Origin: Chloroflexota bacterium
GTDB taxonomy: Bacteria; Chloroflexota; Limnocylindria; P2-11E
Length of the DNA stretch: 64,000 nucleotides
Direction: 5' to 3'
NCBI GenBank assembly: GCA_021787445.1
Contig: JAJYLV010000004.1
Span: forward strand, 17,095 to 81,094
This document shows positions 1 through 64,000 of this stretch, one piece after another. The notes beneath the pieces were generated by a model, which saw only the letters and a program-made list of their open reading frames with translations, ran no database searches and had not been told where the DNA came from. Numbering within the stretch: the first letter of the stretch is position 1; every line of letters starts with the position of its first letter. A program made the position numbers and the translations under genes.

Positions 1-9
1 CGACGATCG

Positions 10-1287
10 TCATACGCTCCAGCGGACGCGCGCGTAGCTCCGGGGGCCGTAGCGCACGATGTGCTCCGCGGCCGTCGTCACGATCGTCGACTCGTCCGCG
101 AGGACGTCGTCGACGCGCACCGCCTTCTGCTGCACGAGCCGGCGCGCGCTGCCCCGGCTGGGCTGGAGCTTCGCCCGCACGAGCAGGTCGACGATGGGAA
201 CGGCGTGCTCGCCGTCCTTTGACACGGTGACCACGGGGATCTCGGACACGTCCGGCATCTGGCGCTCGCGAAAGCGGCGCACGAACTCCGTGGCCGCCTC
301 GTCCGCGGCCGCGGCGGAGTGCAGCTCGGTCACGATCCGCCGCGCCAGGACCTCCTTCGCCTCGCGCGGGTGCAGCTCCCCGCGCGCCAGTGCGTCGACG
401 ATCCGGCGCACCTCCGGCAGCGGCATCTCGGTCGCCCACTCGAAGTAGTGCGCCATGACCGCGTCGGGGATCGACATGACCTTCCCGAACGCCTCATCCG
501 GCGGGTCGAGGAGCCACACCGCCGTCTGTGGCTTCGTCTTGCTCATGACGAGGCCGTCCGTGCCCTCGAGCATCTGCACCAGGAACACCTGCTGCGGCCG
601 CTGCCCGACCTCCTCCTGGAGCTCACGACCGGCGAGGATGTTGAACTTCTGGTCGGTGCCCCCGAACTCCACCTCGGCCTCGATCGCGACGGAGTCGTAG
701 GCCTGAAGGAGCGGGTACAGCAGGTCCTTGATCGGGATCGCCGTCCCCGCCGCCTGCCGCTTGCGGAACTCCTCGCGCGCGAGCATCTGCTGGACGGTGA
801 AGCGTGACGCAAGCCGGAAGACGTCCTTGAGCCCGAAGGCGCCGTACCACTCGGCCTGGTAGACGACGCGCGTGTTCTCGCGTGGGACGATGCGGTGGAA
901 CTGCTCGAGATACGTCCGCGCGTTCTCCAGCACCTGCTCGTGCGAGATCATCGGCCGGCTCTCGGACTTGTCGGTCGGATCGCCGATCTGCGTCGTGTAG
1001 TCCCCGATGATGATGACGATCTCGTGGCCCCAGCGAGCGAGCGTGCGGAGCTTCCGCAGGCCGATCGCGTGCCCGATGTGCAGGTTCGGCCGCGTCGGAT
1101 CGAAGCCCTGCTTGATCCGCAGCGGCCGATCCGCCCTCCGCAGGGCGGCCGCGAGCTCGTCGCGCGTGATGATCTCGGCGACCCCGCGCGTGAGGAACTC
1201 GTGGAGCTCTTCGTCGTTAGGGCGTGTGAGCATGACCTCTCTCTGCTCGGCCGCGGCGGCGTGAGCGGCCTCTAGACTAATGACCAT
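10..1287 (-). CDS. tyrS: tyrosyl-tRNA synthetase
   Basis: 425 aa ORF with the class I aaRS HIGH motif (LHIGHAIG) and a KMSKS-like motif (VMSKTK). The C-terminal S4-like region is present. An alternative ATG at 1233 with a GAGAGAGG SD is also possible. Confidence 0.9.
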   Translation of the reverse strand: MVISLEAAHAAAAEQREVMLTRPNDEELHEFLTRGVAEIITRDELAAALRRADRPLRIKQGFDPTRPNLHIGHAIGLRKLRTLARWGHEIVIIIGDYTTQIGDPTDKSESRPMISHEQVLENARTYLEQFHRIVPRENTRVVYQAEWYGAFGLKDVFRLASRFTVQQMLAREEFRKRQAAGTAIPIKDLLYPLLQAYDSVAIEAEVEFGGTDQKFNILAGRELQEEVGQRPQQVFLVQMLEGTDGLVMSKTKPQTAVWLLDPPDEAFGKVMSIPDAVMAHYFEWATEMPLPEVRRIVDALARGELHPREAKEVLARRIVTELHSAAAADEAATEFVRRFRERQMPDVSEIPVVTVSKDGEHAVPIVDLLVRAKLQPSRGSARRLVQQKAVRVDDVLADESTIVTTAAEHIVRYGPRSYARVRWSV

Positions 1288-1360
1288 CGGCTCCTCTCAC
1301 CGCGATCACGCGCTCCGGCGCGGCCCGTACCGGCCGCGTCGCCGGAGGAGCGGAGACCCC

Positions 1361-3784
1361 GTGCGGCGGGGCCTCACGTTCGTGCCGCCCGTGCTGATCG
1401 CCGTCCTCCTCGCGATCGCCGCCGTGCCCCTCGTGGGCGGCGCGATCGCCTTCGCCTCCATCACGGCCGACCTCCCCGCCCCCCAGGACCTGGCGAAGGA
1501 CCCGCTGGCGCTGGCGACGCACGTCTACGACCGCACCGGGAAGGATCTCCTCTACACGTTCGCGGAGCAGCAGCGCGAGCCGGTCACCATCGACGAGGTC
1601 CCCCAGACCATGATCGACGCGACCGTGGCGGCGGAGAACAAGACCTTCTGGACCGACCCCGGCGTCGACATCGGCGGGATCGTCCGCGCCGCGTTCGCCG
1701 ACCTCACCGGCCGAACGAGCGGCCAGGGCGGCGCCTCCACCATCACGCAGCAGCTGGTGAAGCAGCGGATCGTCGGCGACGAGTACAGCCTGACGCGGAA
1801 GATCCGCGAGGCCATCCTCGCCATCGAGGTGACGCGCACGTACTCCAAGCGGCAGATCCTGCAGCTCTACTTCAACCAGATCTACTACGGCGACCAGGCC
1901 TACGGGATACGCGCCGCGGCGCAGACCTACTTCGGCGTGACCGATCTCCACAAGCTCACCGTCGCGCAGTGCGCGCTCCTCGCCGGGCTGCCGCAGGCCC
2001 CCTCCGGCCTCGACCCCTCGAAGCCGGAGAACGTCGCGCGGGCGAAGGAGCGGCGCGCGTACGTCCTCTCGCAGATGGAGGACATGGGCAGCATCACGGC
2101 GCAGCAGGAGGCGCTCGCCGAAGCGGAGCCGATCAAGGTGAACGGGCCGCAGATCGCCACGATCACCGCGCCGCACTTCGTCTTCCAGGTCCGGGATCAG
2201 CTCACGAGGATCCTCGGCGGGGACGAGGGTGCCGTCATGCGCGGCGGCTACAAGGTCATCACCACGTTGGACATGAACAAGCAGAAGGCGGCCGAGGATC
2301 AGGTGAAGACCTGGGTCGGGAAGCTGAAGGACCACAACGTGTGGAACGCCGCTCTCGTCTCGATCGACCCCAAGACCGGTGAGGTCCTCTCCTACGTCGG
2401 CTCGGTCGACTACTACGACCGCACCGACCCCCGCGTCCAGGGACAGTACGATGCGGCCGGCATCGGCCTCCGCCAACCCGGATCGGCGTTCAAGGTCTTC
2501 AACTACCTCACGGCGCTCGAGAAGGGCGCGACCGAGGCGACCGTCGTCGTGGACGCCAAGACCGACTTCACCGGAAAGGCTCCCGCGACGGGCCCGCTGA
2601 ACCCGGCGACGTGCGGCTGGTGCCCGGACAACGCCGACGGCCGGTTCGACGGGCCCATCACGATGCGGCAGGCCATCCTCGAGTCACGCAACGTGCCCGC
2701 GGTCAAGTTCCTCCAGGAGTACTCGGGGATCGCCGACACGATCAAGACGGCGCAGGCGATGGGGATCACGACGCCCATGGACCCGAGCACGGTCGGCCTC
2801 TCGCTGACGCTCGGCACGCAGGTCGTGAAGCTCGTCGACATGACGAGCGCGTTCGGCGTCATCGACAACGGCGGCGTGCGCGTCGACCCCACGTACATCC
2901 TGAAGGTCGAGGACCCCACCGGGAAGGTCGTCTGGGAGCACAAGGACTACGCGCAGAAGCGCGTCCTCGACCCGGGGGTCGCCTTCGTCATGAACGACAT
3001 CCTCCGCGACTACACCAACCCGAACACGGACTTCGAGTTCGGGAGCTGGACGAACATCGGGCGGCCGGCGGCGCTCAAGACGGGCACCACGGACGACCTG
3101 AAGGACGTGTATTCGGTGGGCTACACACCCCAGGTCGTGACCGGAGTGTGGATGGGCAACAGCAACAACGAGCCGATGAGCGGACGCGACTTCCTCGCCG
3201 CGATGGGCCCCGGCCAGCTGTGGCGCGACTACATGAAGCAGATCCTCACCGGCGTGCCCGTGGAGAACTGGACGCCGCCCAGCGACGTCGTGAGGGAGAG
3301 CGTCGTCGTCGCGCCCGGCGCCTACGGCGGCTACGGGTCGGGCATGCTCCCCTCGAAGCTGTCCCCGTTCGCGACGCCGGAGTGGTTCGTGAAGGGGACG
3401 GAGCCGCGGACGGTCGACGATTGGTACGTGCCGGGCTGCCCCAAGCCCGACGGGACGACGACTGTCGGGATGCGCATCCAGGAGGTCGGCCCCGCTCTCT
3501 GGAAGCCGTACACCGATCGCTGGATCGCCGAGGCGCAGAAGGGCCTGCACTCGTACGGCCGCTTCGCCTGGAACCTCGTCGGCGAAGGCGCGTGCCCGAG
3601 CCCGTCGCCGACGCCGACGCCGACGCCCTCCGGCAGTGCTCACCCGAGCGGGTCCCCGGGAGCGTCGCCTTCGGGTCCTGGATCGAGCTCGACGCCGATC
3701 CCGACGATCCAGATCTCACTGCCGCCGGGCGTGACGTGGCCGCCCGGCCTCACGCCTACGCCGCGACCGACCCCGAAGCCCTAG
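1361..3784 (+). CDS. class A penicillin-binding protein (transglycosylase/transpeptidase, PBP1A family) with a Pro/Thr/Ser-rich C-terminal tail
   Basis: GT51 glycosyltransferase motifs (QGGSTITQQLVK), the transpeptidase SxxK motif (SAFK) and a KTGT motif. One N-terminal TM helix. The track ORF begins at 1280 but that ATG overlaps the divergent tyrS start, so a GTG at about 1361 (GGAGGAG SD 10 nt upstream, just before the TM helix) is the likelier start. Confidence 0.85.
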   Translation: MRRGLTFVPPVLIAVLLAIAAVPLVGGAIAFASITADLPAPQDLAKDPLALATHVYDRTGKDLLYTFAEQQREPVTIDEVPQTMIDATVAAENKTFWTDPGVDIGGIVRAAFADLTGRTSGQGGASTITQQLVKQRIVGDEYSLTRKIREAILAIEVTRTYSKRQILQLYFNQIYYGDQAYGIRAAAQTYFGVTDLHKLTVAQCALLAGLPQAPSGLDPSKPENVARAKERRAYVLSQMEDMGSITAQQEALAEAEPIKVNGPQIATITAPHFVFQVRDQLTRILGGDEGAVMRGGYKVITTLDMNKQKAAEDQVKTWVGKLKDHNVWNAALVSIDPKTGEVLSYVGSVDYYDRTDPRVQGQYDAAGIGLRQPGSAFKVFNYLTALEKGATEATVVVDAKTDFTGKAPATGPLNPATCGWCPDNADGRFDGPITMRQAILESRNVPAVKFLQEYSGIADTIKTAQAMGITTPMDPSTVGLSLTLGTQVVKLVDMTSAFGVIDNGGVRVDPTYILKVEDPTGKVVWEHKDYAQKRVLDPGVAFVMNDILRDYTNPNTDFEFGSWTNIGRPAALKTGTTDDLKDVYSVGYTPQVVTGVWMGNSNNEPMSGRDFLAAMGPGQLWRDYMKQILTGVPVENWTPPSDVVRESVVVAPGAYGGYGSGMLPSKLSPFATPEWFVKGTEPRTVDDWYVPGCPKPDGTTTVGMRIQEVGPALWKPYTDRWIAEAQKGLHSYGRFAWNLVGEGACPSPSPTPTPTPSGSAHPSGSPGASPSGPGSSSTPIPTIQISLPPGVTWPPGLTPTPRPTPKP

Positions 3785-4257
3785 AGGTCGCCGTCCCCGA
3801 GAGCTGTCATGCGGATGCCGCGCCCGTCGAGGTCGCGCGCGATCGCCTCCTCGGCGCCCGGCATGACGCCCGCGTCGTGTAGCTGCCTCAGCAGGACGGG
3901 ATGGGCTCCGCCGGGTCGCACCGCGCGCCATTCGACCGCCTCGCCGCCGATCCCGACGCGCGGAACGCCGATGACGAGCGCGCGGTACATGTGGACGCGC
4001 ATGCCTCTCGACGCAGCGGCGGCGTCGACGTCGTAGCGCCCGACGAGGCGGAGGTCGCGCGCCTCGAGACACGTCTCTTCGTGGAGCTCGCGGCGCGCGG
4101 CGTCCTCGAAGGACTCGCCGTCCTCGAGTCCGCCGCCCGGCAGGAGCCACTCGCCGGCGAATGGTCCCCCGCCCTGCCGCACCAGCAGGACGCGCCCGGC
4201 CGCGTCGAGGGTGAGCACGATGGCGCTCCGGCGGCGATCGCTCCGCTCGGCGGTCAC
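3781..4257 (-). CDS. NUDIX hydrolase
   Basis: Nudix box GEWLLPGGGLEDGESFEDAARRELHEETCL. GTG start overlaps the mutS2 stop (GTGA). Confidence 0.8.
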   Translation of the reverse strand: MTAERSDRRRSAIVLTLDAAGRVLLVRQGGGPFAGEWLLPGGGLEDGESFEDAARRELHEETCLEARDLRLVGRYDVDAAAASRGMRVHMYRALVIGVPRVGIGGEAVEWRAVRPGGAHPVLLRQLHDAGVMPGAEEAIARDLDGRGIRMTALGDGDL

Positions 4258-6578
4258 AGCGTCACGATGGTCGCGCCGTCGCCGCCCTCGTTCCGCCCGG
4301 CCGTCGCGACCTCGCGCGCGAGCGGATGCTGCGCGAGCGCCGTGCGGATCGCCGCGCGAAGCGCTCCCGTGCCTTTCCCGTGCACGATGCGCACGCGCTC
4401 GTAGCCGGCGACCGCGGCGTCGTTCAGGTACCGGTCGACGGCCGCGATCGCCTCCTCCGCGCGCGCGCCGCGGATGTCGAGCTGCAACGGCACCTGCGCG
4501 GCCGTCCCCTGCACGGTGGCGCGCGAGGAGCGGACCGGCGCGGCGTCCGGCACGGGAGCCTCGCGGAGCTCGCTCGCCGGCACGCGCAGCCGCAGCGCGC
4601 CGGCGGCGACCTCGGCGACCCCCTTTGCGTCCAGCGACAGGAGCGTCCCCGGCTCGCTCATGCCCCGGATGACCACGGGGGACCCGACGGCGATCGGCAC
4701 CGTCGCGGACGGCGGCGGCGCGGGCGCGACGGCGTCGCGCGCCGCCTCGGCCTCCGCGAGCGCCGCGCGCGCATCCTCGACGAGGTCGCGCCGCGACGCG
4801 CGGTCGCGCGCCTCCTCGGCTTGGCGGATCGCGCGCCGCGCCTGGAGGAGGAGGTCCTCCGCTTCGGTGCGTGCCCGGCGGAGGCGCTCGTGCGCCTCGC
4901 CGCGGATGCGATCGGCCTCCCTTCGCGCCCCCTCGAGCGCGCGCTCGGCCTCGCGGGCCGACAGCGTCGCGCCCTCGAGCCGCTCGGCGAGGTCGGTCCG
5001 CGCGCGCTCCGCCTCACGCAGCGTGCGCTCGAGCGAGCGGTGCAGCTCCGAGAGGTGCGCTTCCGCGCGCTCGAGGACCGACGGCGCTAGGCCGAGGCGC
5101 GAGGCGATCGCGAACGCGTTCGACGCTCCCGGGAGCCCGAGGTGGACCCGGTACGTCGGGCGCAGGGTGACCGGATCGAACTCGACGCTCGCGTTCATCA
5201 CGCCGCGCGTGTTGAGCGCGAACGCCTTGAGCTCCGGGTAGTGCGTCGTCGCGGCGACGAGCGTGCCCCGCTCGAGAAGCGTCTCGAGGACGGCCATCGC
5301 GAGCGCGGCGCCTTCGTCCGGGTCGGTCCCCGCGCCGATCTCGTCGAGCAGCGCGAGGTCTCCCCCGCCCGCCTCGGCGAGGGTGGCGACGACGTTCCGC
5401 AGGTGCGACGAGAACGTCGAGAGCGACTGCTGGATCGACTGCTCGTCGCCGATGTCCGCGAACACGCTGCGGACGACCGGGAGGGTCGTGCCCGGCGCGG
5501 CCGGCACGGGCAGCCCGCATGCCGCCATGAGCGCGAGCAGCCCGATCGTCCGCAGGGTCACCGTCTTACCGCCCGTATTCGGCCCGGTCACCACCAGGGC
5601 GCGCGTCTCGCCGCCCAACCGCACGTCGATCGGCACGACCGCGTCGCCGAGCTGTCGGACGAGCAGAGGGTGACGCGCGTGGATCAGATCGATGACGCCC
5701 TCCGCCGAAAGGACCGGACGCACGCACTCGAAGCTCTCCGCGAAGTGCGCCCGCGCGAGGACGAGGTCGAGCGCGGCGAGCGCCGCGAGCACGGCCTCGA
5801 GCTCGGTGGCGGCCGCTTCCACCTGTCGCGAGAGCCGCGCCAGGACGCGCTCGACCTCGGCCTTCTCAGCGAGCTCCGCCTCGCGGAGCGTGTTGTTCGC
5901 GTCGAGGATGTCGAGGGGCTCGACGAACACCGTCGCCCCGCTCGCGGAGCGGTCGTGCACGATCCCCTTCACGGCGCTCGCGTACTCGGCCTTGACGGGC
6001 ACGACGTATCGCCCGCCGCGCTGCGTGACGATCGGCTCCTGCAGCATCTTCGCGAGCGACGGCGAACGGAGGAGGCCGTCGACGCGCTGCTGGAGTCGCG
6101 CCAGCGCCGAGCGGAGCTCGGCGCGGGCGCTCGCGAGGGCGACGCTCGCGCGGTCGAGGACCTCCCCTTCGGGCGAGATGGCATGCTCGATCGCCTGCGC
6201 GGCCTCGGCCGGCGGCCGCGCGAAGCGAGCCCGCGCGGCGAGCGGAGGATACGTCCCGACCTGCCCGAACAGGGCCTCGGCGGCGCGGACGGTCGCGGCG
6301 ACCCCGTAGAGCTGCTCGGGATCGAGCACGCCGCCGAGGCGCGAGCGCCGCAGCGGCTCGCGGATGTCGCGCGCCCCGCGCAGCCCCGCCGACGGGACAG
6401 CGCGCATGAGGTCGCGCGCGGCGGCCGTCTCGTCCTGGAGGCGCTCGGCGTCGCCCAGGTCGGTGACCGGCTCCATGGCTTCGGCGAGCTCGCGCCCGGG
6501 CTGGAACGAGGTGCTCTCGGCGACGATCTCGCGCACCGCCGTCAGCTCGAGGACGCGCAGGGTGCGCTCGCTGGTCAT
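4254..6578 (-). CDS. mutS2: endonuclease MutS2 (MutS domain plus C-terminal Smr domain)
   Basis: 774 aa. Walker A GPNTGGKT, MutS ATPase core and a C-terminal Smr domain (LDIRGARAEEA...VRIVHGKGTGALR). Confidence 0.9.
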   Translation of the reverse strand: MTSERTLRVLELTAVREIVAESTSFQPGRELAEAMEPVTDLGDAERLQDETAAARDLMRAVPSAGLRGARDIREPLRRSRLGGVLDPEQLYGVAATVRAAEALFGQVGTYPPLAARARFARPPAEAAQAIEHAISPEGEVLDRASVALASARAELRSALARLQQRVDGLLRSPSLAKMLQEPIVTQRGGRYVVPVKAEYASAVKGIVHDRSASGATVFVEPLDILDANNTLREAELAEKAEVERVLARLSRQVEAAATELEAVLAALAALDLVLARAHFAESFECVRPVLSAEGVIDLIHARHPLLVRQLGDAVVPIDVRLGGETRALVVTGPNTGGKTVTLRTIGLLALMAACGLPVPAAPGTTLPVVRSVFADIGDEQSIQQSLSTFSSHLRNVVATLAEAGGGDLALLDEIGAGTDPDEGAALAMAVLETLLERGTLVAATTHYPELKAFALNTRGVMNASVEFDPVTLRPTYRVHLGLPGASNAFAIASRLGLAPSVLERAEAHLSELHRSLERTLREAERARTDLAERLEGATLSAREAERALEGARREADRIRGEAHERLRRARTEAEDLLLQARRAIRQAEEARDRASRRDLVEDARAALAEAEAARDAVAPAPPPSATVPIAVGSPVVIRGMSEPGTLLSLDAKGVAEVAAGALRLRVPASELREAPVPDAAPVRSSRATVQGTAAQVPLQLDIRGARAEEAIAAVDRYLNDAAVAGYERVRIVHGKGTGALRAAIRTALAQHPLAREVATAGRNEGGDGATIVTL

Positions 6579-6684
6579 GTCACCGGATGTTAGAGATCGG
6601 CGGGCTACACCCCTACGGCTGACAGCGGCCGGCGCAAGGGGCCGTCCGACCCGGATCGCTCCGGAGCGGCGGCGCGGCGAGCGC

Positions 6685-7257
6685 CTACGACCGGGGAGAC
6701 CGCGAGACGCCGCGCGAGCCGCGCACGTAGAAGCGCCACAGGCGGGACGAGGTGCGGCTCGGCGCGATCCCTATACGCGGCGAGCGGCCGACGGCAGACG
6801 CGGGTATGGGCGGGGCATCCCGCAGCGTCAGCGACGACGACACGAGGTCGAGGCCGCTGTCTGCCGTCGTCAGGCCGAAGCCGCGCCCGACGAGCCCCGG
6901 TCCCGCGAGCCCGCGCGGGTCGTCGGCGAAGCCCGCGAGCGGCTCCGCGCCGCGCAGCAGCACGGCACCGGCCGGACGCCCCGGAGGCTTGGCGACGACG
7001 TTCATGCAGTAGTGCACGCCGTAGCTGAGGTAGACGTACGCGTGGCCCGGCTCGCCGAACATCGGAGCGTTCCGCGGCGTCGCTCCGCGGAAGGCATGCG
7101 ACGCCGGATCGTCGAGCCCAAGGTAGGCCTCCACCTCGACGATCCGCGCGGCGCGGAGAGAGCCTCGCCGATCGCGGACAAGGACCTTGCCGAGGAGGTC
7201 GCGCGCCACCGCGAGCGTCTCCCGGGCGTAGAAGGACCGTGGGAGAACGCGCTCCAT
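6685..7257 (-). CDS. mpg: DNA-3-methyladenine glycosylase (AAG/Mpg family)
   Basis: 190 aa C-terminal part of a longer open frame. The Mpg family signature (AHAFRGATPRNAPMFGEPGHAYVYLSYGVHYCMNVV) is present. ATG at 7257. Confidence 0.85.
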   Translation of the reverse strand: MERVLPRSFYARETLAVARDLLGKVLVRDRRGSLRAARIVEVEAYLGLDDPASHAFRGATPRNAPMFGEPGHAYVYLSYGVHYCMNVVAKPPGRPAGAVLLRGAEPLAGFADDPRGLAGPGLVGRGFGLTTADSGLDLVSSSLTLRDAPPIPASAVGRSPRIGIAPSRTSSRLWRFYVRGSRGVSRSPRS

Positions 7258-7280
7258 GCCGCGCGGCCGGAAGGGCGCGG

Positions 7281-8210
7281 CTAGCGCTGGCGGTGCCGCG
7301 GGTCGAGCGCGTCCCGGAGTCCGTCGCCCACGTAGTTGATCGAGAGCACGATCAGGAAGATAGCGAGGCCCGGGAAGATCGACGTGTAGGGCGCGATGTC
7401 GAGGTAGTTCTGCGCGTCGTAGAGGAGACGCCCCCACGTCGGCACGTCCGAGGGGAATCCGAGGCCGAGGAACGAGAGGGTCGATTCGGTGATGATCGCG
7501 CCGCCCACGCCGATCGTCGCCGCGACGAGGACCGGGCTCAGCGCGTTCGGGAGGAGGTGCTGGAAGATGATCCGCGCGTCGGTGGCGCCGATGCAGCGCG
7601 CGGCCTCCACGAACTCCTTCTGCTTGAGCGAGAGGAACGAGGCGCGGACGAGACGCGCCACGGGCATCCAGTTGAGCACGCCGATCACGGCGACGATCAT
7701 GACGAAGATGCCCTCGACCTCGCCCAAGGTGCGCTGGAGGGTGTCCCGGAAGAGGTAGATGAGCACGAGCAGAACGGGCAGCGTCGGCAGCGACAGGAAG
7801 ATGTCGGTGACGCGCATGAGCAGGTTGTCGAGCTTGCCGAAGTAGCCCGCGAACGCGCCGATCGCCGTGCCCAAGGTCATGGCGATGACGATGGACACGA
7901 CGCCGACGGCGATCGAGATGCGCCCGCCGAAGAGGACCCGGGCCAGCATGTCCCGCCCCAGGTCGTCGGTGCCGAAGGGGTGCGCGAGCGTCGGCGGCTG
8001 GAGGGCGATCCCGTAGTCCAGCGCGTCCTTCGACTTCGTCCAGACGTACGGCCCCCCGAGGACGAGGATGACGATGACGATCGTGACCGCGAGGCCCGCG
8101 ACGGCGAGCTTGTCGCGCGTGAACGTGTACCACGCGTCCCGCCAGAGGGAGCGCGCCGGCCGGAGGGCTTCCCCTCCCCCGACCGCGATCTCTGCTTGGA
8201 TGGCGGCCAT
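7281..8210 (-). CDS. ABC transporter permease (DppC/OppC-like, peptide/nickel family)
   Basis: Six TM segments and the binding-protein-dependent transport signature. ATG at 8210 overlaps the stop of the upstream permease (ATGA). The long in-frame N-terminal extension in the track is Arg/Pro-rich junk. Confidence 0.85.
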   Translation of the reverse strand: MAAIQAEIAVGGGEALRPARSLWRDAWYTFTRDKLAVAGLAVTIVIVILVLGGPYVWTKSKDALDYGIALQPPTLAHPFGTDDLGRDMLARVLFGGRISIAVGVVSIVIAMTLGTAIGAFAGYFGKLDNLLMRVTDIFLSLPTLPVLLVLIYLFRDTLQRTLGEVEGIFVMIVAVIGVLNWMPVARLVRASFLSLKQKEFVEAARCIGATDARIIFQHLLPNALSPVLVAATIGVGGAIITESTLSFLGLGFPSDVPTWGRLLYDAQNYLDIAPYTSIFPGLAIFLIVLSINYVGDGLRDALDPRHRQR

Positions 8211-9169
8211 CAGCTGTACGTGATCCTCGGGTCGAGGACGGCGTACAGGACGTCGGCGATGAGGTTGAAGCCGACCACGAGCACCGCGAAGATCATGACG
8301 ACGTCGGCGACGACGGGCGTATCGCCCGTGAGGATCGATTCGATCAAGAGCTGCCCGATCCCCGGCACGTGGAAGATCTGCTCGGTGACGATGGCTCCGC
8401 CGAAGACGGTGGGGATCCCGAGCGCGATGAGGGTCACGACGGGGATGAGGCTGTTGCGCAGCACGTGCCCCAGGATCACCGCGCGCTCCCACAGGCCTTT
8501 AGCGCGTGCGGTGCGCACGTAGTCCAGCGGCAGGTGCTCGAGCATCTCGGAGCGGACGAAGCGAGTGAGGATCGCCGCGTCGAACAGCCCCAGCACGGCG
8601 ATGGGCATGATCGACTGCTGGACCTGCTCCCAGAACGTTTGCAGGCTCGTGACGTGCAGATTGCTGTTGTAGAGGAAGCTGAACCAGCCGAGCTTGATCG
8701 AGAAGATGATGATGAAGAGGACCCCGGTGAAGAAGGTCGGCATCGAGAAGCCGAAGTAGGCCAGCGTCGAGATCACGTGGTCGGTGATGCCGTTCCGCCG
8801 GACGCTCGAGAGCAGGCCCGCGGGGATCGCGATGACCACGCTGACGATGTACGCGATGCCCACGACCCACAGCGTGTTGGGCAGACGCTCTCGGATGAGC
8901 TCGGCGACCGGCACGTGCGACATGAACGACCACCCGAGGTCGCCGTGGACGAACGCGGTGACCCACTTGACGTAGCGGATGGGCCACGGCTGGTCGAGTC
9001 CGAGGCTGTGGCGGATCTGCTCCCGGACCGAGGGCGGGATGCGGGGGTCGGCGCCGAACTGCGATAGCGGATCGATCGGGGACAGCGCGAGGATCGCGTA
9101 CATGATGAAGCTGATGGCGATCAGCGTCGGGATAGCGACGATCAAGCGCCTGATGATGTAGCGACCCAC
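8210..9169 (-). CDS. ABC transporter permease (DppB/OppB-like)
   Basis: 319 aa polytopic membrane protein with the conserved EAA-type loop of peptide ABC importers. Confidence 0.85.
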   Translation of the reverse strand: MGRYIIRRLIVAIPTLIAISFIMYAILALSPIDPLSQFGADPRIPPSVREQIRHSLGLDQPWPIRYVKWVTAFVHGDLGWSFMSHVPVAELIRERLPNTLWVVGIAYIVSVVIAIPAGLLSSVRRNGITDHVISTLAYFGFSMPTFFTGVLFIIIFSIKLGWFSFLYNSNLHVTSLQTFWEQVQQSIMPIAVLGLFDAAILTRFVRSEMLEHLPLDYVRTARAKGLWERAVILGHVLRNSLIPVVTLIALGIPTVFGGAIVTEQIFHVPGIGQLLIESILTGDTPVVADVVMIFAVLVVGFNLIADVLYAVLDPRITYS

Positions 9170-9251
9170 CAGCTACCCCGCACTTCGCGGGGAGCCGCGG
9201 CGCGGCGGCCCCTGCCGCCGCGCCGCTTCCCCCGCTGTTCTCGCCTTTACG

Positions 9252-11063
9252 TTACTTGTACCAGTCCGCGATGTTCCACATCTCGGAGGCCCAGCCGTTC
9301 GGCTGCAGCCCCTTCAGGTCCTTCGAGGCGGCCGAGCTGACGTTGGTGCGGTCGACGAGCGTGATGTCGACGACATGCTCGGCGACCCACTGGTTCATCT
9401 GCTGGAAGATCACGTCGCGCTTCTCGGGGTCCGTCTCTTTCTTGCTGCTCGCCCAGAGAGCGTCGAACTGCTTGTTGCAGTAGCGCTCGTAGCCGCCGTT
9501 GTTCCAGTTGTTCGCCTTGGCGGCCATCTGGTCACACGTGTAGTTCTGGAAGAGCGCCGTCGGGTCGGGGTCGCCGCTGTTGGTGAACATCTCGACGTCC
9601 GCGTAGAACTTGTTCGCGCCGTCGGGCGCGGTGTTCGTGAAGAACGTGCTGGCCGAGCTGTTCCGCAGCGTGACGCCGAAGCCGGCCTGCTCCCAGCCCT
9701 GCTTGAGGATGGCCTGCTCCTTCTGGCGCAGGTCGTTCGTGGTGGTCTGGAAGATGATGTTGAGCTTGACGCCGTTCTTGGCGCGGACGCCGTCCGGGCC
9801 GGGGATCCAGCCGTCGTCCTGCAGCTCCTTCTTGGCCGCGTTGATGTCGAACTTGCACACGTCAGAGTTCTTGAGCGCGGGCGACACCACCGGCGGAGGT
9901 CCGGAGACGACGTCGCACGTCGGCCGGCCGGTGATCCCGCCGTAGAGCTGGGTCGCGATCGAGTCGCGGTCGCTGGCCATCGCCAGCGCGCGGCGGACGT
10001 GGGGATCGCTGAGGAACGGATGCTTGACGCCTGCTGGCCATGAGCTCGAATCGCCTTGGCCCGGCTCCGACCGCTTGTCGCCGAGCGAAGCGTCGGGGTT
10101 CGCGCGGTTCAGCAGGAGACGCTCCGTCGAGTTGCCGTACGCGGTGACCATGCGGCACTTGGCGCTCGATGCGTCCATCATCGGCTTCAGGACCGACGCC
10201 GCGACCTGCAGGTTCCACGCGTAGTCGACCTGACCGGTCTCGAAGCACGCGCGCGCCGCCGAGGTCGCGTCGCCGCCGCCCTTGAAGGTGACGGTCTTGA
10301 AGAACGGCTTGTTCGGGTCGCGGAAGTTCGGGTTCAGCGCGTAGTCGACGACGTCACCGGGCTTGAAGTCCTTGACCATGTAGGGCCCGGTGCCGATCGG
10401 CTTCAGGTTCGCGGGGCAGTTCTTGAGCGCGGCGCCGGTGCAGCTCTTGAACTGCGCCTCTTGCACGATGTCGGTGTTCTCGCCGACGCCCCACTGGTAG
10501 AAGTTCGCGTTCGGCGTCTTGTACTTCACCACGACCGTGTTCGCGTCCGGGGCCGTGACGCTGTCCACGTTGTCGCAGTAGCCGAAGGTCGAGGTGCCCG
10601 CCGTCTTGTCGCACATCAGCTTGTAGGTGAAGACGACGTCACTCGAAGAGAACGCGGATCCGTCGGACCACTTGAGGCCCGGCTTGAGCTTCCAGGTCAC
10701 GCTCGTGAGGTCCGTGGACACGCCGCCGTTGGCGACGGTCGGGATCTCGGCCGCGAGCTCCGGAACGGGCTTCGCGCTCGGGTCCCAGTCCGCGAGCGGC
10801 TCGAGCACGAGCCGGCTGGCGTCGAAGTCCTTCGTGCCCGTCGCGAGGTGCGGGTCGAGGATCGTCGGCGCTTCCCAGTACAGGATGTTGAGGTTGCCGC
10901 CCGCGCCGCGCGCCTGCTTCGGCGCGGAGCTCGCCGACGCCGCGGCGGACTGCGCCGCCGAGGGTGCCGACGAAGCCGCCGGTGCGTTCGAGCCGCACGC
11001 GGCGAGAAGGATCCCGAAGGTGCCAACGAGAGCGCTTGCGCGTTGCCAGCTGGGTATCTCCAT
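9252..11063 (-). CDS. ABC transporter substrate-binding lipoprotein, family 5 (peptide/nickel)
   Basis: SBP_bac_5-like sequence. N-terminal signal peptide with lipobox (LLAACGS). ATG at 11063 is preceded by a GGAGGAGG SD. The upstream in-frame extension is not supported. Confidence 0.85.
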   Translation of the reverse strand: MEIPSWQRASALVGTFGILLAACGSNAPAASSAPSAAQSAAASASSAPKQARGAGGNLNILYWEAPTILDPHLATGTKDFDASRLVLEPLADWDPSAKPVPELAAEIPTVANGGVSTDLTSVTWKLKPGLKWSDGSAFSSSDVVFTYKLMCDKTAGTSTFGYCDNVDSVTAPDANTVVVKYKTPNANFYQWGVGENTDIVQEAQFKSCTGAALKNCPANLKPIGTGPYMVKDFKPGDVVDYALNPNFRDPNKPFFKTVTFKGGGDATSAARACFETGQVDYAWNLQVAASVLKPMMDASSAKCRMVTAYGNSTERLLLNRANPDASLGDKRSEPGQGDSSSWPAGVKHPFLSDPHVRRALAMASDRDSIATQLYGGITGRPTCDVVSGPPPVVSPALKNSDVCKFDINAAKKELQDDGWIPGPDGVRAKNGVKLNIIFQTTTNDLRQKEQAILKQGWEQAGFGVTLRNSSASTFFTNTAPDGANKFYADVEMFTNSGDPDPTALFQNYTCDQMAAKANNWNNGGYERYCNKQFDALWASSKKETDPEKRDVIFQQMNQWVAEHVVDITLVDRTNVSSAASKDLKGLQPNGWASEMWNIADWYK

Positions 11064-11318
11064 GCCTCCTCCTAAATCCGCTCGCTCTCCCGACCACGTG
11101 TGCATCGCATCGACCCCATCCCGACGGCCGGAAGTGTCGGCAAGGTATACCGCGCTCACCACTTCCGCAACACGGAAGATCGCGGAAGGCACGGTGAACC
11201 TCGGTCGCGGAGCGGCGGTAGTCGTCAGTGCAGCGGGCGCTTTGCGTACCGCGATAAGCGCGCCGATGCGTGCGTGTGCGCGTGCGTCAGGGGCGGGGAG
11301 GCGCAGCCGAGCGGGCCC

Positions 11319-13751
11319 TTACGAGGCCCGGACGGTCGCCCCGAAGCGATGGAGCAGGCGCGCTTCGATCTTCCCGACCGAGCGCTCCACGTCCGCATCC
11401 GAGAGCGTCCCGCTCCGAGAGCGGAACGTGAGACGGACAGCGAAGCTCTTCTTTCCGGCGGGGATCTGCGCCCCGCGGTAGAGGTCGCGGAGCGCGACGT
11501 CCTCGAGTCCGCCCTTGACCCCGACGGCACGTATGTCGGTCTCGATCTCGAGCCACGCCGCCGCCTCGTCCACGACGAAGGCCAGGTCGCGCCACGCCGA
11601 CGGATAGCGCGGGGGCGCCGTGGCGGCGTTCGGCCGGCCGGACGCCAGCAGCAGCGCGAGGTCGACCTCCGCGACGAACGTCGCCTCCGGCAGCTCCCAC
11701 ATCTCGGCGACGCGCGGATGGAGCTGCCCGGCGACGACGGCGTCGCGTCCGTCGTCGACGATGCGCCACGACCGTCCCGGATGCAGCCCGGGAGCGCCCC
11801 GCTCCATCGTGCCGCGCCCCGACCGCGTCGCCCGATGCAGCGCGTCGACGATCCCTTCCAGGTCGAGAACGTCGAAGACGCGCTCCGGCGTGAGCCAGGT
11901 CTCGCCTTCGCGCACCGGCTCGGCGAGCCCCGCCAGCGCGATCCCGATGGTCCAGCGCTCCTCTGGCAGGTCGCCGGGCCGCGGCAGGTAGATGGGATCG
12001 ATCTCGAAGATCGCGAGGCCGCGACGGGTCTTCATGTTGCGGCTCGCGGTGTCGAGGAGGCTGGCGCGCAGGGTCGGGCGCAGGATCGCCTGCTGCGCGC
12101 TCGTCGGGTTCGTCACGCGGAGCGGCTCCGGCGCGAGAGGCGACCCGTCGGGCGTGAGGCGTGAGAGCCACTCCTCGTCGACGAGCGCGTACGAGATCGT
12201 CTCCTGGAGACCGGACCCGACCAGAGCGTCGCGCACGCGCTCGCGCATGACCTCGAGGGGGTGACGCTCGTGGAGCGGGAGGACGCCGGTCGGCTGCCGC
12301 GTCGGGATGCGGTCATAGCCGACGATCCGGGCGACCTCCTCGACGATGTCCTCAGGGATGGCGATGTCGGTCCGGATCGAGGGGGGCGTGACGACGAGCT
12401 GGTCGCCCAGCTCGGCGTAGGCGAAGCCGAGGCGGCGGAGGGCGTCGCCCGCCTCGTCGCGCCCGATGTCCGCGCCGAGGACGCGCCCGATGTCGCTGAA
12501 GCGCAGCTTCACGTTCGGCACCTGCCGCGGCCGGGGGTAGACGTCGACGGCGCCGACGAGCGTCGCGCCCGCGACCTCACGCAGGAGGTGAACGGCGCGC
12601 GCGAGACCGACCGGCGGAAGCTCCGGACTGAGGTCGAGGCTGAATCGCCGCGCCGCGGCGCTCCCGCTCGACCCCGACAGACCGTGCGCCTCCGCCGTCC
12701 TCCGCGTCCGCCGCGGCTCGAACGACGCCGCCTCGAGCGCGATCGTCGTCGTCGTCTCGCGGATCTCCGAGTCCTCGCCGCCCATGATCCCGGCGAGGCC
12801 GAGGACGCTCTCCTCGTCGGCGATGACGAGGTCCGACGGGCGGAGGATCCGCTCCACGCCGTCGAGGGTGCGCAGCGTCTCGCCCGGACGCGCGAGCCGC
12901 GCCGCCAGCAGGTGGCCGCTCAGACGCTCGGCGTCGTAGGCGTGCAGGGGCTGGCCGACCTCGAGCATCACGTAATTCGTGACGTCCACGACGTTGCTGA
13001 TGGGGCGCATGCCGGCGGCCGCCAGGCGCTGCTGCATCCACTGCGGCGACGGCCCCATGCGCACCCCGGTGAGGTACGCCGCGGTGAACCGCGGGCACGC
13101 CTCGTCGTCCTCCGTCCGCACGGTCAGGAGCGAGGGGTCGAGGTGGTGCGCGAGCGGCTCCAGGGGCGGCGCGCGGAAGTCCGTCGCCAGGATCGCCGCG
13201 GCCTCCCGCGCGATGCCCGTCAGGGAGAGCGCGTCCGGACGGTTCGGGGCGATCTCCAGCTGGATGACCGTCTCGCCGAGGACGTCGCGCAGCGGTGCGC
13301 CGACCGGGGCGGCGGGGTCGAGCAGCATGATCCCCTCGTGGTCGGGCCCGATCCCGAGCTCGAGCTCCGAGAGGACCATCCCGGCGCTCACGATCCCCCG
13401 CATCTTCCGAGGCTCGAGCGCCTTCACGCGGCCGGCGTGCGGGTCGAACAGCATGGCACCGGCTTCGGCGTAGGGGACGATCGCCCCGGTGGCCAGGTTC
13501 GGCGCTCCGGTCACGACGGTGGTGACCCGCCCCTCGCCGTACGAGACGGTCGCGAGGAGCAGCTTGTCGGCGTCGGGATGCTTCCGCAGCTCCTCGACGC
13601 GGCCCACCCACACGTTCTCCCAGCTCCACGTCCGCTCGACGTGGTCGACCTCCATCCCGGCCATGTGCAGCCTCTCGGCGAGCTCCGACGGCGGGACCCG
13701 GACGTCGACGTACTCGCGCAGCCACGACACCGGCACACGAAGGGACGGCAT
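11319..13751 (-). CDS. pheT: phenylalanyl-tRNA synthetase beta subunit
   Basis: MPSLRVPVSWLREYV N-terminus plus tRNA-binding, B3/B4 and B5 domains. The start overlaps the pheS stop (TAATG). The track's upstream extension (1045 aa) is junk. Confidence 0.9.
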   Translation of the reverse strand: MPSLRVPVSWLREYVDVRVPPSELAERLHMAGMEVDHVERTWSWENVWVGRVEELRKHPDADKLLLATVSYGEGRVTTVVTGAPNLATGAIVPYAEAGAMLFDPHAGRVKALEPRKMRGIVSAGMVLSELELGIGPDHEGIMLLDPAAPVGAPLRDVLGETVIQLEIAPNRPDALSLTGIAREAAAILATDFRAPPLEPLAHHLDPSLLTVRTEDDEACPRFTAAYLTGVRMGPSPQWMQQRLAAAGMRPISNVVDVTNYVMLEVGQPLHAYDAERLSGHLLAARLARPGETLRTLDGVERILRPSDLVIADEESVLGLAGIMGGEDSEIRETTTTIALEAASFEPRRTRRTAEAHGLSGSSGSAAARRFSLDLSPELPPVGLARAVHLLREVAGATLVGAVDVYPRPRQVPNVKLRFSDIGRVLGADIGRDEAGDALRRLGFAYAELGDQLVVTPPSIRTDIAIPEDIVEEVARIVGYDRIPTRQPTGVLPLHERHPLEVMRERVRDALVGSGLQETISYALVDEEWLSRLTPDGSPLAPEPLRVTNPTSAQQAILRPTLRASLLDTASRNMKTRRGLAIFEIDPIYLPRPGDLPEERWTIGIALAGLAEPVREGETWLTPERVFDVLDLEGIVDALHRATRSGRGTMERGAPGLHPGRSWRIVDDGRDAVVAGQLHPRVAEMWELPEATFVAEVDLALLLASGRPNAATAPPRYPSAWRDLAFVVDEAAAWLEIETDIRAVGVKGGLEDVALRDLYRGAQIPAGKKSFAVRLTFRSRSGTLSDADVERSVGKIEARLLHRFGATVRAS

Positions 13752-14884
13752 TACAGGCTCTCCAGGTACCGCAGGTCGTTCTGGTGGAAAAGGCGGATGT
13801 CGGGGGTGCCCGTCAGCAGCATGGCGAGCCGCTCGACGCCTCCGCCGAACGCGAAGCCCTGCACCTTCGCCGGGTCGTAGCCCACACGGCGCAGCGCCTC
13901 CGGGTGGACCATCCCGCAGCCCGCGGCCTCGATCCAGCCCGAGCCGCCGCACGTCGCGCAGCGGCCGGCGTCGGTCGTCCCCGATCCTTCGCAGACGAAG
14001 CAGTCGAACGCGATCTCGGCCGAGGGCTCGGTGAACGGGAAGTAGTCGGGACGGAAGCGCACTCTGCGCTCCCCGCCGAAGAGCTGCCGCGCGAAGGAGT
14101 ACAGGACGCCCTTGAGGTCGGCCATCGACAGCTGCTCGTCGATCGCCAGCCCTTCGTACTGGAAGAACACGCTCTCGTGCGTCGCGTCCGTCGCCTCGAA
14201 CCGGTAGCACCGGCCGGGCACGACGACGCGCACCGGGGGCCGTCGCTGCTCCATGACCCGGATCTGCATCGGCGAGGTGTGCGTCCGCAGCAGCATCGGC
14301 TGTTTCCGCCCCGCGTCGACGATCGTGCGCCCCGAGCCCGTCGCCGCCAGCGCGACCTCCATCGTTCCCTCGGCGTTGACCCACAGCGTGCTGAACTTGT
14401 CGCGCGCCGGATGACCCGGCGGGATGTTGAGGGCCTCGAAGTTGTAGTAATCCCACTCGACCTCGGGGCCCTCGATCGCCTCGAAGCCCATCCCGGCGAA
14501 GATGCGGGTTATCTCGCGGATGGTGCGCGAGATCGGGTGGTAGCGCCCGACACGGACGCGCCGCGGCGGCAGCGTGAGGTCGACGGCGCCCCCCGCGATG
14601 TCACGCGCGAGCGCCGCCTCGCGGAGGTCCGCCCCGCGCCGCTCGAGCGCGGCCTCGATCCTCTCGCGCGCCGCGTTCGCCGCGGCGCCGAAGGCGGGGC
14701 GCTGGTCCGCGGGCAGCGACGGCAGCGTCTTGAGCGCCTTCGTGATCTCGCCCTCGCGCCGACCGACGTAGCGGACGCGTAGCGCGTCGAGCGCGGCCTC
14801 GTCCGCCGCCGCCGCGATCTCCCGCTCGGCCGTGGCTGCCAGGTCCGCCAGGTCGCTCAGCGCGATCGTCACCTTCCGCTCCAA
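13751..14884 (-). CDS. pheS: phenylalanyl-tRNA synthetase alpha subunit
   Basis: Class II aaRS core (FRPDYFPFTEPSAEIAF, GSGWIEAAGCGMVHP). The start is TTG at 14884, or GTG at about 14872 which has a GGAGCGGAAG SD. Confidence 0.9.
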   Translation of the reverse strand: MERKVTIALSDLADLAATAEREIAAAADEAALDALRVRYVGRREGEITKALKTLPSLPADQRPAFGAAANAARERIEAALERRGADLREAALARDIAGGAVDLTLPPRRVRVGRYHPISRTIREITRIFAGMGFEAIEGPEVEWDYYNFEALNIPPGHPARDKFSTLWVNAEGTMEVALAATGSGRTIVDAGRKQPMLLRTHTSPMQIRVMEQRRPPVRVVVPGRCYRFEATDATHESVFFQYEGLAIDEQLSMADLKGVLYSFARQLFGGERRVRFRPDYFPFTEPSAEIAFDCFVCEGSGTTDAGRCATCGGSGWIEAAGCGMVHPEALRRVGYDPAKVQGFAFGGGVERLAMLLTGTPDIRLFHQNDLRYLESL

Positions 14885-14888
14885 GAGA

Positions 14889-14921
14889 AAGGCCCGCCCT
14901 TCGTCACGAAGGGCGGGCCGT
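14889..14921 (-). terminator. rho-independent terminator-like hairpin between rplT and pheS
   Basis: Perfect 13-bp stem GGCCCGCCCTTCG/CGAAGGGCGGGCC with a 3-nt loop, followed on the minus strand by UUUCUCUU. Confidence 0.7.
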
Positions 14922-14944
14922 CATCGCCACGAAAGAGGCGCTCC

Positions 14945-15322
14945 CTACGAGCGCTCGGCCTGCCCGGTAAAGGACCCGTCCTTGATCATCTCGACGTAGC
15001 GCCGGAACACCTTCGGGTCGCGGACGGCCATGTCCGCGAGGACCTTGCGGTCGAGCTGGACGCCCGCGGCGCGCATCGCCGCCATCAGCCGGCTGTAGGA
15101 GACGCCCGCCTCGCGCGAGGCGGCGTTGATGCGGGCGATCCACAGGGCGCGGAACTGCCCCTTCCGCGCGCGGCGGTCGCGGAGCGCGTACGCGAGGGCG
15201 TGGAGCGCGGCCTCGCGGGCCGGGCGGACCAGCTTGCGCTTCGCCCCGCGCCGGCCTTCGCCCTGCTCGAGGAGCTTCTTGTGCTTCTTGTGTGCGGCGA
15301 CGCCGCGCTTCACACGTGCCAT
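14945..15322 (-). CDS. rplT: 50S ribosomal protein L20
   Basis: MARVKRGVAAHKKHKKLLEQ... is typical bL20. Confidence 0.95.
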   Translation of the reverse strand: MARVKRGVAAHKKHKKLLEQGEGRRGAKRKLVRPAREAALHALAYALRDRRARKGQFRALWIARINAASREAGVSYSRLMAAMRAAGVQLDRKVLADMAVRDPKVFRRYVEMIKDGSFTGQAERS

Positions 15323-15337
15323 CGGACGATCCTTCTC

Positions 15338-15535
15338 CTAGTGCCCGGGCAGGAGCTTCCGCACGAGCGCGAGGTCGCCCTTTGCCACGAGCGACTTGCC
15401 CTGGTGCCGGCGCTTCCGGGCGGGGTCCTTGTGCTGGTTGAGATGCCCCTTGTAGGCCTTCGCGCGCCGCAGCTTCCCGCGGCCGGTCACCTCGAACCGC
15501 TTCTTCGCCCCGCTGTGGCTCCTGATCTTCGGCAT
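15338..15535 (-). CDS. rpmI: 50S ribosomal protein L35
   Basis: MPKIRSHSGAKKRFEVTGRGKLRRAKAYKGH, 65 aa. C-terminal part of a longer track ORF. Confidence 0.9.
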   Translation of the reverse strand: MPKIRSHSGAKKRFEVTGRGKLRRAKAYKGHLNQHKDPARKRRHQGKSLVAKGDLALVRKLLPGH

Positions 15536-15614
15536 CTGCCTCCCTCGTCGCACCTGCCGCGCGCGCGGACACGCGCTCGTCGGCGGGTGAAGGAGCCAGT
15601 GTAGGGGATGCGGC

Positions 15615-16337
15615 CTACGCGGGCCGCTGCGTGCGCGCGGGAGCCGGACGCGGTGGGGCTGGGCGGATCGTCCCCGGCGTCGCCGGCGTGGGACGCGCCG
15701 CCGGAGCGGACGCGGGACGAGGCGCCGCTGCGACGGGGCGCGGGGCGGCGCTCGCCACGGCGGCGGGGGGGCGCGGGGCCGGAGCAGCGGGGCGCGCCGG
15801 GGCTGACGGTGCGGGCGCCGCGGGCGCCGCACCGCGCACCGGATTCATGACCATGATCATCTGGCGGCCCTCGAGGAGGGGCGGCCTCTCGACGACGGCG
15901 ACCTCCTTCAGGCGATCGGCCATCTCGAGGAGCAGCACTCGCCCGCGCTCGGGATGCGCGAGCTCCCGTCCGCGGAACCGGACGACGAGCTTCATCTTGT
16001 CGCCGTGCTGAAGGAGCCGCGATGCGGTCTTGATCTTCGTGTCGAGGTCGTGCTCGTCGATCTTCGGAGCGATGCGGACCTCTTTCCACGTCACCTTCTG
16101 CTGCTTCTTCTTGGCCTCGCGCTCCTTCTGCTGGTTCTCGTAGCGCAGCTTGCCGTAGTCCCCGACCCGGCACACGGGGGGCACGGCGTTCGGCGCGACC
16201 TCGATGAGGTCGAGCCCCTCGCTCTGGGCGAGGGCCAGCGCGCGCGGCGTCGGGACGACGCCAAGCTGCTGACCGTCCGCTCCGAAGAGCCGGACGTTGG
16301 GGACGCGGATCTGGTCGTTGATCCGGAGCTCGGCTAT
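15615..16337 (-). CDS. infC: translation initiation factor IF-3 with a Pro/Ala-rich C-terminal extension; probable non-AUG (AUA) start
   Basis: IF3 N domain (IAELRINDQIRVPNVRLFGADGQQLGVV...GLDLIEVAPNAVPPVCRVGDYGK) and C domain (KEVRIAPKIDEHDLDTKIK...EGRQMIMV). No in-frame ATG/GTG/TTG is available, so the candidate start is ATA at 16337 with GGAAGAG upstream. Confidence 0.8.
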   Translation of the reverse strand: MAELRINDQIRVPNVRLFGADGQQLGVVPTPRALALAQSEGLDLIEVAPNAVPPVCRVGDYGKLRYENQQKEREAKKKQQKVTWKEVRIAPKIDEHDLDTKIKTASRLLQHGDKMKLVVRFRGRELAHPERGRVLLLEMADRLKEVAVVERPPLLEGRQMIMVMNPVRGAAPAAPAPSAPARPAAPAPRPPAAVASAAPRPVAAAPRPASAPAARPTPATPGTIRPAPPRPAPARTQRPA

Positions 16338-16431
16338 GAAGACACGCTCTTCCGCAGGCGGATCAGACGAGCTCCTCGGAGCAGAGATGCATCGACCGCT
16401 CAGAGTCTAGCAGCGCACGCGGTGCGCACCT

Positions 16432-17574
16432 CTAGCGCCGCCTGAGCCGCTCCTCGAGGCGCGCTCGCACGTCCGGCCACTCGCGATCGACGATCGAGTA
16501 GTAGCAGGCATCGCGGACGGTGCCGTTCGGCTGGATCCGCTCGTTCCGAATGACCCCGTCGAGCGTCGCCCCGATACGCTGGATGGCGCGCCGCGACCGC
16601 TCGTTCCGCACGTCGGTCTTCAGCCAGACACGGATCGCGCCGAGGTCGAACGCGTTCCGCAGCTGGAGGTACTTAGCCTCGGTATTCGCGGCCGTCCGGC
16701 GTGCCGATGCCGTCAGCATCGTCCAGCCGATCTCGACGGACCGATCCGGCCGGTCGATCGCGCCGTATCGCGTCGTGCCGATGACGGCGCCGTCGCTCGC
16801 GCGCCGCGTGATCCACGGCATGTGCTCGCCGCGTATCTGGAGGTCCAGTGCCGAGCGGACGTAGCGCTCGATGTCGGCGACCGACGCCGGCGGTTCCGTG
16901 CCGAGCCACGTCCAGATGCCGGGCTCGCGGACCGCCTCGTAGAGCGCCGCCGCGTGCTCCATGCGCAGGGGCTCGAGGACGACGTGCTCGCCGCGGAGGA
17001 CGATCGGGCGCGGATCGAACGCCGGGCGGACGCGGCCCGCGATGTACGCCATGCGCACGTCGTCCACGAAGATCCCGCGGTCGGTGAGGACCGCGTCGCG
17101 CTCGATGCCCTCGACCTCGAACCCGCACGCCTTGTACGAGGCGATGGCGCGGTCGTTGAAGGAGAGGACGCTCAGCGAGATGCGATGCGCGCCGAGGTCC
17201 TCGGTGAGGTGCCGGACGAGCGTGCCGAGCGCGTCGCGGCCCAGTCCGCGGGACCACAGCGCCGGCTCGCCGATCCCGATGCCGATCTCGGCGCTTCGCG
17301 GCTTGGGCCGCCAGTCGCGGTAGTTGGCGGATCCGACGGCCCGCCCCTCGTGCTCGATGACGAACAGCCGGCCGTCGGGCTCGACGAAACGCGCCATGAA
17401 GGCGACGGCCGCTTCCTGGTCCGGGAAGCGCCCGGGCGAGCGTCCCCACTGCATCCAGGCGAACTCCGGCACGGCGGCCCAGCGCACGAAGTCCGTCGCG
17501 TCGGCGTCACGCGCGGGGCGCAGCCTCACCCGCTCGCCGGCGAGGACGGGCTGCGGCAGCGTGCCCGCGCTCAC
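16432..17574 (-). CDS. tandem GNAT N-acetyltransferase (two RimL/RimJ-like GNAT domains)
   Basis: Two GNAT folds with acetyl-CoA-binding motifs (RGLGRDALG..., and the second domain). GTG start overlaps the thrS stop (GTGA). The upstream 120-aa extension is not supported. Confidence 0.75.
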   Translation of the reverse strand: MSAGTLPQPVLAGERVRLRPARDADATDFVRWAAVPEFAWMQWGRSPGRFPDQEAAVAFMARFVEPDGRLFVIEHEGRAVGSANYRDWRPKPRSAEIGIGIGEPALWSRGLGRDALGTLVRHLTEDLGAHRISLSVLSFNDRAIASYKACGFEVEGIERDAVLTDRGIFVDDVRMAYIAGRVRPAFDPRPIVLRGEHVVLEPLRMEHAAALYEAVREPGIWTWLGTEPPASVADIERYVRSALDLQIRGEHMPWITRRASDGAVIGTTRYGAIDRPDRSVEIGWTMLTASARRTAANTEAKYLQLRNAFDLGAIRVWLKTDVRNERSRRAIQRIGATLDGVIRNERIQPNGTVRDACYYSIVDREWPDVRARLEERLRRR

Positions 17575-19415
17575 CCGACGGCGTCCCCGACGCTCGGCTC
17601 CGCGGGCGAGAAGTCCGACGGCAGCTGCTGCGTGTCGCGCTCGCGCACGACGCGGTCGAGGAACGCGTCGAGCGCCACTCCGCGCTCCTCCTCGCCCTTC
17701 CCCGCCCCGCGCGGACGGACCGACACGGTCCCGCTCGCCGCCTCCCTGCCGCCGACGACGAGGATGTAGCTGGCGCGGCGGTGCTGCGCTTCGCGGATGC
17801 GCTCGCGCATGTCCGCGAGGGGCGGCTCGTCCAGATGGACCCGCAGCGCGCGCTCCTCGAGGCGCGCGGTCACCGAGCGCGCGTACTCCAGCGCGTCCTC
17901 GCGGATGGGCACTACGGCGACCTGCTCCCAGTTGAGCCACAGCGGGAAGCTCCCCGCGTAGTGCTCGATGAGGCCCCCGACGAAGCGCTCGAGGCTACCG
18001 AAGAGCACACGGTGGATCATGACGGCACGCTCCCGCTCGCCCTTCTCGTTGACGAAGGTGACGTCGAAGCGCTCCGGCAGGTTGAGGTCGATCTGGATCG
18101 TCGGTCCCTGCCACTCCCGGCCGATGGCGTCCCGCACCTTGATGTCGATCTTCGGCGCGTAGAAGACGCCGCCGCCCTCGTCGATCTTGTACGGGACCTC
18201 GCGCACACCGAGCGCCTCGCGCAGCGCGCCTTCGGCGCGGTCCCACATCTCGTCGGTACCGAGGCGCCGCTCCGGCCGCGTCGAGAGGTAGATGACCGGG
18301 TCGCTGTACCCGAAGAGCCGCATGAACTCCATGGCGAGGTCGAACACCTTGCCGATCTCGCCCTGCGCCTGGGCCCAGGTGCAGAAGATGTGGCTGTCGT
18401 CCTGGGTGAATCCCCGGACGCGCTGCATCCCGTGCAGCGTGCCGCCGCGCTCGTAGCGGTAGACGGTCCCGAGCTCGCCGATCCGCAGCGGCAGCTCGCG
18501 GTAGGAGCGGATGCGCGACTGGAACACCTTGATGTGCCCGGGGCAGTTCATCGGCTTGATCCAGAAGCGCTGCGTCCCCTCGTCGAGCAGGAGGGGGCCG
18601 TACATGTTCTCGCCGTACTTCTCGAGGTGTCCCGACCGCTCGTAGGTGCGCTCGTGGGCCATGTGCGGCGTGTACACGAGCGTGTACCCCCGCGCGCGGT
18701 GGACGCGCCGCCACCACGACTCCAGCTCCTCGCGGACGACCGAGAGACGCGGCAGCCACAGGACCAGCCCGCTCCCGAGCTCGTCGTCGATCCGGAACAG
18801 CTCGAGGTCGCGGCCGAGGACGCGGTGGTCGCGGCGCTCGATCTCCTTCAAGTGGTCGATGTAGGCGTCGAGCTCCTTCTGCGTCGGCCACACCGTCCCG
18901 TAGATCCGCGTGAGCTGAGGGCGGGTCTCGTCGCCGCGCCAGTAGGCGCCGGCGATGGACATGAGCTTGAACGCCGTGATGCGTCCCGTCCGCTCGACGT
19001 GGGGACCCTTGCAGAGGTCGACGAAGCCGCCGTGCCGGTAGATGCTGACGGTCCCGTCGTCGGCGCCTTCGGCGCGGTCGAAGCTCCGGATGAGGTCGAC
19101 CTTGAAGTCCTGGCCGTTCTCCGCGAAGAGCCGGAGCGCCTCGTCGCGCGGCATCTCGCTGCGCTCGAACGGCACGTCCGCCGCCGCGACCTCGCGCATC
19201 CGCGCCTCGATCCGCCCGAGATCCTCGGGCACGATCGGGCGCGGGGTCTCCAGGTCGTAGTAGAAGCCGTCCTTGATCGCGGGCCCGATCCCGAGCTTCG
19301 TACCGGGGAACAGATCGAGAACGGCGCCCGCCATGAGGTGCGCCGTGGAGTGCCGGAGGGGCTGGAGCGGATCCTCCCCGCCGTGTCCGGCCCTGCGTCC
19401 GAGCTGCTTCGCCAT
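17571..19415 (-). CDS. thrS: threonyl-tRNA synthetase
   Basis: 614 aa with class II core motifs and an HxxxH zinc site (HSTAHLMA). Anticodon-binding C-terminus. Synteny with infC-rpmI-rplT-pheST. Confidence 0.9.
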   Translation of the reverse strand: MAKQLGRRAGHGGEDPLQPLRHSTAHLMAGAVLDLFPGTKLGIGPAIKDGFYYDLETPRPIVPEDLGRIEARMREVAAADVPFERSEMPRDEALRLFAENGQDFKVDLIRSFDRAEGADDGTVSIYRHGGFVDLCKGPHVERTGRITAFKLMSIAGAYWRGDETRPQLTRIYGTVWPTQKELDAYIDHLKEIERRDHRVLGRDLELFRIDDELGSGLVLWLPRLSVVREELESWWRRVHRARGYTLVYTPHMAHERTYERSGHLEKYGENMYGPLLLDEGTQRFWIKPMNCPGHIKVFQSRIRSYRELPLRIGELGTVYRYERGGTLHGMQRVRGFTQDDSHIFCTWAQAQGEIGKVFDLAMEFMRLFGYSDPVIYLSTRPERRLGTDEMWDRAEGALREALGVREVPYKIDEGGGVFYAPKIDIKVRDAIGREWQGPTIQIDLNLPERFDVTFVNEKGERERAVMIHRVLFGSLERFVGGLIEHYAGSFPLWLNWEQVAVVPIREDALEYARSVTARLEERALRVHLDEPPLADMRERIREAQHRRASYILVVGGREAASGTVSVRPRGAGKGEEERGVALDAFLDRVVRERDTQQLPSDFSPAEPSVGDAVG

Positions 19416-19640
19416 GTCGCCCCCCTATGACAACAACGACCGCCCGTCTACTGGGACGAGGCGGTCGCTCGCGGTTCCACCCAGCTTCCGCCGGCCGACC
19501 GGCGGCGCTTCACTCCGGCTGTACGGGGCCGACCCTCGGCGCTCGGCGGTGGTCGCCCGTCGCCCGCTGCCCACCGGCTCTCACCCTCCCGGCTCGCTAG
19601 GGGGTGCTCGGCGGGGGCGCTGTCCGCGTCGTCGCGCCCG
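19416..19640 (-). promoter_or_regulatory. T-box riboswitch-like leader of thrS (specifier ACC)
   Basis: The minus-strand RNA contains AAGCUGGGUGGAACCGCG (matches the T-box core AAUUAGGGUGGNACCGCG), a candidate specifier ACCA (GCGACCACCGCC), AG-box/GNUGA-like elements (GUGAGAG, GGAGUGA) and a terminator hairpin CGACCGCC-N14-GGCGGUCG followed by UUGUUGU, 20 nt before the SD GGGGGG and the ATG. Confidence 0.55.
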
Positions 19641-19652
19641 CTGAGGATACCC

Positions 19653-20291
19653 CTACGTGAGGAGCACGCCGCTGAAGATGACGATCACGGCGACCATGTT
19701 CGTCCACTCGACGACGCCGGTCGCGCCGGTGAACGCCGCCGTCCCTCCCGCGGCCGCGATGAACACGCCCACCGCGATGATCACGTTCGCGACCGCGCGG
19801 CGTCCCTGGTGCCGCTTGCTCACGAACACCCACGCCGACCACAGCGCGCCGCCGATGAGGATGAGGCTCCCGATCCCGCTGCCGATGCCCGCGAGGATCC
19901 GCGGGAGCGGCACGGCGTCGAAGCCCTTCCCGGTGTCGGCGGCCGTCGCGAGATCGACCGGGCTCGCGGCGACGGCCGCGACCCCGACGACGGTGAAGGC
20001 GACGAGGACCCAGGTCGACCATCTCGCGACGCGCGGCGGGGTGAGCAGATAGATCGTGCCGAGGGCGAGCCAGGCCACGTTGAGGATGGCCCCGAAGAGG
20101 TAGAAGACCTTGTAGTCGAGCTCGGTGACGCCGGCGATCTGCCGTACGAGCCCCGCGAGCGATGCGAGGGCGAACATGCCGAACCCGATCGCCCAGGCCC
20201 CGAGGTAGGGACGCCGGCGGCTAGACCAGCGCACCGCGAGGTAGACGCAGAAGACGGCGCTGACGACGAACGAGAGCGTGGCGGCGGTCAT
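19653..20291 (-). CDS. hypothetical integral membrane protein (6 predicted TM helices)
   Basis: 212 aa, strongly hydrophobic with regularly spaced helices. No recognisable motif. Confidence 0.6.
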   Translation of the reverse strand: MTAATLSFVVSAVFCVYLAVRWSSRRRPYLGAWAIGFGMFALASLAGLVRQIAGVTELDYKVFYLFGAILNVAWLALGTIYLLTPPRVARWSTWVLVAFTVVGVAAVAASPVDLATAADTGKGFDAVPLPRILAGIGSGIGSLILIGGALWSAWVFVSKRHQGRRAVANVIIAVGVFIAAAGGTAAFTGATGVVEWTNMVAVIVIFSGVLLT

Positions 20292-20333
20292 GCCGCCGCC
20301 ACGCTACACGCTAGCGAGGGTGAGAGCGAGCGC

Positions 20334-21410
20334 CTACTGTCCGTAGACCTTCTTGATGAAGCCGCTCGTATCCAGCTCCTTGACGATGCTCATGTCGACG
20401 AGGTCCGCGACCTTCAGCTTCTTCGCCTTCGCGTTCTTGCTGGCGACCTCGTCGATCACCCGCTGCATGCCCTCCTGGCTCGGATAGGGGATCTGGGGGA
20501 AGACGTCCACGTATGCGGAATAGCCGGTGTCGATGAACTTCTGATCCTTCGACTTCAGGTACTTCGCGATGACGCCCTTCGCGAACGCGGCATCGGTCTT
20601 CCAGCGATGGATCGCCTCGATGCTGCCCTTGACGAGCGCGGTCGCGGCGTCCCGGTCGCTCGTGAGCCACTTCTTCGTCACGGCGATACCGACCTGCTGC
20701 TCCGGAATGTTCAGGGAAGCCATGTCGAACACCTGGTGCGCCCCGATGTTGAGCGCCAGCACGTCGTTGGGCGGCGACACCGCGATCGCGTCCACCTTTC
20801 GTTGCGCGAGGAACGACACCTGCCCGGTCGGGTTCTCCGCGCTGATGAAGTCGAAGCCGCTCATCGTCGTGCCGATCTTGCTGGCGATCGTCTCCCACGC
20901 GAAGTAGTCGGCGGTACCGACGCCCGTCACACCGACCCTCTTGTTCTTGAGCTGGTCGAGCGACGTGATGCCCGGCATGCTCATGATGCGGAAGATCGTC
21001 TTGTTCACCCAGCCCATGATCATGACGACGTCCTCGCCGCCGGCCTGGGCACCGACGACCGCCGACCCGGCCACGCTGGTCGCATCGATGTGTCCGCTGA
21101 CCATCGCGGCCATCCCCGCCGTGCTCTTGGCGATGTACTCGAGGTCGAAGGTGAGCCCGTACTTCTCGAAGTAGCCGGCATCAACGGCGACCGGCCAGAT
21201 CATCTGGTTCGCCGTCAGCGCGACCCATGCTCCCGACGCCTTCAGAGCCTTGGCCGCCGCGGACGCGCTCGGGCTCGGCGCTGCCGCCGTCGCCGCGGCG
21301 GACGCGGACGGTGACGGGGCCGCGGCGGGCGCGCACGATGAGATCACCACCAGCCCGCCGAGCGCGGCGGAGGATCGCAGCAGCGAACGGCGCGTGAGGC
21401 TCTGTCCCAT
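20334..21410 (-). CDS. ABC-type substrate-binding lipoprotein, NMT1/THI5-like (NitT/TauT family), Tat signal
   Basis: Twin-arginine motif (TRRSLLRSS) plus lipobox (ISSCA). NMT1-like periplasmic binding fold. No cognate permease or ATPase gene is adjacent. Confidence 0.75.
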   Translation of the reverse strand: MGQSLTRRSLLRSSAALGGLVVISSCAPAAAPSPSASAAATAAAPSPSASAAAKALKASGAWVALTANQMIWPVAVDAGYFEKYGLTFDLEYIAKSTAGMAAMVSGHIDATSVAGSAVVGAQAGGEDVVMIMGWVNKTIFRIMSMPGITSLDQLKNKRVGVTGVGTADYFAWETIASKIGTTMSGFDFISAENPTGQVSFLAQRKVDAIAVSPPNDVLALNIGAHQVFDMASLNIPEQQVGIAVTKKWLTSDRDAATALVKGSIEAIHRWKTDAAFAKGVIAKYLKSKDQKFIDTGYSAYVDVFPQIPYPSQEGMQRVIDEVASKNAKAKKLKVADLVDMSIVKELDTSGFIKKVYGQ

Positions 21411-21601
21411 GTAGCCCCTCCTTGTCGTGAGGGGATGCTAGCGTGCCGCTTCGGCGAAAGTGTGCGTTCCGCGACGTCCGGTCTTGAGCTCCTGGACGCG
21501 GAGGCGCCGGAGGTGCAGCGGCGACGCTTGCGGCTCGTGGGTCTCGCGTGGCGCATCGCGGACATCGCAGAGGTGACGCCGCTGCCGCGGATCTCAAGCC
21601 G

Positions 21602-21675
21602 TGGGCTGAAGAGGGCTCGAACCTCTGACCTCTTGCATGTCAAGCAAGTGCTCTGACCAGCTGAGCTACCAGCCC
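21602..21675 (-). tRNA. tRNA-Val (anticodon GAC)
   Basis: Cloverleaf: acceptor GGGCUGG/UCAGCCC, D arm GCUC...GAGC, anticodon arm CUUGC-UUGACAU-GCAAG, T arm AGAGG-UUCGAGC-CCUCU, discriminator A. No encoded CCA. Confidence 0.85.
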
Positions 21676-21690
21676 CGTCGAAGCACCAGT

Positions 21691-22815
21691 CTACCGCCAC
21701 GCGCGGGGGCGGTCGACCTCTCTGCGCTCCTGTCCGAACGCGCGAAAGCCCGCGGCCGGAGCGTCCTTCGCGAACAGGAGGACGCGGAACGCCCCCAGGC
21801 CGTTCGGATCGAGCAGCGTGTCCACGGCGGAGCGCCGGCTTGCGGCGCGCAGCTGCTCCAGGGGCGTCGACGGACGCGCCGCAGCCTCGCGGGCGCCGAG
21901 CGCGAGCAGCACCTCACGCTGCGTCCGTGCGCCGGCCAGCCGCAGCCCGGCGCCCTCGGCGGCGCGCCGTATCGCGGTGACGTTCACCGTCGCGGTGATG
22001 TCGATCTCCCCCGGACGCTGGAGCGGGTCGCCCATCAGGCGGTGCCGGCTGAACCCGCGGAGCGTCCCCTCGCCGAGGCGCGCGAGGAGACCCGCCTCGT
22101 CGTCGGCGTAGTCGATGAGGAGGAGGTAGCCGCGCGTGAGCGCGGCGGCGATCTGAGCGACCCAGCTTTCGGCCGCCAGGCTCACCTCCCAGCGCCCCCC
22201 CATCGGCAGCGTCTCCGGCACACGCCACCGCAGATCGGGCCGGCTGGCCGCGCGCAGCGTCTCCACGAGCCGGCTTCCCTCGGCGGCCACGTACACCTCG
22301 CGCACGCCGTCCTCGGTCCGCACCAGGACGTGGACCGGGAAGGCGTCGAGCACCTCGTTGCCGAAGATGAGACCGTGGATCGGCGCGAGCCCGTGCGCCG
22401 CCGTCGCCCACCGCAGCTCGCGCCCGCCGAGCGCGATCGCCTGGAGGTCGCGCAGGCGTGGCGACACCTCGACGATCGCGGGACGGGCTCCGCGCGCCGC
22501 GTCGGGACGCTCCCGCTCCAGAGCGGCGAGGAGGTCGCGCATGACGATGCCGCGCCCCGCGCCGGCCTCGACCAGGTCCCAGGCTGCGGGCCGCCCGAGC
22601 GCGGTGTGTGCGTCGATCGCCATCCGCGCGAGGGCGCGGCCGAAGGACGGACCGAGATCGCCCGACGTGAAGTAATCGGCGTCCTCGAAGCCGATCGCGG
22701 CGCGCGTGGTGTAGTAGCCGTCCTCGGGGTCGAAGAGGGCCGCTTCCATGAAGCTGGCGAAGGTGATGGGGCCGTTCGACCGGATACGCGCGATCAGACG
22801 GTCGGCCAGCGCCAC
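21691..22815 (-). CDS. SAM-dependent methyltransferase, MidA/NDUFAF7 family (DUF185, COG1565)
   Basis: LIARIRSNGPITFASFMEAALFDPEDGYYT N-terminus and Rossmann-like motifs (EAGAGRG). The start is uncertain; a GTG near 22815 is proposed. The track ORF extends to 23535. Confidence 0.7.
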   Translation of the reverse strand: MALADRLIARIRSNGPITFASFMEAALFDPEDGYYTTRAAIGFEDADYFTSGDLGPSFGRALARMAIDAHTALGRPAAWDLVEAGAGRGIVMRDLLAALERERPDAARGARPAIVEVSPRLRDLQAIALGGRELRWATAAHGLAPIHGLIFGNEVLDAFPVHVLVRTEDGVREVYVAAEGSRLVETLRAASRPDLRWRVPETLPMGGRWEVSLAAESWVAQIAAALTRGYLLLIDYADDEAGLLARLGEGTLRGFSRHRLMGDPLQRPGEIDITATVNVTAIRRAAEGAGLRLAGARTQREVLLALGAREAAARPSTPLEQLRAASRRSAVDTLLDPNGLGAFRVLLFAKDAPAAGFRAFGQERREVDRPRAWR

Positions 22816-23528
22816 GCGCCGAGGGTAGTCGCTCCCGACGGGCGGGAGGTCGCGCTCGGCGTCGGGAAGGGGTGGAAGCCGCTCTCGACGTAGTGGTCTC
22901 CGGCCCACGTGAACGTGCGCAGGATCCGCGGGTCGAAGCGTCCCCCGGCGACCCTGCCGCTCCCCTCGAGGACCGCCACGCGCCCCGGCGCGAGCTCGAT
23001 CTCCGCGAGCGCGCCGACGGGCCGGCGCAGAAGCTCCTCCATCCGCCCGCGCACCCATCGCGCGATCACGACCTCGTTCCGGCCGCAGGCCGTGCCGCCG
23101 CACTGGCCCACGACGTAGACGAGGTGCTCCTCGCCCGTGCCCGACGGGACGACAGCCAGCCTGAGGATGCGCCGCGCTTGTGCGGTCGCGGCGCTCTGGA
23201 ACGTGAGGTCGACGAGCGGCGACGCCGCGCCCGGCGGGCCGACACGCAGGTGCTGCGAGAGGACGGGCGGCTTCACCCTCACCCAGGTCTGGCGGAGCTC
23301 GACCTCGAGCGGTGGACCGCCCTGCTGTTCGATGGGGAAGGCGCAGCGCGCGTCGTTCCCCACCGGGAGGTACTGCCGCAAGGCGCAGAGGTCGTCGTCG
23401 ACGGGCGCCGCCGCGACCGCCGTCGAACGCGGCGCGAGAAGTCCCGACCAGTCGGCCAGGATCGCCCCGACCGCCGCCCAGGCGAGCACCGCGACGGAGA
23501 CCGCCAAGAGCCGCGCGCCCCTCCGCAT
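22794..23528 (-). CDS. hypothetical protein with N-terminal signal-anchor
   Basis: 244 aa. Hydrophobic N-terminus (LLAVSVAVLAWAAVGAIL), coding-like composition, and co-directional with the flanking genes. Confidence 0.45.
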   Translation of the reverse strand: MRRGARLLAVSVAVLAWAAVGAILADWSGLLAPRSTAVAAAPVDDDLCALRQYLPVGNDARCAFPIEQQGGPPLEVELRQTWVRVKPPVLSQHLRVGPPGAASPLVDLTFQSAATAQARRILRLAVVPSGTGEEHLVYVVGQCGGTACGRNEVVIARWVRGRMEELLRRPVGALAEIELAPGRVAVLEGSGRVAGGRFDPRILRTFTWAGDHYVESGFHPFPTPSATSRPSGATTLGAWRWPTV

Positions 23529-23575
23529 CCGGCAACGATCCTAACGGCGGGCATCGTCCGCGGCCCCGGTCCGGC

Positions 23576-25990
23576 TCAGGCCCCCCAGCGAGGCGGCGCC
23601 GGCGGACGGACCTCCGGCGGACGCACCCTTCCGCGACGCTCCTCGCCGTCGGTGGGGATGGCCTCGCTCGGCTTCCAGGTCCGCGCGACGGCCAGCTCCT
23701 CCTTGGCGACGACGGTCCGCCCGAAACGCTGGTACACGGAGAGCTCGAAGTTCGGCGTCTCGCCGAGCGCGGCGTGGGGGCACACTTCGACGCAATCGCC
23801 GCAGTAGATGCAGCGGGTGATGTCGAGCTCCCACGTCTCGAGGTCGCGCTCGCGCATCATGAGCGCGCCCGTCGGGCACGTCTCCGCGCACGCCCCGCAC
23901 GACACGCAGTCGGTGTACTGGAGCGACACGTTCCACGGGGTCGTGACGATCGAGTCGTACCCGACGCCCATGAGGCCGTAGCAGTTCGCGCCGATCACGT
24001 CGCGGCAGATGCGCACGCACTGCGTGCAGTTGATGCACTTGTTGAGGTCGCGAAGGATGAAGTCGTGGCTGAAGTCGTACTCGTAGTCGTGGAAGTCGCG
24101 CGGCTCCGCCCGGTGGAAGCGGTTATCGGTCAGGCCGTGCTCGAGCGAGAGGCGCTGCAGGTGGCAGCGGCCGACGTCCGGGCACACGCACTGTAGGCAG
24201 CGCGCGGCCTCCTTCTCGGCCTGCGGCTTGGCGTATCCGTTCTCGATGAGCTGGAAGCTCTGCACCCGCTGGTCGAAGGGCAGGAACGGCATGCGGACCT
24301 GCGGCTCCTCGGGCTTGTAGGGCACGATGTCGATGAGCTCCGGCACCGACTCCTCTTCGGTGATCTCGGCGGCGACGCGCGCCATGTCGGCGCCGCTCAG
24401 GTACTGATCGATCGCTTTCGCCGCGAGCTTGCCCTGCGCGACCGATTGGATGACCGTGACCGCGCCCATCTGACAGTCGCCGCCGGCGAAGACGCCGGGG
24501 CGGTCCGTCATGAGCGCACCGCTGGCGACGATCGTCTCGCGCCGCGTCTTGCGCAGCCCCGGCGACCCCTCATACCAGTCGAGGTTCGGGACCTGGCCGA
24601 TCGCGGGGATGACGGTGTCGCACTCGATGACGAAGTCGGAGCCCTCGATCGGGACGGGACGCCGCCGGCCGGAGGCGTCCGGCTCGCCGAGCGCCATGCG
24701 CTGGAACTCGACGCCGCCCACGCGGCCGTCCTTCTCGACGACCTTCACCGGGGCCGCGAAGAACTCCAGCCGGATGCCCTCGTGCTCGGCGTCGTCGACC
24801 TCGCTGTAGTGCGCACCCATCTCCTTGCGCGAGCGGCGGTACACCACCGTCACGTCCGCGCCGAGGCGGCGCGAGGTGCGCGAGCAGTCGAACGTCGTGA
24901 AGCCTCCGCCGATGACGACGACCCTGCTGCCCTTCCCCACCGGCACCGGGTCGCCGGAGGCGTTCTGGTTCAAGTAGCTGATGGCCTCGATGACGCCGGG
25001 AAGATCCTCGCCGGGGATGCGGAGCTCGTTGCTCCGCCACGCGCCGAGCCCGAGGAAGACGGCGTCGTAGCCCTGCGCGAAGAGGTCATCGACCGTGAAG
25101 TCTCGGCCGAGCATCATCCCGCCCTTGAACTCGGCACCCAGCTGCCACACGCAGTTGAGCTCCTTGTCGAGCTTCACCTTGGGCAGGCGGTACTCGGGGA
25201 TGCCGTAGCGGAGCATCCCGCCCTGCTTCGGCATCATGTCGAACACCGTCACCTGGTGGCCCTTGAGCGAGGAGTAGTAGGCGCACGTCATCCCCGCGGG
25301 TCCCGCGCCGACGACGGCGACCCTCTTCCCCGTCGCCGGCGCCTGCGGGAACGGCGTCGGCGCCTTCTCCATCTCCGCGGAGAGCTCGCCGAAATAGCCG
25401 TGGCACTGGCGGATGGCGATCTCCTCCTCCACCAGGCCGCGGCGGCAGACCTCCTGGCACGGCGCCGGACAGACGAGGCCGAGCGCGTACGGGAACGGAA
25501 GCGTCTCCTTGAGCACGCGCGCGGCCTCGATGTGCTGGCCCTTGGCCTCGAGCTCGAGGAAGCCGGGGATGTCGATGTGCGTCGGGCAGCCGACCTGGCA
25601 GGGCGGCATGCAGTAGGCGTTGTGATCGCTGAGGATGTACTCGAGGTTCTGGCGTCGCTTCGTGAAGAGGCCGTCGCTCGTCGCCTTGATCTTCATGCCG
25701 GGCTGGACGGGCAGGTGGCACGACGGCATCGGCCGCTCGAAGCCCTCGATCTCGACGAGACACATGCGGCACGCCGCCGCGGGAGCGAGCTTCTCGTCGT
25801 CGCACAGCGTCGGGATGTTGTATCCGGCGCGTTGGGCCGCGCGGAGGATCGACTCGCCGATGGCGGCGGTGACCTCCTGGCCGTCGATCTCGATCGTGCA
25901 CGTGGGCATCCCCGAGGGGATCTCCCCGTGGTGCGACACGGTGGGGATCTGCGACTCGGTCGATTGGACGTACCGTTCGAGGATGCTCAC
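23576..25990 (-). CDS. multidomain iron-sulfur flavoprotein: NuoG-like N-terminal [2Fe-2S] ferredoxin + GltD-like FAD/NAD(P)H oxidoreductase + NuoG-like [4Fe-4S] motif + 2x[4Fe-4S] ferredoxin
   Basis: N-terminus TIEIDGQEVTAA...CDDEKLAPAAACRMCLVEIEG...PSCHLPVQPG (NuoG/2Fe-2S). Then CMPPCQVGCPTHIDIPGFL...LVCPAPCQEVC...KRVAVVGAGPAGMTCAYY...YGIPEYRLPK (GltD family). Then CINCTQCVRIC (NuoG N4-like), CVSCGACAETCP and CIYCGDCVEVCP. Confidence 0.8.
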   Translation of the reverse strand: MSILERYVQSTESQIPTVSHHGEIPSGMPTCTIEIDGQEVTAAIGESILRAAQRAGYNIPTLCDDEKLAPAAACRMCLVEIEGFERPMPSCHLPVQPGMKIKATSDGLFTKRRQNLEYILSDHNAYCMPPCQVGCPTHIDIPGFLELEAKGQHIEAARVLKETLPFPYALGLVCPAPCQEVCRRGLVEEEIAIRQCHGYFGELSAEMEKAPTPFPQAPATGKRVAVVGAGPAGMTCAYYSSLKGHQVTVFDMMPKQGGMLRYGIPEYRLPKVKLDKELNCVWQLGAEFKGGMMLGRDFTVDDLFAQGYDAVFLGLGAWRSNELRIPGEDLPGVIEAISYLNQNASGDPVPVGKGSRVVVIGGGFTTFDCSRTSRRLGADVTVVYRRSRKEMGAHYSEVDDAEHEGIRLEFFAAPVKVVEKDGRVGGVEFQRMALGEPDASGRRRPVPIEGSDFVIECDTVIPAIGQVPNLDWYEGSPGLRKTRRETIVASGALMTDRPGVFAGGDCQMGAVTVIQSVAQGKLAAKAIDQYLSGADMARVAAEITEEESVPELIDIVPYKPEEPQVRMPFLPFDQRVQSFQLIENGYAKPQAEKEAARCLQCVCPDVGRCHLQRLSLEHGLTDNRFHRAEPRDFHDYEYDFSHDFILRDLNKCINCTQCVRICRDVIGANCYGLMGVGYDSIVTTPWNVSLQYTDCVSCGACAETCPTGALMMRERDLETWELDITRCIYCGDCVEVCPHAALGETPNFELSVYQRFGRTVVAKEELAVARTWKPSEAIPTDGEERRGRVRPPEVRPPAPPRWGA

Positions 25991-26005
25991 GACGTCACTC
26001 TCTCC

Positions 26006-27241
26006 CTAGGGCTGCGCCATCGTCTCGTAGCGCCGCGCGCGGACCGGCGTGCAGGTCCCCTCCGGACAGCGGCGGTCGACGATGTGCGTGCGGTAGTCAT
26101 CCGGGAACTCGGCGAGCGTCGTCCGCACGATCGACGCGCTCGTGATCCCGAAGCCGCACAGCGAGAAATCGCTCAGGTGATCCGCGAGCTGGCCGAGCCA
26201 CGCGAGGTCGTCGTCGCGGCCGAGCCCCGAGGAGACGGACTCGAGGATCCCCCCGACGCGCTTGGTCCCGACGCGGCACGGCACGCAGATCGCGCAGGTC
26301 TCCTTCGACAGGTACTCGAAGAGGCGCGCCGCCTCCGCGACGATGCAGGTGCCCTCCGGGATCGCGCGCACCTGTCCGGATCCCATGTACGTTCCCGCCG
26401 CGCGAAGGTCCTCGTAGTCGTAGCGCACGCCTGTCCGGGTCGAGCTGAGGATCCCGCACGTCGGCCCTCCGACGTGGATCGCCTTGAGCGCGTGGGTCAC
26501 CCCGCCCGCCGTCTGGACGATCTCGCCGAGCGTCGTCCCGAGGCTCACCTCGTACACACCGGGCTCCACGACGGCTCCCGTGACCGAGACGAGCTTCGTC
26601 CCGCGGGAGCCCTCCCGGCCCCCGAAGGAGTCCGGGCCGTCGCGCACGATGAGGGGAAGCGCCGCGAGGGTCTCCGCGCACGAGACGAGCGTCGGCCGCA
26701 TCGCCCGCCCCTGCTCCGCCGGCCACGGCGGCCGCTGGCGCGCCATCGCGCGCTTGTTCTCGAGGACCGCGAGCAGCGCGCTCTCCTCCCCGCCCATGAA
26801 GCCGCCGGGGCCGAGCGCGATCTCGATCGACACGTCCGTCCTGCCGTCGCGCGAGGCGATGGCCCTCTCCGCGGCGCTCCGCGCGTCCGCCGCCTCGGGG
26901 CGCAGGTAGAGGTAGGCCTGGCGCGCCCCGACCGCCCGTGCCGCGATGAGGATCCCGTCGACGACGAGCTCGGGCGAGCGCCGCAGCAGCGTCTGCGACA
27001 GGGGGCTGGCGGGGTCCGCGTCGTACGCGTTGGCGACGAGGTAGGCGGCCCCGCCCGCGAGCTCGGCCGCGGTCCGCGTGGCCCGCATCTTCTCTCCGAG
27101 GGGGAAGCCGGCGCCGCCGCGTCCGCGCAGCGCCGCGCTCTCCACCAGCCCGATCGTCTCGTCGGGCGAGAGCGAGAGAGCGCGCTCGAGGGCGCCCGAC
27201 GGGTCGGCCCCCAGGACGCGGAACGCCGTCTCAGTCGGCAT
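26006..27241 (-). CDS. nuoF: NADH dehydrogenase 51-kDa subunit homolog (NuoF-like; FMN/NADH binding, [4Fe-4S])
   Basis: GRGGAGFPLGEKM, GEESALLAVLENKRA and the cluster N3 motif ETCAICVPCRVG...LCGFG. Confidence 0.85.
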   Translation of the reverse strand: MPTETAFRVLGADPSGALERALSLSPDETIGLVESAALRGRGGAGFPLGEKMRATRTAAELAGGAAYLVANAYDADPASPLSQTLLRRSPELVVDGILIAARAVGARQAYLYLRPEAADARSAAERAIASRDGRTDVSIEIALGPGGFMGGEESALLAVLENKRAMARQRPPWPAEQGRAMRPTLVSCAETLAALPLIVRDGPDSFGGREGSRGTKLVSVTGAVVEPGVYEVSLGTTLGEIVQTAGGVTHALKAIHVGGPTCGILSSTRTGVRYDYEDLRAAGTYMGSGQVRAIPEGTCIVAEAARLFEYLSKETCAICVPCRVGTKRVGGILESVSSGLGRDDDLAWLGQLADHLSDFSLCGFGITSASIVRTTLAEFPDDYRTHIVDRRCPEGTCTPVRARRYETMAQP

Positions 27242-27953
27242 ACGCGGGCTCCAGCGGTTGCTCTATCTCCGATTCGTGCAGCCTGTCGTACGCCGGAGGC
27301 GGCGACACCGGCGGCCACGCGCCGGCGATGCCGAGGTTGCCCGTGTAGCGCCGGCCACCGCGGGGCACCGGGGTCCCTCTGCCCGCGGGAGCGCCGTGGA
27401 AGTTCGGCAGCATCGAGGCCGCCGTGTAGATGCTCGTCATGGTCATGTCGAACTCCGCGGCGATGAGCTCGGCGGCGGTCCACGGCAGGTATCCGTACGC
27501 CTGGTGCGCCGCGTAGAGCACGCGGTGAAGGCGGTCCGCGGTGTGCGGCGTCTCGGTGAGGATGCGACGCATGGGTCCGAGGTCGAGCGCGGTCTCCTCC
27601 TCCGCGGGAACGGTCGTCACCACCTGCGACATCGGCCGGCGCGCCCCGTAGGGCGCGGAGCAGACCATGCGGATCCGGTAGTAGGCCATGCGCGGCGCCA
27701 TCGTCGGGCGCTTGCGGAAGCCGTTGCGGAACGTGTACGAGATCGAGATCGCGCGCGGCGGGCACGCTTTCTCGCACATGAGGCACGACTCGCACTTGAA
27801 AATGTCCGTCTCCGGCTCGAGGAGGAGCGCGATGAGGCCGCGGCTCCGCTCGGGGAGCTCCCGCTTCTCGTACGGGTACTTCCGCGTGACGGCCTTGTGC
27901 CGCAGCAGGTGGTCCATCGTCCGGCGCAGCCCGATGAAGATGCCGCTGATCAT
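27231..27953 (-). CDS. chimeric or degenerate ORF: NuoI-like N-terminal half (one CxxCxxCxxxCP motif) fused to a NuoE-like N-terminal helical domain that lacks the [2Fe-2S] cysteines
   Basis: Residues 1-95 match NuoI (RKYPYEKRELPERSRG...KCESCLMCEKACPPRAISI...YYRIRMVC) but the second ferredoxin motif is missing. Residues about 125-190 match the NuoE N-terminal domain (LHRVLYAAHQAYGYLPWTAAELIAAEFDMTMTSIYTAASMLPNFHGAPAGR). No Cys-bearing continuation is found in any frame. Confidence 0.5.
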   Translation of the reverse strand: MISGIFIGLRRTMDHLLRHKAVTRKYPYEKRELPERSRGLIALLLEPETDIFKCESCLMCEKACPPRAISISYTFRNGFRKRPTMAPRMAYYRIRMVCSAPYGARRPMSQVVTTVPAEEETALDLGPMRRILTETPHTADRLHRVLYAAHQAYGYLPWTAAELIAAEFDMTMTSIYTAASMLPNFHGAPAGRGTPVPRGGRRYTGNLGIAGAWPPVSPPPAYDRLHESEIEQPLEPAYAD

Positions 27954-27966
27954 CGCCCGCCGCTCC

Positions 27967-29163
27967 TCACCTATCGACGTCCCCGAGCACGATGTCGATC
28001 GAGCCGAGGATGGCCACGAGGTCGGCGATGAGGCGACCCTTGAGCAGCCACGGCAGGATCTGCAGGTTCATGAAGGACGGGCCGCGCATCTTCGCGCGGA
28101 ACGGATCCGGGTTCGACCCGCCGCTGCTGATCATGTAGAACCCGACCTCGCCCTTGGCGCCTTCGACCGTGTAGTAGGCCTCGCCGCGCGGGCACTTCCA
28201 CACGTGGCCTTGGCGCGAGCGGACGGGGCCCGCCGGCAGCTTGTCGATGGCCTCGCGGATGAGCGCGATCGAGAGCTTCATCTCGTTCACGCGGACCTGA
28301 TAGCGCGCGAACGCGTCGCCCTCGGAGAAGACGACCGGCTTGAGCGTCTTCAGCTCGGGGTAGATCGAGTACGGACGGTCACGCCGGAGGTCCCAGTCGA
28401 CGCCCGACCCGCGCGCCATCGGGCCGGTGAGCCCGTACTGGACGGCCACCTCCTTGGGGATGACGCCGATGCCCACCGTCCGCTCGAGGAAGATCTCGTT
28501 GCCCTCGAGGATCTCGCGGTAGTCCCGGTCGATCGACTTCTCCCAGCCGTCGAGGAAGCGCTCGATCTTGCCCAGGACGCCCTGGGGGAAGTCGTAGAGG
28601 AGCCCGCCGGGGCGGTAGTAGTTGTGGTTCATCCGCGACCCGCAGATCTCCTCGAGGATATCGAGGATGTACTCGCGGTCGCGCATGCACCACAGGAACG
28701 GCGTCGTCGCGCCGACGTCGAGGCCGTACGTCCCCAGCCAGATACAGTGCGACGCGGAGCGCGAGAGCTCGTCGACGATGACGCGCAGGAACTCGGCGCG
28801 GCGCGGGACCTCGACGCCGGCGATCGCCTCGGCCGCGCCGCAGTAGGCGTGCTCGTTGAGCATGGCCGAGACGTAGTCGGCCTGGTCGGCGTAGCGCGGC
28901 CCCTGCTGGTAGGTCCGCCACTCGAAGATCTTCTCGAGCCCGCGGTGGAGGTAGCCCACGACCGGCACGCAGTCGACGACCATCTCGCCGTTCAGCTTGA
29001 GGACGAGGCGGAGGACGCCGTGCGTGGAGGGGTGCTGCGGCCCGAGGTTGAGGATGAGCTCCTCGGTCTCGAGCCCTTCGCCGATGGTCTCGATCTCCGG
29101 CGGTCCGGCCTCCGCGGGCACGCCGCCCTGCTGCTCGTGCCGGGTGTCGGTCTCGGTGGCCAT
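27967..29163 (-). CDS. nuoD: NADH dehydrogenase 49-kDa subunit homolog (NuoD-like, not a [NiFe] hydrogenase large subunit)
   Basis: LNLGPQHPSTHGVLRLVLKLNGEMVVD...YLHRGLEKIFEW and a C-terminus ending VLGDVDR. Neither the N-terminal RxCGxC nor the C-terminal DPCxxC Ni-binding motif is present. Confidence 0.85.
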   Translation of the reverse strand: MATETDTRHEQQGGVPAEAGPPEIETIGEGLETEELILNLGPQHPSTHGVLRLVLKLNGEMVVDCVPVVGYLHRGLEKIFEWRTYQQGPRYADQADYVSAMLNEHAYCGAAEAIAGVEVPRRAEFLRVIVDELSRSASHCIWLGTYGLDVGATTPFLWCMRDREYILDILEEICGSRMNHNYYRPGGLLYDFPQGVLGKIERFLDGWEKSIDRDYREILEGNEIFLERTVGIGVIPKEVAVQYGLTGPMARGSGVDWDLRRDRPYSIYPELKTLKPVVFSEGDAFARYQVRVNEMKLSIALIREAIDKLPAGPVRSRQGHVWKCPRGEAYYTVEGAKGEVGFYMISSGGSNPDPFRAKMRGPSFMNLQILPWLLKGRLIADLVAILGSIDIVLGDVDR

Positions 29164-29172
29164 CAGATCCGC

Positions 29173-29757
29173 TCAACCACCCCGGAAGATCTTCTCGCGG
29201 AGCCGCAGGATGCCCTCGATCAGCGCCTCGGGGCGCGGCGGGCAACCGGGAACGTACACGTCGACCGGGACGACCGTGTCGACCCCCTGCAGCGTCGCAT
29301 AGCTGTCCCAGAACTCTCCGCCCGACGACGCGCAGTTGCCCATCGCGATCACCCACTTCGGCTCGGGCATCTGCTCGTAGAGGCGCCGCAGCCGCGGCGC
29401 CATCTTGTGCGTCACCGTGCCCGCGACGATCATGACGTCCGCCTGCCGGGGGCTCGAGCGGAAGACCTCGGCGCCGAACCGCGCGAGGTCGTGATGCGAG
29501 GCGGAAGCCGCCATCATCTCGATGGCGCAGCACGCCAGGCCGTAGCCGAGCGGCCACGGGCTGCGCGAGCGCGCCCAGCTCATGAGGTCCTTGACCGTCG
29601 CGAACACGACGTTGTCCTCGTTCGCGATCGCGCCGGGGGTCGGGGCGACGTAGTCGGGCGCCCCAAGGCCTGTCTGGGTGGTCGTCGGCCGCTGCTTCAG
29701 CGCGTCCGAGATCTCGAAGTGGATCGGCCGCGCGGGGGGCTTCTGGTCGACTGCCAT
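29173..29757 (-). CDS. nuoB: NADH dehydrogenase 20-kDa subunit homolog (NuoB-like, cluster N2 ligands present)
   Basis: [15 protein letters not shown] and GCPPRPE motifs. Confidence 0.85.
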
Positions 29758-29769
29758 CTGAGGTGGAGT

Positions 29770-30603
29770 CTAGGGAAGATCGCGCGGACCTTGCACGCGA
29801 AGCAGCAGCGCGACGAGGGCCTGGTGTATCCCCGGCCCGCTCGCGACCAGCGTCGGTGCGTCCGGCCGTACGCCCTTCGTCTCGCTGAGCATCCCTCCCG
29901 CCTCCGACACGAGGAGCCGTCCGGCCGCGCAGTCCCACTCGTGCCCGCCCGATTCCGCGTACGCATCCAGTCGCGACCCGGCGACCCACGCGAGGTCGAG
30001 CGCCGCCGATCCCATGCGTCGCACGTCGCGGACGGCCGGCACGATGAGCGCTTCGCGGCGCGCTTGCTCGCGCCGCTCCTCGGCGCTGTACGAGAACCCG
30101 TCGGCCAGGAGCGCGAGGCCCAGGTCGGCGACGCGGCTCACCGCGAGGCGGCGTGCCCCTGACGCGTCCGCCGACGCCCGCAGCCAGGCGCCCTCGCCGC
30201 GCACCGCGGAGAAGAGCTCATCGCGCGTCGGGTCGTAGGTCACTCCGACGAGGGGTCCGCGTGCGTCCGCGCACGCGATCGTCACGCACCACTGCGGGAT
30301 CCGGTAGAGGTAGTTCACCGTTCCGTCGAGGGGATCGACGAGCCAGCGCCGTCCCGAGGTCCCGCCCGAGCCGCCGCCCTCCTCCGAGACGATCGCGTCG
30401 TCGGGATACGTGCGACGGATCGCCGCCACGATGAGCGCTTCCGAGGCGCGGTCGGCGTCGCTCACCTCGTCCGTCGGCGTCGTCTTCGTCGCGCGCCCGG
30501 TCGCCGGGCCGCTCCAGCGATCGAGGAGGAGGCGGCCGGCGGCGACCGCGGCGCCTTCCGCCGTCGCGAGCACGTCGGCGCACGACCTCGGCGGCGCCGT
30601 CAC
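29770..30603 (-). CDS. inositol monophosphatase family protein (SuhB/ImpA-like)
   Basis: WLVDPLDGTVNYL and WDCAAGRLLVSEAGG motifs. GTG start overlaps the upstream stop (GTGA). C-terminal part of a longer track ORF. Confidence 0.8.
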   Translation of the reverse strand: MTAPPRSCADVLATAEGAAVAAGRLLLDRWSGPATGRATKTTPTDEVSDADRASEALIVAAIRRTYPDDAIVSEEGGGSGGTSGRRWLVDPLDGTVNYLYRIPQWCVTIACADARGPLVGVTYDPTRDELFSAVRGEGAWLRASADASGARRLAVSRVADLGLALLADGFSYSAEERREQARREALIVPAVRDVRRMGSAALDLAWVAGSRLDAYAESGGHEWDCAAGRLLVSEAGGMLSETKGVRPDAPTLVASGPGIHQALVALLLRVQGPRDLP

Positions 30604-32228
30604 TCCGTGGTGACGCGTCCCGCGCTGACGGGGGAGATCGGCGAGCGTGCGGCCAGGTAGGCCGCGACGACGTCGAGATCGACGTCGCCGTAGATCACGT
30701 TCGAGCCCTGCGTGAACACGGTGTGCCCATCGCCCCCGCCCTGAAGGTAGTCGACCGTCGCGACGTGGTAGACGCGCCCGGGATCGAGCGGCTGTCCGGC
30801 GATCGTCGCCCGCGCGACGCGGTCCCCCACCCTCGCGGACGATCGGTACGCGAGCGTCGCTCCGGACACGAAGAGCCTCCCCGCCGCGCCGGCCATCCCT
30901 TCGAACACCTCCCTCAGCTGAGCGCCGGTGAGGTCGACGCTCACCACGGTGTCCTGGAACGGCAGGACCTCCGCCAGGCGCTCGTACGTGACGTCGCCGC
31001 GCGGGATCGAGGCGCGGATGCCCGCGGCGTTGTAGAAGGCGAGGTCGCTGCGCCATCCCTCCCGTCGGCCGTAGTCGAGCAGCGCGTCGGCGACCAGCTC
31101 CCCCAGTGCGTTGTTCATGTCGCGGTCGGCGGCGAACGTCGCGCTCGCGGTCCCGACGACGCGCTTGCCGTACTTGTCGGCGTCGGCGCGGCGCTGCGCC
31201 ACGAGCGCGGCGACGCTCGCCAGAGGCGCGGCCGCCCCCGTCGTGACCGCAAGGATCACGTTGGACGTCCGCACCGACGCGACGTGCCGCGTCGCCGGGT
31301 CCACCGTGACCTCGACCCGCCCGAGCTCGCGTCCGTAGGCGCCGGCCTGGAAGATCATCGTCGGGCCCACGCTCCGGGGGGTCGTCAGCGTGATGTGATC
31401 GTGCCCGCCGATGATGAGGTCGATGCCCGGCACGGCCCCCGCGAGGGCGGTGTCGCCGCCCGCGATGCGCGACGTGCCGCCCTCGATGCCCAGATGGCTG
31501 AGGACGACGACGACGTCGGCCCGCCGCCGCACCTCCGGCAGGTATCTCCGCACGCTCTCGATCCCCGGCAGGAACACCAGGCCCTTCGTGCTGGTCGCCT
31601 TGATGATCGACGCGCTCGGATACGTCAGCCCGATGATCCCGACCCGCGCGATCCCGAGGTCCTTGACGATGTAGGGCGTCGCCCACGCCGGCGGCCTGCC
31701 GGTCGCGGACTCCACCACGTTCGCCGCGAGGAACGGGAAGCTCGCCTCCGCCGCCCGCTTCGCCAGCTCTTGCTGTCCCCAGTCGAGGTCGTGGTTGCCG
31801 ATCGTCTGCGCGTCGTACCCGATCAGGCTCATCGCCTTGGTCATCGACGCGCCGTGGTCCATTGCGGCGATCAGAGTGCCGCTGAGGGCGTCACCCGCGT
31901 CGAGCGTGAGCGTCCTAGTGGGAGCGCGCGAGCGCTGCAGCTGGATCATCCCACCGAGGAGCGCCATCCCGCCCTGCTCGACCGTCCGCCCCGCCGTCGT
32001 CGCGTCGAGGTGGCCGTGGATGTCGTTGGTGTGGAGGATCTGGAACGCGTTCGGCGGGAGGGAGGCGAGCGCGGCGACGCCCGGCGCGGTGCGCCCGGCG
32101 GACGGCGTCGCGGCGATCGGCGCGCTGGCCGTGCACGCCGCCGCGATGACCGCGGCGACGAGGAGAGCGAGAGCGCTACGCCGGCTGATGCGCCCGGTAC
32201 TGCAGCTCGTAGAGGCGATGGTAGACAC
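30600..32228 (-). CDS. secreted 5'-nucleotidase / bifunctional metallophosphatase (UshA-like), Tat signal lipoprotein
   Basis: TNDIHGHL and GNHD calcineurin-like motifs plus a 5'-nucleotidase C-terminal domain. Signal peptide with RRSALALL and AACTA lipobox. The GTG start overlaps the 3' end of the upstream ABC gene by about 50 nt. Confidence 0.75.
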   Translation of the reverse strand: MSTIASTSCSTGRISRRSALALLVAAVIAAACTASAPIAATPSAGRTAPGVAALASLPPNAFQILHTNDIHGHLDATTAGRTVEQGGMALLGGMIQLQRSRAPTRTLTLDAGDALSGTLIAAMDHGASMTKAMSLIGYDAQTIGNHDLDWGQQELAKRAAEASFPFLAANVVESATGRPPAWATPYIVKDLGIARVGIIGLTYPSASIIKATSTKGLVFLPGIESVRRYLPEVRRRADVVVVLSHLGIEGGTSRIAGGDTALAGAVPGIDLIIGGHDHITLTTPRSVGPTMIFQAGAYGRELGRVEVTVDPATRHVASVRTSNVILAVTTGAAAPLASVAALVAQRRADADKYGKRVVGTASATFAADRDMNNALGELVADALLDYGRREGWRSDLAFYNAAGIRASIPRGDVTYERLAEVLPFQDTVVSVDLTGAQLREVFEGMAGAAGRLFVSGATLAYRSSARVGDRVARATIAGQPLDPGRVYHVATVDYLQGGGDGHTVFTQGSNVIYGDVDLDVVAAYLAARSPISPVSAGRVTTE

Positions 32229-34065
32229 CGCGCTCCGCGAGGAGCTCGCGATGCGTCCCCGACTCCACCACGCGACCCTTGTGCAGGACGATGATCCGGT
32301 CGACGTTCTGGATCGTCGACAGGCGATGCGCGATGACGATCGACGTGCGGCCGCGCATGAGCTTCTCGAGCGCGTCCTGGATGAGGTGCTCCGTCTCGGT
32401 GTCGACCGACGACGTCGCCTCGTCGAGGACGAGCAGGATCTCCGGGTTGAACGCGATCGCGCGCGCGAAGGCGAGCAGCTGCTTCTGGCCGACGCTCAGC
32501 ATCGACCCACGCTCCGTCACGACCGTCGCGTACCCGTCCGGCAGCCGCTCGATGAAGCGATCGGCGTTGACGAAGCGCGCGGCGGCGCGCACGCGCTCGT
32601 CCGAGATCGAGGCGTCGTTGAGCCGGATGTTCGACGCGATCGTGCCGGCGAAGATGAAGGGGTCCTGGAGGACGACGCCGATGTGCCGCCTCAGGTCCTG
32701 CTGCCGGACGGAGCGCACGTCGACGCCGTCCAAGAGGACGCGTCCTCGCTGGACGTCGTAGAAGCGCGAGGCGAGGCTGATGATCGACGTCTTCCCCGCG
32801 CCGGTCGCTCCCACGATCGCGACGCTCTCGCCGGCGGCGATCGTGAATCCGACGTCCTTGAGGATCCAGTCGAGCCCCGCCCCGCCCTCGCGGGGTCCGT
32901 CCGGGCGCGCGTCCGGGAGCGCGGCTTCGGCCGCGAGCTGGTACGAGAACCAGACGTGGTCGAACCGCATCTCGCCGCGCACGTGCTTGAGCTGCACGGC
33001 GTCCGGCGGATCGGCGACGGCCCGCGGCGTGTCGAGCAGCCGGAACACGCGCTCGGACGAGGCCATCGCGGCTTGCAGGACGTTGTACTTGTCGGAGAGG
33101 TCGAGCACCGGCTGGAAGAACTGCGAGATGAGCTGCCAGAACGCGAGCAGCGTCCCGATGGTCATCTGTCCCTGGAGGATCCAGTAGCTGCCAGCGAGGA
33201 GGAGCACCGCGCTCGTCGTCGCGCGGGTGAAGCTCACCGACGGCTGGAAGGTGCTCATCGCGCGCACCGCGCCCCGATTCGCGTGATAGAGGTCCGTGTT
33301 GAGGACGTCGAACCGGCGGAACGTTTCCGTCTCGCGCGTGAACAGCTGGATGACGGACATGCCCGACAGGCTCTCGTTGAGGTAGGCGTTGACGCGCGCG
33401 AGCCGGACGCGGATCGCGCGGAAGGAGTCGCGCATCATCCCGCGGAAGTACACGCTCATGACGACGAGGATCGGCAGCGAGACGAACGTGACGAGCGCGA
33501 GGCGGACGTCCAGGAAGAGCATCACGATCATGACGCCGGCTAGCACGAACACGTCGCCGAAGATCGAGACGACGCCGCGGCTCACGAGGTCGATGAGGGC
33601 GTCGATGTCGTTCGTGATGCGCGTCATGAGCCGGCCCACGGGGTTGCGGTCGTAGAACGAGAGCGGCAGGTACTGGAGGTGCCGGAAGAGCTCGAGCCGG
33701 AGGTCGTACATCGCGCGCTGCCCGGCGATCGCCGTCAGCAGAGCCTGCGTGTAGCGGATCGCCGACGACAGGACGAGGACGCCGAAGTACAGCGCGCCAT
33801 ACAGCGCGAGGCGCGAGAGCCCCTCGTCGACGGGGATCTTGCCGTCGACGACCGGCGTGATCGAACGGTCGACGACCTCCTTGGCCAGGATCGGCGGGAT
33901 GACCTGCGACGCGGAGTACAGGAGCAGGAGCAGCATCGCGACGGCGACGATCGTCGTGTACGGCCGCACGTAGTGCAGCAGCCGGCGCATGAGCCGCCCG
34001 TCGTACGCCTTGCCGAGGATCTCGTCCTCCTGGAAGAAGTCGGTGCCCCCGTGCCCGTGGGCCAT
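32176..34065 (-). CDS. ABC transporter ATP-binding/permease protein (type I exporter, MsbA-like), second gene of a pair
   Basis: 629 aa. Six-TM domain plus NBD with Walker A (GATGAGKTS), signature (LSVGQKQ) and Walker B (LVLDEATS). ATG at 34065 overlaps the stop of the first exporter (ATGA). Confidence 0.85.
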   Translation of the reverse strand: MAHGHGGTDFFQEDEILGKAYDGRLMRRLLHYVRPYTTIVAVAMLLLLLYSASQVIPPILAKEVVDRSITPVVDGKIPVDEGLSRLALYGALYFGVLVLSSAIRYTQALLTAIAGQRAMYDLRLELFRHLQYLPLSFYDRNPVGRLMTRITNDIDALIDLVSRGVVSIFGDVFVLAGVMIVMLFLDVRLALVTFVSLPILVVMSVYFRGMMRDSFRAIRVRLARVNAYLNESLSGMSVIQLFTRETETFRRFDVLNTDLYHANRGAVRAMSTFQPSVSFTRATTSAVLLLAGSYWILQGQMTIGTLLAFWQLISQFFQPVLDLSDKYNVLQAAMASSERVFRLLDTPRAVADPPDAVQLKHVRGEMRFDHVWFSYQLAAEAALPDARPDGPREGGAGLDWILKDVGFTIAAGESVAIVGATGAGKTSIISLASRFYDVQRGRVLLDGVDVRSVRQQDLRRHIGVVLQDPFIFAGTIASNIRLNDASISDERVRAAARFVNADRFIERLPDGYATVVTERGSMLSVGQKQLLAFARAIAFNPEILLVLDEATSSVDTETEHLIQDALEKLMRGRTSIVIAHRLSTIQNVDRIIVLHKGRVVESGTHRELLAERGVYHRLYELQYRAHQPA

Positions 34066-35912
34066 CAGGACGTCCCCTCGCCGAAGCCGTCGCCCGGCAT
34101 CCGCGGCGACGGGCGGAGCGCGTCGGCGCTCGCGTCCGGATGCACACGGCGCTCGTGCTCGGCCTGCTCGACGTCCACCTCGAGCTCCTCTTCCAGCAGC
34201 TGCCGGCGATACATCTGCGCGTACAGCCCGCCGTGCTCGAGAAGCTGCGCGTGGGTCCCGCGCTCGACGATCCGGCCGTCGTCGAGCACGAGGATCTCGT
34301 CGGCGTCCTTCACCGTCGAGATGCGGTGCGCGACGACGATGCTCGTCCGCTCGCGCATGACGCCGCGCAGCCGCCGCAGGATCTCCGACTCGGTGTACGT
34401 GTCGACGGCCGAGAGCGCGTCGTCGAGGATGAGGATGCGCGGGTCCTTCGCCACGGCGCGCGCGATCGCGGCACGCTGCTTCTGCCCGCCGGACAGCGTG
34501 ACGCCGCGCTCGCCGATCATCGTGTCGTACCGCGCCGGGAAGTCCTCGACGTCCTTGTTCAGCTGCGCGACGTCGGCCGCCCACTCGAGCTTCTCCTCCG
34601 ACAGCTCCTCCTGGGTGCCGAAGCCGACGTTCTCGCGCAGGGGCACGGAGAACAGATACGTCTCCTGCGGGACGTACCCGACGGCATCGCGGAGCACGCG
34701 GAGCGGATAGCGCCGCACGTTCACGCCGTCGATCAGCACCTCGCCCTGCCCCGCGTCGAAGAGGCGCGGTATGAGGTTCACGAGGGTCGTCTTCCCGGAG
34801 CCCGTCGGGCCCACGATCGCGAGCGACCCCCCCGCGGGAACGCTGAAGCTCACGTCCCGCAGGACCGTCGCGCTGCCGTATGCAAAGGTCACGTGGCGGA
34901 GCTCGACGCGACCCCCGATCGCGGCCGTCGCCGCGTCCGCCGGGTCGGCGATCGCGGGCCGCGCGTCGAACAGCTCCTGCAGGCGCTCGAGCGATGCCCA
35001 CCCCTGCTGGAACATGTTCGTGATCTCGCCGAAGGAGATCATCGGCCACTGCAGGAGGTAGAGGTAGGCCACGAACTGGATCAGCTCGCCCACGGTCAGC
35101 TTCTTGTCGATCGCGTCGACGCCGCCCACGTACAAAGCGGCGAGGACGGCGCAACCCATGATGAAGTTCATCGCCGGCCACACCAGCCCGTTCAGGCGGG
35201 CCAGATCGATCGCGCGCCGCACGTACTCCCCGTTGACCTCGGCGAAGGAGCCGATCTCGGGCTCCTCCTGCGAGTAGGCCTTCACGACGCGGATCCCCGA
35301 GAAGTTCTCCTGGGCCTTCGTCGACATGTCGCCGAACTGCGCCTGCAGCTTCTGGAACCGCTCGTTCACACGTCGGCCGATCGCCCAGAAGCTGACGGAG
35401 GCGATCGGCATCAGGAGCAGGCTCAGGACCGTGAGCTTGACGTTGACCTGCAGCATCGAGGCGATGGAGAGGAGGAGCACCGACGTCGTCGACACGAGCT
35501 GGAGGATCCCGAAGCCGTACATCTGGCGGACGGCGGCGAGGTCGTTCGTGAGCCGGGCCATCAGGTCGCCGATGCGCTGGTGCTGGAAGTAGCCGAGCTC
35601 CATCTCCTCGAGGTGCGAGAGGAGGTCGTTGCGGACCTCGTACTCGGTCCGCCGGGAGGCGTCGATGATCCGATAGCGGCCGAAGCCTCGGGTGAGCGCC
35701 TCCAGCGCCGCGACGCCGACCATCCCGAGCGCGAGGACGGCGATCGCCGACAATGGCGCCCTGCCGTTCACGTCGTCGACGATCGCGCCGATGAACCGCG
35801 GCGGGATCACGGCGAAGAACGACGACGCGACGAGCAGGATCGTCCCAGCGGTGAGGCTCGATCGGTGGCGGCGGAGGTAATGGAGGAACGTCGACCGGGA
35901 GCGTGGGGCCAC
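34065..35912 (-). CDS. ABC transporter ATP-binding/permease protein (type I exporter), first gene of a likely heterodimeric pair
   Basis: 615 aa. TMD plus NBD (GPTGSGKTT, LSGGQKQR, LILDDALS). GTG start. Confidence 0.85.
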   Translation of the reverse strand: MAPRSRSTFLHYLRRHRSSLTAGTILLVASSFFAVIPPRFIGAIVDDVNGRAPLSAIAVLALGMVGVAALEALTRGFGRYRIIDASRRTEYEVRNDLLSHLEEMELGYFQHQRIGDLMARLTNDLAAVRQMYGFGILQLVSTTSVLLLSIASMLQVNVKLTVLSLLLMPIASVSFWAIGRRVNERFQKLQAQFGDMSTKAQENFSGIRVVKAYSQEEPEIGSFAEVNGEYVRRAIDLARLNGLVWPAMNFIMGCAVLAALYVGGVDAIDKKLTVGELIQFVAYLYLLQWPMISFGEITNMFQQGWASLERLQELFDARPAIADPADAATAAIGGRVELRHVTFAYGSATVLRDVSFSVPAGGSLAIVGPTGSGKTTLVNLIPRLFDAGQGEVLIDGVNVRRYPLRVLRDAVGYVPQETYLFSVPLRENVGFGTQEELSEEKLEWAADVAQLNKDVEDFPARYDTMIGERGVTLSGGQKQRAAIARAVAKDPRILILDDALSAVDTYTESEILRRLRGVMRERTSIVVAHRISTVKDADEILVLDDGRIVERGTHAQLLEHGGLYAQMYRRQLLEEELEVDVEQAEHERRVHPDASADALRPSPRMPGDGFGEGTS

Positions 35913-35923
35913 TCGCGCTCAGT

Positions 35924-37258
35924 CTATCGGGATGCTCCTGTATCGCGCGATACGTTCGCGAGGCCGCGATCGATCAGAGCCGTGTGTCGCACGCGTCGAC
36001 CACCCATCCAGACGGCGATCACGAGCGCCGCCGCGCCGACGAACACCGGAGCGATCCCCCACAGGTCGGCGACGGGACCGACGAGGAGCAGCGGCAGCAG
36101 GCTGAACACCGACACGAGCATGTTGAGCACGCCGAACACGCGTCCGCGGATGACCTCGGGGAGCTCCTCCTGGATGTACGTCATCGAGGGAACGGTCACG
36201 AAGGCGTACGCGACACCGAAGACGAATGCCGTGAGGGTGACGACGCCGATGAAGTACGGCAGTCCCTCCAGACCTCCGCCCTTCGCGGCGCGTCCGGCGA
36301 TCGCGGCGACCGGTCGCGCCGCGGCGAGGACGATGAGGGCGGCGACCGTGGTCCCGAGCCCCAGACCGACGACGCGACCGTGGCCCACGCGCGGGGTCAC
36401 GAGGTTCAAAGCACCGAGGCCGGCGACGACCCCGATGCCCGCGGGCGCCACCAGCAGGGCGAAGGACCGCTCGGGCAACAGGAGCACTTCGCGCACGTAC
36501 CCCGGCGCGAGCGCCCCGGCCATGGCGACGAGCGTGTACATCACGGCGATGTAGATGAGCGACCACGCGATGGCGCGCCGCGTGGCGAGGAATCCGAGCG
36601 CTTCTCCGATGTCGCGGCGCCCGCGTTCGATCGCCTGCCCCGCGACGTCGACGCCCAGCCGCTCCACCAGCGGTCCGCTGGGCGGGAGGGTGGCGCACAG
36701 CGCGGCGGCCGCCGCGAACATGACGATGATGGCGGCGAACAACGCCGTGTAGCCGGCGAACGCGACGACGAGCGGTGCCAGGATGATGAAGCCGAGCAGG
36801 AACGCGCCGTTGAACGTGAACGTGAAGAGCGAGTTCGCGGTGAGCAGGTCGCGCTTCCGGACGATCGCCGGCAGCGTCGCTGCCTCGGCCGGCACGAAGA
36901 ACACCGTCACCGAAGCCACGAGGAAGTTGACCGCGTAGGCGGTCACGAGGTTCCGTTCGAAGAGCAGCGTCAGCGTCACGGCCAGCGCGCGTAGCGCGTT
37001 CGTGACGACCATCACGAGCCGCTTGTCGGTGCGGTCGACGAAGAGGCCGGCGAGGATGCCGAAGAGGACCGGCGGGATGACCGCGAAGAGGATGAGCAAA
37101 GAGGACGAGGTGTTGGACTTCGTGACCTCCGCGACGAGCGCGATGAGCGCCGACGTGAGGGCGTTCGCGGCGGTCATCGACAGGATCTGCGCCGACCACA
37201 CCGCGAGGAACGCGCGGTTGCGCAGGAGCCCCTGCTGAGCCGCGGTCTCGATCTCCAT
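35924..37258 (-). CDS. MFS transporter
   Basis: 444 aa with 12 predicted TM helices and MFS-type loops. ATG at 37258. The 51-aa upstream extension in the track is discounted. Confidence 0.75.
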   Translation of the reverse strand: MEIETAAQQGLLRNRAFLAVWSAQILSMTAANALTSALIALVAEVTKSNTSSSLLILFAVIPPVLFGILAGLFVDRTDKRLVMVVTNALRALAVTLTLLFERNLVTAYAVNFLVASVTVFFVPAEAATLPAIVRKRDLLTANSLFTFTFNGAFLLGFIILAPLVVAFAGYTALFAAIIVMFAAAAALCATLPPSGPLVERLGVDVAGQAIERGRRDIGEALGFLATRRAIAWSLIYIAVMYTLVAMAGALAPGYVREVLLLPERSFALLVAPAGIGVVAGLGALNLVTPRVGHGRVVGLGLGTTVAALIVLAAARPVAAIAGRAAKGGGLEGLPYFIGVVTLTAFVFGVAYAFVTVPSMTYIQEELPEVIRGRVFGVLNMLVSVFSLLPLLLVGPVADLWGIAPVFVGAAALVIAVWMGGRRVRHTALIDRGLANVSRDTGASR

Positions 37259-37260
37259 TT

Positions 37261-37473
37261 TCAGTCCGTCGGCGCCAGCGGTCTCTCCACGAACCGCTTG
37301 ATGTCGCGCTCCACGGCGCTGCGGCGCACCAGCACGCGGTGCCCGCACGTCAGACAGCGAAGCCCGATGTCCGCGCCGAGGCGCACGATACGCCACGTAT
37401 CTCCGCCGCACGGATGCCGCTTCCGCAGGGCGACGACGTCATCCATATACAGCGCTATGGGCGGCCCAGGCAT
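37261..37473 (-). CDS. small zinc-ribbon protein, DUF951-like
   Basis: RKRHPCGGDTWRIVRLGADIGLRCLTCGHRVLVRRSAVERDIKRF matches the DUF951 pattern (HPCG..W.I.R.GADI..C..CGH.V). The start may be the internal Met (MDDVV). Confidence 0.6.
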   Translation of the reverse strand: MPGPPIALYMDDVVALRKRHPCGGDTWRIVRLGADIGLRCLTCGHRVLVRRSAVERDIKRFVERPLAPTD

Positions 37474-37485
37474 GCGCGGCGGAGT

Positions 37486-38136
37486 CTATTGGCCCGCGAG
37501 CGCAGGCAGATCCAGTGAGTCCTCGCGCGTCACCGTGAATCGAGTGTGCGCGTAGATCAGCTGGAACTGGCCCATGATGCCGCCCGTGCGCGTCATCGCC
37601 ACGTACAGCACGTCGGGCGCGCCGATCGAGCGCACCGTCCACGGTCCGGGAACGACCGCACCGTCCACCACGACCTCTCCGTTCGGCCCCCGCCCGAACC
37701 ACGTCCGCGGGCCGACGCGCGCGCCGTTGACGGCGATCGCCTCGGCTCCGGCATTGCGCAGCTCGTTGACGAGATCGGAGAGCGCGTGCTCGTCGAACGC
37801 GCCGTCGATCCGTATCGTGATGCCGGGCCCCGCGACGGCGCTCTGTCCCGAGAAGACCTCGAGCTGCTCGAGCTGGCGCTGTGACTCCTCGAGCGTTCCT
37901 TTGCCACCGGCGACCTCGGTCTGCGCACGGTCGACGCGCAGCTGGAGGTCGAAGATCTCCGACCGCAGCTCGCGGTTGCGATCATTGAGGTCGGCGATGA
38001 GGGTCGCCAGCGTCTCCGGCGTCTCCTGCTCAAGGCTTCGCGAGTACACGTCGCGCGATCGGAACTGCGACACCACGAGGGTGCCGAGGAACAACGCGAC
38101 CGCCGCGACCGCGACGGGTCCGAGACGCGACCTCAC
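37486..38136 (-). CDS. DUF881 family protein (YlxW/YlxX-like, cell-envelope/division associated), paralog 2
   Basis: N-terminal TM, coiled-coil and DUF881 core (GPGITIRIDG...NELRNAGAEAIAVNGAR). GTG start overlaps the stop of paralog 1 (GTGA). Confidence 0.75.
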   Translation of the reverse strand: MRSRLGPVAVAAVALFLGTLVVSQFRSRDVYSRSLEQETPETLATLIADLNDRNRELRSEIFDLQLRVDRAQTEVAGGKGTLEESQRQLEQLEVFSGQSAVAGPGITIRIDGAFDEHALSDLVNELRNAGAEAIAVNGARVGPRTWFGRGPNGEVVVDGAVVPGPWTVRSIGAPDVLYVAMTRTGGIMGQFQLIYAHTRFTVTREDSLDLPALAGQ

Positions 38137-38849
38137 CGCGCCACCGCCGAACGGACGATGACCGGACCCTCGTAGCCGTGGAGCGTCACGTCGGGAACGC
38201 GCGCGATCCGCAGGTCCACGATCTGCTGATCGCGTCGCTGCTTCAGATCGGTCAGCTCCGCCGGATCGTTCATGACCGCGAGGATCCCGGAGGGCGGCCC
38301 GACGGCGGTCACGGTGAAGGGAGACGAGACGATGCTCCCGTTCACCACGATCGTTCCGCCGACGCAGTAGACGCTCGACGATGCGACGATCCGCTCGTCG
38401 TCGATCGCGACGGCGCGCGCGCCACCTCTCCAGGCGGCGTTGACGATGTCGGTGAGGTCCGGAGCGAAGCACGGAAGGCGGTCCTGCCCGAGATCGGCCG
38501 CGGCGCGCGTCATGTCGAAGGCAACGACGACCCCCTCGCCCGATACCGCGGTCAGTCCGGCGCGGTCCCGCAGGCCCTCGAGGCGCGTCGTGAGCTCCTG
38601 CACGCTGCCGTTCTCGGCCGCCCCGGTCTGCTGCAACCGGTCGAGCCTGGCGCGCACGTCCGCGAGCTGCGCCTTCAGCGCGGTCTGCTCGTTCTCGAGG
38701 CTCGTCACCGTCGAGCTCAGCGGGTCGATGTAGCGCAGGCTTACGGCCCGCGACGCGGCGACGGTCGCCCACTGCGCCGCCACGAGGAAGCCGAAGACGA
38801 GCGCGGGGACCGCGAGCGCGAGGCCCTTTTGCAGCTTGGTCGCGCCCAT
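38133..38849 (-). CDS. DUF881 family protein, paralog 1
   Basis: N-terminal TM, coiled-coil and DUF881 core (GEGVVVAFD...AAWRGGARAVAIDDERI). Confidence 0.75.
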   Translation of the reverse strand: MGATKLQKGLALAVPALVFGFLVAAQWATVAASRAVSLRYIDPLSSTVTSLENEQTALKAQLADVRARLDRLQQTGAAENGSVQELTTRLEGLRDRAGLTAVSGEGVVVAFDMTRAAADLGQDRLPCFAPDLTDIVNAAWRGGARAVAIDDERIVASSSVYCVGGTIVVNGSIVSSPFTVTAVGPPSGILAVMNDPAELTDLKQRRDQQIVDLRIARVPDVTLHGYEGPVIVRSAVAR

Positions 38850-38880
38850 CAGAATGGAAGTGTCGCTCTCGTGGCTCCGC

Positions 38881-38953
38881 GGGGCTGTAGCTCAGAGGAC
38901 AGAGCAGGTCCGTCCTAAGGACTTGGTCGTGGGTTCGACTCCCACCAGCCCCT
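38881..38953 (+). tRNA. tRNA-Arg (anticodon CCU)
   Basis: Acceptor GGGGCUG/CAGCCCC, D arm GCUC-AGAGGACA-GAGC, anticodon arm GGUCC-GUCCUAA-GGACU, T arm GUGGG-UUCGACU-CCCAC. Discriminator U (atypical). Confidence 0.75.
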
Positions 38954-39015
38954 CCGCCGGACCGGAGATCGCTGGTCGCCGTGCCCTTACGCTGCCCCTT
39001 ACACTGAACCGTCAG

Positions 39016-39088
39016 CGGGGTGTAGCGCAGTTGGTAGCGCGCAGCGTTCGGGACGCTGAGGTCGCCGGATCGTGCCCGGCCACCCCGA
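39016..39088 (+). tRNA. tRNA-Pro (anticodon CGG) with an atypical T-loop (A54/U58 swap)
   Basis: Acceptor CGGGGUG/CACCCCG, D arm GCGC-AGUUGGUA-GCGC, anticodon arm CAGCG-UUCGGGA-CGCUG, T arm GCCGG-AUCGUGC-CCGGC, discriminator A. Confidence 0.65.
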
Positions 39089-39130
39089 CAGTCGTGGCCT
39101 GGCAGGCATCCCTTCAGGTCGTGTCGCCTC

Positions 39131-39778
39131 TTGCGTTTGATAGAACAGGCGTTCTATGGTCGATCCGTGCCCGCAGAGCTTCACGCCACGTACCAGCTCT
39201 GCACCCGCTGCGGCAGCCTCAAGCCCCTTGAAGAGTTCCATCGCCGCGGAGCGGCCCGACAGCACTGGTGCAAGTCATGTCGCAAGGTGTGGGACTCCGC
39301 CTATCACGCACGAACGAAGCCGGTCCGTTTACGCCAGAAGCGCGCGCACAAGCGTCGCTTGCTGGAGTGGATGCGCGATATCAAGACGTCGCGACCATGC
39401 GCCGATTGCGGCGGCCGTTTCCATCCAGCCGCCATGACGTTCGACCATTTGCCTGGCCAGAAGAAGATCGCCGCCATAGCCGAGCTCGTGAAAAGGGGAT
39501 GTACAGGACTCGCGGAGGCGGAGATCCTCAAGTGCGAAGTCGTCTGCGCGAACTGCCATGCCGTCCGCACCTACGAGCGGCGCGAGGCCGAGAGGCGGGC
39601 ACGCGCGATACCGGATCATTCGATCCGTGAGGGACGCGGTCGTTATGCGTCTTGCCCTCTCGATCAGATCGTCGCCGCCGAGACCGACATCACCGGCGGC
39701 AGGTACTGGGCGACGAGCGCCCACGTGCGGCCCTCGTCGGCGCTTCCCCAGACCTCGCCGCCTTCGGTCCCGAAATAG
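39131..39778 (+). CDS. HNH endonuclease family protein (Cys-rich zinc-finger N-terminus plus HNH motif), atypically low GC
   Basis: CTRCG...CKSCRK, CADCGG, FDHLPGQKK...CANCHAVRT (HNH nuclease signature). GC about 60% with low GC3 against about 72% locally. TTG/GTG start. The 3' end overlaps the convergent BNR gene by about 115 nt. Confidence 0.65.
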   Translation: MRLIEQAFYGRSVPAELHATYQLCTRCGSLKPLEEFHRRGAARQHWCKSCRKVWDSAYHARTKPVRLRQKRAHKRRLLEWMRDIKTSRPCADCGGRFHPAAMTFDHLPGQKKIAAIAELVKRGCTGLAEAEILKCEVVCANCHAVRTYERREAERRARAIPDHSIREGRGRYASCPLDQIVAAETDITGGRYWATSAHVRPSSALPQTSPPSVPK

Positions 39779-40824
39779 ATCCCCGCCGGGTCGAGCCGGT
39801 CCACCGCCATCCCTTCGCGGAGCACCTCGGAGCGCGCCCCCTTCGGCAGACCGCGCGCGTGGCGCTTCCACGACCGGCCCGCATCGGTCGTGGCATAGAC
39901 CGCGATGCCGGGGTCCGGCGCGATCCGCGTCTGCCCTTCGAGCGGGATCACGTACGCCGTCTTCGGGTCACGCGGGTGGATCGCCGATGCGAAGCCGAAC
40001 GAATACTTGTCGAACTGCAGGCTCGCCTCGGGGAGCCCGGCGCTCGTCTCGTGCCAGCCCGCTTCTCCATCGTTCAGCCAGTACACCCCGAAATGGTTCT
40101 GCTGGAAGCGCACCCCCGGGGTCGTCGGGTGGGCGACGAGGTGATGCACGCAGAACCCGACCTCGGGCTCCTTCTGCGGATCCATCGGGTTGGCGAGCCC
40201 CTTGTTGCGCGTGGCCCACGTCCTCCCGCCGTCCGCCGACTCGAACACGCCCACCGCGCTGATGCCCACCTGCATCTTCTTGGCATCCGCGGCGTCGATG
40301 GCGATCGAGTGCAGGATCAGGCCGCCGGCGCCGGGGTTCCACTGGTCGTGCGTCGGATGATCGGTGAGCGACGCGACCTCGCTCCACGTCTCGCCGCGGT
40401 CATCGCTGCGGAAGAGCGCCGCCGGCTCGATGCCCGCCCACATGACCTTCGGCTGCGAGGAATGGCCCGGCTCGATGTGCCACGTGCGCTCGAACACGAG
40501 CTCACGCGTCACCTGCTTCGGCATCTGCTCGCCTTCGACCCAGGTGTGGTACGTCGCCACCCTGCCCTTGGCGAACGCGGGGTTCGAGACCACTTTCCAC
40601 GTCTTCCCCTGATCCCGGCTGACGCGGATCTTCGGGCCGCCCCACGTGAGGTTGCACGCCGCGAACATCGACTCGCCGTCGCGTGGATCGAACGCCATGT
40701 GGTGTACGGGCTCACCGGGAAAGAGCGGCCCTTCCGCCGTCCACCGCTTGCGCCCGCCGCCGGCGCGAAAGATATACGCGCCCTTCTTGGTGCCGACGAG
40801 CACCGCGACCTTCTTCGCCGCCAT
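39664..40824 (-). CDS. cytoplasmic BNR/Asp-box repeat beta-propeller protein (sialidase-like fold)
   Basis: Five Asp-box repeats (SRDQGKTW, SDDRGETW, SADGGRTW, TTDAGRSW, SADEGRTW). No signal peptide. ATG overlaps the stop of the upstream MoaD-like gene (ATGA). Confidence 0.75.
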   Translation of the reverse strand: MAAKKVAVLVGTKKGAYIFRAGGGRKRWTAEGPLFPGEPVHHMAFDPRDGESMFAACNLTWGGPKIRVSRDQGKTWKVVSNPAFAKGRVATYHTWVEGEQMPKQVTRELVFERTWHIEPGHSSQPKVMWAGIEPAALFRSDDRGETWSEVASLTDHPTHDQWNPGAGGLILHSIAIDAADAKKMQVGISAVGVFESADGGRTWATRNKGLANPMDPQKEPEVGFCVHHLVAHPTTPGVRFQQNHFGVYWLNDGEAGWHETSAGLPEASLQFDKYSFGFASAIHPRDPKTAYVIPLEGQTRIAPDPGIAVYATTDAGRSWKRHARGLPKGARSEVLREGMAVDRLDPAGIYFGTEGGEVWGSADEGRTWALVAQYLPPVMSVSAATI

Positions 40825-41105
40825 CAGTCCCCTCCCGACATCGCCGGCACGAGGGTGAGGACGTCGCCCTCGCGGAGGGGCGTCTTCTCTCCCTTCAGCC
40901 GGCGGATCTCGTCCTCGTTCCGGAAGACGTTCAGATGCTGACGGATGCGGCCCTGTTCGTCACGGATGCGCTCGCGCAGCCCCGGCAGCTCGCCCGGCAA
41001 CACGTCGAGCGCCTCGCCGACCGTTCGCGCATCGATCGCGACGTGGCGCACGCCGCCCGCCATCTCGCTGAAAGCGCCGTGGAGCCGCACCGTCACGCGC
41101 GCCAT
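40824..41105 (-). CDS. MoaD/ThiS-family beta-grasp (ubiquitin-like) protein ending GlyGly-Asp
   Basis: 93 aa with the MoaD-like pattern and a C-terminus ...LTLVPAMSGGD. Nine nt downstream of the kinase gene. Confidence 0.7.
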   Translation of the reverse strand: MARVTVRLHGAFSEMAGGVRHVAIDARTVGEALDVLPGELPGLRERIRDEQGRIRQHLNVFRNEDEIRRLKGEKTPLREGDVLTLVPAMSGGD

Positions 41106-41114
41106 CGCCGGACG

Positions 41115-42059
41115 CTACTCCGAGCGCGACCCCGTGTCACCCACGACGCCCGCGCCGATGTCGACGAGCGACCGCAGCAGGCGATAGCGCTCGTCGACGG
41201 CCTCCGGCGTCGCTCGGGCGACGCCGTCGACGCTGAAGGTCTCGACGGCGAACGACGCGCTCACCGTTCCGTGCACGACCGCGCGCCGGAGCTCCACGGG
41301 GTCCGTCCGTCCTACTGCGGCGAGGTGACCGACGAATCCTCCGGCGAAAGAGTCCCCCGCACCGGTCGGGTCCTGCACCTTCTCGAGCGGGTACGCCGGC
41401 GACCAGAACACGCCGCCGTCGTGCAGGAAGAGCATCGCGCCGTGCTCGCCGCGCTTGACGACGAGGGCCGTCGGGCCGAGATCGAGGATCTCGCGCGCCG
41501 CGCGGATGATGCTGAACGTCTGGGCGAACTGGCGAGCCTCGCCCTCGTTGATGCACACGACGTCGGCGCGGGACATCACCGTGGCCACCGCGTCGCGCTT
41601 GAATTCCAGCCAGTAGTTCATCGAATCCATGGCGATGAGCTGCGGCCTCCCGACCTGGTCGAGGAGGTCCAGCTGGATGTCCGGATCGATGTTCGCCAGG
41701 AACACGTACGGCACGTCCCGCTTGCCGTCCGGGACGACCGGATGCCAGTCCGCGAAGACGCCGAGGTCCGTGTTGAGCGTCTCGGCCGCGCTCATGTCGT
41801 AGTCGTAGCGCCCGTGCCAGCGGAACGAGCGGCCGGGGCGGCGCTCGATCCCGGCCACGTCGATGCCCTCGGCGCGCAGCCGCTCGATGTCCCCTTCTCG
41901 GAAGTCCTCGCCCACCACGGCGACGACGTGGACCGGCGCGTAGCGGCTGGCCGCGAGCGCGAAGTACGACGCGGCGCCGCCGAGGACGTCGCGGCGCCGA
42001 TCGAACGGCGTCTGGACGTCGTCGTACGCCACGGAGCCGACGACGAGGATCTCCGGCAC
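41115..42059 (-). CDS. PfkB-family carbohydrate/nucleoside kinase (ribokinase-like)
   Basis: PfkB signature 2 DPTGAGDSFAGGF and an N-terminal GG-type motif (VVGSVAYDD). GTG start 18 nt after the CoA-transferase stop. Confidence 0.8.
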   Translation of the reverse strand: MPEILVVGSVAYDDVQTPFDRRRDVLGGAASYFALAASRYAPVHVVAVVGEDFREGDIERLRAEGIDVAGIERRPGRSFRWHGRYDYDMSAAETLNTDLGVFADWHPVVPDGKRDVPYVFLANIDPDIQLDLLDQVGRPQLIAMDSMNYWLEFKRDAVATVMSRADVVCINEGEARQFAQTFSIIRAAREILDLGPTALVVKRGEHGAMLFLHDGGVFWSPAYPLEKVQDPTGAGDSFAGGFVGHLAAVGRTDPVELRRAVVHGTVSASFAVETFSVDGVARATPEAVDERYRLLRSLVDIGAGVVGDTGSRSE

Positions 42060-42076
42060 GCGATGGACGATACGGG

Positions 42077-43483
42077 CTAGATCGCGCCCTCGCGCCGCAG
42101 CGCCTCGATCTCCGCGCCGCTGTACCCGAGCTCTCCGAGGACCTCGTCGGTGTGCTCGCCCAGGAGCGGAGGGTGCCGGCGGACCGACGGCGGCGTGAGG
42201 TCCATGCGGACGGGGATCCCGGGAGCGCGGACCCGGCCGGCGACGGGGTGGTCGGTCTCGGCGATGAGACCGAGGTGCTTCACGACCGGGTCGTGGAAGA
42301 CCTCCTGCAGGTCGTTGATCGGCCCGACGGGGACGTTCGCTTCGCGCAGCCTCCGCACGACCTCCGCCTTCGGGAGGTCGCCGATACGGGTGGACATCGC
42401 GGCGACGAGCGCGTCGCGATTCCGTAGACGCGCACGATTGCCGGCGAAGCGCTCGTCGCTCGGGAGATCCTCGAGGTCGAGCGCGTGGCAGGCGCGCCCG
42501 AACAGGGCGTTGTTGCCACAGCACACGTTCACGTAGCCGTCCGACGCCTTGAACGTCTGATACGGCGCGATGGAAGCGTGGAGGTTCCCCTCGGGCCGCG
42601 GCACGGTGCCGTCCGCGAAGTAGCGTGCGGCCTGTCGCGAGAGGAGCGCCACCTGGCCCCCGATCATCGTCGCGTCGATGACCTGGCCCGTGCCGGTCCG
42701 CGCGCGCGCGTGGAGCGCGGCCACGATGGCGAACGCCGCGAACATGCCCGCGACCATGTCGCCCTGCGGGACGCCGACCATCGTCGGCATGCCGCCCGGC
42801 TGGCCGGTCAGACTCATGATGCCGCCCATCCCCTGGACGATGAGGTCGTACGCCGCCCACGCACGGCCGGGGCCGTCCTGGCCGAAGCCGGAGATCCGGC
42901 AGAGGACCGCGCGCGGCGCGATCGCGCGGATCCGCTCGGGCGGGAAGCCGAGGCGCTCGAGCGTGCCGGGGCTGAAGTTCTCGACGACGACGTCCGCGTC
43001 CTCGATGAGGCGCTCGAGGATCCTCTTGCCCTCCGCGTTCTTCAGGTCGATCGTCACGCTCCGCTTGTTGCGGTTGATGGAGAGGTAGTAGGCCGAGACG
43101 CCGTTCACGTCGGGCGGCGCCCACTCCCGGGTCTCGTCGCCGGTCCCGGGCATCTCGACCTTGATGACGTCCGCGCCGTGGTCCCCCAGCATCAGCGTGC
43201 AGTACGGCCCGGCGAGAGCGCGCGTGAGGTCGACCACGCGGATGCCGTCGAGCGCGCCCCCCGTGCCGCCGCTGATCGCCGGCAGCACCTCGATCGTGTC
43301 GCCGGCGCGCAGCCTCATCGAGGCCTCGCACTGCTCGCCGTTCAGTACGTAAGCGGCCGTCGCGCCGGTCGGTATCCCGACGGCCGACAAGACCTCGGCG
43401 ACCGTCAGTCCGTCACCGTGGACCTCGAGGACCTTCCCGGGCGCGAACTGGCGGAGCTCCCCGTGGAGGATGAGGCGGACCAC
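42077..43483 (-). CDS. fusion protein: N-terminal ThiS/MoaD-like beta-grasp domain (ends ...PAISGG) + family III CoA-transferase (CaiB/BaiF/Frc family)
   Basis: Residues 1-73 MVRLILHGELRQF...VAEVLSAVGIP...AAYVLNGEQCEASMRLRAGDTIEVLPAISGG fit the ThiS/MoaD pattern. They are followed directly by the CoA-transferase III N-terminus TGGALDGIRVVDLTRALAGPYCTLMLGDHGADVIKVE. No stop or start lies between the two parts. Confidence 0.75.
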   Translation of the reverse strand: MVRLILHGELRQFAPGKVLEVHGDGLTVAEVLSAVGIPTGATAAYVLNGEQCEASMRLRAGDTIEVLPAISGGTGGALDGIRVVDLTRALAGPYCTLMLGDHGADVIKVEMPGTGDETREWAPPDVNGVSAYYLSINRNKRSVTIDLKNAEGKRILERLIEDADVVVENFSPGTLERLGFPPERIRAIAPRAVLCRISGFGQDGPGRAWAAYDLIVQGMGGIMSLTGQPGGMPTMVGVPQGDMVAGMFAAFAIVAALHARARTGTGQVIDATMIGGQVALLSRQAARYFADGTVPRPEGNLHASIAPYQTFKASDGYVNVCCGNNALFGRACHALDLEDLPSDERFAGNRARLRNRDALVAAMSTRIGDLPKAEVVRRLREANVPVGPINDLQEVFHDPVVKHLGLIAETDHPVAGRVRAPGIPVRMDLTPPSVRRHPPLLGEHTDEVLGELGYSGAEIEALRREGAI

Positions 43484-43571
43484 TTCGGGCGGACGATACC
43501 CCGCCCTTCGCAGGGCGCCCGCCGCCGGTTACCGTGGGGACGTGAGCGACGACGCCGTCTCGCGCGCGCCT

Positions 43572-44228
43572 ATGGCGCTGCCGCTGTTCCCGCTGAACAG
43601 CGTGCTCTTCCCCGACATGCTCATGCCGCTGCACATCTTCGAGCCGCGCTACCGCCTCCTCGTGCAGCGGTGTCTCGAGGACGGCACGCCTTTCGGCATC
43701 GTCCTCATCCAGGAAGGAGAAGAGGTGGGGCCCGAAGCGATACCCCACCGTGTGGGAACGAGCGCCGAGATCGTCGCGCACGCCCCGCTTCCCGACGGTC
43801 GCTCGCTCATCACCGTCCGTGGCGGCAAGCGCTTCGAGATCGACTCGGTGCAGAGCGACGCCGCGCCGTACCTCGTCGGCCACGTGCGCTACCTCGACGA
43901 CGCGCCGGAGGAGGCCGCGCGCCGGCTCGCCGACGTCGTCGCGGAGGCGTACGCCGACTACGTCGTGGGCGTCGTGGCGGCGACCGGCGGCGTGCGGCGC
44001 GAGGTCCCTGTCGTCGACGAGATCCAGGGCGGCTCGCCCTGCGACGTCTCCTACCGCGTCGCGGCCGGTCTCGCCGTCGAGGACGACGAGCAGCAGATGC
44101 TCCTCGAGACGGCGACGGCGCACGAGCGCCTCGTCCGCGAACGGGAGATCATCTCGCGAGAATGCGCGCTGCTCACCGAGATGCTGGTGCGCATGCGCGC
44201 CCGTGGGGAAGGACCGACGCTGCACTAG
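43572..44228 (+). CDS. Lon N-terminal (LON substrate-binding, PUA-like) domain protein, stand-alone
   Basis: LPLFPLNSVLFPDMLMPLHIFEPRYRLLVQRCLEDGTPFGIVLIQEG matches the Lon N-domain/COG2802. Divergent from the ThiS-CoA-transferase operon. GTG at 43542 is an alternative start. Confidence 0.7.
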   Translation: MALPLFPLNSVLFPDMLMPLHIFEPRYRLLVQRCLEDGTPFGIVLIQEGEEVGPEAIPHRVGTSAEIVAHAPLPDGRSLITVRGGKRFEIDSVQSDAAPYLVGHVRYLDDAPEEAARRLADVVAEAYADYVVGVVAATGGVRREVPVVDEIQGGSPCDVSYRVAAGLAVEDDEQQMLLETATAHERLVREREIISRECALLTEMLVRMRARGEGPTLH

Positions 44229-44246
44229 CGGGCCCGCGGCGGATGC

Positions 44247-45821
44247 CTAGGCGATACCCTCGGCGAAGCGCACGACCCCATCGACCACCGTCGCGCTGAC
44301 ATGGAGGCCCGGCCAGTCCGGCGGCGGCACGCGGGCGAGGTCGGCCGATACGACGGTCGCGTCGCAGCGCTTGCCCACCTCGAGCGTCCCGAGCTCGGCC
44401 TCGCGGCCGAGCGCGTACGCGACGCCCGCGCTGTAGGCGCCGAGCGCCTCGTCCAGCGTGAGCGCCTGCTCCGGATGCCACGGCCCCGCGTCGCCCGGGC
44501 GCATCCGCGTCACGGCGGCGTGGATCCCGAGGAGCGGGTCGATCGGCTCGACGGGCGCGTCCGACCCGAACGCGAGCACCGCACCGCCGTCGCTCAGGCT
44601 CCGCCAGGGGTAGGCGCGCGCGGTGCGCGCAGCGCCCCAGTAGCGATCGGCGAGGTCGCGATCGCTCGTCGCGTGGATCGGCTGCATGGAGGCGACGATC
44701 CCGAGCGCGCCGAAGCGCGAGAGGTCATCGCTCCGGACGAGCTGGATGTGCTCCACCCGCTGTCGCAGCTGCGGGGCCGTGCGGCGCGTCGGCTCGATCG
44801 CGTCGAGCGCGACGTGCACGGCCCGGTCGCCGATGGCGTGGATGGCGACGGAGATGTCCGCCGCCGCGGCCGTCGCCACACGCTCCGCGAGCCGGTCGGG
44901 CTCGATGGTGAGGACGCCTCGGTCGCGCGTCCCTCCGTATGGCTCCTCGAGCGCAGCGGTCTGCGATCCGAGCGCGCCGTCGGTGAAGATCTTGAGCGGC
45001 CCGATCCGCAGGAGGTCGTCGCCGTATCCGGTGCGCAGCCCGAGCGCGATCGCTTCGTCGAGCCGCGCGAGCGGCAGCCCTTGGTGGATCCGCAGCCCGA
45101 GCTCGCCTCGGGCGCGCATGCGGTCGAACGCGCCCAGGGGGATCGTGCCGACGAAGTCGTCGAGGCATCCGATGAGCGTCAGCCCGCGGCGCCACGCCTC
45201 GGCCTGCCCGAGCCGCGCGAGCTCGTAGCGCTCCTGGGCGTCGGGCTGCGGGAGCACGCGGTCGACGAGGCCGATCGCGTTCTCCTTGAGGATGCCGGTG
45301 GGGGCGCCGCCCGCGTCGCGCTCGACGACGCCGCCGGGCGGCACACGGGTGTCGGCGCGGATCTCGGCGATCTCGAGCGCTCGCGTGTTGGTCCACCGCG
45401 CGTGGCCGTCACGGCTGCGCAGCGCCGCGGGGCGCCCGTGGGAGACGCGGTCGAGCTCCTTCGCCGTCGGCCAGCGTCCCCACGCGTTCTTGTCGAAGCG
45501 ACCGCCGAGGATCCATCGTCCCTCCGCGAGACCGCTGGCGTAGGCGTCGATCCGCGACAGCGCCTCGTCGATCGTCGCCGCGTCGCTGATGTCGATGCGG
45601 CTCATCTGCTGCGCCCACCACACGAAGTGGCAGTGCACGTCGCCCCATCCGGGGACCATGAGGCCGCCACGAAGGTCGATCCGCTCCGCGCCGCCGGCCT
45701 CCCGCGCGAGATCCTCCGCGCGCCCCACCGCCGCGACGCGCCCGTCGCGCGCGAGGAGCGCCTCCGCGCTCGTACCGCCCTTCACCTGAACGCGACCGCC
45801 GTGGAAGAGGACCGCGTTCAC
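44247..45821 (-). CDS. metal-dependent amidohydrolase (amidohydrolase 3 / YtcJ-like family)
   Basis: 524 aa. HxH metal motif (DVHCHF) and amidohydrolase_3 C-terminal motifs (FGSDAPV). GTG start overlaps the HAD gene stop (GTGA). Upstream track extension discounted. Confidence 0.75.
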   Translation of the reverse strand: MNAVLFHGGRVQVKGGTSAEALLARDGRVAAVGRAEDLAREAGGAERIDLRGGLMVPGWGDVHCHFVWWAQQMSRIDISDAATIDEALSRIDAYASGLAEGRWILGGRFDKNAWGRWPTAKELDRVSHGRPAALRSRDGHARWTNTRALEIAEIRADTRVPPGGVVERDAGGAPTGILKENAIGLVDRVLPQPDAQERYELARLGQAEAWRRGLTLIGCLDDFVGTIPLGAFDRMRARGELGLRIHQGLPLARLDEAIALGLRTGYGDDLLRIGPLKIFTDGALGSQTAALEEPYGGTRDRGVLTIEPDRLAERVATAAAADISVAIHAIGDRAVHVALDAIEPTRRTAPQLRQRVEHIQLVRSDDLSRFGALGIVASMQPIHATSDRDLADRYWGAARTARAYPWRSLSDGGAVLAFGSDAPVEPIDPLLGIHAAVTRMRPGDAGPWHPEQALTLDEALGAYSAGVAYALGREAELGTLEVGKRCDATVVSADLARVPPPDWPGLHVSATVVDGVVRFAEGIA

Positions 45822-46735
45822 AGGCCGCGTTCGACCAGGGACGGGATCTCGGTAAGGTCGCGGACGATCGCGTCCGGACGCACCCGAATGCCCGCCGGCG
45901 CCCCGCAGCCACCGCACATCACCGTCCCGTCGCGCAGGAAGAGATCCTCCGACGGGTGCTCGCAGCTTTCGGGACCGCGCCGACGCGGCTCCCGCCACGG
46001 GCTCGACGGGACATCGCCCTCGCGAGCCAGCGCGTCGGCGTAGTCCGACCGGCGCCAGATCCCGCGCATGCCGATCTGCTGCGCCCCCCAGACATCGGCG
46101 ATCAGGTTGTCGCCGACGTGGAATGCCTCCTCCGGACGCGCGTCCGCGATCTCCAGCGCCCGCTCGAATATCGCGGGGTGCGGCTTCCGCCAGCGCGCGC
46201 TGTGCGAGCTCACCACGCCGTACACCGCGTCCTCCAGGCCGAAGCACCGCCAGTCGTCGAGCACCTCCGCGTCCCCGCGCGAGAGGGTGTTCGTCACGAG
46301 AACGACGCGAAGTCCGCGGTCGCTGCACCAGCGGACCGTATCGAGGGCGCCGCGCACCGGGGTCGAGACATCCCGCAGAGGGACGCACATGAGCACCCGA
46401 AGCCGATCGAGGTCGAGGCCGTCGAGCTCGAGGCCCCGCCGTTGGAACCACGCGCGGATCCACTCCAGGGTCTCCTGGCGCGCGTCCTGCGGCGCGAAGC
46501 GATCTCCCCTTTCGTCCCGCGCCGCGAGGGCCTTCGCGAGCGGCACCGACCAGCCGGGCTCGAGGTGCGCGTCCATGAGATCGTCAAGCCACGCTTGCTC
46601 ACCGAGCTCAGCGCACACCTGCTCCCGCATCCGGCTCCGCAGCAGCTCCCGTGGCGCCCAATGCTCGACGAGCGTGTCGCCGACGTCGAAGAACGCCGCT
46701 CGCAGCGTCACCTGGGTATCGTACGGATCGCGCAC
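45818..46735 (-). CDS. HAD-family hydrolase with a Cys-rich C-terminal tail
   Basis: HAD motif I FFDVGDTLV, motif II VLVTNT, conserved Lys (KPHPAIF) and motif III HVGDNLIADV. C-terminal CGGCG. GTG start. An alternative GTG at about 46711. Confidence 0.75.
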   Translation of the reverse strand: MRDPYDTQVTLRAAFFDVGDTLVEHWAPRELLRSRMREQVCAELGEQAWLDDLMDAHLEPGWSVPLAKALAARDERGDRFAPQDARQETLEWIRAWFQRRGLELDGLDLDRLRVLMCVPLRDVSTPVRGALDTVRWCSDRGLRVVLVTNTLSRGDAEVLDDWRCFGLEDAVYGVVSSHSARWRKPHPAIFERALEIADARPEEAFHVGDNLIADVWGAQQIGMRGIWRRSDYADALAREGDVPSSPWREPRRRGPESCEHPSEDLFLRDGTVMCGGCGAPAGIRVRPDAIVRDLTEIPSLVERGL

Positions 46736-46737
46736 TC

Positions 46738-47187
46738 ATGATGGACTTCGAACAGCTCGCCTTCATCGAGAAGTGGCGGCAGCGGGCCTCCCGCGGCATC
46801 GTCGTCGCGCTCGACGGACGCCACGGCGACATCCTCATCACCGTGCGGGTCGGGGAGCTCGGCGAGCGCCTCGACCTCCGAGGGCGCGACGCCACCGGCG
46901 CGATCCGCAAGTCGCGTCTCACCATCGGCGACCGCGTCTTCATCGCCGTCGAGTACGCGGCGACGGACGCCCTCCCCGGCGGCGGCGGCGCGAGCGTGGG
47001 CGGAGGCATCGTGCAGCCGGGCGCGACGGTGGAGGGGACGCTCGTGTCCGTCGGCGAGATCAGCGTCGTTCAATGCGGAGCCGACGTGCTCGTCCGGGGC
47101 GACACGCTCGGCGGCTTCTCCGCGGGCGACCCCGTCCGCTTCCGCGTCGCCGAGGAAGGGAAGGCCTACATCATCCCGACCCGGTAG
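46738..47187 (+). CDS. hypothetical protein with internal two-fold repeat
   Basis: 150 aa from MMDF. High GC3 coding-like composition. Two similar halves (...GDRVFIAVEYAATDA / ...GDPVRFRVAEEGKAY). Convergent with the peroxiredoxin gene, with zero-nt spacing. Confidence 0.5.
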   Translation: MMDFEQLAFIEKWRQRASRGIVVALDGRHGDILITVRVGELGERLDLRGRDATGAIRKSRLTIGDRVFIAVEYAATDALPGGGGASVGGGIVQPGATVEGTLVSVGEISVVQCGADVLVRGDTLGGFSAGDPVRFRVAEEGKAYIIPTR

Positions 47188-47691
47188 CTACGGGATCTTC
47201 TTCAGCTCGTCCTCGATCTCGGCCATGTCGGGGACCTCGCGGAGCGCGTGCACGTCGATGTAGCGCACGATCCCCGCACGGTCGATCACGAAGATCGCCC
47301 GCTCCGGCCGCCCGACGCCCTCGTTGAAGACGCCGTAGGCGCGGGAGAGCGCGCCGTGCGGCCAGAAGTCGGAGCAGAGCGGGATCTCGACGCCCTTCAG
47401 CTCGTCGGCCCACGCCTTCAGCGCGTACACCGTGTCGCACGAGATGCCCAGCACCTGGACACCGTCCGCGCCCGCCTTCCGCTGAAGGCCGCCGAGCGCG
47501 GGGATCTCGCTGTTTCAGGTGTTGGTGAAGGCGAACGCGAAGAACGCGACGACGACCTTCTTCCCGAGGAAGGCGCCGAGCACGATCTCGCGCCCGTCGT
47601 GCGACCGAAGGGTGAACGCCGGAGCGGCGTCCCCGACCCTGAGGGTCGCCGTGTCGCTCGCGAGCTTCGTGCGTCCGACGGGCGCGGTCAC
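47188..47691 (-). CDS. AhpE-like 1-Cys peroxiredoxin with in-frame TGA at the peroxidatic position (candidate selenoprotein)
   Basis: Two adjacent track ORFs (47515..47958 and 47188..47454) lie in the same frame, separated only by TGA at 47515-47517. Joined sequence ...VVVAFFAFAFTNT-U-NSEIPALGG...VLGISCDTV...IPLCSDFWPHGALSRAYGVFNE...FVIDRAGIVRY aligns with AhpE/Prx (FFPLAFTGIC...). GTG start at about 47691. Confidence 0.65.
47455..47503 (-). promoter_or_regulatory. putative bacterial SECIS-like hairpin downstream of the in-frame UGA
   Basis: Starting about 13 nt after the UGA: CCCGCGC-UCGGCG-GCCUUC-AGCG-GAAGGC-GG-GCGCGGG. Two stacked GC-rich helices with a G-containing apical loop. Confidence 0.45.
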
Positions 47692-47709
47692 GCCCGCTAG
47701 AGTACCGGC

Positions 47710-47913
47710 GTGCCGACCGACGTTCAGCCCACGCGGATCGAGGCGGATCGCGCCCGCTTCCTCGCCTACCAGGTCGCATGTCCCTTCGACGGGACGCTGG
47801 TGGGCCCGCGCTTCGTGACGCGCGAGCAGCTCGACGTGCCCCCGAGCCCGCCGTACGCCGCGACGGTGCGCTGCCCCAACGACAAGCAGCTCTTCGAGGT
47901 GGTCTTCCGCTAG
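47710..47913 (+). CDS. hypothetical small protein (67 aa)
   Basis: GTG start, high GC3 and non-repetitive composition (LAYQVACPFDGTLVGPRFVTREQLDV...VRCPNDKQLFEVVFR). Divergent from the peroxiredoxin gene. Confidence 0.45.
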   Translation: MPTDVQPTRIEADRARFLAYQVACPFDGTLVGPRFVTREQLDVPPSPPYAATVRCPNDKQLFEVVFR

Positions 47914-47962
47914 GTGCCGGACCGGCGATGCCGGCGCCGCCCGCCCGCGGCGCCTCATCGCA

Positions 47963-48022
47963 TCAGAGCGGAGCTACTTCTTCTTCGCGCTCTTCTTCGC
48001 TGACTTCTTGGCAGCCTTCTTC
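47963..48022 (-). CDS. Lys-rich mini-protein (19 aa, MPAKKKAAKKSAKKSAKKK)
   Basis: ATG preceded by a strong SD GGGAGGGAGGUGAUCUCG. Co-directional with and 52 nt downstream of the HTH gene. Confidence 0.5.
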   Translation of the reverse strand, partial: EEGCQEVSEEEREEEVAPL

Positions 48023-48074
48023 TTGGCGGGCATCGAGATCACCTCCCTCCCTTCAAGCTGATCCGGCGGATCCC

Positions 48075-48365
48075 CTAGAAGAGCCGGCGCTGGCGCCCGG
48101 AGGTCGTCGAGACAGCTCCGGAACGCGCGAGCCACTCTTCGAACTCTCGACGAGGGATCCGCCAGACCCGACCGACCCTGACCGCGGGGATGCGGCCCGG
48201 GTCCGCGTCGTCCATCGCGCCGAGCCGGCGCAGGATGGTCGTGGGGTGGACGCGCAGGCGGCGTGCGACCTCCTCGGTCGTGAGGTACTCATCCTCGACG
48301 CCACCGGCTGCACTCGCTGCGTTCGCTGCATCTCCGGGCGCTGCCTGCTTCACCTGCGTGCACAC
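48075..48365 (-). CDS. small HTH DNA-binding protein, excisionase/MerR-like (BldC-like)
   Basis: LTTEEVARRLRVHPTTILRRL...PAVRVGRVWRIPRREFEEWL matches the HTH_17/excisionase-family fold used by BldC-type regulators. GTG start. Confidence 0.65.
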   Translation of the reverse strand: MCTQVKQAAPGDAANAASAAGGVEDEYLTTEEVARRLRVHPTTILRRLGAMDDADPGRIPAVRVGRVWRIPRREFEEWLARSGAVSTTSGRQRRLF

Positions 48366-48474
48366 ATTCTGCGGGCACTGTCAAGCAGGCGCTGCTGGGG
48401 CAAGCGCCATGCAGCCACCCGCGAACGGGAGTAGATCTCCGAGTAACGCGATCGGATATCCGTGAGGTGACGCA

Positions 48475-49374
48475 GTGCCCGAAACGATCGGCGACCGGCT
48501 CGTCCGCGGCGACAAGGGAAGCTTCCTCGACGGCCTGGGGAACGCCGCCGGCGCCGTCGTCGGCGGCTTCTACCGCATCGGGGGAACGCGCGCCCTCAAG
48601 GACGCGCTTCACGGCACGTGGCCGCTCCGACATCCGCTCCATCCCGCGGTCACGGACGCGGTCGTGGGCGGATACACGATCGTCGCCCTCCTCGACGTCG
48701 TCTACCTCGTCACCGGCGACGCGGCCCTCTTCCGCGCCACCGACATCGCGCTCGTCGCGTCGCTGATCTTCAGCCTCGGCGCTCTCGCGAGCGGCCTCAC
48801 CGATTGGAACGAGACCTACGGGAACGAGCGACGCCTCGGCGTCCTCCACGGGACGCTCATGCTGCTCATCAGCGTCGGCTACCTCATCTCGCTCTGGCTG
48901 CGCGTCGGCGGCGGCTCGCGCGACGCCGCGATCGGGCTCGGTCTCGCGTGCTGGGTCCTCCTGGGGATCACGTCGTACCTGGGCGGCGAGATGTCCTTCG
49001 GGTTCGGCACGGGCGTGGACCGGCTCGCGTGGTCCGAGGTCGGCGCGGACTGGGAGACGCTCGAGCTTCGCGCCGATGGGCTCGAGGAGCGCAAGGTCGT
49101 GCGCGCGCGGATGAGCAATGGCTTCGCCCTCGCGGTCGTCAAGCTGGACGGCGCCGTGCGCGCGATCGGCGCCGTCTGCACGCACGCGAGCGGTCCGCTC
49201 GACGAGGGCGAGCTCGTCGGCGCCGACGGGTGCGACGTCAAGTGTCCGTGGCATGGATCGGTGTTCTCGTTCCGCAGCGGCTCCGCCCGGCACGGACCGG
49301 CGACGATGGACGAGCCCGCATTCGAGACGCGCGTCGCCGCGGACGGGCGCGTCGAGGTGAAGCTGAGGTCGTGA
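48475..49374 (+). CDS. membrane-anchored Rieske [2Fe-2S] domain protein
   Basis: N-terminal polytopic membrane domain plus a C-terminal Rieske motif CTHASGPL...CPWHGSVF. GTG start. Confidence 0.75.
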   Translation: MPETIGDRLVRGDKGSFLDGLGNAAGAVVGGFYRIGGTRALKDALHGTWPLRHPLHPAVTDAVVGGYTIVALLDVVYLVTGDAALFRATDIALVASLIFSLGALASGLTDWNETYGNERRLGVLHGTLMLLISVGYLISLWLRVGGGSRDAAIGLGLACWVLLGITSYLGGEMSFGFGTGVDRLAWSEVGADWETLELRADGLEERKVVRARMSNGFALAVVKLDGAVRAIGAVCTHASGPLDEGELVGADGCDVKCPWHGSVFSFRSGSARHGPATMDEPAFETRVAADGRVEVKLRS

Positions 49375-49428
49375 TCCCCGTCGCACGCGCGACAGGCTCG
49401 AGGGTGACCCCGCTATCGAACGTTAGAC

Positions 49429-49504
49429 TGACGTTCAGCGGGGTGTGGCCCAGTCCGGTCCAGGGCAACAGTCTGGGGGACTGTAGATCGAGGGTTCAAA
49501 TCCC
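49429..49504 (+). tRNA. tRNA-Pro (anticodon GGG)
   Basis: Acceptor CGGGGUG/CACCCCG, D arm GCCC-(11 nt loop)-GGGC, anticodon arm ACAGU-CUGGGGG-ACUGU, T arm GAGGG-UUCAAAU-CCCUC, discriminator A. Confidence 0.85.
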
Positions 49505-49524
49505 TCCACCCCGACAGTAGATAT

Positions 49525-50097
49525 CTAGGAGACGGCCCTCAGCGCGTATGCGACGAACTCCAGCTGCGTCGGCGGGACGCGCATCCGCATGAGGTCGGCG
49601 GGCTCCACGAATCGCGGAGAGCTCACCGCAGGATCGGTCCCCGCGGCCGGCTCCGACGAGGTACCGGCCGCATAGATGAGCTGCAGGAAGTCGGGATAGG
49701 GGTAGTAGGCGGGCAGGTCGGCACGGGGTCCTCCGAGATCGTGGAAGACCGACAGCCCGAGCAGCCGCGCCTCGCCGTCCATGACGCAACGGACCTCCTC
49801 CCATATCTCGCGGCGCAGGGTGTCCGCGATCGTCTCGCCCGGCTCGATCCTCCCGCCGGGGACGATGTGCGACCAGCCCCCCGGCGAGTCGTAGACGAGG
49901 ATCCGTCCCTGCTGAACCAGGATGGCGCGCGCCCGCATCACGAGGTCGAGCGGCGGCAGGCGGTCCGTGAAGTAGTTCGTCACCTCGAGGTCGATCCCAC
50001 GGGGCCAGCGCACGGTCTCGACGGCGCCCCGGACGAGGCCGGAGAGCGCGGCGCCGACCCGCGTGTCGTAGGGGACCGGCGCCGCGGGGCCCGTCAT
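49525..50097 (-). CDS. NUDIX hydrolase
   Basis: Nudix box GGRIEPGETIADTLRREIWEEV. ATG overlaps the stop of the RibD_C gene (ATGA). Upstream track extension discounted. Confidence 0.75.
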   Translation of the reverse strand: MTGPAAPVPYDTRVGAALSGLVRGAVETVRWPRGIDLEVTNYFTDRLPPLDLVMRARAILVQQGRILVYDSPGGWSHIVPGGRIEPGETIADTLRREIWEEVRCVMDGEARLLGLSVFHDLGGPRADLPAYYPYPDFLQLIYAAGTSSEPAAGTDPAVSSPRFVEPADLMRMRVPPTQLEFVAYALRAVS

Positions 50098-50927
50098 CGC
50101 CGGAACGCGTAGCGCAGGAGGAGGTAGTCGTCGGAGCGCTTCACACCCAGCAGGTCCGCCCACGGCGCGCGCTCCGGGTGGAACGCCGTCGGCTCGACGA
50201 GGCTCATCCCGCGACGCTCCTCGGAGCGCCCGGCGACGTGCGGCGACAGCGTGAGGAACAGCTCGTCCACGACGTGCTCGGCGAGCATGCGGCCGAACAA
50301 TGTCGGACCGGCCTCCGACAGGATCAGACGAGCACCCGTCTCGGCCACGACGGCGTCGATGACCTGGCGCATCGTCGGCTCGCGCTCCCCCACCGCGCGC
50401 ACGGGCACGTCGCGGGTCCGTCCGGCGAGGCGCTCCGCGCCCGCGACGGACGTCACGATGAGAGGCTCGACGTCGGGCGAGTGGAAGACGCCGAGTGAGA
50501 TGTCCACGTCGCCGCTGGCGGTGACGATCGCCACCCGCGTCCGCGGCGGAAGGCCGCGTGCCCGGCGCATCTCCGCGAAGAGGTCCGCGGCCTTCGGGAA
50601 CACCTGCCGCGGCGTCCAGGTCACCCTCGGCTCCGCCCGGAGGGTGCCCGCCCCCGCGACCACCACGTCGGCCGCCGCGCGGAGGATGCCCATCACCGCG
50701 CGGTCGCCGGCGTTGCCCTTGCTGATGGTCGCGGCGCCCAGGAGGCCCGGCAGCCCGAAGGAGACGAGGCCGTCGATGGTCGAGACGAAGTTGGCGAAGA
50801 CGTGCGGCGCACCCACGGGGAACGACAGCTGGCCGCCGTAGCACTGGCGCAGGGCGTCGGGGAGCGGCAGCGGCGATCCCTGCGGCCGCTCGTACAGGGT
50901 CTCGAGCCGGGGCAGCGCCGCGGCCAT
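50094..50927 (-). CDS. RibD C-terminal domain reductase (dihydrofolate reductase-like)
   Basis: 277 aa. RibD_C/DHFR-like fold motifs (VSTIDGLVSF, VVVAGAGTL, LILSEAGPTLFGRML). Confidence 0.7.
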   Translation of the reverse strand: MAAALPRLETLYERPQGSPLPLPDALRQCYGGQLSFPVGAPHVFANFVSTIDGLVSFGLPGLLGAATISKGNAGDRAVMGILRAAADVVVAGAGTLRAEPRVTWTPRQVFPKAADLFAEMRRARGLPPRTRVAIVTASGDVDISLGVFHSPDVEPLIVTSVAGAERLAGRTRDVPVRAVGEREPTMRQVIDAVVAETGARLILSEAGPTLFGRMLAEHVVDELFLTLSPHVAGRSEERRGMSLVEPTAFHPERAPWADLLGVKRSDDYLLLRYAFRR

Positions 50928-50932
50928 CGCGC

Positions 50933-51646
50933 TCAGCCCGAGCGCGCGCCCGCCAGGTGGAAGAACTCCTTCCGCAGCTCGGCGTCGTCCGCGTAGAAGC
51001 CTCGCCACGTGAGCGTGCGTGTCTTCGGGTTGACCGCGCGAACGCCGCGCATCTGCGTGCACAGGTGATGCGCCTCCATGTGCACCGCGACGCCGTGGGC
51101 GTTCACCAGGCGGTAGAGCGAGTTCGCGATCTCCTCGCCCAGGCGCTCCTGCACCGTGAAGCGGCGCGAGAAGACGCGGACGAGGCGCGTCAGCTTCGAG
51201 ATCCCGATGATCCGGTCGTGTGCGATGTACCCCAGGTACGCCTGCCCGTAGAAAGGCAGGGCGTGGTGCTCGCACAGCGCGAAGAAGTGGATGGGGCCCT
51301 CCACGATCTGGTCGACGTGGCACGCCGCGCCGCCCTTGCACTCCGTCGGGAACGTCGTCAGGAGCTTCGGGTCGCCCTCATAGCCGTCGGTGGCGTCGAA
51401 GATGGCCCGCACGAAGCGGCGCGGGGTCGCCCTCGTCCCCGGCTGATCGAGATCGAGCCCGAACGCGGTGAACATCTCCGCCACGTAGCCCTCGAACCGC
51501 TGCCACTGGTCGTCGCTGAGGTCGCGCTTGCGAACGAGGAGGGGCGAGCGCAGCTCCTCGTCGTCGGTGGGCAGGTGCATGTGCGCGACCGCCGCCTGGC
51601 GGATGGGAACGGGCGCATTCTTCCCGCGGCCTTGCTCGGCGCTCAT
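50933..51646 (-). CDS. folE: GTP cyclohydrolase I
   Basis: FolE signature (CEHHALPFYGQAYLGYIA...RIIGISKLTRLV...QERL). ATG at 51646 with a GGAGG SD. Confidence 0.85.
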   Translation of the reverse strand: MSAEQGRGKNAPVPIRQAAVAHMHLPTDDEELRSPLLVRKRDLSDDQWQRFEGYVAEMFTAFGLDLDQPGTRATPRRFVRAIFDATDGYEGDPKLLTTFPTECKGGAACHVDQIVEGPIHFFALCEHHALPFYGQAYLGYIAHDRIIGISKLTRLVRVFSRRFTVQERLGEEIANSLYRLVNAHGVAVHMEAHHLCTQMRGVRAVNPKTRTLTWRGFYADDAELRKEFFHLAGARSG

Positions 51647-51669
51647 GTCGACCTCCGGGGCCTCCCCGC

Positions 51670-51921
51670 TCACGTTCGATCGCCGGCCGGCCCGGACGGG
51701 AGGCCCAGGTACTGGCGCGTGAACTCGTACAGCTTCTCGCGGTCCTCGCGCAGCGCCGGCCGGAGACCATAGTGGTTTATCACGCGGATCTGCGCCTGGA
51801 GCCACTCCTTCCAGCATTCGGCGCAGATCCCGCGCTCGATCCCGTCCCCGAGCGGCCCCGGGAGGACCCGCCCCGCGCCCTCGCGCGTCTCTCCGCACCG
51901 CGCGCACGTCACCTCGACCAC
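51670..51921 (-). CDS. YggX-like Fe(2+)-trafficking protein (COG2924)
   Basis: 83 aa. CARCGE...LPGPLGDGIERGICAECWKEWLQAQIRVINHYGL resembles the YggX family. Confidence 0.6.
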   Translation of the reverse strand: MVEVTCARCGETREGAGRVLPGPLGDGIERGICAECWKEWLQAQIRVINHYGLRPALREDREKLYEFTRQYLGLPSGPAGDRT

Positions 51922-51956
51922 ATCCTCATGGTACGAGCGATGCAGTCCTTCACGGC

Positions 51957-52271
51957 GTGCGCGAGCAGGCGCGGCGCGCGGCGCTGGTACGGGCCGCGGA
52001 GCGGATCGCGGAGTGGAACATCGAGCGCGGCGACGACATTCAGGACCGCGCGATGGGCGAGATCCATCTCGCGACGGATGCGTTCCGCGACGCCGAGGGC
52101 GACCTTCCCGCGGCCGGCGCCGATCCCGCCTTCGATGCGCTCATGCGTCTGCGGAGCGACCTCGACGCATCGCCCGCGGCGGTCTCGCGCGCCTGCGACC
52201 GCGCGCTCGAGATCGCCGGCGTCCTCGGCGCCGAGATGCCTCGCGCGGCGCCGACGAGGCGCTCGGCCTAG
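51957..52271 (+). CDS. hypothetical small helical protein (104 aa)
   Basis: GTG start, GC3 about 90%, non-junk composition. It sits in an otherwise unexplained 346-bp gap and has no homology clue. Confidence 0.35.
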   Translation: MREQARRAALVRAAERIAEWNIERGDDIQDRAMGEIHLATDAFRDAEGDLPAAGADPAFDALMRLRSDLDASPAAVSRACDRALEIAGVLGAEMPRAAPTRRSA

Positions 52272-53794
52272 GGCAGCCCGGTCCGCGGCAGCACGACGTC
52301 GAGGCCGACGTCGCCGGTCACGCTCACCCGCTGACCGACCACCGACAGGGCATCGATCCGCGGCGGGAACACGTCCACCGTGTAGTCGCCCCGCGGCAGC
52401 GCGATGGAGTAGTGGCCGTGGATGTCCGTCGTGCCGAAGTAATGCGGTCCCGAGGCGTCGTTCACGTTCACCGTCGCCGCCTCGACCGGCGCGCCGCTCG
52501 CGTCGCGGATCGTCCCGCCCAGCCGGACGCCGCGCGGCAGCGCGATGTCGACGCGCGCGTCCCCCGGCCCGACGGCGATCGGCCGCGCCTTCGTCCAGTC
52601 GGGCACCGCGTTCGGCCAGTAGCCGGCGATCGCGTCGCTGTCCGCCGGGGGCACGACGTTGACGACGTACGTCTCCGGGCGCGTCGCCACCTGGTAGGTC
52701 CCATCGTCGGCGGTCGTCCGGCAGATCTTCCCCGTCGGGAACGGCGTGTCGACGCACACGAGCGCGAGCGCGACGGGAGCGCCGTCGGTCGTGGTCACGC
52801 GGCCGCGGAGGACGGGCCCCTCGGGCAGCGCGACGTCCAGCGAGCGGTCGCGACGGAGGTCGAAGGGCGTGGCGTCGACCCCGGTCAGCGCCCCCGCGTA
52901 GTACTGGTAGATCGCCCGTGAGGAGCGGTCGCCCGGCGGGATGACCCAGATCCAGTACGTGTCCGGCTCGCGGATGAGCGTGTAGCGGCCGTTCTTGTCG
53001 GTGCGGTCGCAGTCCCACCCCAGCGGGATCGAGAACGCGTACGTGCACACCTGCGCGTCCTTCTGCGGGGAGCCGTCATGGGCCGACACGACGGTCCCGC
53101 TGAGAACGACCCCCGGACGGAGCACGACATCCACGCCGGTCGCGTCCGCGGTCCGCGTGTCGACGACGTCCGCTTCGTCCGAGGACGCGCGCCCGCGCGC
53201 CCACTGCGGGATGAGGCGGGAGCCGTTCGGTGGGCCGCTGATCTCGAGCTTGTAGAAGCCCGGCCGGACGTCGACGGCGTACCTGCCGCCGTCGCCCGCG
53301 GCGGCGCAGGGCACGGCGTCCGTCTCGAGCGAGTGCGCGCACACCTCCGCCCCCGGGAGGCCCTGTCCGCGCTCGTCCCTGACGGTGCCGGAGATCGTCG
53401 CGCGCCCTTCGAGCGTGACGACGGCGCTCGTGCTGTCGTCGAGGTCGACCGTCGCGACGCCCTCCGCCATCCGCGCTCCCGTGGGCGGCGTCGCCCGGAT
53501 GTCGTAGATCCCTCGCGGCAGCTCGACGACGGCGCGGCCGTCGCGCCCCGTCGTGCCGCAGCGGGTCGTCCCGCCCAGAAGGGTGGCGCAGACCGACGCG
53601 CCGCCGACCGGCCCGGCGGGCCCGACCGCCTCCACCGAGACCGGTCGCGAGGCCGACGCCGAGGGGAACGGGAGCGGCACCGCCGGCAGCGGGGGGACGA
53701 GCGCGGAGGGGGGCGCGCTCGGCGTGCACGAGGCGACGAGGACGAGTGCCGCGGCGGCGACGAGCCGGTGCGCCGTCGCCCGGCGCGGGCGCAT
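52268..53794 (-). CDS. secreted lipoprotein with tandem carboxypeptidase-regulatory-like / Cna-B-like beta-sandwich repeats
   Basis: Signal peptide plus lipobox (LVLVASCT). About five repeats of the form G-x-V-x-D-x(2)-G-x-P-x(3)-A-x-V-C...DG-x-Y. Upstream extension in the track discounted. Confidence 0.65.
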   Translation of the reverse strand: MRPRRATAHRLVAAAALVLVASCTPSAPPSALVPPLPAVPLPFPSASASRPVSVEAVGPAGPVGGASVCATLLGGTTRCGTTGRDGRAVVELPRGIYDIRATPPTGARMAEGVATVDLDDSTSAVVTLEGRATISGTVRDERGQGLPGAEVCAHSLETDAVPCAAAGDGGRYAVDVRPGFYKLEISGPPNGSRLIPQWARGRASSDEADVVDTRTADATGVDVVLRPGVVLSGTVVSAHDGSPQKDAQVCTYAFSIPLGWDCDRTDKNGRYTLIREPDTYWIWVIPPGDRSSRAIYQYYAGALTGVDATPFDLRRDRSLDVALPEGPVLRGRVTTTDGAPVALALVCVDTPFPTGKICRTTADDGTYQVATRPETYVVNVVPPADSDAIAGYWPNAVPDWTKARPIAVGPGDARVDIALPRGVRLGGTIRDASGAPVEAATVNVNDASGPHYFGTTDIHGHYSIALPRGDYTVDVFPPRIDALSVVGQRVSVTGDVGLDVVLPRTGLP

Positions 53795-53808
53795 CACCGC
53801 GCGACGGT

Positions 53809-54909
53809 CTAGGGCGTCGGGCGCGCGGTCACGGCCGGGGCCTGGTCCCCGCGCCGTGCTGCGGCGAGCTGCGTGACGAGCCGCGCGACGTCCGCCAGCG
53901 GGCCGGCGATCTCTTCGCCCCGTTCGCGGTCCATGAGGTCGCGCATCGCGCTGCGGATCGGCTTGCCGCCGAAGAGGACGAGGTAGGTCTGCTCGGTGAT
54001 CGGCATCGTCACCCCTATCCGCTGTGCCGCCGCGTGCGTCGCTTCCGTCGTGCCGATCCCCTCGGCCACCTGCCCACCGAGGCGCTCGCGGACCTGCGCG
54101 AGCGAGCTCCCTCGCGCCAGCAGCTCCCCCACCAGCCGATTGCGCGAATGCTTGCTCATGCACGTCGCGATGAGGTCGCCGAAGCCGGCGAGGCCCGCGG
54201 TCGTGAGGGGGTTCGCGCCCTGGGCGAAGGCGAAGCGCGCGATCTCGGCCAGCCCGCGCGTCATGAACCCCGCCTTCGCGTTGTCCCCGTAGCCCATGCC
54301 GTCGATCGCGCCCGCGCCGAGCGCGACGATGTTCTTCAGCGCTCCGCAGAGCTCGACGCCGACGACGTCGTCGTTCGTGTACGCGCGGAACATGCGCGTC
54401 CCCACCAGGTCCTGGAAGTGACGCGCCGTGGTGGGCGACGCCGACGCGACGACCGTCGGCGAGGGCAACCCCGCCGCGATCTCGCGCGAGATGTTCGGTC
54501 CCGAGAGCACCGCGACCCGATCGGCGCCCACCGCCTCGGACCACAGCGTGCTCATGCGCGTCCCGTCCTCGGGTGCGAGGCCCTTCGTCGCGGACAGCAC
54601 GCGGTGCTCGGGGCGCAGGTGCGGGACGACACGCTCCCTGAACGCGCGCACGCCCTCGGCCGGTACCGCGACGATGAGGTCGGGCGCCTCGGCGGCGCGC
54701 GAGAGCTCGCCGGTGATCTCGACCCCGTCGGGGATGCGGATGCCCGGGAGGTACCGCCGATTCTCGCGGCGCGACGCCAGCTCCTCGACCTGCCTCGCAT
54801 CGCGCGTCCACAGGACGACGCGCCGCTGGGCGTCGCGAGCCAGGATCGTCGCCAGCGTCGTTCCCCACGACCCCGCCTGCAGCACGCCGACCTCCGGCGC
54901 GCCGGTCAC
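53809..54909 (-). CDS. gpsA: NAD(P)H-dependent glycerol-3-phosphate dehydrogenase
   Basis: GSWGTTLA NAD-binding motif and the GpsA C-terminal domain (LKNIVALGAG, GFGDLIATC). GTG start overlaps the plsY stop. Confidence 0.9.
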   Translation of the reverse strand: MTGAPEVGVLQAGSWGTTLATILARDAQRRVVLWTRDARQVEELASRRENRRYLPGIRIPDGVEITGELSRAAEAPDLIVAVPAEGVRAFRERVVPHLRPEHRVLSATKGLAPEDGTRMSTLWSEAVGADRVAVLSGPNISREIAAGLPSPTVVASASPTTARHFQDLVGTRMFRAYTNDDVVGVELCGALKNIVALGAGAIDGMGYGDNAKAGFMTRGLAEIARFAFAQGANPLTTAGLAGFGDLIATCMSKHSRNRLVGELLARGSSLAQVRERLGGQVAEGIGTTEATHAAAQRIGVTMPITEQTYLVLFGGKPIRSAMRDLMDRERGEEIAGPLADVARLVTQLAAARRGDQAPAVTARPTP

Positions 54910-55580
54910 GTGAAGACCCGCGGCTCCGCGCCCCTCATGAGGCGCTCGATATTCGGGCGGTGCCGCCACACGATGATCGCGCCCGCGACGAGGGTGAAGG
55001 CGAGGGTCGCCGGATGGAAGCCGATGATGCCGAACGCCGACAGGAGAACGTACGCGAGGACGCCGCCGGCGACGGACGCGAGCGATCCGACGGAGACGAT
55101 CCGCGTGACCGCGAGAGCGAGGACGAACGCGAGGACCGCGCCGATCCACGCGCCCGTCGCGATGAAGACGAACGCGCCGAAGGCGGTCGCGACGCCGCGG
55201 CCTCCTCGACCTTCGAGCAGCGCCGGCCAGCAGTGCCCCGCGACCGCGCCCATCGCGGCGATCGCCTGCGCCACGACCAGGAGCTCGCCACCGACCGGGA
55301 CGACCGCCCGCGCGAGCCATACCGCGAGCGCGCCCTTCGTGATGTCGAACACGGCGACGAGCGCGCCCGCGCCCGGGCCGAGCGTCCGGAACGTGTTGGT
55401 CGCGCCGGTCGATCCGGATCCGACCCGCCGCAGGTCGACGTTCCGGTAGATCTTGCCGACGAGGAATCCGCTCGATATCGAGCCGATGAGGTAAGAGGCG
55501 ACACCGATCAGGGCGAGGAGGAGCACGACCACGAGCCCGGCGCCGCTGACCGGGACGCCGGGGATCGGCGTACCCGTCAT
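54906..55580 (-). CDS. plsY: glycerol-3-phosphate acyltransferase PlsY
   Basis: GSGSTGATN motif, five TM helices. ATG overlaps the der stop (ATGA). Confidence 0.9.
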   Translation of the reverse strand: MTGTPIPGVPVSGAGLVVVLLLALIGVASYLIGSISSGFLVGKIYRNVDLRRVGSGSTGATNTFRTLGPGAGALVAVFDITKGALAVWLARAVVPVGGELLVVAQAIAAMGAVAGHCWPALLEGRGGRGVATAFGAFVFIATGAWIGAVLAFVLALAVTRIVSVGSLASVAGGVLAYVLLSAFGIIGFHPATLAFTLVAGAIIVWRHRPNIERLMRGAEPRVFT

Positions 55581-56890
55581 TCCCGCGCCCCCTTCAGCTC
55601 GATCCGGATCGGCGTCCCGAGGAACTCGAACCGCTCGCGGATCTTGTTCTCGAGATAGCGCCGATACGTGAAGTGCACGGCGTCGGGGCGATCGACGAAG
55701 AACACGAACGTCGGGGTCGCTGCCTTCGCCTGCGTCACGTGGCGAAAGCGTACCTGCCGGCCCTTGTCGGTCGGCGCAGGGTGCGCCGCGATGGCGTCGA
55801 CGAGGAGTCGGTGGAGGTCCGCTGTCGCGATCCGCTGCGTGCGGACCTCGACGACCCCGAGGGCGTCGTCGAGCGTCGCCGCGACGTTGCGGCCCGTCTT
55901 CGCCGACACGAACCGATGCCCCATCCACGGCGCGAAGGGGAACTCGCGCTCGATGATCGCTTCCACCTCGTGCGTGCGCTCCTCGCTGCGCTCGACAGCA
56001 TCCCACTTGTTCACCGCCAGGACCAGACCGACGCCGGCCTCGATCGCGTACCCGGCGATGTGGGTGTCCTGGGCGGTGATCCCCTCCGTCGCGTCGACGA
56101 GGAGGATCGCGACGTCGGCGCGCTCGAGCGCATGGATGGTGCGGAGGAGCGCGTACTGCTCGATCCCCCGCTCGATGCGGCCGCGGCGGCGGATCCCGGC
56201 GGTATCGACCAGCCGCACGCGCCGCCCGCTGTGGACGAACGTCGTGTCGATCGTGTCGCGCGTGGTCCCCGGCTCCTCGCCCACGACGGCGCGCTCCTCG
56301 CCGACGAGACGGTTGAGGAAGCTCGACTTCCCGACGTTCGGGCGGCCGACGATCGCGACCCCGGGCTCGGCCCGCTCCTCCTCGACCGTGCGCCGCGGCG
56401 GCAGTGCGGCGACGACGGCGTCGAGGAGATCCCCCGTGCCGTGCCCCTGCAGGGCCGAGACGGCGTGCACCTCGCCGAGGCCGAGCTCGTACGCTTCCGC
56501 GGCCTGCGCCTCGCCGCGCCACGAGTCCGCCTTGTTGGCCGCGAGGATGACGCGCTTGCCGCTCCGGCGGAGCTGCTCCGCGACGTCGTGGTCGACGGGG
56601 ACGATCCCCGTCTTGGCGTCGACGAGGAAGAGGACGACGTCGGCCTCCTTGATCGCCACCTCGGCCTGCCTCCTCACGGCCTGGGGGATCTCGGCCTTCT
56701 CGTCGTCGAGCCCGCCCGTGTCCACGAGCGACATCTCGCGTCCGTTCCACTCGACCGTGCCGTAGATGCGGTCGCGCGTCGTCCCCGGAAGGTCCTCGAC
56801 GATCGCGAGGCGCTCACCGATGAGGCGATTGAAAAGGGTGGACTTGCCGACGTTCGGCCGTCCGACCACCGCGACGATCGGCCGGGCCAC
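55577..56890 (-). CDS. der: ribosome-biogenesis GTPase Der (EngA), two GTPase domains + KH-like domain
   Basis: Two G domains (GRPNVGKST and GRPNVGKSS, each with DTAG/DTGG and NKxD). GTG start. Confidence 0.9.
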   Translation of the reverse strand: MARPIVAVVGRPNVGKSTLFNRLIGERLAIVEDLPGTTRDRIYGTVEWNGREMSLVDTGGLDDEKAEIPQAVRRQAEVAIKEADVVLFLVDAKTGIVPVDHDVAEQLRRSGKRVILAANKADSWRGEAQAAEAYELGLGEVHAVSALQGHGTGDLLDAVVAALPPRRTVEEERAEPGVAIVGRPNVGKSSFLNRLVGEERAVVGEEPGTTRDTIDTTFVHSGRRVRLVDTAGIRRRGRIERGIEQYALLRTIHALERADVAILLVDATEGITAQDTHIAGYAIEAGVGLVLAVNKWDAVERSEERTHEVEAIIEREFPFAPWMGHRFVSAKTGRNVAATLDDALGVVEVRTQRIATADLHRLLVDAIAAHPAPTDKGRQVRFRHVTQAKAATPTFVFFVDRPDAVHFTYRRYLENKIRERFEFLGTPIRIELKGARE

Positions 56891-56893
56891 GCG

Positions 56894-57784
56894 CTACGCC
56901 GTCGCGGCCGCGCGCTCCGTCGATCCTCCGAGTGGCGGCTGCGCGCCGAGCGCCTCGATGCGCCGCTTCACCTCGAGGAGCGTGTCCATGGGCGTCGACG
57001 TCCCGCCGATCAGCCCGACCGTGTCCTCTCCCGCGAACCACTCAGCATGCAGCTCGTCCGCACTCTCGATGTGGTGGGCATTGCGTCCGCGCATCCGCGC
57101 GAGGTTGGCGAGCTCCCGCGTGTTCGCCGAGTTCCTGCCTCCGACGACGACGATCGTGCGCACCTGCTCGGCGAGGTCGCTCGCCGCGACCTGCCTCTTC
57201 ACCGTGACGGGGCAGACCGTGTTGAAGACCTTCATCTCCTGCGCGATGGTCGCGACGTGCGCGACGAGCGCCGTGAACGCCCACGGCGGCTGCGTCGACT
57301 GCGCGACGACGCCGGCCTTCTTCATCTTCGGCAGGGCGTTCCACTGCTCCTCGGTCTCGACGACCACGTGGTCGCGTCCGGCGAAGCCCCTCAGGCCGAC
57401 GACCTCCGGGTGGTCGGGCGTTCCGAGGATCACTACCGTGTAGCCCTCGTCGGCGAGCTGCGTGGTGAAGCGCTGCGCCCGGAGCACGAGCGAGCACGTC
57501 GCGTCCACGCACTGGAGGCCGCGCTCCTCGATCTCACGGCGGACGGCCGGCGGCACGCCGTGGGCGCGGACGACGACGATGCCGTCCTTCGCCTCGCCCA
57601 CGTCCCTGATGACCGTGACGCCGCGGTCCGCGAGACGGCGCGAGATGGTCGGGTTGTGCACGACCTGACCGAGGTTGTGGACGGCGGATCCGCCCTCGGC
57701 GGCGGCCTCCGTCAGCTCGACGGCCTTCTTCACGCCGAAGCAGAACCCGTTCTCGCGCGCGAGGAGCACGTGCATCTCGCTCAT
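56894..57784 (-). CDS. ispH: 4-hydroxy-3-methylbut-2-enyl diphosphate reductase
   Basis: LytB/IspH motifs (GFCFGVKKAV, VHN, CPVT). ATG at 57784 lies 4 nt after the plsC stop. A GTG at 57811 is an alternative. Confidence 0.85.
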   Translation of the reverse strand: MSEMHVLLARENGFCFGVKKAVELTEAAAEGGSAVHNLGQVVHNPTISRRLADRGVTVIRDVGEAKDGIVVVRAHGVPPAVRREIEERGLQCVDATCSLVLRAQRFTTQLADEGYTVVILGTPDHPEVVGLRGFAGRDHVVVETEEQWNALPKMKKAGVVAQSTQPPWAFTALVAHVATIAQEMKVFNTVCPVTVKRQVAASDLAEQVRTIVVVGGRNSANTRELANLARMRGRNAHHIESADELHAEWFAGEDTVGLIGGTSTPMDTLLEVKRRIEALGAQPPLGGSTERAAATA

Positions 57785-57788
57785 GAGT

Positions 57789-58451
57789 CTAGGAGGTGTC
57801 CGCGTACGCACCGCGCATCGCCTCGGGGAGCAGCCCGGCGACGCGGCGCATGATCGCGTCCGCGACCGCTTGGTCGTTCGTCCCGGCGGCCACGAGCTCT
57901 GACGCAGCGATGGGAGCTCCGACGCGGACGAGCACGCGCGTCCGCCGGCCGAGCGAGATGCGGGCGTGGCGCGTTCCCATGACCGCGACGGGGACGACGG
58001 GAACGCCCGACCTGCGCGCCAGGAGGGCGATCCCCGGCTTCGCGCGGCGCAGACACCCGTCCTTCGAGCGCGTGCCCTCGGGAAAGAAGCCCACGGGCTG
58101 GCCCGCGGCGAGAACGCGCAGGGCGGTCTCGAGCGCCCGGCGGTCGCTCTCGCCGCGGCGTATGGGGAAGTTCCCGATGGCGCGCAGCACGAAGCCGATC
58201 ACGGGCACCGCGAACACCTCGCGCTTGGCCATGAACCGGATGGGCTCGCCGAGCGCGAACTCGAGCATGGGCGGGTCGAGCCAGGAGATGTGGTTCGAGA
58301 CCAGCAGGTACCCTCCGGCGCCGGGGAGGTTCTCGCGTCCCTGAAGCTGCACGGGGACGATCGCGTTCACGATCGCCCGGACCGGCGGGAAGCCGATCCG
58401 CCACAGCCAGAGGCGCTCGCGCGGCCACTCCGGCCGGCCGGCCCAGCTCAC
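57789..58451 (-). CDS. plsC: 1-acyl-sn-glycerol-3-phosphate acyltransferase
   Basis: HxxxxD motif (SNHISWLD) and FPEGTRS motif. GTG start overlaps the cmk stop (GTGA). Confidence 0.85.
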   Translation of the reverse strand: MSWAGRPEWPRERLWLWRIGFPPVRAIVNAIVPVQLQGRENLPGAGGYLLVSNHISWLDPPMLEFALGEPIRFMAKREVFAVPVIGFVLRAIGNFPIRRGESDRRALETALRVLAAGQPVGFFPEGTRSKDGCLRRAKPGIALLARRSGVPVVPVAVMGTRHARISLGRRTRVLVRVGAPIAASELVAAGTNDQAVADAIMRRVAGLLPEAMRGAYADTS

Positions 58452-59146
58452 GTCCGCTGCTCGGCCTCGGTCTTCCTGACGACCTGGAGCACCTGCTCGA
58501 GCGCCTGGCCCACGGTGGACCCGTCGGTCTGCACCACGATCGCGTCCTGCGCCGGGCGCAGCGGCGACATGACACGCTCGCTGTCCAGCCGATCGCGGCG
58601 AAGGATCTCGCGCAGCAGCTCCTGTCGCGGGCGGACCTCCCCGCGCGCCGCGAGCTCCTCTCCACGCCGCCTGGCGCGCTCCGCCGCGGATGCGGTGAGG
58701 AAGATCTTGCGGTCCGCGCCGGGCAGCACGACGGTCCCGATGTCGCGCCCGACCATGACGACGCGGCCGCGGCCCGCGAGCGTTCGCTGCTGCGCCACCA
58801 TCGCGTCGCGCACCGCGGGGATCCGAGCGACCTGCGAGACGACCAGATCGACCTCGGCCGAGCGGATCGCCCACGTCACGTCGTCGCCGTCGAGGAGGAC
58901 GGTGTACGCGCGTCCGTCGCGGACCGTGGGCGGACCGATCGCGATGCGCACCTCGCGCGCGAGGACGCCGAGCCCTTCGCCGTCATCGGGATCGAGCCCC
59001 CGCCGCAGCGCCGCGAGGGCGACGGCGCGGTACATCGCGCCCGTATCGAGGAAGAGGTACCCCAGACGCTCGGCGACGAGGGCGCCGATGGTGCTCTTTC
59101 CCGCCCCTGCGGGGCCGTCGATCGCGATCGTCCGCGGCGTCGCCAT
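58448..59146 (-). CDS. cmk: cytidylate kinase
   Basis: IAIDGPAGAGKST P-loop and Cmk core. ATG overlaps the rluB stop (ATGA). Confidence 0.9.
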   Translation of the reverse strand: MATPRTIAIDGPAGAGKSTIGALVAERLGYLFLDTGAMYRAVALAALRRGLDPDDGEGLGVLAREVRIAIGPPTVRDGRAYTVLLDGDDVTWAIRSAEVDLVVSQVARIPAVRDAMVAQQRTLAGRGRVVMVGRDIGTVVLPGADRKIFLTASAAERARRRGEELAARGEVRPRQELLREILRRDRLDSERVMSPLRPAQDAIVVQTDGSTVGQALEQVLQVVRKTEAEQRT

Positions 59147-59913
59147 CAGGCCGCTCCCCGCTCGCGTGCCACCCTGGCGAGCGCGCCGACCTCGCGCGGC
59201 GTCAGCTCCCGCCATTGGCCGGACCGGAGCCGGCCGAGCCGCAGCGCGCCGATCCGCACGCGGACGAGGCGCTCGACGCGCAGGCCGACGCTCGCGCACA
59301 TCCGCCGCAGCTGTCGCTTCCACCCCGTCCGCAGGACGACCCGGACCGTCCCGCGGCGCGCGTCGCGCTGGACGACCGTCACGCGCTCCGCCCGCGCGAT
59401 GCCCTCGTCGAGCCGCACGCCGTGCCGCAGGCGCGCCAGCGCCTCGTCGGTGAGCGCTCCCGAGACGCGCGCCTCGTACTCGCGCTCATGCCCATACCGC
59501 GGGTGAAGGACGCGCTCCGCCCACTCGCCGTCGTTCGTGAGGAGCACGAGCCCCTCCGAATCGACGTCGAGGCGGCCGACGGGGTACAGCCGCTCGCGCC
59601 CGCCGACGAGGTCCGCGACGCTGCGCCGTCCGCGCTCCGCCCGGGCGCTCGACACCACCCCGACGGGCTTGTTGAGCGCGACGTAGCGATGCCGCTCCGC
59701 TCCGCCGACGGCGACGCCGTCGACCTCGACGCGCGCGTCCGTGCCGACCTGCGTGCCGAGCTCGCTCACGACGTGGCCGTTCACCGTCACGCGGCCCGCC
59801 GCGATGAGCTCGTCGGCCCGCCGACGTGACGCGACCCCGCGCTCCGCGAGGACCTTGTTGAGGCGCGCCTCGGCGCGCCGACGAGGAGCACGGCCCCGCG
59901 GCGGCGGCGTCAC
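59146..59913 (-). CDS. rluB: RNA pseudouridine synthase (RsuA/RluB family) with S4 domain
   Basis: S4 domain (RLNKVLAERGVASRRRADELI) plus catalytic GRLDVDSEGL. GTG overlaps the scpB stop (GTGA). Confidence 0.85.
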   Translation of the reverse strand: MTPPPRGRAPRRRAEARLNKVLAERGVASRRRADELIAAGRVTVNGHVVSELGTQVGTDARVEVDGVAVGGAERHRYVALNKPVGVVSSARAERGRRSVADLVGGRERLYPVGRLDVDSEGLVLLTNDGEWAERVLHPRYGHEREYEARVSGALTDEALARLRHGVRLDEGIARAERVTVVQRDARRGTVRVVLRTGWKRQLRRMCASVGLRVERLVRVRIGALRLGRLRSGQWRELTPREVGALARVARERGAA

Positions 59914-60461
59914 GCCGGCGCGCCGGGCGCGTCCTCGGGCAGCGCGGTCACCACACCCTCGGGCGTCATGACGGTCGGCAGCCGATCGAGGCTCGCCAGC
60001 CCGAAGCACTCGAGGAACTCCCACGTCGTGCCGTAGAGGATCGGTCGCCCCGGCGTCTCCTTCCGCCCGCGCTCCTCGATGAGGCGCCGCGACATGAGCG
60101 TGTAGATCGTCTGATCGCAGTTGACGCCGCGGATGGCCTCGACCTCGGCGCGCGTGATCGGCTGGCGGTACGCGATGACCGCCAGCGTCTCGAGCGAGGC
60201 CGGCGACACGCGCAGGCGGTCGGCGCCGAGGTACGTGGCGACGAACGAGGACATCTCCGGCGCCGTAACGATCTGCCATTCGTCGTCGCCGTGCTGCAGG
60301 CGCAGTCCGGATCCCTCATAGGCGGACGCGAGCTCGGCGAGCGCCGCGTCGAGCTGCCGCGGCGTGCAGCCGACGATCCGCGCGAGCTCGGAACGCGGGA
60401 CCGGCTTCTCCGCGACGAAGAGGACCGCCTCCGCCCTATTCGCCAGGTCGCTCCTCGGCAT
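59910..60461 (-). CDS. scpB: segregation and condensation protein B
   Basis: Tandem winged-helix ScpB (AEAVLFVAEKPV...IAYRQPITRAEVE). Confidence 0.85.
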   Translation of the reverse strand: MPRSDLANRAEAVLFVAEKPVPRSELARIVGCTPRQLDAALAELASAYEGSGLRLQHGDDEWQIVTAPEMSSFVATYLGADRLRVSPASLETLAVIAYRQPITRAEVEAIRGVNCDQTIYTLMSRRLIEERGRKETPGRPILYGTTWEFLECFGLASLDRLPTVMTPEGVVTALPEDAPGAPA

Positions 60462-61209
60462 CGCGCGCCACCTCCTTCCTCCGGATGCGGATCTCTCCGT
60501 ACAGCTCGTCCTGGTCGAGGTCGATGACCAGACGCCGGTAGAGGTCCAGCAGCGCTATGAACGTCACGATCGCGAACGCGAGCGTCGGGTCGTCACCGAG
60601 GAGCGTAGCGAAGGTGACGGACCCCTCGCGCGTGACGGTCTCCTCGATCTCGCGCGTGCGCTGCTGCACCGAGTAGCGCTCCGGCGGGACCGTGACCTCC
60701 TCTCGCCGCTTGTGCAGCGCGATCTGGAGGACGCGCGACCACGCCGCGGCGAGAGCGTCGCTGTCGCCGCCCCTCGGCGGCAGCTCGACGGTCCCACCTT
60801 CGCGGTGGAACGCCCGCTCCCCCGCGCGCAGCCGCTCGCCGAGGACCGCCGCGCGCTCCTTGACCGCCGCGTACTCGATGAGGCGCGCGCGGAGCTCCTC
60901 CTCGCTGACCTCCTCATCCTCCTCCGCGACCGGGTCGAGGGACGGGAGCAGGCTGCGCGCCTTGAGGAGCACGAGGCGCGAGGCGAGCCACAGGAAAGCC
61001 GCGGCCTCCCCGGCCGGCAGCTGGCCGAGGGCGCGCACGCGCGCGAGGTACTCGCCGGCGAGGTCGCCGAGGCGGACGCTGAGGATGTCGAGCTTCTTCT
61101 CCTCGACGAGCTCGAGGAGGAGGTCGAGCGGCCCCTCGAACCCCTCGACCGTGACGTGAGGGAGCCGGACGCCGATGACGCGGGGCGCGTCCTCGCCGCC
61201 GAGCGTCAC
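60436..61209 (-). CDS. scpA: segregation and condensation protein A
   Basis: ScpA kleisin N-terminus (FEGPLDLLLELVEEKKLDI) and C-terminus. GTG overlaps the upstream stop. Confidence 0.85.
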   Translation of the reverse strand: MTLGGEDAPRVIGVRLPHVTVEGFEGPLDLLLELVEEKKLDILSVRLGDLAGEYLARVRALGQLPAGEAAAFLWLASRLVLLKARSLLPSLDPVAEEDEEVSEEELRARLIEYAAVKERAAVLGERLRAGERAFHREGGTVELPPRGGDSDALAAAWSRVLQIALHKRREEVTVPPERYSVQQRTREIEETVTREGSVTFATLLGDDPTLAFAIVTFIALLDLYRRLVIDLDQDELYGEIRIRRKEVARDAEERPGE

Positions 61210-61610
61210 GGCAGGGCCGCGCGGTCCGCGTCGTGGAGCGCGCGCTCGTCCGCCGTGCGTGGACGGTCGTGGTGGCGCGCGATGAGGCGCGCCACACGGT
61301 CCGGCGCGCCGCGCCGCCGCGCCTCCTCGGCGCCGCGCCGAGCGTGGTCGAGGTACCGCGCGAGCACGCCGTCGCCCCCGGCGAGGCGGCGCCGCAGGAC
61401 GGGGAGCGGCTCGAGGAGGACGCCGGCGACGCGGTGCCAGAGGCGCGTCTCCGCGGGCTTCGCCACGTCGTGGAGCAGGCCCGCGAGGACGAGCTCGGCG
61501 TCCGCGCCACGGGCGCGCAGGATCTCGGCCGTTCGCGCGGCGTGCCGCTCGTCGGCGCCGCGCCCGCGCGCGTAGCGGCGCGTCTGCTCGACGCGGTGCC
61601 ACACCTCCAT
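61206..61610 (-). CDS. HD-domain phosphohydrolase-like protein
   Basis: HD motif (LLHDVAKP) about 134 aa from the internal Met (MEVWH). ATG overlaps the stop of the S2P gene (ATGA). The upstream 51-aa extension is discounted. Confidence 0.65.
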   Translation of the reverse strand: MEVWHRVEQTRRYARGRGADERHAARTAEILRARGADAELVLAGLLHDVAKPAETRLWHRVAGVLLEPLPVLRRRLAGGDGVLARYLDHARRGAEEARRRGAPDRVARLIARHHDRPRTADERALHDADRAALP

Positions 61611-62359
61611 CACGGGAGCCCGCCGCCGATGAAGAACGACGCGATCGCCTGCCCCGGACGCACGACGAGCGGCGTGATGACGTCGACGCCGAGGTACGGC
61701 AGGAAGAAGAGGATCGCCAGCAGGATCACGAGCCCGTACTGCTGGTACGAGCGCCACGTCCACGCCTCTCGCGGCGGGAGCAGGCCGTAGACGACGTTCG
61801 ATCCGTCGAGCGGCGGCACCGGCAGAAGGTTGAAGACGCCGAGCAGGCAGTTGATCTCCACGATCGTGAGAAGGATGCGTTCGTAGTCGGTCCCGAGCGC
61901 GGCGCCCGCTCCGAAGCGCAGCGGGATCGCGGCCACCGCCGCGAGCACGAAGTTCGTGAGCGGCCCGGCCAGCGAGACCAGCGCCATGCCGAGCCGGCCC
62001 GGCGAGAGGCGGGACTCGTTGACCGGGACGGGCTTGCCGTACCCGAAGCCAAGGAAGACGATGAGCAGCGATCCCCAGAGATCGAAGTGCGCGCGGGGAT
62101 CGAGCGTCATGCGTCCGAGGAGGCGGCCCGTGTCGTCGCCGAAGCGGTGCGCCGTGTAGGCGTGCATGAACTCGTGAACGGTGACCCCCAGCACGATGGC
62201 GATGAGGAAGGCCGCGAAGCCCACGGGGTCGCTCGACGCGTTCCGGATCGGCGACGCGACGCCGCCGACGAGGAACGCGTAGGCGAGGAAGAGGAGAACG
62301 AGCCAGGGAAGCGCGTTGCCCCCACCGAACGGGCCGCCCCGGCTGCCGCGCGCGACCAC
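61610..62359 (-). CDS. site-2 protease family (M50) membrane metalloprotease
   Basis: HEFMHAYTA HExxH motif, polytopic membrane protein, LDG motif. Confidence 0.85.
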   Translation of the reverse strand: MVARGSRGGPFGGGNALPWLVLLFLAYAFLVGGVASPIRNASSDPVGFAAFLIAIVLGVTVHEFMHAYTAHRFGDDTGRLLGRMTLDPRAHFDLWGSLLIVFLGFGYGKPVPVNESRLSPGRLGMALVSLAGPLTNFVLAAVAAIPLRFGAGAALGTDYERILLTIVEINCLLGVFNLLPVPPLDGSNVVYGLLPPREAWTWRSYQQYGLVILLAILFFLPYLGVDVITPLVVRPGQAIASFFIGGGLP

Positions 62360-62396
62360 TCTCCGTCTCAGTCTAGGGAGATGAGGCGGACGATCT

Positions 62397-63707
62397 TCAG
62401 CGGGACGTCACGCGACCGAGGATGAGCCGCGGGCGCGCGACCCGGGCGCGCCTCCAGGCGAAGGCGCGTCGGACGAGCTCGATCGCGTCCGCATCGCCGG
62501 GGCGCCCGTCGCGGTGGACCTCGGCGTAGACCTCGCCCTTCGCCACGCGGTCGCCGACCGTCGCGCGGAGCACGACCCCCGTCGCGTGGTCGATCGGCTC
62601 GCCCTTCTTCTCGCGGCCCGCACCGAGCCGGACGGACGCGAGCCCGACCGCGGCCGCGTCGAGGCGCGCGACGTACGCCGTGCGTTCGGCGCGCAGCTCC
62701 TCCACGTCGCGCGCGCGCGGCAGCCGCGTCGGGTCGTCCACCTGTGTCGCGTCGCCTCCCTGCGCCTCCACCAGCTGGCGCAGCTTCGCGAGGCCACGAC
62801 CGTCGGCGATCGCGCTCTCGAGCATCGCGCGGGCCTTCTCGCGCGTCCGCGCGCGACGCCCGTAGACGAGCATCTCGGCACCCGCGGCCAGCGCGACCTC
62901 CCGGAGGTCTCGCGGACCCTCGCCGCGCAGGGTCTCGATGGCCTCCGCGGCCTCCAGTGCGTTCCCGACCGCGCGCCCCAGCGGCGCGTCCATCGACGTC
63001 AGCTCCGCCGTCACCTCGAGGCCGTGCGCCTTCCCGATAGCGACCATGAGCCGCGCCAGCTCCCTCGCGCGCGCGGGCGTCCGCATGAACGCGCCGGCGC
63101 CCACCTTGACGTCGAGGACGACGGCCCGAGCGCCGGCGGCGATCTTCTTCGACATGATGCTCGAGGCGATGAGCGGGATCGACGGGACCGTCCCCGTCTG
63201 ATCGCGCAGCGCGTACATGAGGCCGTCCGCGGGCGCGAGCTCCGCGGTCTGCCCCGTCACCACGATGCCGATGCGCCCGAGCTGCGCCAGGAACTCCGCG
63301 GTCGAGAGGTCGACGCGGTAGCCGGCGAAGGACTCGAGCTTGTCGAGGGTGCCGCCGGTGATCCCGAGCCCCCGGCCGCTCATCTTCGCGACGGGCGCGC
63401 CGCACGCGGCGACGAGCGGCGCGACGACGAGCGTCACCTTGTCGCCGATCCCGCCCGTGGAGTGCTTGTCCACGACGCGCCCGAAGCGCGAGAGATCGAG
63501 GCGCTCGCCCGACCGCACCATCGCGTCGGTCAGCAGCGCGGTCTCCTCGTCGTCCATCCCGCGCCACACGACGGCCATGAGGAACGCGGCCATCTGGCCG
63601 TCGGGGACATCGCACCTCGTGAAGCCGAGGACGATGCTGTCGATCTCGTCCTTCGAGAGCTTCGCGCCGTCGCGCTTGCGCTCGATGATCTCGACGACGC
63701 GCATCAC
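62397..63707 (-). CDS. deoA: pyrimidine-nucleoside (thymidine) phosphorylase
   Basis: DKHSTGGIGDK and TGGTLDKLE signatures, 436 aa. Confidence 0.9.
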   Translation of the reverse strand: MMRVVEIIERKRDGAKLSKDEIDSIVLGFTRCDVPDGQMAAFLMAVVWRGMDDEETALLTDAMVRSGERLDLSRFGRVVDKHSTGGIGDKVTLVVAPLVAACGAPVAKMSGRGLGITGGTLDKLESFAGYRVDLSTAEFLAQLGRIGIVVTGQTAELAPADGLMYALRDQTGTVPSIPLIASSIMSKKIAAGARAVVLDVKVGAGAFMRTPARARELARLMVAIGKAHGLEVTAELTSMDAPLGRAVGNALEAAEAIETLRGEGPRDLREVALAAGAEMLVYGRRARTREKARAMLESAIADGRGLAKLRQLVEAQGGDATQVDDPTRLPRARDVEELRAERTAYVARLDAAAVGLASVRLGAGREKKGEPIDHATGVVLRATVGDRVAKGEVYAEVHRDGRPGDADAIELVRRAFAWRRARVARPRLILGRVTSR

Positions 63708-63755
63708 GGGTGGCGATAGCCGCGCAGCCGGGTGCGTCGCCGCCCGAGCGCTGCG

Positions 63756-64000
63756 CTAGAGACGGGCGACGACACCTTCGATCACCTTCGCGAGCCGCTT
63801 CCCCGCACGCTCCGCCACCTCGAGCACGGCATCCGAGCTGACATGCTCGATCTGCCCGGGGATACCCGTCGCCATGTCCGTCACCGTCGCGATCGCCAGG
63901 ATGCGCATGCCCAGCTGGCGCGCGACGAGGATCTCGGGCACGGTGCTCATCCCCACCGCGTCGCCGCCGAACCCGCGCAGCATGCGCAGCTCGGCCGGCG
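63756..64000 (-). CDS. punA: purine nucleoside phosphorylase (PNP/PunA family), 3' part only; gene continues beyond the window
   Basis: C-terminal GMSTVPEILVARQLGMRILAIATVTDMA. The frame is open to the window edge. Confidence 0.75.
   Translation of the reverse strand, partial: PAELRMLRGFGGDAVGMSTVPEILVARQLGMRILAIATVTDMATGIPGQIEHVSSDAVLEVAERAGKRLAKVIEGVVARL

What the first reader, a model, noticed from the sequence alone, without database searches (positions are those of the whole stretch)
19416..19640. T-box-like leader with threonine (ACC) specifier and intrinsic terminator upstream of thrS
The 225-nt leader of thrS (minus strand) contains the sequence AAGCUGGGUGGAACCGCG, which matches the conserved T-box motif (AAUUAGGGUGGNACCGCG) at the GGGUGG and ACCGCG cores. 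A GC-rich stem I region carries GUGAGAG (AG-box-like), GGAGUGA (GNUGA-like) and a candidate specifier ACC followed by A. Immediately 3' of the T-box lies a terminator hairpin (CGACCGCC - 14 nt - GGCGGUCG) followed by UUGUUGU, 20 nt before the GGGGGG SD and ATG. The 5' strand of the terminator is contiguous with the T-box, as in classical antiterminator/terminator switching. thrS T-boxes are classical in Firmicutes but not generally expected in very high-GC lineages.
Basis: seen in the sequence. Interest (0 to 1): 0.6.

Follow-up and report, generated by a model that had tools for sequence, protein, structure and literature searches.

The report
Threonine T-box riboswitch before thrS
The leader of the threonyl-tRNA synthetase gene is a genuine tRNA-sensing T-box riboswitch for threonine in a high-GC Chloroflexota bacterium: a well-known kind of regulator in a trimmed, GC-rich form that the standard Rfam model scores below threshold.

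Summary
Window 19435-19636 (minus strand) is a threonine-specific T-box leader upstream of thrS. Rfam RF00230 gives only a partial hit (28.3 bits; gathering score 93) covering Stem III and the antiterminator.

Fourteen related genomes (Chloroflexota, Ca. Limnocylindria) and about 120 soil-metagenome copies carry the same leader, nearly always directly before thrS.

Comparison with these shows every canonical element in order: K-turn, specifier loop with ACC-A, AG bulge, distal loop, IIA/B pseudoknot, purine string, Stem III, T-box bulge UGGAACC, antiterminator, and an overlapping terminator. Stem I, the pseudoknot and helix A1 all covary strongly. A Stem I model built without the window finds it at 61.8 bits as the only strong hit in 64 kb.

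What differs:
- There is no Stem II hairpin.
- The window's U-tract is weak (UUGUUGU).
- Some relatives replace the terminator with a Shine-Dalgarno sequestrator.
- T-boxes are already known in Chloroflexi, so their presence here is not surprising.
- No tRNA-Thr gene was available, so the UGGA/discriminator pairing could not be tested.

Verdict: an ordinary new member of a known family, of modest interest.

The parts
19644..19649 (-). Putative -10 promoter hexamer TATCCT, just after the stop codon (19653-19655) of the upstream ORF
   Evidence: A TAnnnT hexamer lies 14-15 nt upstream of the K-turn GCGA in about 90 of 98 distinct upstream sequences, and there is no conserved -35. The consensus promoter scan found nothing. 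This part is inference.
19540..19636 (-). Stem I (tRNA anticodon- and elbow-binding domain). Base helix CGC 19636-19634 / GCG 19542-19540. K-turn GACGA 19633-19629 opposite GA 19544-19543. Helix GCGG 19627-19624 / CCGC 19549-19546.
   Evidence: On the MAFFT alignment A2, 80.7% of cells are paired against about 40% when slid, 14 pairs change on both sides, and 0 of 500 shuffles reach this. On the larger alignment A4, 83.7% are paired against 29-47%, with 21 of 25 pairs changing on both sides. Model R1, built without the window, hits here at 61.8 bits, E 3.8e-11.
19550..19553 (-). Specifier codon ACC (Thr, 19553-19551) followed by the conserved purine A (19550), on the 3' side of the specifier loop directly 5' of helix CCGC
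   Evidence: The position is identical to GAA-A-ACC-A-UCCC in the Rfam-aligned L016 T-box. ACC is kept in all 14 genome-derived relatives, which were found through the protein; the following base is A in 13 and G in L012.
19594..19598 (-). AG bulge AGCGA
   Evidence: It is AGCGA in 52 and AGAGA in 19 of 72 distinct leaders. It stays unpaired in the single-sequence folds. It aligns to AGAGA of the Rfam consensus.
19573..19593 (-). Distal hairpin: GCCGG / CCGGU with the 11-nt distal loop GAGGGUGAGAG (19588-19578), matching the GGUUGGUG-type loop
   Evidence: The helix covaries, e.g. CCCC/GGGG in L001. The loop resembles the Rfam consensus GgUUGGUGaaA. A weak RF00230 fragment (model positions 39-75) falls here.
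19515..19535 (-). 21-nt IIA/B pseudoknot: IIA GGG/CCC, IIB loop (U)CGGC with GCCG(G), and the F-box-like CCGUACA. Only 4 nt (CCGA) separate it from Stem I, so there is no Stem II hairpin.
   Evidence: IIB pairs covary: pair 3 is GC 57, CG 7, AU 2; pair 4 is GC 25, CG 16. Paired cells number 174 of 201 against a shuffle mean of 137, and 0 of 2000 shuffles reach this. The linker is 1-4 nt in 67 of 67 sequences.
19486..19510 (-). Purine string AAGCG (19510-19506), Stem III CCGCCGG-UCGG-CCGGCGG (19505-19488), then AA (19487-19486)
   Evidence: RF00230 aligns this stretch as Stem III. [quoted passage not shown] AA is present in 72 of 72 leaders. The stem sequence differs between relatives while pairing is kept.
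19451..19484 (-). Antiterminator: A1 CUGGG/CCCAG, 7-nt T-box bulge UGGAACC (19479-19473), A2 GCGAG/CUCGU, apical loop CGACCGC
   Evidence: RF00230 partial hit at 28.3 bits. The structure evaluates to -10.0 kcal/mol. The A1 outer pairs covary: UC/GA in 34 and CU/AG in 33 leaders. UGGA abuts A1, as required (PMC7583486).
19427..19469 (-). Terminator hairpin (19469-19435; core CGACCGCC-U-CGUC / GACG-GGCGGUCG, loop CCAGUA) plus the U-rich tail UUGUUGUCAU (19436-19427). Its 5' arm is the antiterminator loop plus the A2 3' strand, so the two folds exclude each other.
   Evidence: The fold is -25.3 kcal/mol. The terminator scan flags the site: 1 found against 0.1 expected. About 53 of 69 distinct relatives have the same hairpin followed by a run of 4 or more U.
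19413..19426 (-). Shine-Dalgarno AGGGGGG (19426-19420) and start codon ATG (19415-19413) of thrS
   Evidence: Read directly from the sequence. The N-terminus MAKQLGRR...LRHSTAHLMAGAV aligns with the relatives' MAKTERK...LRHSTAHVMAGAV.
17571..19415 (-). Regulated gene thrS (614 aa; editing domain, class II core and anticodon-binding domain; no TGS domain)
   Evidence: TIGR00418 at 612.8 bits. Pfam tRNA_SAD, tRNA-synt_2b and HGTP_anticodon.
16432..17570 (-). Tandem-GNAT acetyltransferase gene directly downstream of thrS, probably co-transcribed. Its exact start was not determined.
   Evidence: Pfam Acetyltransf_3 and Acetyltransf_1. The gene is conserved immediately after thrS in 57 related loci.

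Best explanation
This is a threonine-specific T-box riboswitch controlling thrS, and probably the tandem-GNAT gene behind it.

Proposed mechanism. The transcript starts a few bases before Stem I. Stem I binds tRNA-Thr(GGU): the specifier ACC pairs with the anticodon, and the AG-bulge/distal-loop platform stacks on the tRNA elbow. The K-turn and the IIA/B pseudoknot orient the 3' discriminator domain, which consists of the purine string, Stem III and the antiterminator.

If the bound tRNA is uncharged, its 3' NCCA end pairs with UGGA in the T-box bulge and stabilises the weak antiterminator (-10 kcal/mol). RNA polymerase then reads through into thrS. If the tRNA is charged, the stronger terminator hairpin (-25 kcal/mol) forms instead and transcription stops before the gene. 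That hairpin uses the antiterminator's apical loop and 3' strand.

What is shown here: the anatomy, its conservation, the covariation, the link to thrS, and the mutual exclusivity of the two folds. What is inferred from the family's established mechanism: tRNA binding, charge sensing, and termination as opposed to translational control in this particular genome.
For: - RF00230 partial hit on Stem III plus antiterminator: 28.3 bits, E 1.4e-4.
- The element order matches the Rfam-aligned Chloroflexia thrS T-box L016 position by position.
- ACC-A and GGGUGGAACC are conserved in all 14 relatives found through the protein.
- Stem I covaries.
- Model R1, built without the window, hits it at 61.8 bits as the only strong hit in 64 kb. 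R1 also hits the Stem I of Rfam-positive L016 at 45.1 bits.
- The IIB, A1 and Stem III helices covary, and the RRRxG...AA flanks are present.
- Of the metagenome copies with enough downstream sequence to judge, all but two are followed by a recognisable thrS. The two are L134, a chance match, and L144, a frame-broken thrS.
- Antiterminator -10.0 and terminator -25.3 kcal/mol lie within the range TBDB reports, -7.4 +/- 4.2 and -19.5 +/- 7.9 (bioRxiv 10.1101/2020.06.17.157016).
- Most relatives have a clean U-tract after the same hairpin.
- The third specifier base is C, and UGGN abuts helix A1, as in all known T-boxes (PMC7583486).
Against: - The full RF00230 model scores 28.3 bits, far below its gathering score of 93, and none of the 14 close relatives passes either.
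- There is no Stem II hairpin.
- The canonical AGUA/GAA S-turn of the specifier loop is not evident; the sequences are ACAGCG and GCG-ACC-A.
- The window's U-tract (UUGUUGU) is interrupted, unlike most relatives, so termination efficiency is uncertain.
- The MFE fold of the whole leader is no more stable than shuffles (z = 0.44).
- The cognate tRNA-Thr and its discriminator base could not be examined.
- There is no experimental evidence.
Confidence: 0.9

Rival explanations
1. The RNA is the same T-box sensor, but in this genome the output is translational or mixed rather than transcription termination. The hairpin with its eroded U-tract would not terminate efficiently, and the switch would instead change ribosome access to the nearby AGGGGGG/AUG.
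For: The U-tract is interrupted (UUGUUGUCAU), and the window belongs to a minority of about 7 of 69 distinct leaders without a U run of 4 or more. About 9 of those leaders, including genome-derived L005, L009, L010, L011 and L013, clearly use an SD sequestrator (CUCGUCC paired with GGACGAG next to the AUG), which shows that the platform type switches within this clade. The hairpin ends only about 10 nt before the SD.
Against: In the window the hairpin's 3' arm does not include the SD, and no conserved anti-SD was found. The hairpin is of the same type as in the 53 or so relatives with a clear U-tract. The terminator scan flags the site.
Confidence: 0.15
2. The leader is a decaying or constitutive relic of a T-box. 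It keeps the sequence motifs but no longer switches, because of the weak U-tract, the missing Stem II and the missing S-turn.
For: It scores below the Rfam threshold, the U-tract is weak, and the whole-leader fold is not unusually stable.
Against: All functional elements are intact and conserved across 72 distinct leader cores, with compensatory changes in every helix. The specifier and UGGA are invariant in the relatives found through the protein. Purifying selection of this kind argues for function.
Confidence: 0.04
3. The leader is an E. coli-type thrS operator: a mimic of the tRNA-Thr anticodon arm that ThrRS protein binds to repress its own translation.
For: The gene context is the same (a thrS leader), and such operators are known (PMC9976931).
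Against: The leader presents a codon (ACC), not an anticodon-like loop. It contains the T-box core, the UGGA bulge, the K-turn, the AG bulge and the distal loop, and a competing terminator. No operator-like pair of hairpins abuts the SD.
Confidence: 0.01

Closest known systems
Canonical transcriptional T-box leaders (Rfam RF00230), e.g. Bacillus subtilis thrS/thrZ and the Chloroflexia thrS leader L016 found here
   Same: Order and sequence of the K-turn, specifier loop (ACC-A), AG bulge, distal loop, IIA/B pseudoknot with F-box-like CCGUACA, RRRxG-Stem III-AA, T-box bulge UGGAACC, helices A1 and A2, and the overlapping terminator. The regulated gene is the cognate aminoacyl-tRNA synthetase.
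   Different: There is no Stem II hairpin; only 1-4 nt separate Stem I from IIA. The specifier-loop S-turn sequence is not conserved. Stem I is about 81% GC. The full model reaches only 28.3 bits against a gathering score of 93. The U-tract is interrupted.
glyQS-type T-boxes (Stem II domain absent)
   Same: A long Stem I with the elbow-binding platform, and no Stem II S-turn to buttress the codon-anticodon helix. Four relatives (L010, L011, L013, L137) lack IIA/B as well, which gives a glyQS-like layout.
   Different: The window and most relatives keep the IIA/B pseudoknot. The specifier is ACC (two G-C pairs and one A-U pair) rather than GGC. According to the review PMC7583486, the all-G-C glycine codon-anticodon duplex likely makes Stem II unnecessary.
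Actinobacterial ileS translational T-boxes (Mycobacterium, Nocardia)
   Same: A high-GC host. About 9 of the 69 distinct leaders examined use the same logic of an SD-sequestering helix that competes with the antisequestrator. They also have a compact 21-nt IIA/B pseudoknot.
   Different: The ileS T-boxes have a truncated Stem I without the distal platform and depend on a Stem II S-turn (PMC7583486). Here the reverse holds: a full-length Stem I and no Stem II. The window itself has a terminator-type platform.
Thr T-boxes of another lineage found in the metagenome scan (L085, L087; thrS 38-42% identical; the L087 enzyme is 634 aa against 614 here)
   Same: The identical specifier block ACC-A-CCGCC-GA-GCG, IIA/B with CCGUUAC, the UGGA bulge, and a terminator with a U-tract.
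   Different: They keep a short 6-bp Stem II hairpin (CGGGGG-CGAA-CCCCCG) between Stem I and IIA/B. The window's clade has lost it.

Membership tests
T-box leader (Rfam RF00230) | Score at or above the family's gathering threshold (93 bits) with the full covariance model | tested here: not met
   No hit at gathering. The best hit is 28.3 bits over model positions 155-216, with a 9.7-bit fragment over positions 39-75. None of the 14 close relatives passes, while L016 does at 95.8 bits. The shortfall is explained by the missing Stem II and the GC-rich divergent arms, not by any missing core element.
T-box leader (Rfam RF00230) | Conserved T-box sequence forming a 7-nt bulge, with UGGN at its 5' edge next to helix A1, between helices A1 and A2 | tested here: met
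   CUGGG-UGGAACC-GCGAG...CUCGU-CCCAG at 19484-19451. It is aligned by RF00230. A1 covaries: UC/GA in 34 and CU/AG in 33 leaders. The criterion is from PMC7583486.
T-box leader (Rfam RF00230) | Stem I with a K-turn (GA motif) at its base and a specifier loop that presents a codon followed by a purine, matching the regulated gene | tested here: met
   The K-turn is GACGA opposite GA. ACC-A lies at 19553-19550 directly above helix GCGG/CCGC, and the gene is thrS. Covariation; positional match to L016.
T-box leader (Rfam RF00230) | Distal Stem I platform (AG bulge plus distal loop) for the tRNA elbow | tested here: met
   AGCGA at 19598-19594 and the loop GAGGGUGAGAG at 19588-19578 are conserved in sequence and position. 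This is a sequence-level match only; the interdigitated T-loop fold itself was not tested.
T-box leader (Rfam RF00230) | Stem II with an S-turn, followed by the IIA/B pseudoknot (present in most non-glycine T-boxes) | tested here: inconclusive
   The IIA/B pseudoknot is present and covaries. The Stem II hairpin is absent, with a 1-4 nt linker in 67 of 67 sequences. [quoted passage not shown]
T-box leader (Rfam RF00230) | Stem III flanked by 5'-RRRxG and AA-3' as part of the discriminator domain | tested here: met
   AAGCG, then CCGCCGG-UCGG-CCGGCGG, then AA at 19510-19486. AA is present in 72 of 72 leaders. RF00230 aligns the stem.
T-box leader (Rfam RF00230) | A terminator or sequestrator that is mutually exclusive with the antiterminator | tested here: met
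   The terminator (19469-19435, -25.3 kcal/mol) uses the antiterminator's loop and A2 3' strand; the antiterminator is -10.0 kcal/mol. Relatives have either the same hairpin with a U-tract or an SD sequestrator.
T-box leader (Rfam RF00230) | The variable base of UGGN is complementary to the discriminator base of the cognate tRNA, and the specifier is complementary to its anticodon | not testable with these tools
   No tRNA-Thr gene is in the window (Val, Arg, Pro, Pro) or on any of the 200 fetched loci. Indirect evidence only: nine thrS-associated T-box cores from other phyla also read UGGA. The tRNA-Thr discriminator varies between taxa (PMC9976931).
T-box leader (Rfam RF00230) | tRNA-dependent, charge-sensitive regulation of the downstream gene | not testable with these tools
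   This requires in vitro transcription or in vivo reporter assays.

The most novel reading that the evidence does not exclude
The Limnocylindria thrS leaders form a distinct, so far uncatalogued architectural subclass of T-box. It has a full-length Stem I with the elbow platform, a stand-alone IIA/B pseudoknot and no Stem II S-turn. It is invisible to RF00230 at its threshold, and so probably also to databases built on that model.

If so, three things follow. The pseudoknot has a role independent of Stem II, for instance positioning the Stem III purine string. The 'C rule' at the third specifier position persists without the Stem II contacts thought to impose it. And orthologous leaders switch between transcriptional and translational output within one bacterial class.
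Probability: 0.3. Interest if true: 0.45.

Novelty: new member of a known kind. Interest (0 to 1): 0.25.

Why it matters
It assigns a regulator to an essential gene in Ca. Limnocylindria, an abundant soil and freshwater class known almost only from metagenome-assembled genomes.

It also shows that the standard Rfam T-box model misses a whole clade of GC-rich leaders that lack Stem II, so T-box counts in high-GC Chloroflexota are probably underestimates.

For riboswitch specialists the clade offers a natural series of orthologous leaders: with and without the IIA/B pseudoknot, always without Stem II, and with either a terminator or an SD sequestrator. That series could be used to test what the pseudoknot does on its own and how expression platforms are exchanged.

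None of this changes the understanding of how T-boxes work.

Tried and rejected
- **Rfam at the gathering threshold**, on the window and on 18 related loci. No T-box was called for the window or any close relative. I rejected this as a refutation, because the permissive scan, the element-by-element anatomy and the covariation all agree.
- **Whole-leader MFE folding.** It was uninformative (z = 0.44), because GC-rich sequence folds strongly whatever its order.
- **Motif search with mismatches for more T-boxes in the window.** Matches were at chance level, and the permissive Rfam scan of all 64 kb found no second T-box.
- **Search for a tRNA-Thr gene** in the window and in all 200 fetched loci. 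None was found, so the discriminator test stays open.
- **Automatic MFE-based terminator classification.** It failed because the U-tract pairs with upstream purines in the MFE fold. I replaced it with a simple U-run / SD-complement rule plus inspection.
- **L134 from the metagenome scan.** This is a chance match inside coding sequence and was discarded.
- **Literature.** The Vitreschak 2008 and Gutierrez-Preciado 2009 reviews are not held in the library. I therefore could not check whether a layout with the pseudoknot but no Stem II has already been tabulated. A full-text search found no explicit description.
- **The E. coli-type ThrRS operator reading** was considered and rejected on anatomy.
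Full report
**What is at the coordinates.** The downstream ORF 17571-19415 is threonyl-tRNA synthetase (TIGR00418, 612.8 bits). It has an editing domain, a class II core and an anticodon-binding domain, but no TGS domain. The 13-nt T-box core GGGUGGAACCGCG (19482-19470) is the only exact match in the 64-kb window. Matches with two mismatches are at chance level: 21 found, 25 expected.

**The direct Rfam test.** At Rfam's gathering thresholds the window yields only four tRNAs and no T-box. A permissive scan of 19350-19750 gives a partial RF00230 hit at 19452-19514(-). It scores 28.3 bits, E 1.4e-4, and covers model positions 155-216 of 219, that is Stem III plus the antiterminator. A 9.7-bit fragment over model positions 39-75 falls at 19570-19604. 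On the whole window the main hit has E = 0.023. So the family model sees the 3' discriminator domain but not the complete leader, and the score is far below the gathering value of 93.

**Relatives.** A protein-based scan of one genome per species returned 15 close ThrRS relatives, 70-83% identical. Most are labelled Chloroflexota or Ca. Limnocylindria; three carry other MAG labels. I take the window to come from that class (taxonomy).

Fourteen of the 15 retain sequence upstream of thrS, and all 14 carry the same leader. Thirteen have GGGUGGAACCGCG and L001 has GGGUGGAACCACG. All also carry three other conserved blocks: CGCGACGACGCGGACAGCGC, AGCGAGCCGGGAnGGUGnGAGCCGG and GAGACCACCGCCGAGCG. Most also carry GGCCCCGUACAGCC; L010, L011 and L013 lack it. 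None of them reaches Rfam's threshold. The more distant Chloroflexia locus L016 (54% ThrRS identity) has a full RF00230 hit of 95.8 bits directly upstream of its thrS.

A two-anchor DNA pattern retrieved 120 further copies from mainly soil metagenomes. Of those with enough downstream sequence to judge, all but two are followed by a recognisable thrS. The two are L134, a chance match in coding sequence, and L144, a frame-broken thrS. Because that pattern fixed the specifier block and the T-box core, I use the metagenome set only for helices outside the pattern. Conservation of ACC and UGGA rests on the 14 loci found through the protein.

**Anatomy.** The Rfam alignment of L016 gives the canonical order, and the window can be read against it position by position.

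| Element | Sequence | Window coordinates (minus strand) |
|---|---|---|
| Base helix | CGC / GCG | 19636-19634 / 19542-19540 |
| K-turn | GACGA opposite GA | 19633-19629 / 19544-19543 |
| Helix above K-turn | GCGG / CCGC | 19627-19624 / 19549-19546 |
| Specifier + purine | ACC + A | 19553-19551, 19550 |
| AG bulge | AGCGA | 19598-19594 |
| Distal hairpin | GCCGG / CCGGU | 19593-19589 / 19577-19573 |
| Distal loop (11 nt) | GAGGGUGAGAG | 19588-19578 |
| IIA/B pseudoknot | GGG-UCGGC-CCC-GUACA-GCCGG | 19535-19515 |
| Purine string | AAGCG | 19510-19506 |
| Stem III | CCGCCGG-UCGG-CCGGCGG | 19505-19488 |
| AA flank | AA | 19487-19486 |
| Antiterminator | CUGGG-UGGAACC-GCGAG-CGACCGC-CUCGU-CCCAG | 19484-19451 |

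The specifier context is exactly parallel to GAA-A-ACC-A-UCCC-C-GA-GC in L016. The distal loop compares with GGUUGGUGCGAG in L016. The pseudoknot is reached after only four nucleotides (CCGA) from the end of Stem I. Its 21-nt length and CCGUACA segment match the compact pseudoknot and F-box (CCGUCA) described for ileS T-boxes (PMC7583486). The purine string, Stem III and AA reproduce the 5'-RRRxG-Stem III-AA-3' discriminator motif from the same review. [quoted passage not shown]

GUGAGAG is part of the distal loop, and GGAGUGA is the junction between the IIB strand and the purine string.

**Covariation.**
- Seven of the 15 relatives' Stem I segments fold unaided into the canonical architecture.
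- On a plain MAFFT alignment of 14 genome-derived Stem I sequences, the structure has 80.7% paired cells against about 40% when partners are slid by 1-3 columns. Fourteen pairs change on both sides, and 0 of 500 shuffles reach the observed values.
- I built a covariance model of Stem I from 32 diverse relatives, leaving the window out. With filters off it finds the window's Stem I (19540-19638) at 61.8 bits, E 3.8e-11, full length. The next best hit in 64 kb scores 20.1 bits.
- The same model recognises the Stem I of the Rfam-positive L016 leader at 45.1 bits. This ties the clade's Stem I to the canonical family.
- On the resulting alignment of 77 distinct sequences, 83.7% of cells pair against 29-47% when slid. 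Twenty-one of 25 pairs change on both sides, and 0 of 500 shuffles reach this. This alignment is fitted to the model, so the MFE folds and the MAFFT-based count, neither fitted to the model, carry the weight.
- The pseudoknot helix IIB covaries. Pair 3 is GC 57, CG 7, AU 2. Pair 4 is GC 25, CG 16. Paired cells number 174 of 201 against a shuffle mean of 137, and 0 of 2000 shuffles reach this.
- The outer pairs of A1 covary (UC/GA in 34, CU/AG in 33). The AA after Stem III is invariant in 72 of 72 leaders.
- The linker between Stem I and IIA is 1-4 nt in all 67 parsed leaders, so a Stem II hairpin is absent throughout the clade.
- Two Thr T-boxes from another lineage in the same scan (L085, L087) share the specifier block but keep a short 6-bp Stem II hairpin.
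- Four relatives (L010, L011, L013, L137) lack IIA/B as well.

**The switch.** The antiterminator evaluates to -10.0 kcal/mol. The competing hairpin spans 19469-19435, with core CGACCGCC-U-CGUC, loop CCAGUA, then GACG-GGCGGUCG, and folds at -25.3 kcal/mol. Its 5' arm consists of the antiterminator's apical loop and the 3' strand of A2, and its loop contains the 3' strand of A1. The two folds therefore cannot coexist. The energies fall in the ranges reported for catalogued T-boxes, -7.4 +/- 4.2 and -19.5 +/- 7.9 kcal/mol (bioRxiv 10.1101/2020.06.17.157016). The simple terminator scan flags the site: 1 found against 0.1 expected.

The tail UUGUUGUCAU is an interrupted U-tract. A census of 69 distinct leaders, by a rule-based count refined by reading the sequences, gives:

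| Platform type | Approx. count |
|---|---|
| Same hairpin followed by a run of ≥4 U | 53 |
| SD sequestrator (CUCGUCC paired with GGACGAG overlapping GGAGGA next to the start codon) | 9 |
| Hairpin with an interrupted U-tract | 7 |

The window falls in the last group, together with the similarly GC-rich L153 (Stem I 81% GC). In the window the SD (AGGGGGG, 19426-19420) lies outside the hairpin. I therefore favour transcription attenuation for this genome, at about 0.75 given that it is a T-box. Translational or mixed control is the main alternative.

**Transcript start.** A TAnnnT hexamer lies 14-15 nt upstream of the K-turn in about 90 of 98 distinct upstream sequences; in the window it is TATCCT at 19649-19644. 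There is no conserved -35, and the consensus promoter scan found nothing. This suggests a dedicated promoter that starts the RNA at the foot of Stem I, but it is inference. The genes upstream of the leader are not syntenic among relatives. A tandem-GNAT gene follows thrS in 57 related loci, so the leader travels with thrS and probably controls a thrS-GNAT operon.

**What could not be tested.** It needs a tRNA-Thr gene, and none is present in the window (tRNA-Val, Arg, Pro, Pro) or on any of the 200 fetched loci. The discriminator of tRNA-Thr is not a strong identity element outside Haloferax volcanii and yeast (PMC9976931), and I take it to vary between taxa, so it cannot be assumed. The only indirect support is that nine thrS-associated T-box cores from other phyla among the fetched loci also read UGGA.

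**Comparison with what is known.** T-boxes are documented in Chloroflexi, Actinobacteria and Deinococcus-Thermus as well as Firmicutes (PMC2494555, PMC3766115; bioRxiv 10.1101/2020.06.17.157016). thrS is one of the most consistently T-box-regulated synthetase genes in Firmicutes (PMC2494555).

The element works like a canonical transcriptional T-box and meets every sequence-level and structural criterion I could test, with two exceptions: the Rfam gathering score and the Stem II hairpin. The family tolerates variation in that domain. The Stem II region spans about 10-200 nt, and glycine T-boxes lack it entirely (PMC7583486).

The particular combination seen here is a long Stem I with the elbow platform, the pseudoknot retained and Stem II lost. 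It is the reverse of the actinobacterial ileS layout, and I did not find it explicitly described. However, the two most relevant comparative papers are not in the library. I therefore classify it as a new member of a known kind, with a modest chance (about 0.3) that it deserves to be called a distinct structural subclass.

**Verdict.** The finding is ordinary in kind. Its modest practical value is as an example of T-boxes that the standard model misses, and as a natural series for studying the pseudoknot and the exchange of expression platforms. Interest 0.25.

Noticed in passing
window 16432-17570 (-): A gene with tandem GNAT acetyltransferase domains directly follows thrS. It is conserved in that position in 57 related loci, so it is probably co-transcribed under the Thr T-box. 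Its substrate is unknown.
   Followed up: partly
L149 3522-5230 (+): One soil-metagenome contig carries two ACC-specifier T-box leaders 1.5 kb apart. The first precedes a 405-aa MFS transporter ORF (3813-5030) and the second precedes thrS. This may be a threonine-responsive transporter. No obvious terminator follows the first copy.
   Followed up: partly
L005, L009, L010, L011, L013 (leaders upstream of thrS): Orthologous leaders in the same bacterial class replace the terminator with a Shine-Dalgarno sequestrator (CUCGUCC/GGACGAG next to the AUG). L010, L011, L013 and L137 also lack the IIA/B pseudoknot and carry large insertions before Stem III.
   Followed up: partly
L001 2900-3000 (+): The closest genome relative has a tandem duplication of about 40 nt covering the terminator's 3' arm and U-tract (CGAAGAGGCUUUUU...ACGAGUAG, twice) between the T-box and thrS.
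   Followed up: no
window 21601-21675 (-): A tRNA-Val(GAC) gene lies about 2 kb upstream of thrS. The same tRNA is found 1.5-2.5 kb upstream of thrS in other Chloroflexota and in loci labelled Actinomycetota, which suggests an old syntenic neighbourhood.
   Followed up: no
window 17571-19415 (-): The ThrRS is a short form (614 aa) without the N-terminal TGS domain. Whether the genome also has a second, full-length thrS cannot be told from the window.
   Followed up: no
window 19653-20291 (-): The 212-aa ORF ending 4 nt before the putative -10 box has no Pfam or NCBIfam match. It is not syntenic with thrS in relatives.
   Followed up: no
window 38924-39041 (+): A weak sub-threshold YrlA (Y RNA-like) match, 25.8 bits against a gathering score of 69, spans the gap between tRNA-Arg(CCU) and tRNA-Pro(CGG). 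It is most likely an artefact of tRNA-like sequence.
   Followed up: no

Follow-up and report, generated by a model that had tools for sequence, protein, structure and literature searches.

The question raised by this locus is whether a bacterial methyltransferase of the MidA/NDUFAF7 family, encoded at the end of a gene cluster that includes a nuoD homologue, modifies the NuoD protein of its own cluster. Human cells require the dimethylated arginine next to Fe-S cluster N2 in order to assemble complex I, and early embryonic development of vertebrates cannot proceed without NDUFAF7. In human cells it is NDUFAF7 that performs the arginine dimethylation of NDUFS2 (PMC3829151). Symmetric dimethylarginine has also been found on Paracoccus denitrificans Nqo4 and is absent from Escherichia coli NuoCD (Carroll et al. 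2013, PMC3750175). Experimental evidence that bacteria carry this modification is limited to Paracoccus Nqo4, a NuoD homologue in which the corresponding arginine is modified (PMC3750175); unlike the organism considered here, Paracoccus belongs to the alphaproteobacteria and its complex I is canonical.

The idea of NuoD methylation by MidA is not new, having already been proposed for proteobacteria and mitochondria. A role for bacterial MidA in NuoD methylation was deduced in silico by Hameed et al. (2018), according to the accounts of that work in PMC9006661 and PMC12455994, and prokaryotic MidA function has so far been approached only by such in silico inference (PMC12455994). A position of NDUFAF7 after the nuo operon was noted in Ca. 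Actinomarina in 2021 (bioRxiv 10.1101/2021.02.01.429150). The initial annotation's remark that bacterial members of the family have no assigned function is thus accurate where experiment is concerned, and it overlooks the in silico role, at least as the two citing papers report it, and the Actinomarina linkage. Our literature searches on NdhH dimethylarginine, NuoD arginine methylation, and COG1565 together with complex I returned no relevant papers.

The features of the locus are listed in Table 1, with positions given in the window, by which we mean the whole 64-kb stretch of DNA that was analysed.

Table 1 Features of the midA locus, in order of position in the window
Feature	Position	Strand	Evidence
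tRNA-Val(GAC)	21601..21675	-	ARAGORN
MidA/NDUFAF7-family SAM-dependent methyltransferase, 374 aa, GTG start	21691..22815	-	PF02636, fold, motifs
hyp244, lineage-specific, N-terminal hydrophobic segment	22794..23528	-	ORF, GC3 0.93
804-aa Fe-S flavoprotein fusion, StnC/NfnA-like	23576..25990	-	Pfam domains, PDB sequence matches, tblastn
NuoF-like FMN/NADH-binding subunit, divergent	26006..27241	-	PF01512, PF10589, SLBB
240-aa NuoI/E-like protein	27231..27953	-	sequence, weak PF01257, tblastn
NuoD (49-kDa/NDUFS2 homologue), 398 aa	27967..29163	-	PF00346 E 3.5e-86; NCBIfam PRK06075
NuoB (PSST/NDUFS7 homologue)	29173..29757	-	PF01058 E 1e-31; NCBIfam NuoB 244 bits, cut-off 116
Inositol-monophosphatase-family gene (IMPase)	29770..30699	-	PF00459 E 9e-61

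On the minus strand the midA reading frame opens with GTG (22815-22813) and closes with TAG (21693-21691). GC3 in this frame is ~0.93, and the start is backed by the nearest relative (L088), whose 'MGLADRL' aligns with 'VALADRL' of the window protein. A plus-strand ORF at 21637-22893 was dismissed as the true gene, since in GC3 it behaves as a shadow frame. The protein matches PF02636 (Methyltransf_28) with 181.4 bits against a cut-off of 23.3 (E 2.7e-53, profile positions 2-247 of 249), and a profile made from 50 sequences of the family matches Dictyostelium MidA (5ztz) with an E value of 4e-62 over the full length (residues 5-360). The AF2 model of the window protein (pLDDT 94, pTM 0.92) gave Foldseek TM scores of 0.87/0.84 with 4g67, 0.83/0.87 with 1zkd, and 0.83/0.78 with 5ztz, against 0.42 or less for all other methyltransferases. 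The model thus predicts the full-chain fold of the family, a class I methyltransferase core with the family-specific inserted (regulatory/substrate) domain, and sequence and fold agree with the MidA/COG1565 assignment of the initial annotation, whose coordinates for the gene are exact. SAM motif I is present (E83-AGAGRG), as are the family motifs GYY, DYFTS, NEVLDAFPVH, IDY, and PGEIDIT, and the protein keeps all 14 columns that are invariant in the 50-sequence alignment (L27, G33, Y34, Y35, D47, T50, G89, E154, D157, G229, D235, Y236, G269, and D272). Two family positions differ locally, DITAHVDF being replaced by DITATVNV and IDYG by IDYA.

Human NDUFAF7 and Dictyostelium MidA (5ztz) share with the window protein the PF02636 domain and the same SAM motif, and the NuoD encoded with the window protein carries the HRGxEK target motif. 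The likeness to 5ztz is one of full-length fold, family-specific insertions included (TMq 0.83), with only ~20% identity over the structural alignment. Unlike these eukaryotic enzymes, the window protein has no mitochondrial targeting sequence, lies in an operon with its presumed substrate, would serve a complex with a non-canonical input module, and is known from its sequence and a model. The closest solved structures, Burkholderia thailandensis 4f3n/4g67 and Rhodopseudomonas palustris 1zkd (TM 0.83-0.87, 27-32% identity), are COG1565/DUF185 structural-genomics proteins that are equally uncharacterised and, unlike the window protein, proteobacterial.

MidA comes last in a co-directional minus-strand array of protein genes, in the order IMPase, NuoB, NuoD, NuoI/E-like, NuoF, StnC-like fusion, hyp244, MidA, with intergenic gaps of -22 to +47 nt, and the tRNA-Val gene, 15 nt past the MidA stop codon, closes this protein-coding array. 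The gene had been described as co-directional with a NuoD-containing cluster, at its end and separated from it by one hypothetical ORF, and this is the arrangement found. A scan of 19.5-31 kb, weakly informative for a Chloroflexota genome, detected no promoter-like sites and a sole terminator-like site, on the non-coding strand. Because the stop of hyp244 overlaps the MidA start by 22 nt and no promoter- or terminator-like sites lie on the coding strand in that scan, the eight co-directional genes from IMPase to MidA are probably transcribed together. The hyp244-MidA overlap, and a 4-nt overlap of the ndhH and MidA ORFs in one cyanobacterial locus (L062), suggest translational coupling. The IMPase gene lies 12 nt ahead of nuoB and may be where the transcription unit begins; several relatives also have it next to the cluster (beside the NuoB gene in L003, L013, and L088). 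Elsewhere in the window, a SECIS-like hairpin after the in-frame TGA of a peroxiredoxin gene was no more stable than shuffled controls.

The small gene between the fusion and MidA, hyp244, has no Pfam or NCBIfam match. An orthologue with 73% identity is present in L088, and no homologue was found in the 84 other loci. We considered hyp244 as a conserved partner of MidA and dismissed it, since outside the window it occurs only in this nearest relative and it is not homologous to hyp353, the ORF found ahead of MidA in the other operons. In three loci (L005, L006, and L012) no gene stands between the fusion and MidA.

NuoD, encoded four genes upstream of MidA, scores 427 bits against the NCBIfam NuoD model PRK06075 (cut-off 360), and its best PDB sequence matches are NdhH (6hum_H, 4e-104) and Nqo4 (5e-102). 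The quinone-site residues are in place (HPSTH within GPQHPSTHG, and Tyr97), and NuoB has the cluster-N2 cysteines in the arrangement CC...C...CP (segments GNCA and PGCPP). Assignment of the NuoD homologue as a NiFe hydrogenase large subunit (Hox/group 4) was dismissed on the basis of these NdhH and Nqo4 matches, the PRK06075 score, and the lack of CxxC motifs. With the N2 cysteines and the quinone-site His and Tyr present, and NiFe-site cysteines absent, the local NuoD and NuoB have the features of true complex I-type proteins. The motif VVGYLHRGLEKI is present in NuoD, and the target arginine that had been pointed out in YLHRGLEK is residue 74 (GYLH-R74-GLEK, codon 28944-28942); the peptide VVGYLHRGLEKIFE is a candidate MidA substrate. 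All MidA-linked NuoD homologues retain GYLHRGxEK. This arginine is nearly universal in NuoD proteins, although Thermus has Thr at the position, so that its presence is by itself non-discriminating and adds little.

The cluster around NuoD is not a canonical nuo operon, as it has no membrane subunit genes and has a Stn/Nfn-like input module. Its earlier description as nuo-like holds for NuoB, NuoD, and NuoF; NuoE, NuoG, and NuoI are represented only by rearranged pieces, and NuoA, C, H, J, K, L, M, and N are absent from the annotated genes of the window. At 11 related loci in Limnocylindria, NuoA, C, H, and J are likewise missing within 10 kb, and a search of the window and these 11 loci for NuoA, C, E, G, H, I, and J recovered only the rearranged G and I pieces. 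None of the local proteins is a canonical NuoE, NuoF, NuoG, or NuoI. The NuoF-like protein scores 268 bits with the NCBIfam NuoF model, below its cut-off of 559. The 240-aa protein begins with the N-terminal part of NuoI, including one CxxCxxCxxxCP motif and covering NuoI residues 15-80 (tblastn with the L036 NuoI), and continues with a weakly NuoE-like part; its PF01257 match is weak and it falls below the NCBIfam NuoI cut-off. The fusion protein, which is below all NCBIfam cut-offs, consists of a NuoG N-terminal 2Fe-2S domain, a GltD/NfnB-like FAD/NAD(P)H module, NuoG-type 4Fe-4S domains, and a NuoI-like 2x[4Fe-4S] C-terminus. Searches with the L036 NuoG and NuoI (tblastn) show that the local NuoG comprises only the N-terminal Fe-S domains, with the GltD-like module inserted, and that the 240-aa protein and the fusion C-terminus each carry part of NuoI.

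Comparison with the StnABC/NfnABC complexes (8oh5, 9n5u, and 9bov) is informative for this fusion. Its residues 32-732 match 9bov (1e-168), 8oh5_C (2e-159), and 9n5u NfnA (6e-149), so that ~700 residues align to StnC/NfnA with E values down to 1e-168, and it is likewise accompanied by NuoF-like and NuoE-like partners. The aligned region corresponds to residues 5-697 of chains of 1172-1178 aa, and the full StnC/NfnA architecture is therefore not present: unlike StnC, the fusion has no C-terminal ~450 residues (a molybdopterin-/formate-dehydrogenase-like domain), and unlike Stn/Nfn it has a NuoI-like C-terminus and is encoded with NuoB and NuoD. In related MAGs the fusion lies inside a complete nuoA-N-type operon, and the membrane subunits and NuoC are present in such related operons of the L085 type; no single recovered assembly has both a window-type cluster and a complete L085-type operon, the assemblies with the one and with the other not coinciding. 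Among the MAGs with a window-type cluster are GCA_041643075.1 and GCA_009772775.1. The Ca. Actinomarina cluster resembles that of the window in having a PF02636 gene at its 3' end, in being non-proteobacterial, and in the interpretation of that gene as an assembly factor. Its operon encodes 11 subunits, among them all the membrane subunits, and has no NuoEFG, and the window cluster, with an input module and NuoB/D and no membrane subunits, is the reverse.

To place the arrangement in a wider context we surveyed 80 MidA loci, one genome per species from ~12 higher taxa, and counted a nuoD homologue if it lay no more than 10 kb away. One was found at 24 of the 80 loci, on the same strand in every case (24/24). 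Outside Limnocylindria there were 20 such loci among 71, with 0.3-1.1 expected by chance; the corresponding Poisson P (1.10 Mb flank) is at most 1e-18, for loci that are phylogenetically non-independent, and the linkage represents about four or five independent events, not 24. At least four different gene arrangements occur, and NuoD is the only neighbour common to all of them. When all flanking ORFs were clustered, NuoD was the top specific neighbour of MidA (23 loci); ABC ATPases alone span more taxa, at scattered positions, and no other specific gene family recurs beside MidA across lineages. At ~70% of the sampled loci, at the same time, no nuoD lies within 10 kb of MidA, and the family is also present in Bacillota and in one archaeal MAG. 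The conserved gene neighbourhood thus supports a functional association of MidA with NuoD, and the proposed association of COG1565 genes with nuoD in bacteria is borne out.

The arrangements themselves bear on which subunit MidA serves. In Limnocylindria MidA follows the cluster, and the fusion gene is upstream, adjacent or within 2.2 kb, in 10/10 loci for which the upstream flank reaches 2.6 kb or more; this fusion-MidA order persists to a MidA identity as low as 64%, with variable genes between the two and downstream. In one Limnocylindria genome (L007) MidA still adjoins the fusion gene although NuoB, NuoD, NuoI/E-like, and NuoF genes are not within 7 kb. One might therefore suppose that MidA acts on this respiratory-type complex by methylating another of its subunits, the StnC-like fusion, NuoB, or NuoF. 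We regard this as unlikely in view of the other lineages. In cyanobacteria MidA follows a stand-alone ndhH, which is co-directional and 32 bp to 4 kb upstream at 11 of the 23 loci with adequate flank and is the only nuo-type neighbour there, no NuoB, NuoF, or fusion homologue being found within 10 kb of the cyanobacterial MidA loci. In Nitrospirota MidA is the first gene of nuoA-B-CD-E-F-G-H-I-J (8/10 loci with adequate flank), where NuoG is normal and there is no StnC-like fusion. This leaves NuoD as the one partner that every arrangement shares, and it is NDUFS2 that the eukaryotic MidA/NDUFAF7 enzymes bind and methylate (PMC3829151, PMC9006661). Other MAGs labelled Chloroflexota have MidA at the head of a complete nuoA-N-type operon (5/5 loci). 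One further locus (L043), at first counted as an independent Acidobacteriota lineage, was withdrawn as such, its closest relatives (84-99% identical) being mostly labelled Chloroflexi or Limnocylindrales.

We conclude that the window gene is probably a bacterial MidA/NDUFAF7 orthologue serving the maturation of the NuoD encoded in its own transcription unit. Direct support comes from the family assignment by sequence and fold, the operon-like layout, the target motif, and the recurrent co-directional MidA-nuoD neighbourhood. The earlier suggestion that the linkage hints at NuoD-directed methylation is strengthened by the strong association, with the methylation step itself still an inference. 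The short gaps between the genes would allow IMPase to MidA to be produced from one transcript. MidA would then bind free NuoD and dimethylate the guanidino group of Arg74 (GYLHRGLEK) using S-adenosylmethionine, as homology to human NDUFAF7 and Dictyostelium MidA suggests, and the methylated NuoD would be released and pair with NuoB, by analogy with work on mitochondrial complex I.

It is less likely still that the adjacency is functionally irrelevant and that the enzyme methylates something unrelated, be it DNA, another protein, or a small molecule. Wolbachia MidA expressed in E. coli was reported to methylate DNA, at adenine and cytosine (PMC12455994), nuoD is missing from the surroundings of most MidA loci, the family extends to taxa without established complex I status, and it has no NCBIfam functional model. 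A chance neighbourhood would not, however, be expected to give co-directional nuoD linkage in at least four arrangements, at 20 loci where about one or fewer is expected, with no other specific gene family recurring across lineages and with gene overlaps that suggest translational coupling. Least probable is a mainly non-catalytic chaperone that holds NuoD before NuoB docks, with methyl transfer dispensable or lost: NDUFAF7/MidA does bind directly to NDUFS2 and counts among the assembly factors (PMC9006661), and the altered DITATVNV and IDYA positions could be read in this way, but SAM motif I and all the invariant residues of the alignment are retained, and a methyltransferase-deficient mutant failed to rescue the Dictyostelium knockout (PMC9006661).

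A broader interpretation, which we offer only tentatively and which may well prove too wide, is that MidA dimethylation of the N2-proximal arginine is an ancient and widespread maturation of NuoD-type proteins beyond proteobacteria and mitochondria, including cyanobacterial NdhH and an undescribed complex I variant of Chloroflexota, in which the NADH-input module (NuoG, NuoI) would be replaced by the Stn/Nfn-like NAD(P)H flavoprotein fusion. If so, the membrane-subunit-less cluster of the window would form a second peripheral module, maintained separately and served by its own dedicated MidA. The cyanobacterial MidA-ndhH linkage would likewise predict modification of the photosynthetic NDH-1, for which the literature searched holds no report at this arginine. 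The neighbouring genes point to a complex I variant with a Stn/Nfn-like NAD(P)H input module, and this variant merits separate study. With enzyme and putative substrate in one operon, the locus offers a simple system for reconstituting the reaction, and E. coli is a suitable host because its own NuoCD is unmodified.

The initial annotation had placed a MidA/NDUFAF7-family methyltransferase gene co-directionally with a set of nuo-like genes, one hypothetical ORF intervening, and this is confirmed, with exact coordinates, because reading frame, family match, start codon and gene order agree (Table). Since the window has a G+C content of ~70%, real and shadow frames were told apart by third-position GC; the gene is read from the minus strand, with a GTG start at 22815 and a TAG stop at 21691, and the nearest relative backs this start codon, since its protein starts at the same place in the alignment. 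Pfam assigns the 374-aa product to PF02636 (Methyltransf_28; MidA/NDUFAF7/COG1565 family) at E 2.7e-53; no NCBIfam model covers this family. MAGs of the class Ca. Limnocylindria (Chloroflexota) hold identical and near-identical proteins, which NCBI calls only "SAM-dependent methyltransferase" and JGI "MidA family methyltransferase". A family profile built from 50 diverse members aligns Dictyostelium MidA (PDB 5ztz) over its whole length (E 4e-62), and likewise two bacterial COG1565 crystal structures. In Foldseek the AlphaFold2 model of the window MidA (mean pLDDT 94) matches 4g67/4f3n at TM 0.84-0.87, 1zkd at 0.83 and Dictyostelium MidA at 0.83/0.78, with all other methyltransferases at ≤0.42. 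SAM motif I (EAGAGRG) is kept, as are 14/14 residues that the family alignment shows to be invariant. The protein is thus a MidA-family member by sequence, motif and modeled fold, with a predicted catalytic activity.

Table. Features of the MidA region and other features of the window, the cluster in order of transcription
Feature	Window coordinates	Strand	Position
5′-nucleotidase	29770-32228 (with IMPase)	minus	first listed
Inositol monophosphatase (IMPase)	29770-32228 (with 5′-nucleotidase)	minus	after 5′-nucleotidase
NuoB		minus	after IMPase
NuoD		minus	after NuoB
240-aa NuoI/NuoE-like protein	27231-27953	minus	after NuoD
NuoF-like protein		minus	after 240-aa protein
804-aa Fe-S flavoprotein fusion	23576-25990	minus	after NuoF-like protein
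hyp244 (hypothetical)		minus	between fusion and MidA
MidA	21691-22815	minus	after hyp244
tRNA-Val(GAC)	21601-21675	minus	after MidA
NMT1-type binding protein, hypothetical protein, ThrRS		minus	beyond 190-nt gap after tRNA-Val(GAC)
ThiS-family ORF	40824-41114	minus	1 kb downstream of CoA-transferase
Family III CoA-transferase	42077-43528	minus	
AhpC/TSA peroxiredoxin ORF	47188-47973	minus	

Every gene between ~9 kb and ~41 kb of the window lies on the minus strand. From IMPase through MidA, eight genes follow each other at intergenic distances of −22 to +47 nt; the 22-nt overlap is between MidA and the stop of hyp244. The 5′-nucleotidase and IMPase-family genes are directly upstream of nuoB and almost gapless; an IMPase-family gene also accompanies the cluster in several Limnocylindria relatives (loci L003, L013 and L088). 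The tRNA-Val(GAC) gene lies only 15 nt past the MidA stop codon, and so may share a transcript with the cluster or mark where it ends.

The NuoB and NuoD of the window are genuine as judged from their sequences: both score above the NCBIfam model cut-offs, NuoB has the N2 cysteines, and NuoD has the quinone-site His and Tyr97 and lacks the NiFe cysteines. By gene content the cluster is not a canonical nuo operon: NuoA, C, H and J-N are all missing from the window's annotated genes, and 11 related loci likewise have none of NuoA, C, H and J within 10 kb. NuoG, NuoI and NuoE are replaced by the 804-aa fusion, which joins a NuoG N-terminal 2Fe-2S domain, a GltD/NfnB-like flavoprotein module, NuoG-type 4Fe-4S domains and a NuoI-like C-terminus, and by the 240-aa protein, in which an N-terminal portion of NuoI is combined with a weakly NuoE-like part. 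The fusion can be aligned with StnC/NfnA of bifurcating transhydrogenases over ~700 residues (E down to 1e-168), but it lacks their C-terminal domain. In other Chloroflexota-labeled MAGs (L085:3287-18687; L087, L089, L090) the composite proteins are found inside a complete nuoA-N-type operon, so such proteins can belong to a membrane-bound complex I variant; this suggests one with a Stn/Nfn-like NAD(P)H input module. This unusual variant next door adds to the interest of MidA.

The initial annotation took the linkage as a hint of NuoD-directed methylation and proposed a test of COG1565-nuoD association across genomes. We surveyed 80 MidA loci, one genome per species, comprising 9 from Limnocylindria and 71 from Cyanobacteria, Nitrospirota, Acidobacteriota, Verrucomicrobiota, other Chloroflexota, Bacillota, Geobacter and one archaeon, and searched flanks of up to 10 kb on either side with the window's proteins. 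A nuoD homologue is present in 24 of the 80, always on the MidA strand, and 20 of these loci are outside Limnocylindria (20/71), against a chance expectation of ~0.3-1.1 in the 1.10 Mb of flank examined (Poisson P ≤ 1e-18, for phylogenetically non-independent loci). The association, and with it the annotation's interpretation, is therefore supported, although most MidA loci of the survey are without a nearby nuoD.

Given this non-independence, differences in arrangement from lineage to lineage make the stronger argument. Among loci with enough flank, MidA in Limnocylindria follows the cluster, with the fusion gene upstream in 10/10 and the gene between them variable or absent; in Nitrospirota it heads nuoA-B-CD-E-F-G-H-I-J (8/10); and in Cyanobacteria it lies 32 bp to 4 kb after a stand-alone ndhH (11/23). 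In other Chloroflexota-labeled MAGs (L085-type; 5/5 loci) it heads a complete operon, NuoA-B-C-D-H, E-like, F, fusion, J-K-L-M-N, and a fifth case is known from Ca. Actinomarina, where NDUFAF7 follows an 11-subunit nuo operon (2021 preprint, bioRxiv 10.1101/2021.02.01.429150). MidA is downstream of ndhH on the same strand in 11 cyanobacterial genomes (L029, L031, L047, L056, L058, L059, L062, L063, L068, L072 and L081), and in L062 the two ORFs overlap by 4 nt. In a neighbor-joining tree the nuoD-linked MidAs fall in separate clades, and in cyanobacteria they are intermingled with unlinked ones.

Unbiased clustering of all flanking ORFs gave NuoD as the commonest specific neighbor (23 loci); only ABC ATPases occur in more taxa, at scattered positions and on both strands. 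Because cyanobacteria have ndhH alone beside MidA, NuoD is the only partner common to all arrangements, and this makes NuoB, NuoF and the fusion protein less likely substrates. A point on the other side is the Limnocylindria MAG locus L007, where MidA remains next to the fusion gene and NuoB, NuoD and NuoF are found elsewhere. There (L007:1-11110) the fusion gene adjoins MidA, and UPF0182, GFO/IDH/MocA oxidoreductase and DegT aminotransferase genes stand upstream in place of NuoF, NuoI/E, NuoD and NuoB; this MAG has either a split cluster or a misassembled contig.

Two further observations concern these loci. L043 (DASRJS010000075.1) is labeled Ca. Polarisedimenticolia (Acidobacteriota), a doubtful label; its fusion protein shares 84-99% identity with proteins labeled mostly Chloroflexi or Limnocylindrales, which makes mis-binning of the contig or a recent transfer of the gene probable. 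Directly before MidA in complete Stn-like complex I operons lies a conserved ~350-aa ORF (L085:737-1798, L087:902-1975, L043:8919-9965; 48-58% identity between loci), which has no match in Pfam or NCBIfam, is not homologous to hyp244, and may be another assembly factor.

Symmetric dimethyl-arginine is present in the bovine, human, Pichia and Paracoccus denitrificans enzymes and absent in E. coli NuoCD (Carroll et al. 2013, PMC3750175), and in human cells the modification is due to NDUFAF7 (Rhein et al. 2013, PMC3829151). A stable N2 cluster needs the arginine, at whose position Thermus has threonine (Hameedi et al. 2021, PMC8042128). GYLHRGxEK is kept in all linked NuoD homologues, and the motif that the annotation had pointed out in the local NuoD would make Arg74 the target. 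With family membership, gene arrangement, target motif and comparative linkage directly established, we consider it likely, by analogy with the eukaryotic enzymes, that the window MidA acts on NuoD before NuoB pairing: probably co-transcribed with this substrate, it would bind NuoD in its free form, use SAM to dimethylate Arg74, and then release NuoD to pair with NuoB, the modified arginine ending beside cluster N2.

The hypothesis of NuoD-directed methylation is sound, yet it is not new, because it has been published for proteobacteria: according to a 2022 review (PMC9006661, citing Hameed et al. 2018), bioinformatics and structures indicate that alphaproteobacterial homologues methylate NDUFS2. 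The window MidA is a further member of a known family whose function was proposed earlier, and what is added here is gene-neighborhood evidence over several non-proteobacterial phyla, cyanobacterial ndhH included. From the ndhH-MidA synteny, NdhH of photosynthetic NDH-1 is predicted to be arginine-methylated, of which our literature search found no report, and enzyme and presumed substrate in one operon are ready-made for reconstitution.

Elsewhere in the window, the peroxiredoxin ORF has a single in-frame TGA (47515-47513) exactly at the peroxidatic cysteine position (FAFTNT*NSEIP), which makes it a candidate selenocysteine protein; the hairpin after this TGA is no more stable than shuffled controls, and the window holds no tRNA-Sec. 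The CoA-transferase has an N-terminal ThiS-like domain in stop-to-stop translation, which is either a true fusion or a small in-frame gene upstream; a distinct ThiS-family ORF is located 1 kb downstream.

Follow-up and report, generated by a model that had tools for sequence, protein, structure and literature searches.

This locus raises the question of what a set of complex I genes could do in a place where the genes for a membrane arm are missing. The window, by which we mean the whole 64-kb stretch of DNA that was analysed, contains five co-directional genes for homologs of hydrophilic complex I subunits, all on the minus strand and spanning 23576..29757, and it contains none of nuoA, C, H, J, K, L, M or N. 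An earlier note on this DNA correctly took the arrangement to be something other than a canonical nuo operon, and proposed either a novel soluble oxidoreductase without a membrane arm or a decaying second nuo copy. We instead consider it likely that the locus is the hydrophilic arm, minus NuoC, of the organism’s two-locus respiratory complex I, with NuoI split by a module of the Nfn-Bfu/Stn type. No published description of this split-NuoI arrangement was found.

In gene order, the open reading frames (ORFs) encode proteins of 194, 398, 240, 411 and 804 amino acids, which were assigned to families by Pfam and NCBIfam profile matches. Only 9 nt separate nuoB from nuoD, NuoC being cleanly gone from between them, and GC3 is 0.93-0.97 for each of the five ORFs. 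A genome scan yielded 297 relatives. Among 80 loci from Candidatus Limnocylindria (Chloroflexota), the five-gene order is identical in every locus long enough to judge, and the 10 kb on either side of the module hold no gene for NuoC or a membrane subunit. All cofactor ligands and the quinone-site His and Tyr residues are invariant (in 43-81 species), dN/dS is 0.03-0.36, and no frameshifts were seen in the relatives’ copies. All five are thus genuine, undamaged genes on which purifying selection acts.

The NuoB homolog (29173..29757, minus strand; PF01058, Oxidored_q6; TIGR01957, 240 bits), which would carry cluster N2, has the four N2 cysteines (C76, C77, C142 and C172), and these are invariant in 57 of 57 Limnocylindria orthologs. 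The NuoD homolog (27967..29163, minus strand; PF00346, Complex1_49kDa, 289 bits; PRK12322, 460 bits) has HPSTHG and GDVDR at the positions of the NiFe hydrogenase cysteine motifs. Among proteins of solved structure it is closest to NdhH (352 bits) and Thermus thermophilus Nqo4 (345 bits), whereas a membrane-bound hydrogenase scores 170 bits, and residues H44, H48, R74 and Y97 are invariant in 61 of 61 sequences. Judged from sequence, NuoB and NuoD are true complex I orthologs with a predicted quinone site, not hydrogenase subunits.

NuoI is distributed over two polypeptides. Its first half occupies residues 1-83 (27705..27953, minus strand) of the 240-aa ORF (27231..27953, minus strand), of which residues 9-82 match positions 2-72 of the 121-position NuoI model TIGR01971 (42 bits). 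This half contains the N-terminal helix, a YPYEK..P.RSRG motif and one CxxCxxCxxxCP motif, whose ligands C54, C57, C60 and C64 are invariant in 81 of 81 sequences. The second half, with the C-terminal tail, lies at the end of the 804-aa fusion (23576..23845, minus strand), at about residues 716-770 (CIYCGDCVEVCP...PNFE); it matches model positions 69-111 (46 bits), and its ligands C727, C730, C733 and C737 are invariant in 42 of 42 sequences. When concatenated, the two halves give one contiguous match to positions 2-111 with 91.6 bits, and both tile canonical NuoI sequences in an alignment. These matches indicate that nuoI is cut in two by an inserted, putatively NAD(P)H-oxidising module.

The rest of the 240-aa ORF (27231..27704, minus strand) comprises a linker, a predicted NuoE N-terminal helical domain at about residues 115-190 that lacks the [2Fe-2S] ligands, and a tail that is conserved and predicted to be disordered. 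The match to the NuoE model PF01257 (positions 2-65 against residues 129-192) scores 22 bits, which is below the cut-off, and distant homologs of the protein contain a full NuoE with its Cys ligands. An AF2 model is poor overall (mean pLDDT 56.9) and is confident only at residues ∼115-185. The top Foldseek matches of this poor model are all N-terminal domains of NuoE, FdsG, HydC or StnA, with weak E-values (0.009 to about 1, none ≤0.001); for most of the matches of the Bfu and formate-dehydrogenase types, the rmsd is 1.7-2.4 Å over 62-69 columns. The protein has 645 homologs at E ≤ 0.001; almost without exception, the best 120 of these have a length of 230-252 aa and an identity of 71-86%.

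The NuoF-like protein (26006..27241, minus strand; PF01512, Complex1_51K; PF10531, SLBB; PF10589, NADH_4Fe-4S) has the core expected of a flavoprotein with an FMN/NADH site and cluster N3, and its GRGG and GGEE motifs and C316, C319, C322 and C362 are invariant in 62 of 62 sequences. Its best PDB matches are the HydB, NfnB and StnB cores (252-267 bits), with NuoF proteins scoring lower (172-222 bits). The N-terminal 2Fe-2S and C-terminal ferredoxin domains of Bfu B subunits are absent. The 804-aa fusion (23576..25990, minus strand) consists, upstream of the NuoI second half, of a StnC/NfnA-like part (23846..25990, minus strand) that matches Fer2_4, Fer4_20, Pyr_redox_2 and Fer4_Nqo3; the fusion also matches Fer4_7 and PRK12814 (580 bits). 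A NuoG-type [2Fe-2S] domain is followed by a GltD FAD/NADPH domain within an N5-type loop and by a NuoG/HydA-type 2x[4Fe-4S] domain, and there is no molybdopterin-like domain. The protein carries CINCTQCVRIC and two CxxCxxCxxxCP motifs, its residues 31-733 align with residues 4-695 of StnC (8oh5_C, 535 bits), and NfnA of C. saccharolyticus (9bov_A) matches with 566 bits. All cluster cysteines, GAGPAG, GGGF and YRRxR are invariant in 43 of 43 sequences. By homology, the module between the NuoI halves is a reduced member of the Nfn-Bfu/Stn type, in which a NuoF core resembling BfuB is paired with the StnC/NfnA-like protein, and the GltD-type YRRxR motif together with the StnC homology suggests that the GltD domain uses NADPH.

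Much of what the earlier note read from the letters is confirmed by these matches, namely the five consecutive co-directional genes, NuoB with intact N2 ligands and NuoD without NiFe cysteine motifs, the NuoF homolog with its FMN/NADH site and N3, the chimeric nuoI/E-like ORF, the fusion of a NuoG N-terminus with GltD and ferredoxin motifs, and the resemblance to Stn and Nfn enzymes. The second half of NuoI at the C-terminus of the fusion, and hence the split of nuoI, had been overlooked.

In related genomes, the missing subunits are encoded at another locus. Nineteen high-GC soil contigs (64-69% GC) carry nuoA-C-H-J-K-L-M-N without B, D or I. NCBI proteins from Limnocylindria metagenome-assembled genomes (MAGs) match the products of these contigs, either exactly or as members of the same 90% identity cluster. 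Accession numbers of second-locus proteins and of the I/E chimera are 43-72 apart in two MAGs and 203-1,748 apart in five more pairs; examples from the same submission are TMB63379-83 and TMB63426, TMC34652-56 and TMC34584, TMB94542-44 and TMB95098, HEY8785868 and HEY8786071, and TMC79164 and TMC78355 (second locus and chimera, respectively). This links the two loci in at least six Limnocylindria MAGs other than the window’s own, assuming that GenBank numbers proteins consecutively within a submission. The evidence consists of contigs and accession proximity rather than whole genomes, so that a further copy of nuoB, D or I is conceivable. The second locus lacks exactly B, D and I, and therefore the most likely reading is a complex I encoded at two loci, with the genes for its peripheral arm in the window. 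In the KO lists of the CSP1-4 family that were compared, which are pooled by habitat and cover habitats other than soil, nuoA, B, C, D, F, H, J, K, L, M and N are present and nuoE, G and I are absent (PMC13212565). The authors of that study call complex I complete in P2-11E, QHBO01, CSP1-4 and Limnocylindraceae, the four families that they studied.

In two Thermoleophilia MAGs (L090 and L006), the order nuoA-B-C-D-H-[I'::E]-[BfuB-like F]-[Fer2_4+GltD+Fd+I'']-J-K-L-M-N is contiguous. The NuoI split, the fusion architecture and the order of inserted genes are the same as in the window, and the fusion is 49% identical. Unlike the window, however, this operon is contiguous with NuoC and all membrane subunits, its NuoE is complete with Cys ligands, and its F is a full 630-aa Bfu-type protein with extra clusters. 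Other relatives include a variant with F::GltD and HoxU::I'' (L087), the closest outgroup with a truncated E, in which nuoH lies directly upstream of the chimera (L091), and a related Bfu module with a split ferredoxin that is attached to a soluble domain of the POR type (L088). Passing from a contiguous ancestor to two loci requires several rearrangements, since A, C, H and J-N must all be parted from B, D and the insert; such a history lacks parsimony and counts against the proposal.

The flanks had been described as an inositol monophosphatase gene and a methyltransferase gene. The former indeed lies upstream of the module, whereas the latter follows a 244-aa ORF (22794..23528, minus strand) with an N-terminal hydrophobic segment and no Pfam match, which is present in only 5 of about 85 loci and probably lies outside the system. 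The NDUFAF7/MidA-family methyltransferase (21691..22815, minus strand; 374 aa; PF02636, 181 bits) probably belongs to the system and is not an unrelated flank. In 44 loci its gene follows the fusion, mostly at a distance of no more than about 1.2 kb; the distance reaches about 6 kb in a few loci (L018, L020, L021), and in L004 the gene overlaps the fusion’s stop codon. The candidate target of the enzyme is an invariant residue of NuoD, R74 in the HRG motif. In the Thermoleophilia operon, unlike in Limnocylindria, no PF02636 gene is nearby.

Gene content, the split, conservation, and the second locus with its co-occurrence in the same MAGs were computed here, and from them we infer how the parts might assemble and operate. 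An NAD(P)H module of the Nfn-Bfu/Stn type would have inserted, in an ancestor, into the nuoI loop between its two cluster motifs. NuoI would therefore be produced as two half-ferredoxins: the N-terminal one belongs to the same chain as a NuoE-like protein, and the C-terminal one is fused to the end of the StnC/NfnA-like protein. In Limnocylindria, NuoE would then have been reduced to the helical NuoF-docking domain without the N1a/C1 cluster and NuoF to its FMN/N3 core, and the molybdopterin-like domain of NuoG/StnC would have been lost. NADH would reduce FMN on the NuoF-like subunit and NADPH would reduce FAD on the GltD domain, with both feeding one Fe-S chain that leads from N3 or the two GltD clusters to the [2Fe-2S] and NuoG-type [4Fe-4S] clusters. 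Next may come the two NuoI clusters, each presumably ligated by cysteines of both polypeptides, then N2 on NuoB and menaquinone in a pocket formed by NuoD, NuoB and NuoH, followed by proton pumping by NuoL, M and N. The proposed function is a proton-pumping complex I fed by both nucleotides; electron bifurcation is disfavoured here, since the Bfu-specific clusters have been lost.

If the module docks on the membrane arm, its job could be something other than simple NAD(P)H oxidation, namely that of an NADH:NADP+ transhydrogenase, or of a pmf-driven quinol:NADP+ reductase supplying NADPH. Such a role, which we regard as unlikely, would suit the descent of the module from Nfn/Stn transhydrogenases and the invariance of both nucleotide sites, and two flavins on one chain might ease hydride exchange between the pools thermodynamically. 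However, the clusters specific to bifurcation are gone (the NuoE-like subunit has no C1, and the B subunit has none of its extra clusters), and complex I normally runs forward in aerobic heterotrophs. Also counting against it is pntAB (K00324, K00325), a dedicated transhydrogenase, in the same CSP1-4 lists (PMC13212565). Decay or redundancy, with the genes as pseudogenes, might be read from the truncated NuoE, the NuoF without extra domains and the NuoG without its large domain, but has a negligible probability. The ORFs are full length and keep their order, the best 120 homologs of the 240-aa protein are much alike in length and sequence, and the invariant ligands and low dN/dS add to a record of conservation that refutes this idea.

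It is quite improbable that the genes specify a stand-alone soluble NAD(P)H oxidoreductase, in which NuoB and NuoD would form a terminal module on a Bfu-like diaphorase, much like the small and large NiFe subunits of HydABCSL, and would reduce a soluble acceptor. Bfu ABC proteins with NuoB/D-like S and L subunits provide a soluble precedent (7t2r; PMC12018979), and the POR-linked module of L088, the absence of neighbouring NuoC and membrane-subunit genes and the clean 9-nt junction left by NuoC are in keeping with it. Against this, the same MAGs hold the locus for the missing subunits without its own B, D and I, so that the membrane arm would be orphaned, and in relatives whose contexts are seen (L006, L090, L087 and L091) the module lies in or beside membrane-subunit genes. 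In canonical complex I structures, the N-terminal region of NuoI (TYKY) contacts NuoH/ND1, and here this region is invariant, as are the quinone-site His and Tyr residues. The absence of the nuoI KO from the compared CSP1-4 lists (PMC13212565) also disfavours a soluble enzyme.

The two-locus complex I proposed here shares with the canonical enzyme (NuoA-N; T. thermophilus Nqo1-16, E. coli) NuoB with N2, the NuoD quinone-site residues, both NuoI cluster motifs, the FMN/N3 core of NuoF, the NuoG-type 2Fe-2S and 4Fe-4S domains and, in relatives’ genomes, NuoA, C, H and J-N. It differs in that NuoI is on two polypeptides, NuoE lacks N1a, NuoG has an inserted GltD FAD/NADPH domain and no molybdopterin-like domain, the NuoF-like protein resembles Bfu B subunits more than NuoF, and the genes are at two loci with B and D apart from C and H. 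The bifurcating transhydrogenases StnABC and Nfn-Bfu (NfnABC; 8OH5, 9BOV/9BP5, 9N5U) have the same gene order (C-like, B-like, A-like), and ∼700 residues of the fusion align with StnC/NfnA. However, half of NuoI stands where StnC has its FdhF-like C-terminal domain, the additional domains of the B subunit are gone, and the C (NuoE-like) subunit lacks its 2Fe-2S cluster, so that the bifurcating site is predicted to be dismantled; the module would also be attached to a quinone-reducing module rather than partnered with ferredoxin. The NiFe-HydABCSL bifurcating hydrogenase (A. mobile, 7T2R) and HoxEFUYH, the closest precedent for a soluble enzyme, likewise join a NuoE/F/G-like diaphorase to NuoB-like and NuoD-like subunits, but these are group 3 hydrogenases whose large subunits have NiFe cysteine ligands, in contrast to the quinone site and membrane arm predicted here. 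In Mbx-like operons, a GltD-related subunit replaces NuoI in a group-4-hydrogenase-like complex (Degli Esposti 2015, PMC4758237). These resemble the present system in that an NAD(P)H flavoprotein of the GltD type accompanies a membrane enzyme related to complex I, but by their description they differ from it, since here NuoI is kept but split, and GltD is embedded in a NuoG/StnC scaffold and accompanied by a flavoprotein resembling NuoF.

Five open reading frames are arranged head to tail on the minus strand between positions 29757 and 23576 of the window (~71% GC), spaced 9, 13 and 15 nt apart except for one pair that overlaps by 11 nt, and their GC3 values range from 0.93 to 0.97. Pfam and NCBIfam models bear out the subunit assignments of the earlier note, including those of a NuoI/NuoE chimera and a GltD fusion. 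The genes encode, in order, NuoB, NuoD, a 240-aa chimera, a NuoF-like protein and an 804-aa fusion. The N-terminus of the chimera corresponds to the first 72 of 121 NuoI model positions and its middle to only the first 65 NuoE model positions, while in the fusion a NuoG-type 2Fe-2S domain is joined to a GltD FAD/NAD(P)H domain and to ferredoxin motifs. FMN, NADH and N3 motifs are evident in the NuoF translation, and all four N2 ligands of NuoB (C76, C77, C142 and C172) are present, as had been read from the sequence, and are invariant in 57 of 57 Limnocylindria orthologs. A scan for promoters and terminators was uninformative, returning 0 promoters and 1 terminator-like site, which is chance level.

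At E ≤ 0.001, a search with the 240-aa protein retrieves 645 homologs. Nearly all of the best 120 are 230–252 aa long, with 71–86% identity, and the named ones among these 120 come from Chloroflexota or Candidatus Limnocylindria. Scanning one genome per species revealed 297 relatives of the module, and the best 80 of these loci all belong to Limnocylindria save a few that are evidently mis-binned. The synteny check proposed in the earlier note gave a uniform result among the Limnocylindria loci: the order NuoB-NuoD-chimera-NuoF-fusion is identical in every contig that is long enough. Cluster ligands of the module proteins are invariant across 43–81 species, as are the FMN and NADH motifs, the FAD GxGxxG and the NADPH-type GGG...YRRxR, and pairwise dN/dS values of the module genes are 0.03–0.36. 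Given these invariant ligands, the purifying dN/dS range and the conserved gene order, the module is not a decaying second nuo copy or a cluster of pseudogenes, an alternative that had been raised earlier.

Kinship with [NiFe] hydrogenases was assessed through NuoD. None of the N- or C-terminal NiFe-ligating cysteine pairs of group 3 and 4 hydrogenases was found in this protein, confirming the initial reading; HPSTHG and the C-terminal GDVDR occupy the corresponding positions, and a DYVS motif is also present. The quinone-site residues H44, H48 and Y97 are invariant (61/61). The top PDB matches are NdhH (352 bits) and Nqo4 of T. thermophilus (345 bits), with membrane-bound hydrogenase at 170 bits; overall, hydrogenase models score 18–170 bits against NuoD, compared to 345–460 bits for NuoD and Nqo4.

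NuoI is divided between two proteins of the module. The N-terminus of the chimera matches positions 2–72 of the NuoI model TIGR01971 (42 bits), and positions 69–111 are covered by the final cluster motif of the fusion (CIYCGDCVEVCP...PNFE; 46 bits). An artificial concatenation of the two gives one contiguous match over positions 2–111 at 91.6 bits, although neither half nor the concatenation reaches the model cut-off of 113 bits. In alignments the pieces tile four canonical NuoI proteins from other operons, with the break in the loop between the motifs. Both CxxCxxCxxxCP motifs of NuoI therefore exist, on different proteins, and no single polypeptide qualifies as NuoI. In the 2x[4Fe-4S] ferredoxin fold, each cluster is held by three cysteines of one motif plus a fourth contributed by the other, so both NuoI clusters would bridge two polypeptides.

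An AF2 model of the chimera is poor overall (mean pLDDT 56.9, pTM 0.43) and is confident only for the NuoE-like helical domain at residues ~115–185; no fold is predicted for the half-ferredoxin alone. The top structural matches are all N-terminal domains of NuoE, FdsG, HydC, StnA or NfnC; for most of those of the Bfu and formate-dehydrogenase type, rmsd values are 1.7–2.4 Å over 62–69 columns. None of their E-values is at or below 0.001 (range 0.009 to about 1), and with such weak scores the matches support the NuoE assignment only alongside the sequence evidence. The tail of the chimera (residues ~195–240; window 27231-27374, minus strand), which reads RGGRRYTGN.G.AGAWPP..., is kept across Limnocylindria, is predicted to be disordered and stands in place of the thioredoxin-like domain of NuoE. 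A separate 228-aa database protein, P0222, combines the first half of NuoI, the N-terminal domain of NuoE and the C-terminus of NuoH, which could reflect a genuine rearrangement or an error of assembly or gene calling. In a literature search of incomplete coverage we found no publication on a complex I in which NuoI is split or the N-module bears GltD, and the Limnocylindria genomics papers do not discuss this architecture.

The absence of nuoA, C, H and J-N from the module, pointed out in the earlier note, extends to the entire 64-kb window and to the 10 kb on either side of the module in 80 loci (~1 Mb). A metagenome scan with a NuoH alignment recovered 19 contigs of 64–69% GC that carry nuoA-C-H-J-K-L-M-N, with overlaps or short gaps and without B, D or I; a Pfam check of contig L096 confirmed this gene content. 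This gene set complements the module exactly. Proteins of these contigs are identical to, or share 90% clusters with, NCBI proteins from soil MAGs labelled ‘Chloroflexi bacterium’ and from Candidatus Limnocylindria MAGs. Members of the NuoK cluster also occur on contigs of 1.2 Mb. Because the flanks of the membrane-arm contigs and the module loci share no genes, the two loci were linked through exact protein look-ups, which cover Limnocylindria MAGs other than that of the window. Proteins of one GenBank submission are numbered consecutively, and the accessions of chimeras and membrane-arm proteins lie close together: TMB63426 with TMB63379-83 (NuoH-M; distance 43–47), TMC34584 with TMC34652-56 (68–72), HEY8786071 with HEY8785868 (203), TMB95098 with TMB94542-44 (about 555), TMC78355 with TMC79164 (809), TMC56962 with TMC55883 (1,079) and TMC30311 with TMC28563-67 (about 1,746). 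On the premise of consecutive numbering, both loci reside in the same MAGs. The search for nuo genes elsewhere yielded an A, C, H, J-N locus in Limnocylindria MAGs rather than a full nuoA-N operon, as B, D and I are absent from it, and the notion of a soluble enzyme lacking a membrane arm gives way to the likelier reading that the missing half is encoded at a second site.

Independently, the pooled KO lists consulted for family CSP1-4, from the source data of a 2026 Limnocylindria genomics paper, include K00330-33, K00335, K00337 and K00339-43 and lack K00334, K00336 and K00338 (PMC13212565). The KOs absent from those lists correspond precisely to nuoE, nuoG and nuoI, the three subunits remodelled in the module. 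The authors of the paper describe complex I as complete in each of the four families that they covered, P2-11E, QHBO01, CSP1-4 and Limnocylindraceae (PMC13212565).

Other NuoH queries led away from Limnocylindria. A Thermoleophilia NuoH matched proteins from Thermoleophilia only, and a NuoH fragment from outgroup contig L091 matched mostly short fragments, the two that were pursued (L092 and L093) being from other lineages. One of these, from a sponge-associated ‘Chloroflexi bacterium’ (L092, 1-5795; GCA_009845245.1, 64% GC), has nuoH followed by nuoJ-K-L-M-N without nuoI, and the nuoH-J junction resembles that of the Limnocylindria membrane-arm locus. The other (L093, 6588-10771; 50% GC) has nuoA-C-D-H, without nuoB and with nothing nuo-like past H. 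Split nuoA-C-D-H loci of this kind, at 50–61% GC, comprise L093, L100-L102, L104, L109, L116, L117, L121 and L139-L141, and some of their protein matches are named Ktedonobacteraceae. Module and membrane-arm proteins also occur in SMAG assemblies labelled Udaeobacter, Saccharimonadales, Acidiferrales, Bathyarchaeia, Methylomirabilota and Verrucomicrobiae (module loci L034, L035, L050 and L067 among them), which are almost certainly mis-binned Limnocylindria contigs.

More distant relatives place the same insertion in a single operon. In two Thermoleophilia MAGs (L090, 7393-21122; L006, 5523-11550) the order is nuoABCDH-[I'::E]-F-[G'::GltD::I'']-JKLMN, where I' and I'' denote the first and second halves of NuoI. 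Here I'::E is 253 aa long, NuoF is a 630-aa Bfu-type protein with extra clusters, and the counterpart of the fusion (824 aa, 49% identity) has the same architecture, with the NuoI half at its end. The L090 B subunit has both the N-terminal 2Fe-2S and the C-terminal 2x4Fe-4S domains, and the NuoE of the operon has Cys ligands; distant chimera homologs (24–48% identity) likewise contain a complete NuoE with Cys ligands. The insert is a full Bfu-type set, and the Thermoleophilia operon could encode a membrane-bound complex I whose bifurcation core is intact. In L087 (359-11571; 49% GC), nuoH and I'::E are followed by a 1048-aa NuoF::GltD, a 265-aa HoxU-like::I'' and nuoJ-N. There GltD forms the C-terminus of NuoF and the second NuoI half ends a separate HoxU-like protein, a pattern that, set against the NuoG-type fusion, suggests that GltD was fused twice, independently. 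In L091, the nearest outgroup whose NuoE is likewise truncated, nuoH lies immediately upstream of the chimera. Contigs L088 (1804-7726) and L089 carry a related module joined to a TPP-binding POR-type domain: POR genes adjoin those for a half-ferredoxin::NuoE, for a HydB-like protein and for a StnC-like one whose C-terminus is a TPP_enzyme_C domain, in what looks like a soluble Bfu-type 2-oxoacid oxidoreductase with the same split-ferredoxin adaptor. These contexts indicate that the inserted module predates Limnocylindria, and its usual place is inside a membrane complex I operon, exactly at the position of nuoI.

A PF02636 (NDUFAF7/MidA-type) methyltransferase gene at window 21691-22815 (minus strand; 181 bits to the family model) follows the module, as it does in 44 loci, overlapping the stop codon of the fusion in one. 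NDUFAF7 methylates Arg85 of NDUFS2, the mitochondrial homolog of NuoD. We take R74 of NuoD, in an HRG motif, to be the counterpart of that arginine and the candidate target; it is invariant (61/61). By this analogy, the adjacent gene hints at arginine methylation, known from mitochondria, of a bacterial NuoD. Between the fusion and the methyltransferase gene lies a 244-aa ORF (window 22794-23528, minus strand) with an N-terminal hydrophobic segment. The ideas that it is a divergent NuoC or serves as a membrane anchor were weighed and rejected, as it has no family match and is absent or replaced in most relatives. Ahead of nuoB, genes for a 5'-nucleotidase and an inositol monophosphatase (window 29770-32228, minus strand) may be co-transcribed with it; the stop codon of the latter is 12 nt from the nuoB start, and a 5'-nucleotidase homolog is upstream of nuoB in 29 loci.

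The module of the window most likely supplies the peripheral arm of a complex I whose genes are divided between two loci. Because of homology to complex I and StnC, electrons are predicted to pass from NADH through FMN to N3 in the NuoF-like protein and, by the GltD route, from NADPH through FAD to two [4Fe-4S] clusters. Both donor routes would meet at the 2Fe-2S and NuoG-type clusters and continue through the two NuoI clusters and N2 to menaquinone. Nucleotide use, direction of flow, docking on the membrane arm, reduction of quinone and pumping of protons are all predicted from sequence.

Complex I is the standard example of modular evolution, with an NADH module generally held to stem from a single recruitment. 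We regard it as a serious possibility, if not quite a probable one, that an 11-subunit-type complex I recruited an NAD(P)H-oxidising module again, independently of the first occasion, through insertion of a Bfu/Nfn-type cassette into nuoI. The result would be a proton pump with NADH-FMN and NADPH-FAD entry points and with N6a and N6b bridging two polypeptides; in Thermoleophilia, where the Bfu core is intact, quinone reduction might even be coupled to bifurcation or confurcation. If true, nature would have repeated the recruitment of the NADH module by splicing a transhydrogenase-type module into nuoI, in a variant that spans Limnocylindria, Thermoleophilia and other lineages. The variant also points to NADPH as a direct donor to a proton-pumping complex I, and it provides a rare, predicted example of [4Fe-4S] clusters common to two polypeptides. 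In these bacteria, which are abundant in soil and freshwater, pathway tools will call nuoE, G and I missing and may then wrongly point to an incomplete or a soluble enzyme.

The resemblance of the NuoF-like protein and GltD fusion to Stn/Nfn enzymes, recognised at the outset, is supported by alignments. Residues 31–733 of the fusion align with three proteins of solved structure, NfnA of Caldicellulosiruptor saccharolyticus (9BOV, 9bov_A; 566 bits), StnC of Sporomusa ovata (8OH5 chain C, residues 4–695; 535 bits) and NfnA of Thermococcus sibiricus (501 bits). The NuoF-like protein scores 252–267 bits against the B subunits HydB, NfnB and StnB of bifurcating enzymes, but only 172–222 bits against complex I NuoF. 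Its 411 aa match just the core of Bfu B subunits (for example, 140–537 of 597 in 7t2r_B), and the N-terminal 2Fe-2S and C-terminal 2x[4Fe-4S] domains are missing. The C-subunit [2Fe-2S] beside FMN is part of the bifurcating site in Bfu enzymes (PMC12018979), whereas the NuoE-like part of the Limnocylindria chimeras contains no cysteines, which distant homologs have. With these C- and B-subunit clusters lost, the Limnocylindria enzyme is more likely to be a simple dual-donor dehydrogenase than a bifurcating one. The N-module of canonical complex I needs NuoE with N1a and NuoG with a molybdopterin-like domain; the module has neither, and the domains of the fusion stop after the Fe-S part. In StnC, an inserted GltD domain is accompanied by a 2Fe-2S domain, by clusters of the NuoG type and by an FdhF-like domain that is inactive (PMC10482914). 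The fusion has the 2Fe-2S, inserted GltD FAD/NADPH domain and NuoG-type clusters that characterize a Bfu A subunit, and so shares every part of StnC save the FdhF-like domain.
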